Assembly: GCF_018350175.1 (NCBI RefSeq)
Contig: NC_058368.1
Location: forward strand, 620,001 to 684,000
From: Felis catus
Lineage: Eukaryota
Direction of reading: 5' to 3'
Length of the DNA: 64,000 nucleotides
Position 1 is the stretch's first letter, and each line of letters opens with the position of its first letter. The position numbers were made by a program, and so were the translations under genes. Shown piece after piece: positions 1-64,000 of the stretch. Below the pieces are notes generated by a model. It did no database searches. It saw only the letters and a program-made list of their open reading frames with translations, and was not told where the DNA came from.

Positions 1-1793
1 TATTATGACTTCTTTATATGACTTTTTAATATGATTTCTTTAATAGGAGATAAACTACAAAACCCTATTTAAAACATGACACTGTTCACAAGGTAAATGT
101 TATGGGCTTTTCTAAATTAAAAAAGACTAGGATCACCTGAGTGGCTCAGTCGGTTAAGCATCAGGCTCTTGATTTCGGCTCAGGTCATGAATTCATGGTT
201 TGTGGGGATCAAGCCCCACTTCCAGCTCCACACTGACAGCATGGAGCCCGTTTGGGGTTCTCTCTCTCCCTTTCCTGCGCTGGCGCTCACTCTCTCTCTC
301 AAAATAAATAAATAAATTTTTAAAAAATTGATTCATTAAAAAAGACTAAAAAGAGAGCTGTAACAACTGAATGTAACAGATGAACTTGACTGTTCCTGGT
401 TTTTTTAAAAAAACACATATTTGGGACAATAGTGGGAATTCTAAAATGAATTTAAATATTAAGGAATAGTAGTAGAGAATAGTATCTATACAGAAGAATA
501 TCATAATTTTTACTTGATGTGTGCTGAAATATTTGAAGTGATGTAACATAATGCCTGCATATTACTTGCAATGAAATGACTGAGCAAGTTACATTTAAAT
601 GTAGGCAGAAATACAGATGTATAGATATACATACACACATAGAAAAATATGTAGACAAAGTAAATACAGCAAAATATTAACTGCTGAATCAAGGTCTATT
701 ATTAATCATTGCAGTAGTCTTTCAACTTTTCTGGATGTTTGAAATTTTCCAAAATAAAAAGGTAAGAGAGTATACTGCTTAAAAAATTTTTAAAAGGCAT
801 GTGACCTTTCCATATTCTAAATCAGAAATAAAATATTATGCACAAAGGTGCCCAATCCTAACTAGTAAGGATAGACACCTTTTGTCATATTTTCTGCACT
901 TTTTTAGAACTTTCTCCAAAGAACATATTCATGAAAACACCATCAAAATTGAAAATGAAATTCAAATTAAAAATACTGGAAACAACTCAGCCCTACTGCA
1001 AAGAACATTAAATACTGATATATTATTTGATGACCAGCATGATGACAACCATTAAAATTATGGTTATGAAACTATGAAATTTACCATCACGTCTGAGTAG
1101 GAAAAGAACACATTATTTTCCATCTTGGCTGGGAAAAGAACACAATTATACGATATTTTACAGTTACAAAATGTAAAAAAAAAAAAAGTGGAAGGGGGAA
1201 TGGGGCACAGAAACAGCATTTTAAAAAAGGAAAAAAAAGACCAGAAGAAACTACACCAGAAATGCCACAAGACCTCCATGAGTTTAGACCATCAGATGCT
1301 GCCAGTTCTCTGGCAAAAACATGTTGAGCGCGAGGAATACAGAGGTACAGTGAGGGCAAACCGAGTGTCTGGGAGTGGACGGAATTTCTCTTCTGAATAG
1401 TAACTGCCACCACCAACCTATTTCTCACATTTCACATCTTCGATCATGTGCCCCTCCACTACCACACATACTACATAACCTCAAACTATTTCTAAGCTCT
1501 CAGAGAAAAATAGCACACACAGAACCCACCATCTCCCTTTTTGAAGACCCCATGCTACCTTGAGAGGTTTGAAATCAGCATGAGTATTGCGATTGTTCTC
1601 AGAAAGTCACAAAATTCTGTGTCCAGTTCTGTGTCCAATCCAGGCTCAATGGTTACGCAACATGTAGGGGCTCATAATTAAAGCCACAGGCACGGGGGAC
1701 AGGGGAAAAAATCCAGGAAGGACTTTTCTTGTCTTAGCACAGCTTGGTAACACTGCTAGCTAAGTACAAAAGAGAGAAATAGAAGTAACTCAC

Positions 1794-2093
1794 CTATAGG
1801 ATAGTCATGGTTTTCTTCCTTCAAATCATTGTTTTTCACAAGTGCTTCTTGATATTGTGCCTCACAAAACAAAGTGAGAGGAGCACCAGTTTTTGCAGTT
1901 AAGACAAAATCTGGATGAGTAGTTCTACAGAAGTTGTTTTGTTCATCAGATAAAATGTTGGAAGTGTGTGTTTTTTCTTGGGTTTGATTCTGGTAGACAT
2001 GTGACGGTAGGAAGGGCGAGGTTTTCTCTACAGTGGTTGAATTTCCTGGAGATCTATACTTCTGGCTCTGACCATCAGGCAGTAGGGTTAAAC
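1794..2093 (-). CDS. CENPJ: CENPJ (CPAP/SAS-4) coding exon 4; gene continues beyond window start
   Basis: Translates [21 protein letters not shown]...[24 protein letters not shown], recognisably CENPJ. Acceptor ttgcaag and donor gtgagt on the minus strand. 300 nt, phase 1-1, compatible with exon 3. Confidence 0.92.
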
Positions 2094-3551
2094 CTTGCAA
2101 TTAAAAAAAAATAGTTGAAAAAAAAAAAAATGATCAAAACTAATGACTTCCTAGAACATTTTCGCTTCTACCTGTTAGTGATCCCTACCTACCAGGTTTT
2201 CTCCAAAGTGATAAAAGTATTTTTTCCTCCTTATATTAGGAAACTCTATTTAACAAAATGATGAAATTTAGAAGTCCAAAATGACCGCTGCATAATTTGA
2301 ATCAAGGGTATGTTTATACGACAATTGATGTGCAGTGTAGACCTGGCACAGCTGCAACACAGCCTGCTTCTGGAAGGCACCATTCATCTTCCATCTGTGA
2401 GCACTACTGGAATTCTCAACTCTGCAGCCCCACAACAAACACAGAGAGCACCAATGCCAATAGCTGTAAATGATCTGAAGAGTTCCCTAAAGACAAATAA
2501 GCTCCCTAAAGACACCCGGGGGGCCTGCGTGGCTCAGTTGGTTGAGCATCCACCTTTGGCCCAGGTCATGATCTCATGAATTCAAGCCCCACATCAGGCT
2601 CCGTGCTGACAGCTCAGAGCCTGGAGCCTGCTTCAGATTCTGTGTCTCCCTCTCTCTCTACCCCTCCCCTGCTTGGACTCTGTGTCTCTCCCTCAAAAAA
2701 AAGTAAAAAACATTGAAAAAAATGTAAAATGTTAAAAAAAAAAAAAAAAAGCAAAGGGGCACCAGTTGGCTCAGCCAGTGGGGCATGTGACTTTTGGTCT
2801 CAGGGTTGTGAATTTGAGCCCCAAGTTGGGTGTAGAGATTACTTAAAAATAAAATCTTAAAAAAAAAAAAAAACAAAAAAACAAAAACAGAAGGGGCACC
2901 CAAGTAGCTCAGTCAGCTGAGCATCCAACTCTTGATTTCAGCTCAGGTCAGGATTTCAGGGTTTGTGCATTCCAGCCCCACGTTGGGCTCTGTGCTGACC
3001 ACATGGAGCCTACTTGGGATTCTCTCTCGCTCTCTCTATCCCTCCCCTGCTCACACACTCTCTCTCTTTCTCCCTCTCTCTCAAAATAAATATTTAAAAA
3101 TATATAAATCGAAGAAGAGAAGACACAATGTGAAGGGTTTTATAAGAGCCATGCCACCCATCTCTCAAACCCTCTGCCTCATCCCAGATCACAAATAAAA
3201 CTGGAAATGAGGTAGGTCTTCATAGACTATCAGGCTCAAACTCCTTTCTTTTATAGAACAATACTCTCTCCATCCAAAGATTTTTTTAAGTTTATTTATT
3301 TTGAGAAAGAGAGCATGAGTTGGGGAGGGGCAGAGAGAAAGGAAAAGAGAGAGAATCCTAAGTAGGCTCTGCGCTGTCAGTGGAGAGGCCAATGCGGGGC
3401 TTGAACCCATAAACCATGAGATCATGACCTGAGCCAAAATCGAAAGCCAGACTCAAATGACTGAGCCACCCAGCATCCCCAAATGTTTCTGACTTACAGT
3501 CACCTCACTTCAGACTGAAGATGTCTTTGATAAAAGTGCAATACCCCAAAG

Positions 3552-5811
3552 AGGCAGTTCTCAAAGTGTGGTCTGTAAACCCCTGAAGGTCTCTAAGATT
3601 CTTTCAGTGCATCCACAAAGTCAAATCTATTTTCATAAGATATTAAGATAGTATTTGTCTTTTTCACTTCATGCACTAATGGTGCAAGAGCAAAACAGAA
3701 ACTCGTAGTACCTTCACTGAAAAGCAGGACAGCAAAACAGTGGCACCAAACTGTGCTAGCAGTCACTGTATTAGTCACCACAAAAAACAAACAAACAAAC
3801 AAAAAACAGGGGCGCCTGGGTAGCTGAGTCAGTTGAGCGTCTGACTCTTGATTTTGGCTCAGGCCATAATCCCAGGGTCGTGGGATCGAGCCCCACATCA
3901 GGCTCCATGCTGGGTGTAGAGCCTGCTTAGGATTCTCTCTCTCCCTCTGCCCATCTCCCCTGCTGGTGCTCTCTCTCTCTCGCGCGCGCGCTCTCTCTCT
4001 CTCTCTCTCCCTAAAAACAAACAGTTTTATTTAAGAATGTCCTAGATAGGGGCGCCTGGGTGGTTCAGTTGGTTGAGTATCCAACTCTTGGTTTGGCTCA
4101 GGTCAAGATCTCACAGTTGTGAGATTAAGCCCCATGTTGGGCTCCATGCTGAATGTGGAGCCTGCTTGGGATTCTGTCCCTCCTCAGCGCACTCTCTCTC
4201 TCAAAAAAATAAAATAAAAAGGTCCTAAAGTTGCAAGAATTATTAATTTTTAAACTGAATTTGAACTGTTGAGTTCAAGTGTCATTTCAACATTCTATAG
4301 GACAAAACAAAAAGCGTGCATAAATCACTTCTACTGCAAACCAAGACATAGCTTGGTTTGAGATGTAAGCTTGACTAGGCACTTCTCTCAAAGAACATCA
4401 TTTTTGGGGCGCCTGGGTGGCGCAGTCGGTTAAGCATCCGACTTCAGCCAGGTCACGATCTCGCAGTCCGTGAGTTCGAGCCCCGCGTCAGGCTCTGGGC
4501 TGATGGCTCAGAGCCTGGAGCCTGTTCCCGATTCTGTGTCTCCCTCTCTCTCTGCCCCTCCCCCGTTCATGCTCTGTCTCTCTCTGTCCCAAAAATAAAT
4601 AAACGTTGAAGAAAAAAAAAAAAAAAAAAGAACATCATTTTTACTTGAAAGAATAAATGACAAAACTATGATGATTTAAACCTTCGTACTTGGCAGACAG
4701 TTTCTCAAAAATTAAACAAGCAAGCCAGTCACTTCAAAAAAAATGACTACAGTATTTAATAGTAAAACTTGAAGTCTCTAATAAAAATTAGAATTTATTA
4801 AACAAACCTACCACCATGAGCTTGACAGCTTCATAACACTTCAAGACTTAAAAAAAAAAAAAAAAAAGACAAAAAAATTTTTTTAATGTTTATTTTTGAG
4901 AGAGAGAGGGAGAGCACAAGTTGGGCAGGGGCAGAGGGAGAGAGAGAGGGAGACAGAGGATCCCAAGCACCTCAGCACTGACAGCAGAGAGCCTCATGCA
5001 GGCACTGACTCAAGAACTGTGAGACTATGACCTGAGCCTAAGTCAGACACTCAACCAACTGAGCGACCCAGGCAGCACCCTGTTACTTCAAGACTTTTAC
5101 GATGAGCTCTGTAGTGGTATTAATGGATATAATTTTTTGATATTATATGATAAAATACACTTAAGTATCTTTTAAAGACCTACATAACTCAGTGAACCAC
5201 TACTTTGCAAATAACCAATGCACAATTTTACTAAATCATGCATGATAAAAGAGCCATTCAAAATGCCAAGATATTCCAATATATTTCATGTAATAGAGTA
5301 TAAAAAAGTTCATTAATATAGTTTCAGACTCCATACTTTGAATTATCACTAAGAAACGGCCAATTGTTAGGTTTGGGTGCAATATCAAAGAAATAACTAC
5401 AATTATTTGAAAAGGCTATTACAGTACTCTTCTTTCCCTCTTCCAAGTAAACATCCATGTGAGGCCGAATTTTTTTTCACATGCTTCAATCAAAACAACA
5501 TAACTTAAGAGAATGAATGCAGAAGCAGATAGGACAATCAGCTGAGCTCTTTTAAACCAGAAGTTAAAAGAGATGTGCAAAAATATAAAACTATGCTATT
5601 CTTCTAATTTTTTAGAAAAACCTCTTCATTAAGTTACTTATGATAACATGTAACTGCTTTTTATTTTAATGAATTAGTTTTTTAATTTCTCCAATTTAAT
5701 TCCTGATAGTTAAATATCAACAGCCATAGCCCATAGAACAAATACTCTGGAGTCCTCATTAATTTAAGAGTGTTCAGTGGTCCTGAGACCAAACAGTGTT
5801 AAAAATCACTG
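3552..5811 (+). mobile_element. hAT/Charlie1a-like DNA transposon relic interrupted by four SINEs
   Basis: Ends aggcagttctcaaagtgtggtc... and ...gtcctgagaccaaacagtgttaaaaatcactg resemble the Charlie1a termini. Degenerate 8-bp flanks ccccaaag/tcctaaaa. Confidence 0.65.
4406..4627 (+). mobile_element. Young felid SINE
   Basis: Near-consensus sequence. TSD AAGAACATCATTTTT at 4391-4405 and 4628-4642. Confidence 0.93.
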
Positions 5812-7061
5812 TCCTAAAAGCAATGTGCCATAATTGAAAGGCGCTAGCTTTTATATCAACAATGTTGAAACTGCTTCCTTATTGCTCTACCGTAGTGCTA
5901 TTTCTACCTTAAAAAGTATCACAGGCTGTTATTGAAATGATCTGGATTATCCTCTTATGTATTCCATAAAGGAACCCTGACCCATTCAACTATTTCAAGA
6001 CATACACCATGTTCTCTACATTTACTAAGATAAACGTCCTAATTCCCTAAACCACTCTTCATTTGATACATTTCTCATCACTACCACTACTACTATTCCC
6101 TGAATCCCATCCAGCTACTTTGCACATTCATCTGCCAAAGTCTTTTATTCTTCGTATTCTCAATGCCCAGTGCAACCTCTGAACAGAACAGGCACTTTTG
6201 TGAATCAGCACTGTGTCTCTGGGAAGGTGCCATCAAGAAGTAAACACATGTTCCAGATCACTATTTCTCAAACTAAGGGATACAATCCATTAGTAATTTT
6301 ATCATCAGAATCATGACTGGTACTTTTTTCAATGAATGAGATTAGGACAAAATAAATAGAAAACATCCTTACAACATGCCAGGCACACCAATAAAGACTG
6401 ATTTATGAAATTTCTTTGAAATTGTGAGTCATGATTTTAAATGTTTTTGTTATAATGTGGTACGGTGAAACATCTCTCAAAACCACTGCTAGAGATCAAA
6501 TTTACACAGGTTTACAGTCCCCTGATAAGCATATCATGTTTTCTGTTAATTGATCTAGTATACAACAAAAGATGTGTCATCTGCCACCATAGAAAATATT
6601 TTTGGTATGGTTCCTCTGCTGACCAGAGTAGCCTCTACACATATTTTACCATTATGACCCTGAGGAGTTTTTCATTCTTTTTTTTTTTTTTTGAGAGAGA
6701 AAGAATCCCAAGTAGGCTCTGCTTTATCAATACAGAGCCTAATGCAGGGCTCGATCCCACAAACCACGAGATCATGACCTGAGCGGAGACAAGAGCCAGA
6801 CACTTAACTGACTGAGCCACCCAGACACCCTACGGAGTTTTTCATTCTTCAGGCAGGGGTTGTAAGCCAGTAGCCCTAGGCCAAATTTGGCTCTACATCT
6901 TTTATTCTGCTAGGTCTTTTTAAAATTTTATAGGGACGCCTGGGTGGCTCAATCGATTAAGCATCTGACTTTGGCTCAGGTCACCATTTCACAGTTTCTG
7001 AGTTCGAGCCCAACACAGGGCTCTCTGATGTCAGCACAGAACCACTTTGGATCCTCTGTCC

Positions 7062-7093
<32 letters not shown>

Positions 7094-7656
7094 CCCCCTC
7101 TCCCCACTCATCTGCTCTCTCACTCCCTCTCTCTAAAATAAATAAACATTAAAAAAAATCTTTAGGGGCACCTGGGTGGCTCAGTCAGTTAAGCGTCCGA
7201 CTTCAGGCTCAGGTCATGATTTCACGGTTCATGGGTTCAAACTCCACGTCGGGCTCTGTGCTGACAACTCAGAGCCTGGAGCCTGCTTTGGATTCTGTGT
7301 CTCCCTCTCTCTCTCTGCCCCTCCCTCTCTCTCTCTGTCCCTCCCTCGCTCATGCTCTGTCTCTCAAAACTAAGTAAATGTTAAAAAAAAAATTAAAAAT
7401 CTTCAAACTTTTATTTTATAAATAAATATGGCTGCCGTTAAGCAGGGCACACATGCTCCAGAATGGCCCAGCTCCCACCTGTCCCAATCATATACCACCA
7501 CCACCATTTCATAGTTATCTGCAAGGCCCCTGAAGAAACTGGGGTTCACCACATATGACAGAGTAATGGTAGAAAAAACCTGTCAAACAACTAAAGGTGA
7601 GAAATGTCACTGTTCACTGTTGAGCTGACTGAAGGCTCTGTGTAAGCACAAAGTAC

Positions 7657-7780
7657 CTGGGAGTGGTTGGTGCCCAGACACAGCAGTGAGCAGCTTCTCT
7701 TGTTCTTCCAGAAGTCTCTGTAGTTGCTCGAAATGCTGCCTCCTCAGCTGTTCCTGCTTCTTCTGTTGTACTTCTTTCAG
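7657..7780 (-). CDS. CENPJ: CENPJ coding exon 3
   Basis: [41 protein letters not shown](G), a coiled-coil segment. AG/GT boundaries, 124 nt, phase 0-1. Confidence 0.92.
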
Positions 7781-8278
7781 CTTTTTAAACATAAAATTTG
7801 ATTAAACTAACTTTACATTTCTTTAGGGATCTTTGCTCCTTACATTTATCTTAACCCCTCTCATCTCCCTTTTCGTATCATCTCTAATACAGAGTTTCAA
7901 AGAGTGATCCCTAAGTAACTACATCTGCCACCCAAACTCTAAAATCCTATTTTTTATGAAGGAAACATAGAAACAGAAAAAGTCATTTGAATCTGTAGAT
8001 TCTTACAATACAATAGGTATCAGTACATTTATGATCAACTTTTCCCCTTTAATATCTAATCAGCCATTTCCAATTCAGTTTTTACCAAACGAAGCAGAAA
8101 CTTAAAAGACATTGTTATCTCGAGTGTTGTATGTTACATATCAAACCTGTGTTAATGTTTCACATTAGATAAAAGGCAAAATTTGGTATTTTGAGGATTT
8201 CCCAGGAAAGGGGAAGAAAACTTTTCATCAACAGAAACTTGCAATAATGCAAATACATTAGGCCAAATTCTGTTGTAC

Positions 8279-8722
8279 CTGTTCAAGCTTTTTAAAAAGT
8301 GGGTCTTTATAAGGCACTTCTTTGCATTCACTTGAAAGATCTGAGACAATGTCATTTTTGTTATCTTCCCAGTGTCCAGGAGCACCCTGACATGCCACTA
8401 TTTGTGGTTCCTCTTTAGTTAAAGGAAACACTGCATGTGTTTCAGACTTATTTGATTGTAGTTTATAAGGGCTGTTAGAGTCCAACTTCTGTTCTTCATG
8501 AAGTGAATCTTCTTCACTTATAAAGGTGAAGCTATCTGAAAAATGCGTGGCTTTAACAGGAAAGCTGGTAGAAATGTTCACACTTGCTCGCTGCTCTTCG
8601 TCTGCTTCCAAAATAGGAAATCCACGATTTAATATGACCCCAGCCCGAGAAGGATTGGTCATCCACTGGGTTAGGAAGCTCTGCCCACTGTTTAACTCTG
8701 AAGAGGCTGGCATCACGAACAT
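8279..8722 (-). CDS. CENPJ: CENPJ first coding exon (exon 2; exon extends to about 8788 with 5'UTR)
   Basis: ATG at 8722: [43 protein letters not shown]...DPLFKKLEQ, the CENPJ N-terminus. 444 coding nt, donor gtacaa, upstream acceptor tctttctacag at 8789. Confidence 0.95.
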
Positions 8723-8999
8723 TTTAGTCCAATGACACTATTATATTTAAATAATATACAAGCTGGAACTGCTATTAATTTCCAATGCCTGTAGAAAGAA
8801 GATGCCAACAAAAAACATCGGTTAAATCTGTTCTACCCAAACCGCGAACCAGCACAAAAATCTACTGGATATTTCAAATTCAAAAGACTTAATCAGCAAA
8901 GCAACTGGGCAAGAAGTTACGTGGTTTGTTTTTTTTTTTTTTAAGCCTTAAAAATATCCAAATTGAGTGAATCAAAAACCTAAGTTCCTTGCTGACAGA

Positions 9000-9355
9000 A
9001 TCAGCATATAGATGTTATTTAAGGCCTTGACACTGGGCGAGATCACTAAGTGACTGAGGGTACAAAAAAGAGAAAATGTAGAAAGTAGTGTCCTGGAGAC
9101 CAAGTGAAAAAAGTGTTTCAAGGAAGAAAGAGGCGTGTTAAATGCTGTTAACAGACGAAGGGTGAGAACTGAGAACTGATCTTGGAATTGAGCAACGTAA
9201 AGGTCATGATAACTTCAATGAGAGCAGCTGGAAGGGAGAGGGACGCTGCCAAAGCTTAAATGGAGGAAATACATGAAAGAATGAGAAATTAAGGACTGCT
9301 AACTCTTCCCAGGAGTTCTGTTATAAAGGGAAGGAAATAAATGGAACGGTGGCTG
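9000..9355 (-). mobile_element. Ancient LINE2 fragment interrupted by the provirus (continues at about 16436-16560)
   Basis: Purine-rich, degenerate L2-like sequence (gtgtcctggagaccaagtgaaaaaagtgtttcaagg...) that reads through across the TSD. Family recognised by eye. Confidence 0.55.
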
Positions 9356-9919
9356 TGAAAGGGCGGGCCCACGCCAGCCAACTCCATCTTGTTCTGTGTC
9401 CTTCACCTAGACCACGCCTCCTCCCTTTGAGTGACCTCCCGCTCACCCATTCAAGCTTCCTGATCAAAACACGCCACTTCCCCAGCCAATCGGCTGCCCC
9501 TAGACCCCTATAAAACCTTTGTGCTTTTGAAACTCGCGCTCTTGGGGCGCCTGGGTGGCGCAGTCGGTTAAGCGTCCGACTTCAGCCAGGTCACGATCTC
9601 GCGGTCCGGGAATTCGAGCCCCGTGTCGGGCTCTGGGCTGATGGCTCAGAGCCTGGAGCCTGTTTCTGATTCTGTGTCTCCCTCTCTCTCTGCCCCTCCC
9701 CCATTCATGCTCTGTCTCTCTCTGTCCAAAAAATAAATAAACGTTGAAAAAAAAAAATTTAAAAAAAAAAAGAAACTCGCGCTCTTTCCCTGGTATCTCA
9801 CCGCTGCGTCAGTGCAGGTAGGGGATTGAGCTCGAGCTAGCTCGAATAAAGGCTCTTTGCTTTTGCATCGGACTCGGCTCCCTAGTGGTCTTTGGGGATC
9901 ACGAATTCTGGGCATAACA
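9356..9919 (+). repeat. 5' LTR (321 bp plus 243 bp of SINE insertion and TSD)
   Basis: TGAAAGGGCG...GGCATAACA. CCAAT 9486, TATAAAA 9509-9515, AATAAA 9845-9850. Matches the 3' LTR once the SINE is removed. Confidence 0.96.
9544..9771 (+). mobile_element. Young felid SINE (SINEC_Fc type) inserted in the 5' LTR
   Basis: GGGGCGCCTGGGTGGCGCAGTCGG head, (CT)n and A-tail. 15-bp TSD GAAACTCGCGCTCTT at 9529-9543 and 9772-9786. Confidence 0.96.
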
Positions 9920-9921
9920 TT

Positions 9922-9940
9922 TGGGGGCTCGGCCCGGGAT
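9922..9940 (+). promoter_or_regulatory. Primer-binding site, tRNA-Pro-like (variant)
   Basis: TGGGGGCTCGGCCCGGGAT, 2 nt after the LTR; the canonical PBS-Pro is TGGGGGCTCGTCCGGGAT. Confidence 0.85.
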
Positions 9941-9984
9941 CCCCAAGACCCCCAAGGGACCCCCGACCCGGAGAGCCTGACTGG

Positions 9985-10120
9985 CCACGGTTAGTGTCTG
10001 TTTGTTCTGTCTTTTCTGTGTGAGCTCATTTCTGGAATTCTGGTAGTGCCCGACGCGGTCTAAGTGGACGCACTGGAGGACCACGGGCCGGGAGTTTCGG
10101 AAGACGTTCCGATTCTCCCT
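9985..10120 (+). promoter_or_regulatory. Retroviral splice donor and dimerisation/packaging (psi) signal
   Basis: Donor CG|GTTAGT at 9990, palindrome TGAGCTCA at 10021-10028, and GACG-tetraloop hairpins AGTG-GACG-CACT (10063-10074) and GGGAG.TT.TCGGAA-GACG-TTCCGA.TT.CTCCC (10090-10119). Confidence 0.75.
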
Positions 10121-10123
10121 TCT

Positions 10124-10312
10124 GGAGGGACGTGGAATCCCCTCATCTGTTTCGGAGGGACGTGGAATCCCCTCATCTGTTTTGGAGGGACGTGGAATCC
10201 CCTCAAAGGTCTGAGACGAGGCGGGTCGCTCCCGCTGGTCGGCGTGAGGCCGTCGTCTTTGGAGGGACGTGGAATCCCCTCATCGGTTTTGGAGGGACAT
10301 GGAATCCCCTCA
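10124..10312 (+). repeat. Leader tandem repeat, five copies of GGAGGGACGTGGAATCCCCTCA (30-bp period, arranged 3+2)
   Basis: Copies start at 10124, 10154, 10184, 10261 and 10291. Confidence 0.95.
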
Positions 10313-10430
10313 AAGGTCTAAGCTAGCTCTCAGTTTTGCTTCCATGGAGTTGGAAGACTTTCTAGGGGCCCTCTGTTTGTCTGTTTTTGTGTTTCTCTGT
10401 TTTGCTCTGTGGACTTACTGGACGGACGTT

Positions 10431-12023
10431 ATGGGACAGACTCAGACTACTCCTCTAAGTATTATGATTGATCACTTTAAGGATGTGAGGGGAAGAGCTA
10501 ACAACTTCAGTGTGGAAGTCCAAAAGGGTCGGTTGCAGTTTTTTTGTTCTAGCGAGTGGCCAACTTTCAATGTCGGATGGCCACCAGAGGGGACCTTCGA
10601 CCTCCCTACCATCCACCGAGTCAGGAGTATCATCTCTCAGCCTAAGACAGGCCATCTTGATCAGCTCCCTTACATTATCACTTGGCAGGACCTTGTACAA
10701 GACCCACCCTCTTGGCTTAAGCCCTTCCTAACCCTGCTCCCTCCGGAGCCAAAACCCATTCTTGCTTTGCAGGAGACAGAGAAGAGGAAATGTCTTATCC
10801 AGCCTTCAGCACCCCTCTACCCTGTCCTACAGGGGGGTACTGAAGAAGAATTAATTTTTCCTCCCCCGTATAACCCCTCTAGGATGCCGGAAGAACACCA
10901 TCCTCCCCCTCCGGGGGAGGCAGACGCTGTTCCGAGAGCAGGAGGCGGAAACGCTCCAAGGGGAAGCCCGCCCTTTACCAGACAAAGGGCTCAGAGGGAG
11001 CAATCCGCCTCCGCCGCCGACTCCACTCTTCTGCCCCTGCGAGCCACCGGACCCCCAGACGCGGAGGGGAATCAGCCCCATCACTATTGGCCTTTCGCCA
11101 CTAGTGACCTCTACAATTGGAAAGCTCAGAATCCTAAGTTTTCCGAGAAACCGGCAGGGCTTATTGATTTATTAGACTCTGTTCTTTTTACCCATCAGCC
11201 CACGTGGGATGATTGCCAGCAGCTTTTGCAGGTCCTGTTCACGACTGAAGAAAGAGAAAGAATCCTCAATGGGGCCCGAAAACTAGTTCCGGGCGCAGAC
11301 GGGAATCCCACCACCAACCAAGCTCAGATAGATGCCTCCTTCCCCTTAACTCGGCCCCAGTGGGATTTCAACACGGCAGAAGGTAAGGAGAGGCTCCGGG
11401 TCTACCGCCAGACTCTAATGGGGGGTCTCCGAATGGCTGCTAGAAAGCCAACCAATTTGGCCAAGGCAGGAAATGTACAACAGGGAAAAGATGAATCTCC
11501 GGCTGCCTTTTTAGAACGGATCATGGAGGCATTCCGTACCTATACCCCCATGGATCCAGAGGCTCCGGAAAGCAAGGCAGCTGTTATCATGGCCTTTGTA
11601 AACCAATCGGCCGTAGACATTAGGAGAAAATTACAGAAAATAGATAGACTAGGAGAAAAAAGTCTGCAGGACTTACTGGTGGTAGCCGAAAAGGTATATA
11701 ATAACCGGGAGCCTCCTGAGGACAAGCAGGCTCGCACCATGGCGGCTGCCAGCAGTAAGCAGACTCGAGACCTGGCCAGAATACTACTAGCCACCACTGC
11801 TGACTTCCCCGAGGAACGAGACCGCCGTCTCCGGCAGCTGGCAGACGATGCAAGAAAAGGTAAAGGAACCACCAAGGGGGGGAAGCAGAGGCTGCAGAAG
11901 GATCAGTGCACATACTGCAAGGAGATAGGGCATTGGGCCCGAGATTGTCCGAAAAGGGCCGTCGGGAAGGGAAGCAAGACTGGTCGAGTAAAAGTCCTAG
12001 AGCTGGATGAACTAAGTGATTAG
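10431..12023 (+). CDS. gag: Gag polyprotein, intact ORF of 530 aa; frame open upstream as a glyco-Gag-like extension from ATG 10299/10344
   Basis: MGQTQTTPL myristoylation start, PSAP/LYPVL/PPPY late motifs, MHR VQQGKDESPAAFLERIMEAF, CCHC knuckle CTYCKEIGHWARDC, amber stop at 12021-12023. Confidence 0.95.
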   Translation: MGQTQTTPLSIMIDHFKDVRGRANNFSVEVQKGRLQFFCSSEWPTFNVGWPPEGTFDLPTIHRVRSIISQPKTGHLDQLPYIITWQDLVQDPPSWLKPFLTLLPPEPKPILALQETEKRKCLIQPSAPLYPVLQGGTEEELIFPPPYNPSRMPEEHHPPPPGEADAVPRAGGGNAPRGSPPFTRQRAQREQSASAADSTLLPLRATGPPDAEGNQPHHYWPFATSDLYNWKAQNPKFSEKPAGLIDLLDSVLFTHQPTWDDCQQLLQVLFTTEERERILNGARKLVPGADGNPTTNQAQIDASFPLTRPQWDFNTAEGKERLRVYRQTLMGGLRMAARKPTNLAKAGNVQQGKDESPAAFLERIMEAFRTYTPMDPEAPESKAAVIMAFVNQSAVDIRRKLQKIDRLGEKSLQDLLVVAEKVYNNREPPEDKQARTMAAASSKQTRDLARILLATTADFPEERDRRLRQLADDARKGKGTTKGGKQRLQKDQCTYCKEIGHWARDCPKRAVGKGSKTGRVKVLELDELSD

Positions 12024-12080
12024 GGGAGTCAGGGTTCGGACCCTCTCCCCGAACCCAGGGTAACTCTTAAAGTGGAGGGG
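12021..12080 (+). promoter_or_regulatory. gag-pol UAG read-through pseudoknot
   Basis: TAG plus 8-nt spacer GGGAGTCA, stem 1 GGGTTCGG/CCGAACCC, and loop CCCTCT pairing with downstream GGAGGG. Same architecture as in MLV. Confidence 0.8.
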
Positions 12081-15000
12081 ACCCCTATTGACTTCCTTGT
12101 CGACACCGGAGCACAACATTCGGTCCTCCGCACCCCACAAGGAAAACTAGCTAGCAAGAAGTCCTGGGTACAAGGGGCAACTGGTATGAGCCAGTATTCA
12201 TGGACTACCCGAAGAACAGTAGATTTGGGAAGGGGCCGGGTATCCCACTCCTTTATGGTAATACCAGAATGCCCCTACCCGCTGTTAGGACGGGACTTAC
12301 TGACCAAGACTGGAGCTCAGATAACTTTCAGACAAGGGGGGCCTCAGGTCACCGATGGCAAGGGCCACCCCATCCAGGTCCTGACCATGAAACTGGAGGA
12401 TGGGGGCGCCTGGGTGGCGCAGTCGGTTAAGCGTCCGACTTCAGCCAGGTCACGATCTCGCGGTCCGGGAGTTCGAGCCCCGCGTCGGGCTCTGGGCTGA
12501 TGGCTCAGAGCCTGGAGCCTGTTTCCGATTCTGTGTCTCCCTCTCTCTCTGCCCCTCCCCCATTCATGCTCTGTCTCTCTCTGTCCCAGAAATAAATAAA
12601 AACGTTGAAAAAAAAAATTAAAAAAAAAAAAAAAAAAGAAACTGGAGGATGAATACCTCCTCCACCAGGAGGCGCTCCCGAGAGAGGCTAATATAGACAG
12701 ATGGCTACAAGAATTCCCCTCGGTTTGGGCAGAGACGGGGGGATGGGACTAGCCGCTCATAGGACCCCAGTCCTGGTAGAGCTCAAGCCAGGAGAGAGTC
12801 CGGTAAGGATCAAACAATACCCCATGTCTCAGGAGGCCTAGAAGGGGATCCAGCCACACATCCGGAGACTACGAAGCCTAGGGGTACTAGTTCCTTGCCA
12901 GTCTGCCTGGAACACCCCCCTACTGCCGGTCAAAAAGCCTCACACAAATGACTACCGACCGGTACAAGACCTCCGGGAAGTAAATAAGAGGGTCGTGGAC
13001 GTACACCCAACTGTTCCCAACCCATATACTCTCTTGAGCTCCTTAGCGCCCTCCAGGGTCTGGTATACTGTACTAGATTTAAAGGACGCCTTCTTCAGTC
13101 TGCCGCTGGCACCCCAGAGCCAACCCTTGTTCGCCTTCGAGTGGCATGATCCGGAGGAGGGCTACAGTGGGCAACTCACCTGGACACGGCTACCTCAGGG
13201 ATTCAAAAATTCACCCACCATCTTCGACGAGGCACTACACGAGGACCTGGGTGAGTACAGAAGGGAGCACCCTGGCCTCACCCTTCTACAGTATGTAGAT
13301 GACATCCTGATTGCGGCTGACACTGCCAAAGACTGTGAGCGAGGGACCCAGGACCTGCTGGCTACCCTGGGGGCCTTAGGGTACCGGGCATCCGCGAAGA
13401 AGGCTCAGCTATGCAGGGAGAGGGTAAGTTACCTGGGATATATCCTGGAGGGCGGACAGCGGCGGTTATCAGAAGCCAGAAAAGAAACTGTCCTAAAGAT
13501 CCCTACTCCCACCTCCCGAAGAGAAGTGAGGGAATTCCTAGGATCAGGCGGCTACTGCCGCCTCTGGGTTCCAGATTTTGCTGAGATCGCCAGGCCCCTA
13601 TATGAAGCTACCAAAGAGGGGAAAACGTTTAAATGGGCTGAAAAAGAAGAAACTGCCTTTAATCAGTTAAAAAGGGCCCTCCTAAGTGCCCCAGCCCTGG
13701 GCCTACCGGACATTACGAAACCCTTCCACCTCTTCGTAGACGAACATAAGGGAATAGCAAAAGGGGTTCTAACTCAAGCCTTAGGCCCCTGGAACTGTCC
13801 AGTGGCTTACCTAAGAAACTAGACCCAGTGGCTGCCGGCTGGCCGCCATGCCTAAGAATTATTGCGGCGACAGCACTCCTAGTCAAGGATGCAGACAAAC
13901 TGACCCTAGGACAGGAGATCTGGATCACGACCCCACACGCCATTGAAGGGGTCCTGAAACAGCCTCCGGATAGATGGATGAGCAATACACGTATGACTCG
14001 TTACCAGAGCCTCCTACTCAACCCTCCACGAGTGCGGTTCCACCCCAGTGCAGCCCTCAATCCTGCAACCCTGCTGCCCGACCCTGACCTAGGTGCTCCA
14101 TTACATGACTGTGCGGGAATCCTGGAACAAGTACATGGATTCCGGACGGACCTGACCGACCGGCCCCTCCCCGATGCTCAGGCTACTTGGTTCACTGATG
14201 GCAGCAGCTTTGTGCGAGACGGACACAGGTATGCAGGTGCAGCGGTGGTCACCGAAACCGACACCGTATGGGCGGAGGCTCTACCCTCTGGAACGTCAGC
14301 CCAGCGAGCAGAGCTCATAGCCCTCACCAAGGCGCTGATGCTGGGAGCTGGAAAACGGCTTAACATCTACACAGACAGCCGTTATGCATTTGCCACAGCT
14401 CATATTCATGGGGCAATTTATCAGGAGAGGGGGTTACTGATGGCAGAAGGATGGACTATAAAAAATAAGCAGGAGATACTTAACCTGCTTACGGCCTTAT
14501 GGCTTCCTGCCAAGCTAGCCATTATCCACTGCCAAGGGCACCAAAAAGCTGATAACCCAGTAGCTAGAGGTAATCTAAAGGCTGACCAGGCAGCCAAGGC
14601 AGTAGCCCTTACTCCAGTCCCCACCATGACCATACAACTACCGGACCCGGGAGACCCAGTTTTACCAGACCAGCCCAAGTACTCCCAGGAGGAGTTACAG
14701 TGGATCAAGAAACTCCCCATGGCCCAGGAGATAAAGGGATGGTGGTATACACCTAACAAGGAGCTCGTGTTGCCAGACCAGCTCGGAGTCTCAATATTAG
14801 AGCACATGCATCGGTCTACTCACATGGGGGCCCGAAAATTAAAAGACTTAATCCGACATGCCGGAATCAAGATTCACCAACAGGACACCAAAATAGAGCA
14901 AGTTGTATCTGCCTGCAAGACCTGCCAACTCACCAACGCGAGGGCCACATCAAATAAAAAAGGAACCAGGCTCAGAGGCACCAGACCGGGAGCCCAATGG

Positions 15001-15862
15001 GAAGTTGACTTCACTGAAGTCAAACCAGGAAAGTATGGTTTTAAATATCTTTTAGTATTTACAGACACCTTCTCTGGCTGGGTGGAGGCATACCCAACCA
15101 AGCATGAAATGGCTCAGACGGTGGCTAAGAAGCTACTAGAAGACATCTTACCCAGGTATGGTTTTCCTGCCATGGTAGGATCGGACAATGGACCAGCTTT
15201 TATCTCGCAGGTAACACAGGCAGTAGCCAAGGTGGTGGGGGCAAACTGGAAATTACATTGTGCTTATAAGGCCCCAGAGCTCAGGACAGGTAGAAAGAAT
15301 GAATAGAATCCTAAAAGAGACCCTTACCAAATTAACCATGGAGACTGGCGGGGACTGGGTGACTCTCCTACCATACGCCCTTTACCGGGTTAGAAACACT
15401 CCTTACACTCTGGGTTTTACTCCCTACGAGATCATGTTTGGCAGGCCACCCCCTGTTATTCCCAGCCTTCGAGCTGAACTTATTGCTGAGTTTGAAGATC
15501 AAGAACTTTTTCTTTCCTTGAGCGGGCTCCAGAGGGCGCACAAGGACATTTGGCCGCGCCTCCGTGCCATCTACGAGGCTGGCCCGATCCCGACACCTCA
15601 TCAGTACAGGCTGGGAGACTGGGTCTATGTCAAGAGGCACCACCGAGAGACTCTCGAGCCGCGCTGGAAGGGACCCTACATCGTGGTGTTGAAAACCCCC
15701 ACCGCTCTCAAGGTAGACGGCATCGCGACCTGGGTCCATCACACCCACGCCCAGCCAGCGGACCCCTCCTCGATCCGGAAGGATGTTGTCACGCGATGGG
15801 CCATCAGTCGGGACCAACACAACCCGCTCAAGCTCAAGCTACAGCGCATTCGACCTACCTAA
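12024..15862 (+). pseudogene. pol: pro-pol pseudogene (protease intact; RT, RNase H and IN disrupted)
   Basis: Motifs: PR LVDTGA and [16 protein letters not shown] and YVDD; RNase H WFTDGSS; IN HHCC, WEVDFTE and SDNGPAF. Lesions: SINE at 12403, -1 at about 12740, TAG at 12839-12841, 4-nt deletion at about 13812, +1 at about 15268. Confidence 0.95.
12403..12637 (+). mobile_element. Young felid SINE inserted at the start of RT
   Basis: Full SINE with A-tail. 14-bp TSD GAAACTGGAGGATG at 12389-12402 and 12638-12651. Confidence 0.96.
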
Positions 15863-16113
15863 TATTGGTAACTCTGTTAACTCTGCTTGTCATTGCTCAT
15901 GCTTCCGGGAGTCCCCACGCCCCCCAGAACATCGCCTGGCAGATCATAGACACCAGCTCGGGGACAATACTTAATCAGACCTCCCAGAGCCACCCCAGGG
16001 ACACATGCTTCCCAGAACTTAGCGTAAAACCTCCAAACTCTGTTCCCCTTGTCACCATAAATGCAGCCGGCCCCATGATTGGGTCCGTAAGCTACATGAC
16101 AAGGGGGGAATGA
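15796..16113 (+). pseudogene. env: env remnant: signal peptide plus about 40 aa of SU, with the rest of SU and all of TM deleted
   Basis: MGHQSG...LILVTLLTLLVIAHA-SGSPHAPQNIAWQIID...HPRDTCFPEL resembles a gammaretroviral SU N-terminus. The frame runs into the PPT and stops at the first LTR codon. Candidate env acceptor ttttatctcgcag|g at 15210. Confidence 0.8.
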
Positions 16114-16431
16114 AAGGGCGGGCCTACGCCAGCCGACTCCATCTTGTTCTGTGTCCTTAACCTAGACCACGCCTCCTCCCTTTGAGTGACCTCCCGCTCA
16201 CCCATTCAAGCTTCCTGATCAAAACACGCCACTTCCCCAGCCAATCGGCTGCCCCTAGACCCCTATAAAACCTTTGTGCTTTTGAAACTCGCGCTCTTTC
16301 CCTGGTATCTCACCACTGCCTCGGTGCAGGTAGGGGATTGAGCTCGAGCTAGCTTGAATAAAGGCTCTTTGCTTTTGCATCGGACTCGGCTCCCTAGTGG
16401 TCTTTGGGGATCACGAATTCTGGGCATAACA
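16111..16431 (+). repeat. 3' LTR (uninterrupted, 321 bp)
   Basis: Follows the PPT directly. CCAAT 16241, TATAAAA 16264-16270, AATAAA 16357-16362. Seven substitutions versus the 5' LTR. Confidence 0.96.
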
Positions 16432-18699
16432 GCTGTACAGGGAAGCATGGTGAAGAATGATTTTTTAAGACAGGAGAAATAAAAGCAGGTCTGTAGGCTA
16501 ATGAGGATGGACAGAGGAGAGAATTAGTATAGCCATATCTCTGAAGTGAGGGGTGAGAAAATCTAGTACCAAAGCGAAATGACGTTTCACATTATTTTTC
16601 AGACACAATTCTAGATTTTAACTTTATCAGTATAATACAAAAGGAAATGAAAAATGGCAATTTGGAGGCATACATGTATTTACTTAGCTTTGTACCTAGT
16701 GTCTGAAAAAAAAAAGATACAAGCAGAAAAAGAAATATAGACGCATAAACATTACAATATGCTCATACTCACTCAAGTGGAACAGAAATTAAAACAGTAA
16801 TGACATACCAGTTTTCCCATACCAGGTTGGCAAAAACTAAAAAACTGATAAACCCCAGTGTGGAAAAGAAATCTTCCATAAAGCGTCATTTGGGAATGTA
16901 AACTGGTAAAACCTTTTGAAGGGCAATTTGACACTATCTATCCAAATCGTAAATGCACAGAAACTCTGACTTAGCAATTTCACATCTAGGCATTGTGTGC
17001 TATATTGGCACAAGTTCACGTTTGTAACAAACCGAGATTAATTTAAATGTCTATCAAGAGGGGACCGACTAATTATGGCTTTTACGTTATGCAACTGAAC
17101 AGAACAAGCGAGACCAGGTACTGACTGATATGGCCGTCTCGGAATATCCAAGACACATTGTTAAGTTGACAAAGGCAAAGTGCAGAGCAGTGTGCAAGAG
17201 ATAAAGACAGGAAAGCAAGGTTACCTGGACCTGTGCTGTCCATTCTGGTAGCCACTATTCGGCACTTGAAAGTACTCAATATGACTGACGAACTGAGAGA
17301 CAGATGGTGTCACTTTATCCAAACCGGATTTAATGGAATTTTAAATCAAGTGACTGCTGTTTCCCTTGTTGCTTTACTGCACTCAGCGACCTACGCTGAA
17401 AATACTTGTCCTCCATCTTCTGAAGCACAATCCTGAAACAGCGTCATGAGTCAAGTTGTTAAAACTGCTCAGTGCATTAGGTACAAATGCTGTGAATCAC
17501 CAGTGTGTACAACTGCCCAAATAGAAGACAAAACGACTGCTCGCAAACTACTCAATAAGCAAAGACCAAAGTGGCGGTGTGATTTTTACCACTTTTGAGA
17601 ACTACAGCTACTGAAACGTTAAAAAAAGAGAGAGAGAGAAAGAAAAAAAGGAACTGTTGCTACAAACAACACAGATGAGTAATGTTGAGTCCAACTCTCA
17701 ACAAATTCACACCTGTATGTTCCCATTTAATATGAAGTTCAAGAACAGGCAAAATAAATGTATAGGTACAGAAGTCAGACTCATGGTTATCTAGGAAGCT
17801 GGGGGTTGGCATCATTGACTGAGAAGCGGCTTCTGCCTTTGGGGACGATAGGGAGTCTTATTATCTTCAACTAGTGGGGATTACTCTGGTGTATACATTT
17901 GGGTAGTACATTTAAGATTAGGGAAGATTGCTTAATATCTGCTATTCCTGAATACTTTTTGAAAATCTGTTCTAAGCGAAGTAATTCTAATTATTTTTGA
18001 GATGACGCCTTTTGAAAAAGGACCAACATTTCATCAAAACCAGCCAGGTAATCTTTGTTAAACTGAAGTGACTTTAGCAGGAAACTTGTGAAATCCGAAT
18101 TTAGAGACACAAGCTACAAGGTTATTCTGTAACATTGAAAACTAGAGAAGTTCCCTACTAGACTGACAAGTCCAAGTCCCCTTGTGCCGCAGCATTCAAG
18201 GCATCTGCGTCTTCCCACACTTAACACCTCTGTTCCTTCATTTCAACTTCATGACTATGATCTTCCAAGTATATTTACTGTCAGCATGAATAAAAATAGT
18301 TTCACTTCATCTGCTATTTATTGCTGGGAAGGCCTTGCTAAAGGGAACATATATATGTCTACAAAGGGTTAGTATGTGGACTAGGATTTTCTAGACATTA
18401 AAATCTGTTTGAAACAAATGGACAGCCTTGCAACCTCCAAAGACTGCTATGTAAACGTTAAAGCAGTCTGGGGGGATACATTTTCTGCATTCTGAGGGGA
18501 AAAGTGGATACAGTTAACTCAAAGCCATCCTCAGACCGTATAACTAGTTGGTTAGGGAGGTGATTTAACAGTCTCCCAAATACAAGTCCTCGAACGCCAC
18601 GAATGCACAGCAAAGCTTTGAAAGACAAAGACGACTAGGGTGATGACGGGCCTACGTAAGGACAGAAAGCAAACCAACTTTACACTTTCTCCAACCCAC

Positions 18700-19500
18700 T
18701 GTGTCCCCCGCGCCTCTGAACAGCTGTTTGAAGTAAAGCCCAAACCACAGGCGGTGAGAGTCCCTGAAAAGAAGGCTCCCCACAAAAACAGCGTTAAGCT
18801 GGGACGGCCACAGAAGTGTTGGCCACCGTCGCACCGCCGGCGAGCGTCCCGCTCGCTTGGCGCCCAGCTGAGCCAGCGCTGAGGCCGGAGCAGATCCCTC
18901 CCACGCACCGCCAGCACTCTTAGGCGCAGGGCGACAAACACACTAGCTCCCCCGCTCCTCTGCCCACACATTACCGCTCCGCAGTCCTCTGGCCTCTCAG
19001 TCCACTCAAACCACAGCGAAAATCGCCACCGCACTTATGAATGAGCCGCCACAACCAGCACCTCCGGCCGGAGCCCCGCCCCCAGGCCCGGCTCCGCCCC
19101 TGATCCGAGGGCTCCTGGGAAATGTAGTTTCCACCGGCCCCCTCGGCGCTTGCGCGGGGGCACCGGAGAAACCCACGTAAACTACCACTCCCGGCGGTCT
19201 CTCAGGGACGGACGTTACCTACGGTCTGACCGGGAGGCGCCTTCCGCCTGGGCCGCGGGGCTAGTGGCTGGAGTAGGCGGGCGGCTGGGCGGGAGGGAAA
19301 AAAAAAACCGTTCTTAAAGAGAACTTCCTGGACAGAGCTAGCCCGCCCCCAACCCCAGTCCAGCCTTGGAAACTAGGGATAGCGCCTTAACGAGAAGTCG
19401 ATCGCCGTGTTCAGAGAAAAGCTGGGAACCTAGAGATTCAGAGCTAACAACCTACAGACCAGTGCTTTTCGAGGTGATGGGCGCGGGGGAGGTGCTTTTT
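18700..19500. promoter_or_regulatory. CpG island / CENPJ promoter with GC boxes and two ZNF143/THAP11-type (ACTACAnnTCCCA) motifs
   Basis: High CpG density. GCCCCGCCCC at about 19073 and CTCCGCCCC at about 19092. ACTACATTTCCCAG on the minus strand at 19115-19128 and ACTACCACTCCCGG on the plus strand at 19181-19194. Confidence 0.8.
18975..19040 (-). other. CENPJ: Probable CENPJ non-coding exon 1 (5' end approximate)
   Basis: Lies in the CpG island. Minus-strand donor GCG|gtaatg at 18974, with GC boxes and ZNF143-type motifs just upstream. Confidence 0.6.
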
Positions 19501-22169
19501 GTTTAACGTCCGTCTATTTTGTTTTCCGATTTGGCTGGGTGTGACAGTGCTCACAGGCACTCACCAGACCAAGGTAAACGGGTGAGAATTCACTCCAAAA
19601 ATAGTCATCACTCATCATTTCTCCTACAGCTAATACATGGTTTGGCTGTGCGTGGCCATTAGATGTTAAAACTCTTTATTTTAAACACTGAAAGTGCAAA
19701 ATTCAGAAAATGTTTTCCTTATTGCCACCACAGAGGGTTGTGTAGGTAGAGAACAATGCGGTGCAACTTACCGTAGCCTACACTACCTGGGCTTCAGGTC
19801 TGTTTAATTAAACACCAGTAAGCCAAGTGAAATTTGTAAAAAAAAAAAAAAAAAAAAGTCAAATAAAGTGCCATTTATAACAACCAGTGTAATCACTGAA
19901 ATAAACTACCACTGGTTAAAGATAATTAAAAAAACACTTTCGCAGAAATTTGCCCCCAAAAATTGTTTTGCTTCCACCCTCAAAAATAGACTTTCCCTAA
20001 AGCAAGGTTTTGGATTTGCTTTTTTTCTTTTTTTCATTATGGATGAAACCAAATCCCAAGACTTCCAAGATCACAAAACTATTTAAGATGCCTTGTGAAG
20101 ATCCAAACTCTCATCTTCATTTATAACAGTCCTTCATTTATAACATGCTTGAAAAAGCATGCCCAAAGGTTCGTTGTTTCTCTTAAAATGTGTGTCTTTT
20201 AAGATAGTCACAATATCCTCTAATTTTGTGCCTGTATTTTATTGCTATTTTTTTATTCCAATGTGGTATGTAGTACCATATTGCTTGTTGGTTGAATAAA
20301 AATAAGACTGTTACCACACTAAAGTCTTAATCGGTTGTTAAATTAAGGTTCTAATACCTAAATGTTCCTCTATAGCCCAGGCAATTCTCAAAACTGCCCA
20401 CTAAGCGTGAAGTGTCTTCAGAATCCATCACAAGGTGGGAGGGGTAGAGGGGAGAAACTTCCAACTTCTATTGTGCCACACAGTGAAAGATTGACCCTCA
20501 TCAGCTATCTTGTGGCATCTTCAGTATTGATGTGGAGAGAAATTAGACTAAGAGCTCCCATCCAGGGGGTTCAACCACAAATTATGCATTCTGATACCAT
20601 CCTTTACGCCATCATAAGAGGAGGCGGACACTATAATAAAATGATTAAGAGCCCATGCTTTGAAATCAGGCATTCCTGGGATCAGATCCTACCTTGAGGA
20701 CTTACAAGGTGCTTTGTAGTGTTCAGTACTGCACCGTTGAGAAACTCAGTCTTCTCATCTGCAAAATGGGGATGATAACAATGCCTACCTCACAGAATCA
20801 TCAAGAAGATTAATTTAAAACGTTATATAAAAACAGCATAACATCTTGTCAAATTTAATGAGCAGGAGGTGTTTGCACTTTTTAAGAAACCATTTTTTGA
20901 GGTATGATTGACATACAAAAAGCTATACATATTTAATGTATATAACTTGATGAGTTTTGGAAGTATTCACCCATAAAACTATCACCAAAATCTGTACCAT
21001 AAACATGTCCATCAAAGTGCTTCCATCCTTGTCATGATTTCAACTCGATGAACTCACTTTGTTTGCCAGGCCCAGCTCTCCAGGTCATGTCAAACGGTTT
21101 TGTAAAATGCAAATTGATACCATGTTATTCTCAAGTTATTGGGAATAATATTTTAACACAGCTGATCTGGCTATGAAAGATGTTCAGAGAGTTGAAAATT
21201 CTTCATTGCTGGGCTAGTAATAGTAGTAACTTCTCTGTCAAGAGAGGATAGAATTGCAGGCCTGATCAAGGGGTGATCCCCATGCTGGAATCATCCAGGC
21301 TAGAAAGGATGACTGTAGCAGGTTAGAGGTAATACTGAAGAGATTCAAGTAGTTTCCAGGCAAAAGCAAGAAAACCCACAGCCCACTTCACCTATGGGAA
21401 AGAGAGGGAATTCCTTACCAGTTCCCAAACTCGGATTTCTGGAATTTTATTGCAGTAAAGAAGTTTCCATCAACCATGTTGGATGCCAAAAGAACAGCTT
21501 TTTAAAAACCTTGTTATTTTAATAAAGATAAAACTATTGCTGGCGCACTGGATTACAGAAAAAGATTATGGAAACCAGTGAGTCTAAGTAACAAAGGGAT
21601 TATCACATCTACTACATTCTAGAATGCCTGAGCCATAATGTTGAATACACAGGAAAGGGGAATAGTAGCCTGAATCATTGCTATGATCACAGCAGAGCAA
21701 TACTATGATACTTGTCACACCTATATTTTTATTTTACCCTCTTCTTGAAAATAACAATAATTAAGGTTTTTATTTAATTGTCTGATGGTTTTCAAAGCAT
21801 TCTACAGGCTTTTATTGCACATTTTTTTGTATTTGAGAGAGAGAGCATGCGAGCTGGGGAGGGGCAGAGAGGGAGACGGGGGATCCAAGGGGGGCTCTGT
21901 GCTGACAGCAGACAGCCCGATGTGGGGCTCAAATTCATGAACCTTGAGATCACAACCTGAGCCAAAGTCAGATGCTTAACCAACTGAGCCACCAGGTGCC
22001 CCTACACATTTTTAAACTAGCACATTTACTTTCCACAAATATGAAAATTACCAGTGATTTGCATATCCTAAAAATTACATTAACTACAATAGGCAGGGCT
22101 ATCCAAAAACTTCCACATGTGTTCCATTGCCCTTTCCTTAAAATATTGAGTAGTTCCTATGTGTCAGGC

Positions 22170-25100
22170 ATAGGAACTTCTTCTTTGACTATTTAGTAGA
22201 ATTCACCAGTGAAGCCAGCTGATTCTGGGCTGCTTTTCCTTGTTGGGTGGTTTTTGATTACTCAGTATCTATTCAGATTTTCTATTTCTTCCTGAGCAAG
22301 TGGTGGTAGTTAAGAGTGTTCTAGGAGTTTCTCCATTTTATCTAGGTTATCTAATTTGTTGATGTACAATTGTTTGCAGATTCTCTTAGAAACCTATTTC
22401 TATAAGGTCAATAATAATGTCCCCATTTACATTTCTGATTTTAGTAATTTAAGCTCCCTCTTTTTTCTTTGTCAGTCTAAAATTTTGTCAGTTTTGTTGA
22501 TCTTTTCAAAAACCAACTTTTTATTTCATTAATTCTGTTTTTCTATTCACCATTTCATATACCTCTGTTCTGATCATTATTATTTCCTTCTGCTGACCTT
22601 GGGTTTAATTTGTTCTTTTTTTTTTTTCTAGTTCTTTTAGGTGTAATTTAGGTTGTTAGCTTGGGATCTCCCTGCTTTTTTCATATAGGCATTTACAGCA
22701 ATAAATTTCTTCTGAACACTTTCACCACATCCCATGAGTTTTAGTATGATGTGTTGTTTTAATTCATCTCAAAGTATTTTCGAATTACCCTTGTGATTTC
22801 CCCTTTGACTCACAGGTTAAGTGTGTTTTGTTTGATTTCCACATATTTGCTATTTTTCCAGTTTTTTTTTTCTGTTACTAATTTCTAGCTTCATTCCACT
22901 GAAGTCAGAGAAAATACTTTGTATGATTTCACTTATTTAAATTTACCAAAAATTGCTTTGTGGCTTTACACATGGTCTATCCTAGTTTTGTGTTCTTTTA
23001 AAAGAATATGTATTATGCAATTATTGTATGAAGTATGCTATATTTGTCTTTTTTTAAATTTTTTTTATGTTTATTTATTTTTCACAGAGAAGGAGAGACA
23101 GAGCATGAGCAGGGGAAGGGTAGAGAGAGAGAGGGAGACACAGAATTGGAAGCAGGCTCCAGGCTCTGAGCTGTCAGCACAGAACCCAACGCGGGGCTCG
23201 AACCCACAAACCACGAGATCATGACCTGAGCCGAAGTTGGACGCTCAACCGACTGAGCCACCCAGGCACCCCTGTATATTTATCCTTTGGTCTTATTGGT
23301 TTATAGTGTCTATTTCTTCATTAATCTTCTTTCTAGTTATATCAAATACTGAAATTGGGTATTGAAGTCTTCAACTATTATTTTAGAACTATCTTATTTC
23401 TCCCCTTCAATTCATCAGTGTTTGCTTCAGATATTTTGGGGCTCTGTTGTTAGAAATGTATGTATTTATAAATGTTCTATTTTTTAATGTATTGACTCAT
23501 TTATTAATATATAATGTCCTTTGTTTCTTATAACAATTTTTTAATGTTTATTTATATTTGAGAAAGGGAGGGGCAGAGAGAGGGAGACTCAGAATCTGAA
23601 ACAGGCTCCAGGCTCTGAGCTGTCAACACAGAGCCTGATGCAGGGCTCAAACTCACAAGCCATGAGATCATGACCCAAGCCAAAGTCAGACACTTAACGG
23701 ACTGAGACACCCAGGCTTCCCTCTTGTAACCAGTTTTGACTTATATTTATTTTTTTCCCCAGAAATTCTAAAAGGTTTATTTTGTGTCTGATGCTGGATG
23801 GTGGAGCTCAGTGGTCAAGAAAGAATTCTTAAGATGTTTTATGGTGCAGGGGTGCCTGGGTGACTCAGTCCGTTGAGCATCTGACTCTTGATTTCAGCTC
23901 AGGTCACGATCCCAGGGTCATGGGATCAGGCCCTGCGTCCAGCTCCATGCTTAGCATGGAGCCTGCATAAGATTCTCTCTCTTCTTTTGCCCCTGTCCCC
24001 CAATAGTGTGCTTTCTCTCTCTCTCAAATAATAGTAGTAGTAATAATAATAATAATAAAGATGTTTTACAGTGCAAAAAGGTGTTTTTATTATAGCATGG
24101 GGACAGAAACTGTGGGCAGAAAGATCTCCATTGTGATTGTGAGGAGTGACTGATTATATGTGTTTTCTATCCTATGGAGGGGAAGGTGACATTAGGGCTC
24201 CAGGAAATATAGGTTCCTGGAGATCTGACTGTGTTTTTCTTGGGGCACCAGGGTGGCTCAGTCAGTTAAGTGTCTGACTCTTGATCTCAGTTCAGGTTTT
24301 GATCTAAGGGTTTTGAGTTAATGCCCTGCATTGGGCTCCACGCAGGGCATGAAACCTATTTTAAAAAGAAAAAAAAGGGGCTCCTGGGTGGCTCAGTCAG
24401 TTAAGTGTCCGACTATGGCTCAGGTCTTGATCTCCCAGTTCATGAGTTCAAGCTCCATGTAGGGCTGTGTGCTGACAGCTTATAGCCTGGAGCCTGCTTT
24501 GGATTCTGTCTCTCTCTCTGCCCCTTCCCCACGCCCACTCTCTCTCTCTCTCAAAAATAAACACTGAAAAAAATTAAAGGAAAAAGACTTTTTCTTGTAA
24601 ATCATTAAGATTTACAAACTATAGTGGAGTTTCACATTCTGCATGACTGCAATCTTGACCAATTGACCATTTGTTTCTCCCCTTCCTTTGTTCTTAAGCA
24701 GTCACCAGTGCTTGAGGAATTGTTACAGATGTCCGCCTTAAGGAGGAGGCGGGTTGTGGGGAGTCAGTTTGCATTTTGCTCTCAGCTTGCCTTTTGCTCT
24801 CATCAGCATTAGGCAGCCTAAAGATCAGCCAGAAATAGAAACTTATGGTGTTCTTAAGTCTTTTCTGAGCATGAGTCCTGGGCATGTGTGAGCTTTCTAG
24901 ATGCACCTGTGTACACAGCTTTTCAAAGCCCTTATTCCTCTAGGAAATCTCATTCCTGGCTGTTCCTCTCATGCTTTTCCTCCCAGGCCTTCAGCCTGTC
25001 TGTACTTTGTACTGTTTGTTGGGATTTGTTGTCCCATGCAGCAAGTTTGCTCACTTGCCTTTCAGTGTTTTGGAGGTGAGTGCCCGAAGTAGCTATTTAT

Positions 25101-25480
25101 CTGCCCTGAGAAAGTCTGAGTTAGGGGAAACAAAGGCAAGCCCATTGTATCAGTCCTTCACGGAACCCCCAGACAGGTCAAAACAGACAAACATAATTCC
25201 TTAGGACAAAGTCTGCTCTGCTCTGCTCCCTCCAGAACCAGATTATCTACACTGGGAATGAGGGCTGGCAAAGGGAGCGGAACGGGTTAAAACATGTAAG
25301 AACCTCCTACCTTGTTTCCTCCGCCTTTCTCCTGGTTACACATCTGCTTGTTTGCTTTCAACTTTTGACTATTGTCTGGGTTAAGATAAGGTGGTTTCTG
25401 AGTTTTCGTCTGGTTTTTTAAAATGTTCTTGGGGAAGGATGGACCCTGGGACTCCCTACTATACCAGTTTTGCTTAATGT
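22170..25480 (-). mobile_element. Old LINE1 fragment(s) interrupted by SINEs and an LTR-like insert
   Basis: T-rich, L1-antisense-like sequence (ttggtagaattcaccagtgaagcc-like; ttgttgatcttttcaaaaaccaact; tattgaagtcttcaactatta). Boundaries approximate. Confidence 0.6.
23789..24806 (-). mobile_element. Solo LTR-like element (CarLTR-like) containing three SINEs
   Basis: TG...CA-bounded segment (aagaattcttaagatgttttatggtgca...ggggacagaaactgtgggcagaaag...) resembling carnivore LTRs. No clear TSD found. Confidence 0.4.
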
Positions 25481-25737
25481 CACCTAAGCTGATTCATATA
25501 CCACTCTGTAAGGTAATAATGGGGCGCCTGGGTGGTTCAGTCAGTTAAGCATCTGACTGTTGGTTTTGGCTCAGATCACGATCTCAGTTTGTGAGATCCA
25601 GCCTCTTGTTGGGCTCTGTGCTGACAGCATGGAGCCTGCTTGGGATTCTCTCTCTGCCCCTCCCCTGTGCACACAAGTATGGATGTGCGCGCTCGCTCTC
25701 GCTCTCTCTCTCTCTCTCTCAAAATAAAGAAACGTTA

Positions 25738-25964
25738 GGGGCGCCTGGGTGGCTCAGTCGGTTGAGCGTCCGACTTCGGCTCAGGTCACGATCTCGCGGT
25801 CCGTGAGTTCGAGCCCCGCGTCAGGCTCTGGGCTGATGGCTCAGAGCCTGGAGCCTGTTTCCGATTCTGTGTCTCCCTCTCTCTTTGCCCCTCCCCCGTT
25901 CATGCTCTGTCTCTCTCTGTCTCAAAAATAAATAAATGTTAAAAAAAAAAAAAAAAAAAGAAAG
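25738..25964 (+). mobile_element. Young SINE inserted in the tail of an older SINE (25521-25737)
   Basis: TSD AAAGAAACGTTA at 25726-25737 and 25965-25976. The A-tail grades into (GAAA)n. Confidence 0.88.
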
Positions 25965-26449
25965 AAAGAAACGTTACAAAAGACAAAGGAAATGGAGGTC
26001 CCAGTAAAGTACCTTGTTGGCAATCCCGAGTAATAAATAGTAGAGTCTGGATTCAAACCCACACCCTCTCTACATCTTTTCTATTCTCATTTAATTCAGT
26101 AGCTGGTGAATTTTATTGTTTTCCTATTATTTTACCCCCTACTCGATGAATCTCAGCCCCCACTTCTCCGGAATGGCAGGTATATATTTATACCTACGTG
26201 AGAACACTACCACAAGCTTCAAACTCAGGAAGTCCTAAACTAAGTTTCATTATCTTACCCTTTTGCTCCTCCAATCTCACACCCTCCCGAAATTTGCTTC
26301 TCTTCTGTTCCCAGTAATTACTCTCACTTCTCAGTTAAATGGCAGCACCAACCACCCACTTTCCCCAAACTGCAACTTTGGAGTTGCCAAATCCTGACCA
26401 AAAAATGAAACTGAAAAAATGCGGAACCCTCAATCCGATCCAGGAAGAG

Positions 26450-27080
26450 AAACCCTACCCGAGCCCAACGCCTCACTCCTAGGCGACCGCCCGCAATCTT
26501 CAGGCTAGGAGCCCTAGGTCCTCGGGGGCGCGGCCTTGGGAGGCAGCCAAGGGCGGGCTTCCGGCAGCGTTCTCACTGGCTGGACTTGGCTGCCGCACCC
26601 CGGTTCAGCGCCGGAGCCTGGAGCCGGGAGTCCGGAATCCGGAAGCAATCCCGGCAGGAACGCTGGTAGCCGAGAACGGCGGCTGCGGGGACATCGGGAG
26701 CCGGGAGCACCAGGAGCCGGGGGCGTACAGAGTGGGCGGGATTCCCTGGCAGGTGCGTTGGCGCCCCTGGGTGGCCGACCCGGCCGGGCGCAGGCCCGCC
26801 GCCCTCCGGGTGGTCCTGTAGTCTAGGCCTGAAGGTGGTCGTGTCGACGCCGCGGCTGACCGTGGTTTCGCAGTTGTCTTCCCAGCCCTGGCTACTGCAG
26901 CGCGCTCCCCCCGGGGGCGGGGGGGAGGGGTTGGAGGGGTTGGAGTGTTCTCGTGCGAGTCGCCGGCCCAGGTGACAGGACACAGGTGGGGCCGCCACGA
27001 GGAGCTGGCCCTCAGAGCGGGGGGGTCTCTGGACGCGTCCCGGCTCGGCTGGGGGGGGGGGGGGATGAACAGATCGCAGT
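26450..27080. promoter_or_regulatory. CpG island / PARP4 promoter
   Basis: CpG-rich. GGGCGGG GC boxes and tandem ETS-like CCGGAATCCGGAAGC at about 26632-26646. Confidence 0.8.
26600..26752 (+). other. PARP4: Probable PARP4 non-coding exon 1 (start approximate)
   Basis: Donor CAG|gtgcgt at 26753 within the CpG island. The next exon begins 1 nt before the ATG. Confidence 0.55.
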
Positions 27081-30000
27081 AGAACTCAACGTTTCTTGTT
27101 CCCAGTATGCAGACAGCCTTTCTTCTTCAAGTTAGGTATCAAAGGAAACTTTTCATAAAAATACAGTATTTTGGTGAATAAGCAGGGAATGTAATCCGAC
27201 TTCATAATTAGGAACACCGTGATAGAAGTATTTAATGTTTATGTTGAAGATCAAAGTTGAAAACTTGGAAATCCGTTAAATACTTCCTGCAGGGAATGCC
27301 GAATGACTCATCCAGAGGACTGAGTAGGTAGATGTCAGCTTCTAGAATAACAAGGCTTTGCTGAGTGTTCAACCTTTCGATTCTGGATTGCAAAATAACA
27401 ATAAACATAAAAATATTTAAAGTGCAGTATTGTGAAAAAGGAGGATTCACTCTCAATATGTGTGTGTTGTGGATTTTTTAGGTACATTTGACTTGATCGT
27501 TTATGCAGTAAACATTTATTACGTTCTGTCTGTGTGCTTAGAGGTATAATATTCCGTGGGAATAGAAGCAGTACCAAAGTAGGTGGTCTTTGCTTTTTAG
27601 GGGTTTATTAGTCCCACTAGGGGAGTTTGGTATTGATGCAGTGTGGGTCCAAATATGCAAATAATTAGAAATAGAAGGCTTTTCTATAATCCTAGGCTTT
27701 AATTGATGCATGAAAGACTTTTTAGTAAGCAGACATTTATTGAATGCCTACTGTGTACCAAAAGTGAGCTAGATTCTAGGGATATAAAGATAAACAAGGC
27801 ACAGCCCCTCAAATAGCATTGATCCTCATAGAGAAATTGATAAGAGTGGAGAACAGCCAATGATTATCCACAGATGTGTGATGAAAGCTGCCAGGCTGTA
27901 GGGTTGTTGAGAGGGCCAGAGCAGGGCAGCAAATCAGAGGGAGAAGGGTTCCAGAAAGAGCTTCTGTCTAGGGAGATACTGAGGCTTTCAAAGAGGAAGA
28001 AATGCCATTTGTAAAGACACGAAAATGCAAGGCAGTAAGCCTCTTGCTTCCAACTGCACCACTGGTTTTTGGGTAGAGTAGCTGGAATTTGGGAGGAGTT
28101 GCTCAGGAAATTTCTCAGTTGCTGGGGATGTATGCTCTAGTCCTGTGTACCTAACACAGGGCCTGATGGATGGAAGACACTCAGAGATCTCATATGTATG
28201 TAGTAGGCCCGGGTAAAAATATGCAGAGATGCTGACTGTTGTTTAGGAAAAGCTTGGAAAGCAGGGAGAGACTGGTGGCACATGTCTCTTGGGAGAGCTG
28301 CTAGCCAGGAGAGGCCACACATTGCAGAGAGACCACATACAATCTGTAGGAAGACAGAAGTCAAGGCCTGATTTGAGATTGCATAGAACTTAGAGTCTGT
28401 TTCTCTACCTCCTGTGTGGCCCCAGCTGCTAAGAATGGGCCAGAGTTTGATAAAATGTTTGTTTAGGGGTGCCCGGGTGGCTCAGTCTGTAGAGCGTCCA
28501 ACTTTGGCTCAGGTCATGATCTCACAGTGTGTGAGTTCCCTTCGGGCTCTGTGCTGGCAGCTCAGAGCCTGGAGCCTGCTTCGAATTCTGTGTCTCCCTC
28601 TCTTTCTGCTCCTCCCCCACTCATGCTCTGTCTCTCTCTCTCTCTCTCTCTCTCAAAAATACATAAACATTAAAAAAAATTTTTTTTAATGTTTGTTTAT
28701 ACTTTGATTTCACAAAATTGTGAATGTACTTAATGCCACTGAGCTGTACGCTTAAGAATGGTTAAAATGGTAAATTTTATGTTAGGTCCATTTTACACCA
28801 AAATAAAGGCTAAAAAATATCTATGTAATAAGTTTAAAACATGTTCTTCAAAGTGTATTTTCTAATGAATAATTTTCACTAACCAAATATCTGATGACTT
28901 GGGGAAAAGTTAAATTACACATAGCCACTACAAATATTTTCAAAGAATATTTAGTGATATGAGCAAATTCTCATTACAAGGTGGCTCAGTAAGTTAAGCG
29001 TTAGACTTTGGCTCAGGTAATGATCTCGCGGTTCTAGGTTTGAGCCCTGTGTCAGGCCCTGTGCTGGCAGCTCAGAGCCTGGAGCTAGCTTCAGATTCCC
29101 TCTCTCTCTGCCCCTCGCCTGCCCATACACTCAGGCTCTCTCTCTCTCTTTCAAAAATAAACATCTAAAAAACATTTTTTTAAGTTAGATAAAAGAAGCG
29201 CTATAAAATACAATAAATAATATTCACAAATATATATTTTTTTAAAAATAATTTGTAAAATATATTGATACAGGAAAGAATAATATCAAAGATATTGAAA
29301 GAAATATCAAAATATCAACAGTGGAATTATTTCCCGATAGAGGGATCATAGGTACTTTAATATTTTTTTTAATGTTTTTATTCATTTTTGAGACACAGAG
29401 AGACAGAGCATGAGCAGGGGAGGATCAGAGAGAGAGGGAGACACAGAATTCGAAGCAGGCTCCAGGCTCTGAGCTGTCAGCACAGAGCCTGACGCAGGGC
29501 TCAGACTGACGGACTGTGACATCATGACCTGAGCCGAAGTTGGATGCCCAACCGACTGAGCCACCCAGGCGCCCCTCATAGGTACTTTTTTAAAACAACT
29601 TTACAGACATATAAGTTATATACCATTAATTTCACCCATTTTAATTGCATGATTCAAAGATTTTTAATAAAGTTACCAAATTGTGCATCATCACCATAAT
29701 CTACCTTCGAACATTTCCATCACTGTATGTGCTCTTTATTTTTCTTTGTACTGTTTAACCTACTTTGGGGGAGAAGTTATTTCTATAAAGACAAATTCAT
29801 AGTAATTTCCTAGGAACTTTAGGCAAAACTGAAAAGTAATACAATTTAAGCTAAATATAAATTAACAAGAATAAAAATTATTTGAACTCTGACTCAGTAT
29901 TGTTTAGGATTTTAGGTCTGTTCTCTAAGACAATCATGGGAGTTGCAAACAAAGATTTACATATAGGGATATACATTTTAGCTTTGGTTTTGATGCCAAA

Positions 30001-32504
30001 AATTAGAAATAATTTACTTGCCCAGCAATATAGAAATAGTTCATTTATGATACATATCTCAGATAGTCTCTGTTAAAAATGTTTTCCAAGAATGTTTAAT
30101 GATTTAGTGCTAATGACAAAATGCTGCCATAATGCAAGATAAGTATTGTGAATATGGTATGATTTCAATTTTGATAATAAAATAGTCAATTACAGTGCAT
30201 ACACGTAGAAAAAAAACCTGGAAGAAAAAGCAAAAGAAATTGTTAACATGACCTCTATGTTTTGAAATTATTTTGCTGTTATGCAGTTCTGAATTTTCCA
30301 CATTTTCTAAGATGAGCACGAATGACTTTCTATTAGAAAACATTTTTGGGAGGGTGCCTGGGTGGCTCAGTCGGTCGAGTGTCCGACTTCGGCTCAGGTT
30401 ACGATCTCGCGGTCCGTGAGTTCAAGCCCTGTGTCGGGTTCTGTGCTGGCAACTCAGAGCCTGGAGCCTGTTTTGGATTCTGTGTCTCCCTCTCTCTCTG
30501 ACCCTCCCCCGTCCATGCTCTGTCTCAAAAATAAATAAACGTTAAAAAAAAAAAATTAAAAAAAAAAACAAACATTTTTTTAAAGACCAGGTCAGAGGAC
30601 TTAAGAACTCACCCAGGACAGATCTGGAGAGGTGGATCCGAGCAGCCACACCCACCCAGCCTTCCCTGTCCAACAGTGGCAGGATGCATTACATAGAGAC
30701 TTTTCTGAAAATTTTTAAGATTCATTAGAGAGTTTTAGTGTTTTGTTTGTTTTTTAACTGTCAGAGATTAAAAGCAAGACAGACTAATCTGAATGACATA
30801 GTGTGATAACTTTCACAGTATCCATCAGCAGCTCTCCCATCTACAAACTCTGACAAGTATGAACCAATTCAAACATAAAAGGCAATCAACACATAGAAAG
30901 TAAGTAAATATTAATGCTATGGAAGGGCAGAATTAGATCAAGGGACTTCAGTTTAACCAGATGTCATAAGAAAAAAATTTGAACCCCCTTTGTTCGTTTA
31001 CTGGACAGATACTACTAGGTCCTGGGTAGGATACACAAGTGTAGGGTGGGGATAGGGAGAAGAGTCCCAGGGAGAAGGAACAGCATGTGTGAAGGCCCTG
31101 AGGACCCAACGGGGTTTTTGCCAACCTGGAGAAAAAAGCCAGTGTGGCCAGGGCAGAGTGAGAGAGAGGTCCAGGAGGAGGCTGTGGGGAGAGTGGCCAG
31201 GCCTTGAACCATAGTAAGAAATTTAAATTTCATTTGAAACATAATTTTAAGAAAAAAAGTTCTGCAGCTACAGCGTGGAGATTAGAAGCAGAGAGGAGCA
31301 GAAGTGGGGAGAGGAGTCAGGACTCCACTGATGGGGGCATGGGCCAGGGTGACAACAGAGACGGAGACGGGGAAAGTAGATAGGTTCCACTTGTGCTTAG
31401 GGGTGGTGAGAAGGAGCTGCTGATCGCCGAAGGGGGTAAGACAGGGAGAAATCAAGGGTAGCACCCAGTGGCTTGAGGGGCCAGCAGCACCCGGCATCCA
31501 CTTGCCTAGAGGGGAACAGGAGGGAGGCCTAGGTTGCGGACTTGGTAAGTCTGGGTGCCTGAAGCGCACACATGGGGGAGGCAGTGGGCATTTTGTCCCA
31601 AATGAGGGGTGGCCCTCACGTAGGCGGCATTTAGGGCCTTGAGGAATGGGCACCATTGCTCATCGAAGGAGACTGGAGTGGGGACTCCAGCCTGGGAGAA
31701 CTGGTCGTTCGAGAGGGAGGTGGAGTTTAAGGAGAAACCCGGAACCCCGAGCTCTGGGTCTGGCGGGAGGCTGGGCCCCCGTAGGCGCCGCCCCGGGAGA
31801 CTGGTGGCGTCCCGTGGTCCTAGAGCCCGCCAACTATCGGCCTCACTCGGAGGTTAGACCTGGGAGCCCCTTTCCCCAAACATCAGCTTATTTGGGAGAA
31901 CCTGTTAGAGATGACTCCAGTTTTAAAAAATTGACAAATAGCTACTGTGAATTAAATCAGTATCTCACCATTTATTAGTTTATTGTTAAATACCCATAAA
32001 ATTTCTTTCAAATCAAAATACGCTCATTTTTCTTAGGAGTAATCTTTAATGTAATTTGGAAAGTATGACAATAAAAGAAATTGAATTAACATACAGATAT
32101 CTTTCCCTTTAAAGATAAATTGCATATGTTTGTTACTAATTGCTCAATTTTTCTCCAGAATGACTTAACGGAAACCGACATAACTAATGGGTCTCTTTGA
32201 TTTTATAGAATTATATATAAATATACATGGTTTCATTATCACATAGTATTTTTAATTTAGAAATAAGTGCTTCTATATTCTTAAACCACACACTTGATCT
32301 ATAACTAAAATCTGTACGTTTTCATTTAGCTATATATTATGCACCTATACCAATGTATTTCGGGTGTCATAATATCAGACGTAAAAACTAGAAATGATTC
32401 TAAAACTAAATATACTTATTGCAGGTTTGACGGTTGTCCAATTTTTGTGGTTAAACGTGATTGCAATGCCTTTTTAAAATGCCCAGCTTCCCACAGTTTG
32501 CATG

Positions 32505-32655
32505 TAGAGCAATTCTAATTCAGTCAGTTGTATTCACTGAGAAGAGAATCCTTTAAAACTATCCTTCACTGTTGTATTCACAGTGTATTCTAGAGCAATT
32601 CTAGATTCAGTCAGTTGTATTCACTGAGAAGAGAATCCTTTAAAACCATCCTTCA
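32505..32655 (+). repeat. Local duplication of about 64 bp with a 22-bp filler
   Basis: TAGAGCAATTCTA(G)ATTCAGTCAGTTGTATTCACTGAGAAGAGAATCCTTTAAAAC(T/C)ATCCTTCA at 32505-32568 and 32591-32655. Confidence 0.93.
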
Positions 32656-32684
32656 AATGACTTGAAACTTTTTTTTCCTACAGG

Positions 32685-32816
32685 ATGACTGTGGGGATCT
32701 TTGCAAATTGTACCTTCTGTTTGAAAGTCAAGCACTTACCTCGTCAACAGAAGAAAAAGCTACAAAATGACATTAAGGAGAATGGTGGAAAATTTTCCTT
32801 TTTATTAAATCCTCAG
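32685..32816 (+). CDS. PARP4: PARP4 (vault PARP) exon 2 with start codon; BRCT domain
   Basis: MTVGIFANCTFCLKVKHLPRQQKKKLQNDIKENGGKFSFLLNPQ. Acceptor ttcctacag|G-ATG, donor gtattt. Confidence 0.95.
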
Positions 32817-34551
32817 GTATTTGCAGATTTTGTAAAAACTGTGTGGTAAACACTGTGCATTAAGGGAGGGTAGGTTGGGGAGCCAGGATAGCTCAGTGGG
32901 TAGAGCATGTGACTCTTGACTCGGGGTCTTGAGCTCAAGCCCCACATTGGAGGTAGAGCTTATCTTAAAATAGTAAGATTAAGACATTTTTTTAAAAAGG
33001 GAGAGCAGGTCATGGTTAGAAGAGTAAGCAGAGAAAATTGGCAGCAGGAGAAAGTCACCGAACGCAGGTGAAATTGTGACATTGCCAACAGGGAAGTGGA
33101 CTGGAGAAAGGCAGAGGAGGGAAGACCATCATCCCACCTTCTCTCCATTGCTGTGAGCTGTAGGGAAATCCTACATGCCCTGTGAATCTGAGGATATTAG
33201 AGCATAACCAAAGATACAAATAGAAATAATTTCAGACCAGCCAAATCTATTCTCAAAGGAGAAAAGTTATGGGGTACAGCGTTTTGCAAAAAGCCCTCTA
33301 TCCAGGGGCACCCAGGTGGCTCAGTTGGTTAAGTGCCCGACTCTTGATTTTGGCTCAGGTCATGATCTCATGTTTTGTCAAGTAGAGCCCTGCGTTGGGC
33401 TCTGCGCTGACAGCACGGAGCCTGTTTGGGATTCTCTCTCTCTGTCTCTCTCTCTCTCTCTCTGTCTCTCTCTCCCTGCCCCTCCCCCATGTGAGTGCAT
33501 GCTTTCTCTCTCTCAAAATAAATAAGTAAACATTAGAGAAAAGAGCTCTCTGTGTAATCACTCACCAGTCTGTCAACCCTGGAGTGTCACCTGTACCGTG
33601 TGACCTGTAAGGGACAGAGAGGAAAACATGCATTGCAGACTGATCTTTGTGATACAGCTTGTATTGCTTGTTTTGTTTATTTAAAAGCTGAAGGGAGCTT
33701 CCCTCTTTTGAAATGAATTGTAGGCCTGACAGTTTAAATATAGAATTTTGGCAGCTGGGTGAAATCTTAAAAATGATTAAGGCTAACCTCTTCTTTCTTA
33801 AACACTTCATCATAATGAAATTAAAGTCTGAAGTCATTGGATCCCAGGCTTCCAAACGCCAGGCTTGCCCCTGTCTGTTGCTCCTTCCTGTGTTGCTGAA
33901 CTGATGGGTGACTTCAGCCGGCCCCTTCCTGAACCAGATCCCCGGGGCTTGCTGCCAGCGAATGTGGTTTTTCTATGAAGTATGTTCAACGCCAGTGGGA
34001 TGCTAGGTGCTTTCTGGCACTTAAGTAGTTTGCCTGTGGTTATCAGAAACGGAATGTCTCTATTTACCTCCAGTTTAAGCAGAACTGCATAACTTTCCTT
34101 ATACAGCTTCCCTCACTTGCTTGTCTCACCATTTCTTTGGGTGGATGGATGATTCATGACTGTTACACCTTCTCAGTTTATCTTCTGGGTAAAGAATGAA
34201 GAATAGCATCATGGTCTCTCCTTATTTGGAATTTCCCACATACTTTGAGTGCAACCTTTTTGAAAGTTATGTTGTCAATGTACCTACATTTTTGAAATGT
34301 GCTTACCAGGTATTATAACCAAGGAGACAGCTGGGTATGTATTGTTGAGGAATGAGCTCCAAGACAAATTGCCAAGTGGAAAAGCACATTCAGAGCAGCA
34401 TGTTTAGGGTGCTGCCATTTGTGGCTAAACACAGGGCTGTGTGCTTACGTGTGTGTTGCCTATGTGTACAATAGCTCTGGAAGGATACTCCAGAAGTTAC
34501 AACAGGTGCCGCTGGGGAGAGTAACTGGGAACAATGGTGGGGAATATGTTA

Positions 34552-34554
<3 letters not shown>

Positions 34555-34596
<42 letters not shown>
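34555..34596 (+). repeat. (TTA)n microsatellite
   Basis: Seen directly in the sequence. Confidence 0.95.
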
Positions 34597-34792
34597 TGTA
34601 CTTTTTAGATTTTCTACAATGTACATATACTCTTTATTGCAAAATAAATTAATAAAATTACAACTTAATGGGGCACCTGACTGGCTCAGTTGGTTGAGCA
34701 TCCAACTCTTGATTTCAGCTCAGGTAATGATCCCAGGGTCATGGGATTGAGCCCTGTGTCAGGCTCCTTATTCAGCATGGAGCCTACTTGAG

Positions 34793-34840
<48 letters not shown>

Positions 34841-35793
34841 TCCCCTCCCTCCCTCTCCCCCCCCTTTACTCCTCTTCCCTGCTCATACTTTCTCTCTAAA
34901 ATAACATTTTTTAAAAGTTAAAAAAAATAAAGTTAAAAAAAATAAATAAAATTACAAGTTAGCAAATTAAATAAATAATGAATACCTTTTGAATCTGCCA
35001 TTCTACTCTTAAGAAAATAATTAAACAAGTGTACAGGAAGATATTCAGCACAGCTTTGTTTAGAGGAGTGAAAATTTGGAAATAACCCCTAGGGTTGGTT
35101 AATCCATTGTGGTACATTCATATCCATACTCTTTATTTTTTACATTTTTTATTTTTTAATTTTTTATTATTATTTACTTTAATTTTAATTTTATGTTTTT
35201 ATTGTAGAGAGAGAGTGAGAGAGAGCAAGCGCTAGCAAGGGAGAGGGGCAGAGGGAGAGAAAGAATCTTAAGCAAGCTCCACACTCAGCATGGAGTCCAA
35301 TGCAGGGCTTGATCCCATGACCCTGGTATCATGATCTGAGCTGAAATCAAGAGTGGAATGCTCACTCAGACACTCAGACTCAGACCACTCAGGCACCCCA
35401 TATCCATACTCTTTAAAAACTGTGGGGGCACCTGGGTGGCTCAGTCAGTTAAGTGTCTGACTTTGGCTCAAGTACTGATCTCACAGTTCATGAGTTCGAG
35501 CCCTGCATGCACTGTCAGCATATGCTTTGGATCCTCTGTCTCCCTCTCTCTCTGCCCCTCCCCTGTGTGCACACTCTCTCTCTCAAAAATAAACATTAAA
35601 AAAAAAACCTTGATTTTTTTTTTAACTTTTATGTAACTAAAACTTATATTATTTATAAGGGTTCTAGAAAGCTGAGAATGATTACTACAAATTATCTTCA
35701 AGATTCTTTAAGGGTGAAAATTGCAGATACAAGTAATATATTTAGATATTATTTTTACAAGTACATAATGATTTGGTTCTTTTTTTTTCTAAG

Positions 35794-35995
35794 TGCACAC
35801 ATATAATCTTAGATAATGCTGATGTTCTGAGCCAGTATCAACTGAACTCTATCCAAAAGAACCATATCCATATAACAAACCCAGATTTTATATGGGAATC
35901 TATCAAAGAAAGGAGACTCTTGGACGTAACGAATTATGATCCTAATAAGTCACCAGACATCACACCACCTCCTTGTCAAAAGGCAAGCAGTTCTG
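35794..35995 (+). CDS. PARP4: PARP4 exon 3 (BRCT)
   Basis: CTHIILDNADVLSQYQLNSIQKNHIHITNPDFIWESIKERRLLDV...KASSS. AG/GT, 202 nt. Confidence 0.94.
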
Positions 35996-37239
35996 GTAAG
36001 TATTTTATATCAAGTACTTAATATATTATAGGTGCTATAATAAACATTTTGGTTTCTCCAAGATAGTATAGTCAAAGGATTGTCCAAAAATATTACAAAA
36101 ATAGGGGTGCCCAGGTGGCTCAGTCAGTTAAGCATTGGACTCTCGATTTGGGTTCAGGTCATGATCTTACAGTTCATGAGATTGAGGCCCGTGTTGGGCT
36201 CTGTGCTGACAGAGCAGAGCCTGCTTTGGATTCCCCCTCACTGTCTCTCTCTGCCCTTCCCCTGCACGCATACACATGTGTGCACTCTCTCTCTCAAAAT
36301 AAATAAACTTAAAAAAAAAAGAAATATGACAAAAATAATTAAACTTCTTATCTCAGAATATAGGCAAATAGTGAAGGACAAAAGACTACTTTAGCAATAG
36401 GAATAAATTTCTTAATATCCAATCTAATGTGATCAGATTCAAAAAGACTACAAAAACACTGATAATCTCAGAAAACTTGATGTGTAATTTTATCTGGGAA
36501 GGGGAAGAAACTTTGTGTTTAAAAAATTATGACTGGAAATTTTATGATTAGCATTTTGCTAAATAAGTTCTTTCCAAAAGCTGATCTCTCCAAAGGAAAC
36601 ATGTCTACTTTATAGACCAGATTTTATTTTGGAATCTGGCCAAGAAGCAAGCCTTTGGACATAGAGAAATGCAGTCTTCATGAGACACATCAAAAGTCAA
36701 GCAGTTCTGATAAATAATAATTTATAGTAAGCACATGATATATGTTAGGTACCATATTGTGTATATAAATTGTATTATTTATGAGAATTTTAGAAATCTA
36801 AATGTTTGGTATGGTGCAGCCTCTTTAGACAAATGATTGTCCAGAAATGCTGTCATCAGACTTTCTTGCTCTCAGGAAATGGTAGCTAAAACAAAATAGG
36901 CAGAATGGTAAACTCCTCCCGGGGTGCCTGGGTGGTTCAGTTGGTTAAGCATCTGACTTCAGCTCAGGTCATGATCTCATGGTTTGTGAGTTCGAGCCCC
37001 CCATCAGGCTCTGTGCTGACAGCTCAGGGCCTGGATCCTGCTTCAGATTGTGTCTCCCTCTCTCTCTGCTCCTCCCCTGCTTGCACTCTGTCTCTCTCTC
37101 TTTCTCAAAAATAAATTAACATTAAAAAAAAAAAGAATAGTAAACTCCTTTTACATTGAAAATGTTTTTCAACATCCAGAATAATACCCTTGGATTTGGA
37201 ATTACTATAGCTACATTGACGCCTTTTGATATCTTGATA

Positions 37240-37241
<2 letters not shown>

Positions 37242-37286
<45 letters not shown>
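37242..37286 (+). repeat. (TA)n microsatellite
   Basis: Seen directly in the sequence, abutting a SINE tail. Confidence 0.95.
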
Positions 37287-37289
<3 letters not shown>

Positions 37290-37703
37290 TTATTTTAGAG
37301 ATAGCATGCAAGCGGGGAAAAGGGGCAGAGAGAGAGAGAGAGAGAGAGAATCTCAAGCAGCTCCACACCCCAGCATGGAGCCCAACATGTTGCTCGATCT
37401 CACCACCCTGGGATCATGAGCCAAGCCAAAATCAAGAGTCGGATGCTTAATCGACTGAGCCACCAGGCACCCCTTGGTAGCATAATTAAAACTGGAAAGA
37501 AATCCTTTTATAAAAGAAGTTATTCCCTATATATCATAATGCCATAGACAGTGTTATGATTCTTTTATAAGAAAAACATGAAACAAAAATTGCTTGGCTT
37601 CACATAGGAGCCCTCGAATTTCCCTCCTTTAAACTAAAACATCCCAGTTCCTTCATTTGTGACATGATGGCACTGGGGAACCACTCTGATCCTGCAGCAT
37701 ATT

Positions 37704-37889
37704 AGAAATGCATTTCATGTTGGGGCACCTGGGTGGCTCAGTCAGTTAAGTGCCAGACTTGGGTTCAGGTCATGATTTCGCTGCTCATGAGTTCGAGCCC
37801 TGCATTGGGCTCTGTGCTGACAGCTGAGAGCTGGGAGCTTAGAGCTTGCTTCAGATTCTGTCTCCATCTCTGCCTCTCCCCTACTCGTG

Positions 37890-37942
<53 letters not shown>

Positions 37943-38117
37943 AAATATAAAATAAAACACAAAAAAATTTAAAAAGGAAAAAAAAGAAATGCATTTCATG
38001 GGGCGCCTGTGTGGCTTAGTTGGTTAAGTGTCTGACTCTTGAATTTGGCTAAAGGTCATGATCCCAAGATTGTGGGATTGAACCCTTGGACTCTGCTGGG
38101 CATGGAGCCTGCTTGAG

Positions 38118-38164
<47 letters not shown>

Positions 38165-38227
38165 ACCCCTCCCCCACTTGCATGTACATGCTCTCTCTCT
38201 CAAAAAGAAGAAAGAAATGCATTTCAT
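37704..38227 (+). mobile_element. Two tandem SINEs sharing a triplicated target site
   Basis: AGAAATGCATTTCAT occurs at 37704, 37985 and 38213, bracketing two SINEs. Confidence 0.9.
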
Positions 38228-38559
38228 AACTATCCTCACCATAATCTTCAGAAGAGAAAAATGCTATTTGAAATTGTATATCTATCAATGAGTTTTACAT
38301 AATACAGATTTTATTACAATTGTCCTCACATGCCTATTAAAAGAGAATTCTCACCATCTTTTGTCTTTAATCTTTTTGTCCCACCTGCTCTGTCCTTAGA
38401 TCACCAATTTCTATAGCTAATTTGAGGACATCTTTAAAAAAGATAATAGCATGGTAAATATTACCTATACTCAAGAATCTTAACAATTCCAGGGTTTATT
38501 GTTGATAATTTTAATAAATCTTTGAGTAGCAAACAAGTGTTTTATTTGTTTTCTCTTAG

Positions 38560-38626
38560 AAATGACAACAGATGATCTGTCCCAGGACAACTCCACTGAG
38601 AAGGAAAACGTTGTGGAACTCACAGA
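38560..38626 (+). CDS. PARP4: PARP4 exon 4
   Basis: (E)MTTDDLSQDNSTEKENVVELT(E). AG/GT, 67 nt, phases consistent with neighbours. Confidence 0.85.
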
Positions 38627-39516
38627 GTAATCTACTTCTGATCATTAAGACTCTCCAGTTTTGCAAAGTATTTTGTAAACCTCAAACACAGTTTTAAAAT
38701 ACTATTAGTACCTCACGTTTCTTGTAGTATTTTTGTTTATCTTGCTTCTCTAATTCTAGGCTTTTATTTATTTAAGACTTTACTTCAACTAGTAGAGTGA
38801 TAATTATTTCCATCTTAGTATTATACAAGATTGGACATGATAGTTGGATTGCTTTGAAAAAAGAAAACGTTTGGGCAGTCTGCTCACCCTGCTACCTTAC
38901 AGAGAAGCCTTTAGAGTAGAGACAGTCCCTTACTCCCTACCTCATGTGTCAAAAACTGGAAATGACAGCCTTCTGCAAATGGACCATGTGCAGCTTCTTC
39001 CAGCATACCCCAAACTGTAATGTCAGTTAAGGGTCACGTTTAGCCTCATTTTATTTGTTAATCGTAGTGTTAAAAGAGAGAGCAAATACCAAAGATAAAA
39101 GTACAGATTATGAGAAGTCTGACACTTTTATTTCAAAGGGCTGTTGACTGTAGTCCAGACAATCTCTGGTGTGAGCCTAAGTGATTGGTTTCTAAGGGTC
39201 AGAACCCAAGAGGATGCAGGATTGGTGCTCTCTCCAGTGCGCTGGCCTGCTTCTCTTATGCCCTGCCTCTGCTTCAGGACGCCCACCTTCTGATGCAGAC
39301 GCTCAGTATTTGGCATAAGAACTCTAAAGTTACACACAGGAGGAATCCAGCTCATTCCATAAGACTTTCTAACCATTTTCAGAATATCTAAGGAGGCATT
39401 AGGGACTTAAAATGTATTTTGTATGGAATTAGGAGATATCCAAGAAAAATTTTATGAAAAGCCTCCTTAGTTTAAAAGTCCATTGTAATGTTTCATTTTT
39501 CTTATACAAATTTCAG

Positions 39517-39592
39517 GTCTTATACAGAGAATGCTGAAATTCCTCATTTTCCACAAGATTTCGAAGTTGCAAAATATAACACCTTGGAAAAA
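39517..39592 (+). CDS. PARP4: PARP4 exon 5
   Basis: SYTENAEIPHFPQDFEVAKYNTLEK. AG/GT, 76 nt. Confidence 0.92.
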
Positions 39593-40330
39593 GTAAGAGC
39601 CTGATTTGTAGTTGAAAAAATACCCACCCCCCCCCGAATGTCTTCTGATTACTTTTCCTGTTTGATAATTTTCTCATTGTTTTGGAAAACTGTGCATATC
39701 CTGAATAAATATTTAATAGATGAGTTGATTTTTAATAGTCAAAAAAATTTTATATTTAAAATGTAACATTTAACTTCGTGTTTTTATTATAAAAGTAATA
39801 CCTGCTCACAATAAAATATAAACAGTACAAAATATTGATGGGACTTTAAAAGTAAAGGACTTCTTCCGTGTTTATTAATGCCTTCTTGTATTTTAAGAGT
39901 AGATTTGACACTATTTACATTATGTTGAATTTCCGTTACCACTCATTAAAAAGAAAAGGAGATAATTCTTTCTCCAATGTCGTGTAAATGAAAACCCTCG
40001 CATTCAAAATGATGCTCCATTTGTATTTTTTAGATATTTTAATGAAATGTAACTTGAAAACAACATTCCTTCTGTGATAGAGAAAATATAAAAAGTGGTA
40101 TAGTTTAAACACATACAGATAGATCTGTAGTAAAAATACAGGCAGGAGATATACCAAAATATTAATAGTAATTATATCTGTAGTGTGCTTTCTGGTAATT
40201 TTTATTTTTTCTTCATACTTTGTGTATTTTCCGAATTGTATCTCGCGTGAACTTGTATTGGCTTTATAATCTACATTTTTAAATGGTGCGTGCGGCTTGT
40301 TATTTAATGGACACACGACCTATTTTCCAG

Positions 40331-40447
40331 GTTGGGGCGGAGGGTGGTAAGGCAGTGGCGGTGGTGGAACTGCAGTGCTCCCGGGAGGAGCCCGGGGACG
40401 CCGCCTTCCTGATATCCGCACACTTCCTCTCGGCCACCGGCGTCAAG
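40331..40447 (+). CDS. PARP4: PARP4 exon 6
   Basis: VGAEGGKAVAVVELQCSREEPGDAAFLISAHFLSATGVK. AG/GT, 117 nt. Confidence 0.88.
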
Positions 40448-43076
40448 GTATCGATCTTTGTATTGATTCGTATGTGTTTATCCACCCTCGTTCCTAACTA
40501 GTTTCCTTAACATTGGTCAAGGTACCGGCCAATCTGTTACCCTTTTTCTTTTTACCTGGTAAATGGTTTTGAAAAGTTGAGCCGTGTTCTCCGTTGCAGT
40601 GTAGCAGGTGAAGGAAAGGGGGTGAGAGCGGCACCTTGACTAGAGCCGCACGGGGCTCTTCAATGTCAAGAGGGGAATACTCAGCGGGTGCAGGGCACGT
40701 GGGCTTCCTGCCCCTGTGTTGAAGCACTTAGGGGAACTTTCCTAACGCACACACTTCTAAAAACCACCCATTCACATACTTTAAGTACCTGCTGAGTACC
40801 AAGTGATCTACCAGAAGCCAAAGATAAAAATTACTTAGGGGCGCATGGGTGGCTCCGTCGGTGAGGAGTCTGACTTCAGCTCAGGTCATGATCTGGCAGT
40901 ACAGGAGTTCAAGCCCCGCCTCAGGCTCTGTGCTGACAGCTCCAACCCTGCAGCCTGCTTCCTTCTGTGTCTCCCTCTCTCTCTCTGCCCCTCCCCCTTT
41001 TGCATTCTCTCTCCCTCTCTCTTAAAAATAAATAAACATTAAAAATTTTTTTTAAATTACTTCAAACCCTGCCCCTCAGAGGTAGATCACCACCAGGGAA
41101 GATTCATGATTGTAACCCTCTGGGACAGAACTGGGACAGAACCCACTGGGACAGAACTGATACTGAATGTAAAGTATTGCAGGCTCACAAACAACCAGGA
41201 AGCCTTTGCAGAGCCCGAGACCTTTGCATTAGGTCACTGTCAAGTCAAGGGCATGGTTCCCATCTGAAACTATTATGACACAAAAATAAATTCAGAACTA
41301 ATACCTAAAGTTCAAAGCAAGTGCTGCCACACCGTCAGGGTGTCTTCCGTTTAGACAGACTTACAGGCAGGAAGCACAGCACCCACAGGGCACACAGACC
41401 CTCTTCAGGGGGAGTGGTCCTCGCAGCATGTTACTCAGGCTCTGGATGCTTCTGGCTTTGCCCCCGCTGGAGGTGCCAGCTGTGGTGCCAGGAGGGAGAC
41501 TCACATCAGGAGGAGGCACGATCTACCTGATGTAGAAAGTCACCCACAGTAGCCCATACCTGTTGTAACATAGGCCTAGGTTGGAGATGTCTTGAAGGGA
41601 GATGCCCATCGCTAGCATCACTGCCCTCAGGGAAGCCCAAGGCTCAGGTTTCCCACCCACCATTTAAGTTTCATTCATTGAACTCCTGGTCCTGATGCAA
41701 TTTATTAATGAGAGGTCATTACCTCTCATTAATTACCTCTCATGCAATTACCTAAGCAATTTTGCCTAATATTACAGCGTCCCACCCTTACCAGCTTTCC
41801 ACAGGAACAAATATAAAAAGTTAATCCAAGTCGAATGTGTCCAAGGAGGAGAAGGGGTTTTCTTAACTTTTTACCCAAAAACATGTGCTCTATTTTGTGG
41901 AGGATTTAGTTGTGTGGGTAAAAAGTAAGGAAACATCAAGTTGAAAACCATGATAGAGTGTGTTGTCACTGGTTTTCTTTACTGAAACTATAAGGCTGCA
42001 TCAGCCACTGTGTCCCCTCCTGCTTACTATCTCGAGAGCCCTTCCTGAGTGCCTTCCGCCCTTAGCAGGCGTGAGTCTGAGAACACAAGTAGAGTGCTCC
42101 TCCGGTGAGTGTGTTCACTTTGATAGAAATTATCCTCACCAACTGTGAAAGAGCTGTCCTGCAGAAGAGGCTTTTCTGGTTTGCCCCTCTCATAAAAAGC
42201 CAATTTGATGGAAACCTTCCAAAATTGTGTTAAACTCTGCCTTCTCAAATGGAGTAACTTGAACATGGTATGCTCTTTTCTCTAAGTTTCAGAGGTGTCC
42301 CGTGGCCACCAGTGCGGGAGGGCAGTTGAGCAGTGTCATGAGTAGCCTGGCTTCTTCCTGGGGCGGCACACTCCAGAGCCAGAGGCTTGGCTGACACCCA
42401 AACCGACACCCATGGGCAAGACCTCCCCCGTTCTCTGAGGTTAATGACTTTGGGATAACTGCTCACTACAGGAGCACGGATTTCCAGGAAAAGCAGAAGA
42501 ATGCCACATCCATGGGCAGGTTGGAATGAGGGAGACAGTTTGCGTCTATCCACAGGATGCCTTGTTCCACTCCCTCGACATTATTTGCGTGACCCGAGAG
42601 CTTTCTGCCTTTCTCCTTGCTGTGGTGGTATCATTTCATTTTGACGGTGTGCTTGTCCCTAACAGTACCTCATTTCTGAGCTATTTTTCTTTTCCTCCCT
42701 TCCCCTGATTTATTTTTCCCATTTCCAAAAAGCTTGAAAGCCAGATTTCAAAGCTAATTAGAATAGTATGTAAATTAAGAATGTGTAGTCTCTGAACAGA
42801 CGTTTGAGTGACTCTCCAGTGAATCAAATGTGCCTCTTCTGCATGTTGGGCCTGCTCAAGCTTTTCTCCCTTTCAGGTTTTAGGCTGTTTTGTGAAGGAT
42901 TGAAGATTTAAGTAATTCTTTGAAAATAGTTAATAAACTTTTTCATGGCAGGGATCCAATGCCTATTTACATTGCTTTCCCCTGTGGTACATAGGAGGCG
43001 TTCGGTAAAGACCCGTATGTGAATAAGTTAGTACATCCTCGCATCCTGACATTTTGCTCCACGCTATGATTCACAG

Positions 43077-43226
43077 ACTAGAAGACACTTCTCTGTAAAG
43101 AAAACCTCTGCAGATGCAAGTGAGCACTATGAAAATTACATTGAAGAACTGAAGAAACAAGGATTTCTGCTAAGGGAATATTTTACACCCGAAGCAACCC
43201 AGTTGGCATCTGAAAAACTGCAGGCG
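43077..43226 (+). CDS. PARP4: PARP4 exon 7
   Basis: TRRHFSVKKTSADASEHYENYIEELKKQGFLLREYFTPEATQLASEKLQA. AG/GT, 150 nt. Confidence 0.92.
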
Positions 43227-43757
43227 GTAAGACTGACTCATATGTTTAGATTTTGTGACTGACTGAGTATGTTGAATAGAAATGTTTTCTTTGTGACAAA
43301 TAAAAACTTGGCAGGAGGGAAGAGTGGGAGTTAAGAACAGGAAAGGTAAACTCACAAAAATGCACGGCAGGGCAGCCGGTGGGGAGTGAGTTCCAGGATA
43401 AGCCATGAAACTTCCTGCTTGCTTCAGCAACAAACCCTCATGGCTTTCAAAAAATTTGATTATAACCTGGGCCAGGAATCAGGGGTCCTTGACCCTTCAT
43501 GCTGCTTAACCTTTGATGCCACTGGCAGGCCTCAAGCTGATAAAGTGAAGGAAGAGTCAAAAGGAAACATAGAGTGGGAGTCAAAGAGAGAAGGGGAAAT
43601 GAGGAGAGTGTAGGGAGGAAGTGGAAGCTCAAAGTTATCAGTCACTTGACTGCCTGTGACTCTTTGCCTGGCTGAAATTAATTATTTCTTCTCTCTTGGT
43701 TTTAAATCAGTCCACTTACGAAACTTCTTGTTGGTTTTTCAAATTTTGTTGTTGCAG

Positions 43758-43895
43758 TTGCTTTTGGAGGAGGTAATGAATTCAAGCACTCTGAGCAAAG
43801 AGGTGAGCGATTTGGTGGAGATGGTCTGGGCGGAAGCTCTCGGCCACCTGGAGCACACACTTCTCAAGCCTGCGAACAGGATTAGTCTCAATGAC
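43758..43895 (+). CDS. PARP4: PARP4 exon 8
   Basis: LLLEEVMNSSTLSKEVSDLVEMVWAEALGHLEHTLLKPANRISLND. AG/GT, 138 nt. Confidence 0.93.
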
Positions 43896-44950
43896 GTGAG
43901 TCACGTGCATCCTCCAAGCAAACCTCTGTCGTGACAGACCCGCTTTCTGACTCACTAGCTTGAATGATAGCACGTGTGTTTGCGCACCGGTCTGGTTGTT
44001 CTGGATGGGTTCCTGACATGCTTTTTCGTACCTTGGAGAAAGGGAATGTGGAGAGTGCTGAGAGGAAAACAAGCTTCCGGGAAAACTAGATGTTCCTGTC
44101 TCTCAAATGTCAGACCCAAGAACTGCTCCAAGCAGGCTTTTTGGTGCCAGCTCTGTAGGAGGCCCGCTCTCCTAGGTTCCGAGGTTTGTGGCAGGCCTGA
44201 GGGACAGGGATGCTGTTGGTCCTCAGTCGGATGCTCAGACCCTATTCTGTTTCCGTCACTGCTTCACAGTCTTGGAACTTGTGACTATTGTAGAGAAAGA
44301 CAGCATGCTTCCAGAAGGTCCTCTTCTTAATTTTACATGATTGAAGGAGCAAGTGAAGACAGTATTTCCAGTGGTACATTTGCGTTGTCGTAGTAAAATA
44401 GTACAGTCTTCTTCTGTGGAACTGAACTAATTTATTTCAGGGAGAAAAAGGTTTCCTGGCACAAGGCTCAAAATGCACTTGTGTAATTAGAAATACATTC
44501 TGCTGAATTTTGTTCTTACTTTGATTCTTTCTAAATTTCTAAATTTCTTTCTAAAATCTTTCTAAATTTCTTGTGTGAAAAGCACATCTCCTATGGTTGT
44601 GTTAGAATTCCTCTCTCTGTGAATATAGACATAGCTGTGGATGCAGTTGTAGCTATAGATACAGATGTAGATGCGGGTATAGATATAGATACACAGATAC
44701 AGATATTTAAGGCTCTGGTTCTTTCCTTTAGTTAAGCTGAGCCCATTTTTGGAAACCTTCTCGTGGCATCATTGTCACAGGTGAGATACATCTCCCATAA
44801 ACGTGGCATTTGTTTTATGGCTGGTGTCCAGTAACTAATAGTTATGACATATCTAACAACTATTTTAGGTATTTTTATGCATGTTCCTTCACTTTCTCTT
44901 TGATTGTAAAGATTCAATTTTAATAAGAGTATATTGTTGTCCACTTAAAG

Positions 44951-45124
44951 GTGAGCAAGGCAGAGGGAGTTCTCCTTCTAGTAAAGGCAGCCCTGAAAAA
45001 TGGAGAAACAGAAGAACAATTGCAAAATATGATGACCGAGTTCTACAGATTAATACCTCACAGAGGCACAGCAACTGAAGAAGTGAACCTGAGACTATTA
45101 GCTAAGAAAGAGGACCTCTGCCAG
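44951..45124 (+). CDS. PARP4: PARP4 exon 9
   Basis: VSKAEGVLLLVKAALKNGETEEQLQNMMTEFYRLIPH...KKEDLCQ. AG/GT, 174 nt. Confidence 0.93.
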
Positions 45125-48100
45125 GTAAATCTCTGAAATACAGAATTCAATTTAAAATATGTTGGGGAAGAATCTTTTCAAATCTGATTAATAAGATAGC
45201 ACTGAATCACAAAAGTTGGCTCAAAAATAAATGCTGAGCCATTTTAGAATGCTTTGGATCCTTATGGAAGTTATCTGAACCATGTTCCCAAACATGAATG
45301 TGTTGGAATACTAGTACAAAGGCAGATATGTTTAGAATTGCTGCACGGTAAAGTAATTTTCTACATTAGGATGATGCCGGCCGGCCAGGTCTGAGGACCC
45401 AGAGCGGCTTCCTGGCTGCTCACAGGATAGAAATCAGCGGGATTGATGGGGTGCCTGGATGGCTCAGTCAGTTAAGCGTCCAACCTCGGCTCAGGTCATG
45501 AACTCACTGTTCATGGATTCGAGCCCTGCATCAGGTTCTGTGCTGGCAGCTCAGAGCCTGGAGCCTACTTCTGATTCTGTCTCCCTCTCTCTCTGCCCTT
45601 CCCCCACTTATCTCCATGTCTCTCTCTCTCTCTCAAAGATAAACATTTTAAAAAATTAAAAAAGAAAGAAATTGCAGGATAGAAATCAAAGGTGGGCCAG
45701 CGGGAGTTGAAAGCAGAGGTTACTGAAGGGAGAGAGAGTGCAGGTACAGGCAGTGTCTGGGAGAGGGAATCTTATCTTTGCCTGAGGTCTGGGGTTTCTG
45801 TGGAGGGTCGTGGTCTGGTGTACATGTGCTCTCAGGCATGCAGGAACTGCTCAAAACAAAGTGAGGGCTTAGGTGATGTTCCTTGGAGCCAAGAGGGTTG
45901 TGTGAGATATGTAACTCTGGTGATCTGGAATGCGCATATACTGGCTTCTCAGGTCTTCTCACCTGGTCCTTCCTTAGGTATTATCTCTTCTACAGAAATC
46001 CTTAACTCCTGGTCCCATACAAGGAGGACATGCACTATTTGCATTCTGACCTGTGTGTAAAGTAGGGGTCCTAACAAGAATAGAAGCAGGAAAAGGAGTA
46101 AAAAGCAGATTTTTATGGAGTCCTTCAGTTTCCCTATCTCAAGGAGATGAGTTGTGTTTGTAAAAGAAACAGAAAGCTGTAATTGCCTTGAACAATGAGG
46201 ATACTTACCCCCCTGTATAACAGGAAGCCAGCTGTAGGGTGACTGCTGGTCCAGCCGCTCAAAGGAGGCATTATCATCAGGGGCCAGCTTCTTCCCATCT
46301 CTGTGCTCCCTTCTCCACCTGGCTCCCCTTACATCACCTTACAGCTACAGTGCTTCCTAGCATCCCATCCAGAGTATTTCTTTTCTTGTCTCTTAGAGGA
46401 GGCTCCCCCTACCCCCTTCAATCCAAAATAAGTGAAGAACCAACAGATGAGATGAACCAGTCCGCAGGATGAGAAAGGAGTCTTCCAAATTTAAAGTTTC
46501 ATGATTTGCCTAACCAGAAGAAAGAACCTCAGTGGCTGGTTTTCCTATTCAGCAGGTGTCTGGGATGCCCATCCAAATGCTTTTTCATTTAACTTTTATA
46601 TATTTTCAGTAGGTGATGCATCTGCATTATTCAAAAGTCAAAATTATATATTTTTTAAAGTTTATTTATTTTGAGAGAGAGAGAGAGAGAGAGCAGAGGA
46701 GGGGCAGAGAGAGAGGGAGACAGAATCCCAAGAAGGCTCAGCGATGTCAGCCCAGAGCCTGATGCCGGGCTCGTGACCTGAGCCAAAATCAAGAGTCAGA
46801 TGCTTAACCGACTGAGACCCCCAGGTGCCGGGTCAAAATTATATTTACAAGGAATACTCAGAGTAGTCTCTGTTCTACCCTGTCCCCTCTACCCATTGCA
46901 ACTCCCCAACTCGATAGATAACCATTTTTACTAATTCGTTTGTCTTTGCAGTTTCTTTATGCACAAAACTGTAAATATTCACATATATACTTATTCCTCT
47001 TCTCCTTTTTTTAAATAAAAAGTCATATGCCATCTTTGCTGCTCTGCACCTGCTTTTCCCACTTAGCATATCCTGTACATAGAGAGCATCTTCACTCACC
47101 ACATTGTGGATCGTTTCCGGACTTTGCTACTACAAACAGTGCCACAGTGAATACGCTTTTGTATTTGTCATTTCGTACCTTCAGAGGAGTGTCCCTGAGA
47201 CATGTCCCAGGAATAGAAGTGCTAGCTTACAGGGTGAATGCATCTGTAATTGTGATAGATTTTGTCCGATTCCCTCATAAAGGTTCTACTGTTTGCCCAC
47301 CCATCATCAGTGAATGAGAGTTTCTATTTCCTGTAGTTTTACCACAAGTGTATTTGTCAAACTTTTATATTATAGACTTTACCAATTTCCTGGATGAGAA
47401 ATGACCTCTCAGTTCCAGGATTTGTATTTAGGGGACGTTTGTGTGTCTTTTTCTGTGAACTGCCAATTCATGTCCTTTGCCTCTTTTTCTTTTGGATCTT
47501 GATATTTTTCCATGATTTTTAGGACATCTTAAGAAGTTAGGGAGCTTAGTCTGAGACATGAGTTACAAATATTTGCTACAGTTTATTTGTTTCGTTTTGT
47601 TTTGTTCTTTACTTTGCTTATGGTGAATTGGGGTGATGGTTGACGTGTTCTATTTCACCATACAGAAATTTTTTACTTTTATATAGAAAAATCCATCAGT
47701 CTCTTCTTTTCTGGCTGGTGTATTTGAATTGAAATTAGCCCCTCGCCACGCCAAGGTCATAAGGATGCATGGCAAGTAGAGTGAATAGGGCTCCCCTGTC
47801 AATGTCTCCTTAGCCTCAAAGATGGTGAAAGCAATACATTCCTGTATAAACGTAATTCAGATTATCCAGGAGCTGTGTTCCCTCCTCCAAGCTCCATGAC
47901 CTATGAGTATACTAAGTATACCAGGGTTCCCTTTCAGGGAAGACACCTGTTTCTTCATCATTTTTGTGTCTTTCAAATCTAATACCAGCCTGGCATAGAG
48001 AACATGTTTAATGAATTTTTTGGTAACAGAATTGGACTTGAGTCCTGATGATCTGAGTTCCTATTTAGTCACTATCCCCTCTCTGCTATGGAGTCATTAG

Positions 48101-48590
48101 CAACTGATTCAGCTTCTCAGAGCCTCATTGTCCCCATCTATACAGTGAGGATAATAAGATCTAATAAGACCAGTGTAACAGTGTGGATTAAAGGAACAGT
48201 GTAGCTGAAAACACTTTATCAACAATGAGGTGCTGTCCTAATGTACACTATTATTATTATTGTATATTATGCTATCACTGAGGGCACAATAGATACTAAA
48301 GGTATTACCTTTAATGTGCCACTTACATATTGATCAAAATATTGATCAAAAGCTTTGGGGAGGGGCACCTGGCTGGCTCAGTTGGTGGAACATGTGACTC
48401 TTGATCTCTCTGGGTTTTGAGTTCAAGCCCCACATTGGGTGCAGACATTACTTAAAAGTAAAACCTTTGGAAGAAAAAAAGCTTTGGGGAAATAAAATCT
48501 TATTTTTCCAATCTTTTTGAGAAAGTGTAATGTGCTATAAATATTTTGATATGTAGTGATTCTAACGTCTTACATCATTTCCATCTACAG

Positions 48591-48751
48591 CTAATAAGAG
48601 ACATGGTTAATGTCTGTGAAACTAATCTGTCCAGACCCAACCCGCCTTCTCTTGCCAAATACCGAGCTTTGAGATGCAAAATTGAGCATGTTGAACAGAA
48701 CACTGAAGAATTTTTCAGAGTTAGAAAAGAGGTTTTACAGAATAATCACAG
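48591..48751 (+). CDS. PARP4: PARP4 exon 10
   Basis: LIRDMVNVCETNLSRPNPPSLAKYRALRCKIEHVEQNTEEFFRVRKEVLQNNH. AG/GT, 161 nt. Confidence 0.93.
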
Positions 48752-49278
48752 GTATGCATAAAGGAAATGTCTTAGGATCTGTTATTATGTAATACTATTT
48801 CAGATTCTGTTATAAAGCTACTGTCCAGGGGTGCCTAGGTGGCCCAGACGCTTGATTTTTGCTTAGGTCATGATCTCATGGCTCCTGAGTTCAAGCCCCC
48901 TGCAGCTGGGCTCCACACTGAGAGGGCGGAGCCTGCTTAAGATTCTCTCTTTCTCCCTCTCCCCACCCCCCACATGCAAGCGGGCATGCTCTCTCTCACA
49001 AAAAAAAAAAAAAAAAAAAAAAAAAGCTACTCTCCACAATAACTGGTATGATTTAATCCTCTATAACAAGGTAACTATATTGTGATGACAAATTTCTTTC
49101 TTCAGTGTTTATAATATAAATTGGGACAGTATTCTATGCTTGAAAACTCTCCCCATTCACTCTGAGTTCAAGCTTACCTAATCTTGCTGAGATTAAATTT
49201 AAAGATTTTAAATCACAAGGCTTTTTTGTATTTTGAAGGGTGTTATATAGGAAAACCCATTTAAATTAAGATTTTAAA

Positions 49279-49493
49279 CAATTTTTTTTTCAACGTTTAT
49301 TTATTTTTGGGACAGAGAGAGACAGAGCATGAACGGGGGAGGGGCAGAGAGAGAGGGAGACACAGAATCGGAAACAGGCTCCAGGCTCTGAGCCATCAGC
49401 CCAGAGCCCGACGCGGGGCTCGAACTCCCGGACCGCGAGATCGTGACCTGGCTGAAGTCGGACGCCTAACCGACTGCGCCACCCAGGCGTCCC
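49279..49493 (-). mobile_element. Young felid SINE in PARP4 intron 10
   Basis: TSD TAAATTAAGATTTTAAA at 49262-49278 and 49494-49510. Confidence 0.93.
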
Positions 49494-50239
49494 TAAATTA
49501 AGATTTTAAAATGCAGCTGTGTGCATGGTAGCTTCCAAGACGCCCACTCAATGGCATGAAAACACTCAGTTGAAAATCTGGAAAACATGGCCAGAGATAT
49601 GGCACCCCTAACCGTCAGTCACATCCGTTATCTGTTTCCTCACTGATGGTGAGACTCCCTGTTTCTTGTGCTCATGTGTGTTCTACAAGCCAGGACAGCA
49701 GCAGGAACAACAGGAGGCTGGATCAGCCTCTCAGACCAGCCTTCACTGGGTATTAGTTTCCTCTGAGAGCCTGGACCCAGTTTCAAGGTTCAGAAACTAA
49801 TTTGATGGATTATTCTTAAGGGTGGGACTGACTTCCATTGGATTGGTCACTCAGCCCACTAATGTAACTTCCCAGCACTCCTCTGCCTGAAGTCTTTCTT
49901 CTGGGTGTTTCTGGCATCTCAGCTCTCATTAGGTACAATGGGCCAGGTTAGCCTTAATCAGCCTCACACACTGCCTGGAGCCAAACCGTGGGGGCCATTT
50001 GTTACATTTTTAGGAATTTTGTGAGCTGAATACCATTAGTAACGACATCGGCTGTGGTGGGAGGATTTATACCATAGAAACCAGCAAATGCCACAAATCG
50101 GGGTCCTGTGTGGGTTTTGCTATTGCTTTGAGAACTGGTTTTCCGGCAGCTAGCTAGAAGCACCCACCTTATGGACTAATTCAGACCTGTCTAAAACGGT
50201 GTTCTGCCTTCCTTGATCAGTTGCCCTCAAATGCCATTA

Positions 50240-50945
50240 CTAGTGTTACTTCACACCCACCAAGATGGCTGTATTTTTTTTTTTTTTTTGAGAAAATGAA
50301 AATATGGGTAATTATAGTGTTCGTGAGGATGCGGGGAAATTGGAACTCCCATAAAATGGTGCAGCCACTGTTTGGCGGTTCCTCAACAAATTCAGCACAG
50401 AATTACTGTCTGCCCCAGCGATTCCAGTCCTCGTTAGATACCCCAAAGAAGTGGAAACAAGTACTCAAGCAGATACGGATACATGAATGTTCATAGCAGC
50501 GCTATTCACGATAGCCCAACGGTGGAAACAACCCAAATGTCCATCAGTGGTTGAAAGGATTAGCAAAACGTGATTATGTACACATAATGGAATGTTAATC
50601 ACCAAAAATGAGTGAGGTACTAATACATGTTACAAGACGGGTGAGTCTCAAAAGCATTATGCTAAGTGAAAGAAGCCAGACATGAAAGACCACGTGTTGT
50701 ATGATTTCATGTATGTGCAATATCTGGAAGAGACAAATCGAATCCATGGAGACAGAAAGCAGATTGCCAGGCTCCAGGAGAGGGAAGAATGGGGACCGAC
50801 TGCTAAATGGGCATGGGCTGTTCTTCTGGAGTGCTGAAATGTTTAAGTGGAAGCGGTGGCTGCCCATTTTAATATGCTAATTATTACAGAACGGTATACT
50901 TCAAAAGGGTTAGTTTTGTGTTACGTGACTTTTACATCAGTTAAA
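50240..50945 (+). mobile_element. Old LINE1 3' end fragment
   Basis: Typical L1M 3' sequence (atgttcatagcagcgctattcacgatagcccaacggtggaaacaacccaaatgtccatcag; cattatgctaagtgaaagaagccagaca). Confidence 0.75.
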
Positions 50946-52575
50946 AAAATCCTTTCCTTTAGATCTTTTCCAGATTTGGCTTTTATATATAATCAAATTA
51001 CTTTTACTTCTTTTGATTTGACTTTTGACCCACCCCTAGATATCTGCTAGGATCTAATACTACATTAGGAACTACTAACAATGAAGGCAGAATCAGGAGG
51101 GGAGTAACTGACTTTCTCCAGGGAGTCAAAGAGAAGGAAGAGCCATGACTTCAAGCCCTGGGGGGGGGGGGGGGGGGGGTGCAGTTCAGTCATCTAATGT
51201 AACTCAAGCCCTTAGAGATCTCACCTCGCACCCTAGTAATGTCATACAACAAAGGTGGACCTCTTTGTGTGGAGAGATTCTGCTGCTGTTAAGAAGCACA
51301 AGCAGAAGAAGCAGAAGAAGAAGGAAAAGAATAAGCAGAAGCAGGAGAAGGAGAAGAAGATTTTCTCCATTTCATTTCACTAATGATGATTTTTTCATAT
51401 TCATTTTTTCTAGTTACAAAATTCATGTTCTTTGCTGAAAGTTTAGACAATGTGTGAAAACATGAAGAAAATTAAAGATCACCCAAAATCTCACCACCCA
51501 GAGATAACCCAGAGATAACATGACCACTGTTAACATTTTGGTGTAGAATAAATATATCCCAAATTGAATTATTGATTCTTCTCCTCACCTAGTGGTGTGT
51601 TGGTAAGCCAGCTCTCTGAAATAAACTCCTGACTTGTAACAACTGCTGATTTCTGTGGTATAAAAATGCTCCCACCATAGCTAATCTCAGGCTACCAATG
51701 TGACACCAAGAAACATGGAGTTGGGAAGACATACTGGATAGACTCTCCTACCCTCTCCACCCCACAACTCCGTCCCTCCGTAGTCCCCCAGTCTTTCCCC
51801 ATGCCTCCCCATCTAGTCACCCACCCAGAGCCATTGTCAACTGTCCCTCATCCCCACATCTCCATTCCTGTCACTTCTGCCTCCAAAATGTCTGTAATCC
51901 ATCGGCTTCTTTCGTTCACACTGCTGCCACCTTCAGTCCAGACACCGTTGTCTCATCTCCTTCCTGACGTTCTTCCCGCTCCTGCTGCATCCAATTAATT
52001 TTCCCATAACAACCAGTTAAGTCTTAGAATACACACTGTATTATGCCATGTTGCAGTAAATGTCACCTTCGAGGATAGGCCTTTCTTGACTATCCCGTCT
52101 CTGAACCTGGTAGAGTAGAACCTAAAATCAGTTATTTGCTAACTTTTCATTTTTGTCTCGCCATTAGGATGTAAGCCCTGTGAAGCCAGAGACCATGCTA
52201 TCTCACTTCTAGTGCCTGGCAGAACACTCAGCACAGAGTGTATTTGTGAATGATTGAGTGCAATGAATTCAAGCTATTTATTCTATATGTTATATATTTG
52301 AAAAACTTTGGGATCATACCATGCATAAAGTTTTGTAACCTATTTTTAAAATTCATTTTACAACAAGTCTTACTTCATATACTTATTTATTTTTTAAGAG
52401 TGTGATTTTTTTTTAATGGCTACATAGTATTTGCAAGAAATGTTATGTTGTGACTCACAGAATCCATTCCATAATAATGGACGTTTGGGCTGTTTTGGGT
52501 TTTCTCCTGCTAATAATGATTTTTTATTTTACTTTCGATTGTACAGTCTCAAGTTTTTTCTTCTGCTTTTTACAG

Positions 52576-52713
52576 TACAGGTCCAGTAGACATCTTGAAG
52601 ATATTTAGAGTTGGCAGAGTGAATGAAGCCACAGAGTTTTTGAGCCGGCTTGGCAATGTGAAGTCCTTACTGCATGGATCTCCCGTACAAAGCTTTGTAG
52701 GGATCCTGTCCCG
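52576..52713 (+). CDS. PARP4: PARP4 exon 11 (catalytic domain, HGS motif)
   Basis: TGPVDILKIFRVGRVNEATEFLSRLGNVKSLLHGSPVQSFVGILS(R). AG/GT, 138 nt. Confidence 0.92.
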
Positions 52714-53347
52714 GTAAGAGGACACCATCTTTATTTTCCAAATGTTTCAGCCTCACGAACATGAAGTGTTTTACCCTTTTTCCTACTTTTTTTATACCCT
52801 ACCTGGGTCTCTTCAGTTAAAACCAGCTTATTGCATTCCAGAGAAAACTGAGCCCTTTAAATTATAATTAAATATAATTTATTTATTATTATATGTATTT
52901 TGAAGTGTAGTACATGGGTATGAATTGCTTCTTGAAGACAGTATCATATGAAGAAAGGAGATTCTCTATTTCATGGCTCTTCTGTGTGTCTAATTTGGGA
53001 ATGTCCAATACTTAAAGAGAAGGGTCTAGAAATTAGAGTACCTAGATACTATGAGTTATCTATTCAAAACGTAACTCTAATTTCTGTTTGCTTTGAATAA
53101 TCACTTAATATCAGAGCCAAACTGCAGTCACAGAGAGCAGGGGAGAATATGATTACATCTGGGTCCTTAACTAAATACCTAAGAGGAAACATAAAAGGAA
53201 ATATACAGGATACATCTAGAAAAAACGTTCAACTGCTGTTGAAGGACCCAAAAGACACTTACATTAATCGGAAGGATGCCAAGTTTCCTTAAATTAACCT
53301 ATAAATTTAGAGCTATCACAATAAAAGTGCTAACAAGATGTTTTTTT

Positions 53348-53550
53348 CAACGTTTATTTATTTTTGGGACAGAGAGAGACAGAGCATGAACGGGGGAGGG
53401 GCAGAGAGAGAGGGAGACACAGAATCGGAAACAGGCTCCAGGCTCTGAGCCATCAGCCCAGAGCCCGACGCGGGGCTCGAACTCCCGGACCGCGAGATCG
53501 TGACCTGGCTGAAGTCGGACGCCTAACCGACTGCGCCACCCAGGCGCCCC
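53348..53550 (-). mobile_element. Young felid SINE in PARP4 intron 11
   Basis: TSD ACAAGATGTTTTTTT at 53333 and 53551. Confidence 0.93.
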
Positions 53551-54444
53551 ACAAGATGTTTTTTTTAAGAAATAAAAAGCTGATTATACTGCACATATTT
53601 TTTTAAATTTGACTTTGCCAGAGTAATTTTGAAAAAGAAGATTAATGAGGAAGAATTAACCAGACACTAAAAACATGTTATAAAACTGTGTTAATTAAAA
53701 CAGTGAGGTGTGCCCAAAAAGATGATTCTACAAAATAAAGAATCCAAAAGTAAATGCAAAAACATAGAGGGTTTAGTACATGATAAAAGTAGCTTTTATT
53801 TCTGTGGAAGAAAGATAATTTCTTCAATACTATGTATTGGGACAGATTAGTACCTGGAAAAATACAAAGTTGGATCCTTACCTCATTCCTCACACGTAGA
53901 TAAACTCCACATGGAACAAAGATTGAAAAATGAAAATATAAAGGTACTAATTGAAAAATAGGACAGTTTTTTTAATAACCTTTAAGTAGGACTAAAACCC
54001 AAAAACCACTTTACAAAGGTAATTACATTTCATAACACAAAATTCAAACTGGAGATGTTCATGTAATAAACGCAGAAGTCTCCCTTTACCCACCTTCTCA
54101 GAAACAACAGGGTTTAACTTTGATTGCAGAGAGTTCTTAGCAATGCTAGAAGGCCTGCAGGATATGTGTAAGTTCTTGAGCCAGGGAGAAACGCAGTCAG
54201 CATTGGGCCTAAACATGGTTCTGCTGAGTGCTTGACCTTGGCAGGTTGGAGTCAGAGCCCTGACCCAAGGCAGGAAGAATGGCCAGCACCTCCAGGCTGG
54301 TCAAGACAGGGATGAGAAGCTGACCATAGATTGGTACATGTGAATAGCACCTAGAAATCCTTCTGTGAGATTACTTTGAAATACATTTTTCTTTTCATTT
54401 CATGCTCTTTATTTATTTATTGTCTTTTTAATTGGTGTCTTTTT

Positions 54445-54855
54445 TCCAGCTTTATTAAGGTGTGATTGGCAAATGATAATTGTATATATTTAGGTTGTAC
54501 AAGGGGATTTTTTTAAATGCATAACATGATGATTTCATGTACATGTATATTGTGAAATGATGATCACAATCAAGTTAACACATCCATCACTTCATATAGT
54601 TATCTTTTTTTCTTGTGGTGAGAACATAAGGTCTACTCTTAGCAAAGATAATTTATTTTTATTCTTTATCTTAGAACTGAAAGTGTATACTCTTTAGCCA
54701 ACAACTCCCCATTTTCCCCAACCCCCACCTCCTAGAAACCACCATTCTGCACTCTGGTTCTGAGTTCGACTTTTCTAGATTCCACATATACGTGAGGTTA
54801 TGCAGTATTTATCTTTCTGTGTCTGGCTTATTTCACTTAGCATAATGTCCTCCTT
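54445..54855 (-). mobile_element. LINE1 3' end fragment (antisense)
   Basis: ttttctagattccacatatacgtgaggttatgcagtatttatctttctgtgtctggcttatttcacttagcataatg is the reverse complement of L1 3' sequence. Confidence 0.75.
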
Positions 54856-54945
54856 GAATAGCACCTGTCTTTGCTAGAATTATCATCCTATAATTAAAAA
54901 TACCCTTTCTTTTAGTAAATCATTTTAATGTCCTTTTCTTTTTAG

Positions 54946-55041
54946 TGGGTTGCTTTTACCCAAAGTAGTTGAAGATCGTGGCACAAAGAGAACAGACACT
55001 GGAAATCTTGGGAGTGGGATATATTTCAGCGATTCACTCAG
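54946..55041 (+). CDS. PARP4: PARP4 exon 12 (catalytic domain, GIYF motif)
   Basis: GLLLPKVVEDRGTKRTDTGNLGSGIYFSDSL. AG/GT, 96 nt. Confidence 0.93.
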
Positions 55042-55986
55042 GTTAGTATACTACATATACTATACATGATGTCTTAACCATGTTACTCACACCCATCACC
55101 AAGGATTTATACCCAAGTAGTTGCTATGTGGTTTCCTCCATCTTTCCTTTGTAAGGGATTTCTCATCCAAGAAACATATCGGTGAAAGCAACCAGTTTTC
55201 TCAGTATACCATAGAAATATGTCTTTTGTGGTGGATATTTGGGAAAATTTTATTTTAAATCACCTTGATTTTACTATCCTGAGAGTCTTTACATATATTT
55301 ACCTGCTTAATCCTTACAACAACCCTCTTAGGTCAGTTCTATTATTATCCCATATCACAGATGAGAACACTGAGGGACAGTGAGGGTATCTTGCCCAAGA
55401 TCACATAGCATTTTGTCTTTCTCCAGGACCAGTGATCTTAACTTCTATAGCACATGACCTCTCATGTGCTTATACACATTATATACACAACTTATCATTT
55501 ACACAACTTAAGTTGTGTCTTATCTATTGTAAATGAACTCTATGTGTATAGAATAATATTTCATCTTCAATATCCTTGTTAATATTTAAATCTATCCCCA
55601 CAATAGCCACAGGGTATTAAACACCTGCCCTGTGCAAGGCACCGGACTAAGTGCTTCACGTACATTGTCTATAAACCTCACAGGTGGTATTGTGACATCA
55701 TTTCGTGACAAGGAAACAGATTGATGGAGGTTAAGTAACTTGCATAAAGTCACAGAGCTAGTTAAATGATGGAGCTTGGGTTCAGGCCAGGCCAGGATAA
55801 TTAATTATCCAGGATATTTCAGGAATTCCTATGGAAATCCGTAAGAAAAAAATAACTCAAAAAGCAAATGGACAAAAGACATGAGTAGGAACCTAATAGA
55901 AGAGGAAACACATGGACAATGTCATTTGAAAAGGTTACTAATCAATAATATGCAAATTCATCTATCATATACCATTTAATACCTAT

Positions 55987-56025
<39 letters not shown>

Positions 56026-57393
56026 CAACAACTCTAGGTGTTGGTAAGTCTCTAGAACAGTCTGAACTCTCAGACACTGTCAATAAACTGATAAGCCCTC
56101 TTGAGGAAATGTTGGCATCATCTGCTGTAGTTGAAGAGCATAATTAATGGTGTGACTTAGGAATCCTATAGATTGGACTAGGAACCAGGAAGCAGCAGTT
56201 CTCAATCCTGGCTACACATTCAAATCACCTGGAGATTTTATTTTTATCTTTTTATGTTTTTTACTTGAAGGACTTTCTTTTAAAGTTTTCATTCAAATTC
56301 CAGCCAGTTAACACAGCGTGATGTTTGTTTCAGGTGTACAGGTTAGTGATCCAACACGTCTGTGCAACACCCAGTTCTCATCACAAGTGCCCTCCTTAAT
56401 CCCCATCACCTATTTCACCCATCGCCCCACCCACCTCCCCACCTGGAGGAGCTTTTAAACACCACTGGTGCTGATTTCACCCCAGATCAGTCAAATCAGG
56501 ATGTCTAGGGGTGAGGTTTTTAAGCTCCCTGGATGATTCAGACTGAGTTGAGAATCACTTCCCTAGTGAGTCTACATAGACCAGGAGACATGTACACAGA
56601 TGGCTAAGAAAACTGTAAGATCACTGGAAATGATGCAGATGTCCAATAAGAGTGGGATGGATCCAAAAATTTTGGTGTCGGCCTACATGGAGTCTTATAT
56701 GGCAGTTGAGACACGTGTACTACAGCTACACGTGCCAAATGGAGGAGTCTTAGGAAGGTAACGTGGAGCAAATAATTGCTCTATGATTCTATATGTATAG
56801 AGTTTGAAAACAAGCAAAACTAAGCATACTGTTGAGGGACACATATCTATGCATCAATACTGTAAAAGAAAGAAAAAATAATATACACATAAACACAAGA
56901 TAGCAATTAGATTACCCTCTGGGTGGCAGGGAAGGTAATGCCACAGGGCAACGTAGAAATATTGATGATGTTCTTTTCCGTTTTTTTGTTGTTGTTGTTG
57001 TTGTTGTTGTTTTCAGTGTTTATTTATTGTTGAGAGACAGCGGGCACACGTGCATACATTTGCAGAACAGGGGTAGAGAGAGAGAGAGACAGTGGATCCA
57101 AAGCTAGCTCATGCTGACAGCAGAGAGACCGATGCAGGGCTTGAACTCACTAACCGTGAGATCATGACCTGAGCCAAGGTCGGGTGCTTAACCGACTGAG
57201 GCACCCAGGCACTCCTGTTCTTTTCTGTTTCTTAAACTTGGCAGGAGCTATGTGGTTGTCTGTCTTATCATTGTTCTTGAAACTTAACACTTATGGTATA
57301 AATGCTCTTTCCTCTGTACAAATCTTTCAAAGTAAAACTTTTTTAGATGTTAAGATTTTTTTTTTTTTAACAAATTGGGATTCCTTTGAATTT

Positions 57394-57605
57394 TTTTTTT
57401 TTCAACGTTTATTTATTTTTGGGACAGAGAGAGACAGAGCATGAACGGGGGAGGGGCAGAGAGAGAGGGAGACACAGAATCAGAAACAGGCTCCAGGCTC
57501 TGAGCCATCAGCCCAGAGCCCGACGCGGGGCTCGAACTCCCAGACCGCGAGATCGTGACCTGGCTGAAGTCGGACGCTTAACCGACTGCGCCACCCAGGC
57601 GCCCC
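57394..57605 (-). mobile_element. Young felid SINE in PARP4 intron 12
   Basis: TSD GGGATTCCTTTGAATTT at 57377 and 57608, with 2 extra nt at the SINE 5' junction. Confidence 0.92.
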
Positions 57606-58978
57606 AAGGGATTCCTTTGAATTTAACCAAGTTGAAGTCCTTGGTGACTTTGGACAGAGTGGTTTCAATTGAGCCAAACTGCAACAGGCTGAAGGGTGAT
57701 GGACAAGCAAGCAGATAGAGGCAGCCATTGAGAAAGGTGGGGGATGGAGAGGGAGGAAGTGGAGGTAAAGTCAAGGGTCACAGGCTCAGCAGTCACAGGG
57801 AAACAAGTTTTAGGAGAAATGGGGGAAATTGATTATTTTTTTTTAGGGGACAGGTCTTGGGGCACTTGGAAAGCACAGTCGGTAGAGCTCGCGGCTCTTG
57901 ATCTCTGGGTTGAAAGTTCGAGCCCTGCGTTGGGTGTAGAGATTACTTAAAAATAAAGTATTGTTAATATATAAAAAAATTTTTTAAATAAAAGGGAGTA
58001 AGTCTTAGGGAGCTTGGGTGGCTCAGTCAGCTGGGTGTCTGACTCTTGATTTCTGCTTGGGTCATGATCTCGCAGTTGTGGGATTGAGCCCCATGTTGGG
58101 CTCCCCACTGAGCGTGCAGCTTGTGGGGACTCTCTCTCCCTCACCCTCTGCCCCTCCCCACTTGTGCATGTGCGTGCTCTCGATCTCTCTCTCTCAAAAA
58201 AAGAGGGGGAAGTCAAGTCTTAGAGGGGATAGAACAAAGGGTCTTCAGGCAACACTTTTATATTTGGGTCTTGATATTTGGAAAAATAAAGATATGTCCC
58301 AAAAATGTTGCTTCCAAAGGTGTCCTAGCCTATGCTCCTTAATAACAAGAGTTGCTTTTTTTTTTTTAAGTTTATTTATTTAAGAGAGAGAGTGAGCATG
58401 GGAGGGCAGAGAGAAAAGTTGCTTTTTTTAAAGCTGCTGAGTCCTGAAGAAAGTCAAAACAAAATCTCTCATTTAGATGTTGTTTGAAGTTTTGTTTCTC
58501 CATCTGGATTCAGAAGGCTTTGTGAGAATACCAGTGCTGTCTTTCCCTTTGACCAGTTCTTACTTACCTAGTATTTCATGTTCTCTCTGAGCTTCAGTGC
58601 ACAGAAGTAATCTGCTCTTTCTTAACTAATAAGGTGGGGGGTTTTCCTTATCTTTCGTCACTTTGGTGTTTGCTGTACCAAAATGTGTGTGTTTTAGTAG
58701 TTAGTAAAGATTTGAGGCAACAGGGGAATGCATCCATCCCTGGAAGAAAGTACTTTGAACACTACCTGCACAACAGAAAGGCAACATCTGAAACAAGTAA
58801 GTGAATAATAAAGTTCTAAACTGACCCTTCAGAGATATTTTAATAGCCGTAAAATCTGGAACATCCTGCCAGCAAAGTCATTGAGACAGTATTTCACATA
58901 TAGAGATGGATAATGGATACTAAAATATTATTGCCATGTAACCGTAAGTCACAAACACGTACTTCCTTTCCCTCGCAG

Positions 58979-59161
58979 TACGGGTATTAAGTACTCCCAC
59001 CCGGGAGAGACCGATGGCACAGGCTCCTGGCTGTCTGTGATGTAGCCCTTGGAAAGTGTGCGGACTTACACAGAAAAGACTTCTCCTTGTCGGAAGCACC
59101 ACCAGGTTATGACAGTGTCCATGGGGTTCGAGCAACAGCCACTGTCACCACGGACTTCGAG
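58979..59161 (+). CDS. PARP4: PARP4 exon 13, frameshifted as assembled (1-bp deletion at about 59020)
   Basis: The 5' part TGIKYSHPGETDG and the 3' part RLLAVCDVALGKCADLHRKDFSLSEAPPGYDSVHGV...TTDFE lie in different frames. The exon is 183 nt, but its phase 2-to-0 position needs 3n+1 nt. The incoming frame hits TAG at 59043-59045. Confidence 0.9.
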
Positions 59162-59352
59162 GTATTTATTTCAAGAAACAAGCAGAGAGCTCCTGTTTTT
59201 ATTGAATATGCTTAAGTTTAAATAATTATTGCATATTTATGGCTGCCTGAATTCAATATTTTCTAGATTAGCAAACCTGCAAATCTGCTTTTCTGAAAAC
59301 ATTTGCCAATAAAGGATTTGTCCCCATACCTATTAATTTCTGTTGGTTCTAG

Positions 59353-59509
59353 GATGATGAATTTGTTGTGTATAAAACCAATCAGATTAAATTGAAATAT
59401 ATCATTAAATTTTGCCTACCTGGAGATGAAATAAAGGACTTTCATCCTTGTAATACTACTGAATTAGAAGAATCCAGACCTGAGTTTTCAAATTTTTCAA
59501 AGGTTGAAG
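59353..59509 (+). CDS. PARP4: PARP4 exon 14 (catalytic Glu, DDEFVVY)
   Basis: DDEFVVYKTNQIKLKYIIKFCLPGDEIKDFHPCNTTELEESRPEFSNFSKVE. AG/GT, 157 nt. Confidence 0.93.
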
Positions 59510-60962
59510 GTAAGACAATTTTCTTGAATGCTGTTTTATGTGATATTTATAGAACTCAAACATTTTATTCTTAGAGGAATTTATGTTCATGTTCAGTAAC
59601 TGTATCTGGGAACTCATACATTAATATTCTATTTCCTTTTTTACTTTGTAGAAGTAAAAACCAGGATACTTGAGAGAGGTTAGGTGTTCTCAAAATTACA
59701 TCTTACTTTGTTAACATACCGCGTTGAACTCTCACACCTGCAGACGGCCAGGGCCACAAACCCACTGAAGCAATTTAAGATGCCAAGTGCAAGAAGTGTC
59801 AGGGGGGTTGGTGGAGTAGACAAGAGACACAGCTTTAGAACCAGGAAGCCCAGGTTCTAGTGTCGACTTGCTGATTACTAGGCTGTGCAATATGGGGCAA
59901 GCTGCATAAGCTTCTGCAGCCTCAGCTTTTCCGTTTTGAGTATGAGATCAGTACCTGCCTCAGGTGAAGGCACCCCCCCAGGTTTAATGTGCAGCTTAGT
60001 AGAAATACATGAGAGGATGGGAGCTTCTCAGAAAATCAGAAGCCCACACTATTTATAACATTTATTATAGCGTTGTCAAAACACATTAACATTTTCAACT
60101 GTGGTCCAATTATTTTTTATCAGAAATGTATGACTTCACGTATAAGCAAATGACTCCTGTTTTCTGTCCTAGAGCCGTTAAATTAAATATCTGGCAAGAG
60201 AGTATATATTTACATATCTAACTATATGTGTATTCTTGTACCACCTGGTATAGAAGGGGAGCTTTTTTTTTTCATATGCTATATTAGAACTTTGATTTAG
60301 CGGGGCGTCTGGGTGGCTCAGTCGGTTAAGCGTCTGACTTCGGCTCAGGTCGTGATCTCCTAGTCTGTGAGCTCAAGCCCCACATCAGGCTCTGTGCTGA
60401 CAGCTCAGAGCCTGGAGCCTGCTTCAGATTCTGTGTCTCCCTCTCCCTCTGCCCCTCCCCTGCTTTTATTTTATTAAAAATATTGTTTTTTAAACTTTGA
60501 TTCAGTGTTCCTTGGGTTGAATGTCTAAGCAGTCTCATATTGGTCTTACATGCCTCTGTGGCACAATAAATGGTAGTGACCAATCAAAATTGCAGGCCAA
60601 GGAATGCATTATCTAGATTCATGCATAAACTACACTTATTTAAATAGTCTTAAGACTTGTGTGCTTGTGTATATGTTTAAATGTATGTCTTTCAAGTAAT
60701 TGCATGATTCTAAATTTTCAAGATCACTCCTCAGAATCTGTAGATTAAAAAGTTAATGTGTCTATTATAAATGCTGCCCCCATTTTTCTCATATGGGTTC
60801 ACTTACTTTACAGAATTGACTACTGAAAATCATAAAATGCTACTTGTCCATTTTTCCTAAAATATACTGTATGAAGGGGGAAGGGAAAGAAATAAAGATT
60901 AAGATAACAAAGATAGTGCAGGGATGGTCTTAAAAGCTAACATTATAATTTTTAATATGTAG

Positions 60963-61087
60963 ATTATCAGTTACAAGATGCCAAACCTTTCGGCAACATC
61001 AGGTCTGGCCTTCAGGATGTCTCTGGCAATTCAGTTCCTCTTGAGGAGGTTCACATCAAAGGAAGAATAATAGACTTTGTAGCCCAG
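60963..61087 (+). CDS. PARP4: PARP4 exon 15 (start of VIT domain); gene continues beyond the window
   Basis: (D)YQLQDAKPFGNIRSGLQDVSGNSVPLEEVHIKGRIIDFVAQ. AG/GT, 125 nt. Confidence 0.92.
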
Positions 61088-62039
61088 GTATGTCTTTGTG
61101 GGTTTATGATACTTTAAATGGATATGAGTCATAAATGACAATTTGATTATAGTTGCATGAATTAAAATGTGCATTTCTTTTTCTTTCATGTTTGTTTATT
61201 TATTTTGAGATAGAGAGAGAGAGAGACTTGTACAAGTGAAGGAGGGGCAGAGAGAGAGGGAGAGATGCCCAAGCAGGCTCCACGCTGAGCCCCAACACAG
61301 GGCTCGATCTCACAACTGTGAGATCATGACCTGAACTGAAATCAAAAGCCAGAGGCTCAATGAACTGAGCCACCCAGGCACCCTGAAATGTGCATTTCTA
61401 AAATTCGTTTATTCATTGAGTACCTACTACATACCGACTGTTCCAGGCTCTAGGCATGCAGCAAGGAACAAAAGAAAAACTCTGCCCTGATGGAGCATAC
61501 ATTTTATTGGGGGATAGGCAGTAAACATTGTAAATAAACAGAGTGCATCATATGTAGATGGTGGTAGGTGCTAAAGAAGAAAGTCTAAGCAGGGGGAGCT
61601 GCAGGGGGGATGGGAGCCTCAGGAAGGGTGGGAGCCACAGGGAGGGTGGGAGCCTGGTTGGGGGGGAGGAGGTGGGAGCCGCACAGGATGGGGGGTTTGA
61701 ACTTGTAAGTAGGATGGCCAAGAAGGCCTCACTGAGGTGACACCTGAGTACAGCCATGTAGGAAGTAGGGGACTAGGTACGTGACCCGACCCCAGCAGCC
61801 CTCCTTCCAAAGCCCCCAGTGGAGCTGAGCCCAACTAACACAGCCTGCCTTCCGCTCGCACAGAGCAGCAGGGCCCTGTGCTCCTCACCCTTGCTAAAAC
61901 AGCCAGCAACATCATTGCTGAGTCTGCTGTGGACTCCCATGGCGGGGAGTAGCAGGAGGATGTGGGCCCGCCAAGGCAGTATGGTGCCTGCCTGCCTGGG
62001 CTGGGCAGCAGCCTGGACCACAGGAAGAGGTGTCACACT

Positions 62040-63255
62040 GCCCCCACCCCCAGCCAGCACACCACCTCCCCCCAGCCCTCCCACCAGCAGCGGCCAGCAA
62101 GCCCTCCCCACCACTGCCCCCTCCCCCAGCAAGCCTACCCCCTCCCAGCCAGCCCACCTCCTCCCCTCCAGCCCTCCCACCACCTCCCCCCAGCCAGCCC
62201 ACCAGTGCCAGCCAGCAAGCCCTCCCCACCACTGCCCCCACCCCCAGCCCCCCAACCACCTTCCCCCAGCCCTCCCACCACCTCCCCCTAGCCCTCCCAC
62301 CACCTGCCCCCCATCCAGCCCACCACCTCCCCCCCAGCCAGCCCACCACCTCCCCCCAGCCCTCCCACGACCTCCCCCCCAGCCAGCCCACCACCTCCTC
62401 CCAGCCCTCCCACCACCTCCTTCCCAGCCAGCCCACGACCTCCCCCCTCAGCCCTCCCACCACCTCCCTCCCAGCCAGCCCACCACCTCCCCCCAGCCCT
62501 CCCACAACCTCCCCCCCAGCCAGCCCACAACCTCTTCCTCCCAGCCCTCCCACCACCTCCCCCCCAGTCCTCCCACCACCTCCCCCCAGCCAGCCCACCA
62601 GTGCCAGCCAGCAAGCCCTCCCCACCACTGCCCCCACCCCCAGCCCCCCAACCACCTTCCCCCAGCCCTCCCACCACCTCCCCCTAGCCCTCCCACCACC
62701 TGCCCCCCATCCAGCCCACCACCTCCCCCCCAGCCAGCCCACCACCTCCCCCCAGCCCTCCCACGACCTCCCCCCCAGCCAGCCCACCACCTCCTCCCAG
62801 CCCTCCCACCACCTCCCTCCCAGCCAGCCCACGACCTCCCCCCTCAGCCCTCCCACCACCTCCCTCCCAACCAGCCTACCACCTCCCCCCAGCCCTCCCA
62901 CAACCTCCCCCCCAGCCAGCCCACAACCTCCTCCTCCCAGCCCTCCCACCACCTCCCCCCCAGTCCTCCCACCACCTCCCCCCAGGCAGCCCACCACCTC
63001 CCCCCCCAGCCAGCCCACCACCTCCCCCCCAGCCAGCCCACCACCTCCCCCCCAGCCAGCCCACCACCTCCTCCCAGCCCTCCCACCACCTTCCCCCAGC
63101 CAGCCCACCACCTCCCCCCACAGCCCTCCCACCACCTCCCCCCAGCCAGCCCACCAGTGCCAGCCAGCAAGCCCTCCCCACCACTGCCCCCTCCCCCAGC
63201 CAGCCCACCACCTCGCCCCAGCCCTCCTACCAGTGCCAGCCAGCAAGCCCTCCCC
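62040..63255 (+). repeat. C-rich minisatellite (units of about 20-22 bp: CCCAGCCAGCCCACCACCTCCC / CCCAGCCCTCCCACCACCTCCC) with a 396-bp higher-order duplication
   Basis: Seen directly. The marker CCAGTGCCAGCCAGCAAGCCCTCCCC recurs at about 62202, 62598, 63154 and 63231. Confidence 0.93.
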
Positions 63256-64000
63256 TTCTCTGACCTGCAGCTCTCCAGGTAGCTGCTTATGAGTACAGGA
63301 TATTTTCTCAGACCTGAGTGGACACAGAAGAGGAAGCGGGTGTGCAGTTTGGGATCCTGTGAAGAGAGGGATTCTTGGACAGCCCTTCTGCCCTGTGCAC
63401 TCCATTTCCACCCTGCCTCCCCTGGCCCCCAGCCTCAGTGCAGCTCGCACAGTACCCTGACCCCCTACTAATCGCAGAGAAGGGTGTGGAAGAGGAGAAG
63501 AGTGAGGTTGGAAGCCTGAGCAAGTGACAATGGAGCAGGGGAAGGAGAGCCACTTGGGACCGGCATTTAAAGCCCTGGGCCGGGATGGGGTGGGGGTCAA
63601 AAGGTTAGGGCCTGGTGGGTATTCACTGTCACTGGTAGAGGTACCACTTGTGAGGGTGATCCCTAGGGGAGTGTGGAACCCCTCCCCCCATTCTTACTGT
63701 TTCTCTTGGCTTCACTTTTGTCCCCCTCTCCCTGACTTGGTGCTCTAGTGCACCTCATTAGGGTTTGTGACCAGAGTTTGGATGAGTTTGAATTTGAATG
63801 AATTGAGTTTGTATTTCTAGCACCCAGGTTTTTACATGTTTGGGGTTTGGGGTGTTTTTAGGTTGTCATCCTTGATAAAGGAAGTGTATCCATCAAAAAG
63901 AAAAAGAGAAATAGGGAGCTGAACCATGTGAACATCTGGGGGTTGCTCATTCCAGGTAGAGGCAACAGCATGTGAAAGGGCCCTGTGGTGGGAGCAAGCC

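Follow-up and report, generated by a model that had tools for sequence, protein, structure and literature searches.

Organization of the PARP4 locus

The window considered here (the whole analysed stretch of 64,000 nucleotides of the Felis catus contig NC_058368.1, positions 620,001 to 684,000) carries, on its forward strand, exons coding for residues 1-640 of PARP4, the vault PARP. A total of 14 coding exons were placed between positions 32685 and 61087 by tblastn combined with a splice-site search in which felid PARP4 proteins served as guides, and the exons are collinear with those guides. The first coding exon, which includes the ATG, is intact (32685-32816). It is followed by eight further exons that are likewise intact in the guide alignment (35794-35995, 38560-38626, 39517-39592, 40331-40447, 43077-43226, 43758-43895, 44951-45124, and 48591-48751). 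The human PARP4 catalytic triad consists of H438, Y477, and E547, as given in the legend to Figure 4 of PMC10711553; by this numbering, the triad His is encoded by the intact exon at 52576-52713 and the triad Tyr by the intact exon at 54946-55041. The latter immediately precedes the exon that is the main subject of this report, coding exon 12 (58979-59161). This exon ends at human residue 544 and so the catalytic Glu (E547 in the numbering of that legend) is found three codons further on, within the next exon (59353-59509), which is itself intact. The final PARP4 coding exon identified in the window, at 60963-61087, is intact as well. An AG precedes every exon except the one with the ATG and a GT follows every exon. 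With coding exon 12 set aside, the remaining 13 coding exons of the window are free of stops and frameshifts.

Several other elements were identified in the window. SINE-like elements at 57113-57605 and 60302-60460 are inverted with respect to one another, with arms of 103-115 nt that are 79-85% complementary, and this pair sits in the introns that flank coding exon 12 together with the exon that follows it. A run of 34 A residues is found at 55991-56024. A C-rich minisatellite with a 23-nt unit and about 44 copies occupies 62118-63156, in the intron downstream of the exon at 60963-61087, and shows a higher-order period of 396 nt (2.6 copies, 93% match); this minisatellite accounts for the GC content of 0.66, the GC skew of -0.48, and the long frames free of stops in both strands that characterize the last 2 kb of the window. 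About 16 kb upstream of PARP4, also on the forward strand, lies the remnant of a gammaretrovirus-like endogenous provirus (9338-16298). Its gag is an open frame of 591 amino acids (10248-12023) with MA, p30, and a zinc knuckle. The pol portion is broken, since the segments for protease, reverse transcriptase, RNase H-integrase, and an MLV-type integrase C-terminus fall in several different frames as far as 15862. No Pfam match to env was obtained within 9338-16298. Two pairs of direct repeats (9338-9543 and 16093-16298, 95% identical; 9544-9741 and 12403-12600, 97% identical) suggest that the provirus is a rearranged copy.

A frame break in the catalytic-domain exon

Coding exon 12 is 183 nt long where the reading frame needs 184. 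It covers human PARP4 residues 484-544, is preceded by a cag acceptor at 58979, and is followed by gtattt on the donor side. The preceding exon ends in ctc ag, followed by gttagt, at 55041, and the AG joined across the junction to the T of coding exon 12 yields a Ser codon ahead of the residues TGIK. Translated from 58980, the exon reads TGIKYSHPGETDGT followed by GSWLSVM and then runs into the premature TAG at 59043-59045, which is codon 506 once the exons are spliced. The frame of 59021 (translated from 58979) instead gives RLLAVCDVALGKC, continuing through GYDSVHG to TTDFE. The text around the switch reads gat ggc ac agg ctc ctg (59013-59029); at the lesion site itself (59019-59023), the letters ac of a Thr codon are directly followed by the Arg codon agg, with one base missing between 59020 and 59021. 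The immediate flanks are c-a-c-a-g-g and form no long homopolymer. The phases of the exon are 2 at its start and 0 at its end, and skipping it leaves the frame unrestored.

The two sides of the break were compared with proteins of solved structure. The piece upstream of the break corresponds to human PARP4 residues 484-497/498 (E = 1e-3), with all three matches being PARP4 chains. The piece from 59021 corresponds to residues 498-544 (E = 6e-22), again with three of three matches among solved structures, and the human PARP4 catalytic domain structures matched were 8SWY and 8SX1. Because the human PARP4 matches on the two sides sit in offset frames, the two halves of the exon are one base apart. 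When the 47-residue piece alone was compared with the Pfam family PF00644 (PARP catalytic domain), it scored 26.3 bits against a cut-off of 26.7. In precomputed annotation, the full-length felid orthologues carry PF00644 along with the BRCT, VIT, and vWA families.

The frame break is thus confirmed, in a cat PARP4 that is otherwise intact. An initial annotation of the window, made from the letters of the sequence, had already proposed this break, and its structural account held throughout. The assignment of the gene is borne out by human PARP4 being the sole structure match on both sides of the break. The exon borders and the argument from phase were found as described (ctc ag before gt at 55041, cag before t at 58979, and 183 rather than 184 nt), as were the loss of the third base of the Thr codon in ggc-ac-agg, seen as the frame switch between 59020 and 59021, and the TAG after GSWLSVM in the translation from 58980. 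The same is true of the location of the site outside any long homopolymer and of the open state and splice sites of the other 13 coding exons. The triad was said to be spread over exons 11, 12, and 14, in a numbering in which the exon with the lesion is exon 13, so that the stop removes the Glu; the placement of H438, Y477, and E547 from the human figure legend agrees with this.

Comparison with other felids and with the cat protein model

The initial annotation had called for a comparison across felids. At the lesion site, the residues TDGTRLLAV are intact in all eight PARP4 models that were compared, which represent six other felid species: Panthera onca (two models), Panthera leo, Panthera tigris, Neofelis (two models, N. 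nebulosa), Prionailurus bengalensis, and Prionailurus iriomotensis. The orthologues of Prionailurus and Panthera share with the window their exon structure and splice phases, and their protein identity to it is 98-99% over the 639 residues that the window encodes. The difference from felid and human orthologues alike is that the window lacks one base in the catalytic exon and that its frame ends at codon 506. Against Prionailurus bengalensis, 495 of 497 and 140 of 142 residues are identical on the two sides of the lesion. The window also shares the cat-specific residues of UniProt A0ABI7ZKE7, the single Felis catus model that was returned; these residues, along with the degree of identity to Prionailurus, identify the window as being from a Felis-type cat.

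The A0ABI7ZKE7 model joins STGIK directly to LLAVCD, leaving out 11 residues exactly at the lesion. The stretch dropped is 58991-59022 on the forward strand, a segment of 32 nt that begins with GT and ends with AG. A length of 32 nt is far too short for a credible working mammalian intron, and the gap looks like an annotator's detour around the frameshift. Since the residues omitted are exactly those at the lesion, the assembly behind A0ABI7ZKE7 also has the 183-nt exon. It should be noted that this assembly and the window may be identical, and the two are hence not necessarily independent.

The A0ABI7ZKE7 model departs from the other felid models elsewhere as well. It skips two of the window's intact exons and runs another into its intron (the exons concerned are 38560-38626, 40331-40447, and 59353-59509), and it uses other splice sites after 59484. 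Beyond the window, it is without about 44 residues and has 11 that differ where the other felids agree (alignment columns 1226-1280); this second departure could be either a second lesion or a modelling artefact. Felid PARP4 shares a 116-member protein cluster at 90% identity with M-phase phosphoprotein 8 proteins. The 15 members listed for this cluster include no NCBI PARP4 protein from Felis catus, and no match to MPHOSPH8 was found in the window.

Real allele or assembly artefact

The reading that we favor, and regard as likely, is that the 1-base deletion is a real, recent germline loss-of-function allele in the catalytic-domain exon of PARP4 in a Felis-type cat. The evidence that bears most directly on whether the missing base is real comes from assemblies of other sequencing runs. 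All 102 of the 31-mers sampled from positions 58700-59700 are present in 14 de novo, genome-size contig sets that carry one organism label. Two of these sets carry a flag as possible sources; the other twelve, which derive from nine samples and six studies, carry none. The sets listed are those with the highest word shares and provide no measure of allele frequency. The 102 words were sampled from a total of 971, their positions are not visible, and the evidence consists of word shares; with 31 words spanning the junction and random sampling assumed, the chance that no sampled word spans it is about 3% by our own arithmetic. The contigs of each set are assembled from the reads of that run, and, were the missing base an error of assembly, the 31 junction-spanning words would be absent from every run unless none of them had been sampled. 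Taken as word shares, these data provide good, if indirect, support for the presence of the deletion in several animals. Fixation or near fixation of the deletion in the domestic cat lineage is a separate matter; it is possible, and we consider it rather unlikely.

The foremost alternative is an assembly or consensus error, in which the exon of the animal is the normal one of 184 nt and polishing of the assembly removed a base. Indels are the usual fault of long-read assemblies, and a lone indel in a gene with 13 other exons free of lesions and with no excess in its rate of change has the look of a consensus error, as does a site at which all eight models of other felids are intact. Set against this are the 12 unflagged and two flagged contig sets that contain every sampled word, with the escape chance given above, the position of the site outside any long homopolymer, and the fact that the Felis catus model A0ABI7ZKE7 works its way around the same site. 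An error of this kind is considered improbable. The initial annotation had put forward a null allele, a recent pseudogene, and an assembly error side by side. That choice can now be narrowed, and the error becomes the least likely of the three because all 102 sampled words are contained in the 12 unflagged contig sets.

Alternatively, the deletion could be real and partly rescued by splicing at a cryptic acceptor, cAG followed by G, at 59020-59022. The sequence permits such an acceptor and the phase fits: the AG of the preceding exon joined to this G would encode Arg, followed by LLAVCD, and the protein would be shortened by about 14 residues. The 20 bases upstream of the AG, however, are purine-rich, a pyrimidine tract is lacking, and the deletion leaves the strong natural acceptor at 58978 unchanged. 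Moreover, the residues lost would lie between the triad Tyr and Glu, as these are placed by the published figure legend, in the NAD+ pocket, and activity would probably still be lost. Rescue by this route is judged to be very unlikely. A programmed +1 ribosomal frameshift or a correction at the RNA level that reads through the break has nothing in its favor beyond the frame break itself, every orthologue examined encodes the exon in one frame, and recoding of this sort can be dismissed as extremely improbable.

Other searches were made with the sequences around the lesion. Six RNA runs from feline or gut samples contain 0.24-0.65 of the 31-mers, a range that says nothing on which allele is transcribed. 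The genomic open reading frame in the frame that follows the lesion (74 amino acids), compared with entries of near length in a protein collection, returned six matches, none of them felid. The open reading frame ahead of the lesion with its aberrant tail (43 amino acids), compared with entries of greater length in the same collection, returned two candidates, neither of which was scored. These two comparisons yielded no open reading frame of cat origin with either form of the exon. A pattern that allows either allele gave no matches in metagenome contigs and none in viral contigs.

Predicted consequences and age of the lesion

Loss of one base in the catalytic-domain exon shifts the frame after residue 498 and leads to the TAG. 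The spliced frame consists of 498 native and 7 aberrant residues, with the stop at codon 506. If the deletion is a real allele, as favored here, the truncated PARP4 would keep the triad His and Tyr and would lose the catalytic Glu, in the numbering of the human figure legend, along with the last strands of the ADP-ribosyltransferase fold. All of the downstream VIT, vWA, and vault-binding C-terminal regions would be lost too, and because the product would be without the catalytic Glu and without these regions, the allele is predicted to be null. A second consequence would concern the transcript. By the established rule, nonsense-mediated decay is expected when a stop precedes a later exon-exon junction by more than about 50 nt. 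Here the distance from the stop to the junction that joins 59161 to 59353 is 116 nt, and more junctions follow. The PARP4 mRNA should be subject to nonsense-mediated decay, a prediction that follows from the location of the stop far upstream of later exon junctions.

To examine how old the lesion might be, amino acid changes were counted in an alignment of six PARP4 proteins, with the gaps of the cat model excluded and the pantherines as reference. Eight positions are unique to the cat and seven to Prionailurus, a test of little power. In this six-protein alignment there is no excess of cat-specific amino acid changes and no sign of relaxed constraint; as a rough inference, the test excludes only a loss that is several million years old. 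The reading of an old, decaying pseudogene finds no support, in that no other stop or shift occurs in 13 exons and the unique changes number eight versus seven. The lesion, if real, is young, since the 14 coding exons of the window show no other defect, there is no excess in rate, and the site is intact in six other felid species. The term 'recent' in the initial annotation is supported by the lack of any further lesion in the 13 exons and by the same near-equal counts of unique changes.

Relation to published data and to other losses of PARP genes

The literature searches yielded no publication that describes a PARP4 lesion in the cat or any other felid. A cat exome paper lists PARP4 in its supplement file 2 at chrA1:640579-751565 of Felis_catus_9.0, with a CDS of 5136 bp (PMC8009874). 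This entry indicates that an annotated full-length PARP4 model exists on Felis_catus_9.0; how that model reads the lesion site is not shown in the file (PMC8009874). In a second source, supplement files 1-10, 12, 13, and 15 contain one PARP4 structural-variant row and no PARP4 frameshifts (PMC7581003).

Loss of PARP family members is known from other mammals. According to Daugherty et al. (2014), the mammals examined keep all PARP genes, PARP4 included, except PARP10 and PARP15, of which PARP10 was lost in carnivores and PARP15 in five lineages; PARP4 is described there as being under positive selection in primates and bats (PMC4038475). If the deletion is real, the cat PARP4 resembles the cases described in that source in that a member of the PARP family is inactivated within one mammalian lineage. 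It differs in having one lesion in a gene that is neither decayed nor deleted.

Implications

A loss-of-function allele of a single gene is an ordinary kind of thing. Parp4 knockout mice, described by Liu et al. (2004) and Raval-Fernandes et al. (2005), are reportedly viable and have normal vaults, and a natural PARP4 null may for that reason be tolerable; the knockout mouse is a null for the same gene as that affected by the cat lesion, but an engineered one. As a practical matter, the lesion is masked in A0ABI7ZKE7 by a gap of 11 residues in the NAD+ pocket, and studies of selection or comparative analyses should not treat this model as intact. Should the missing base be an error instead, the reference assembly would contain another frameshift in need of correction. 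A real and common deletion would make cats a naturally occurring vault-PARP null, useful for studies of the role of PARP4 in vaults, DNA-damage signalling, and conflicts between virus and host. If the deletion is fixed, the vault particles of cats would be entirely without PARP4, an outcome that would be of moderate interest.
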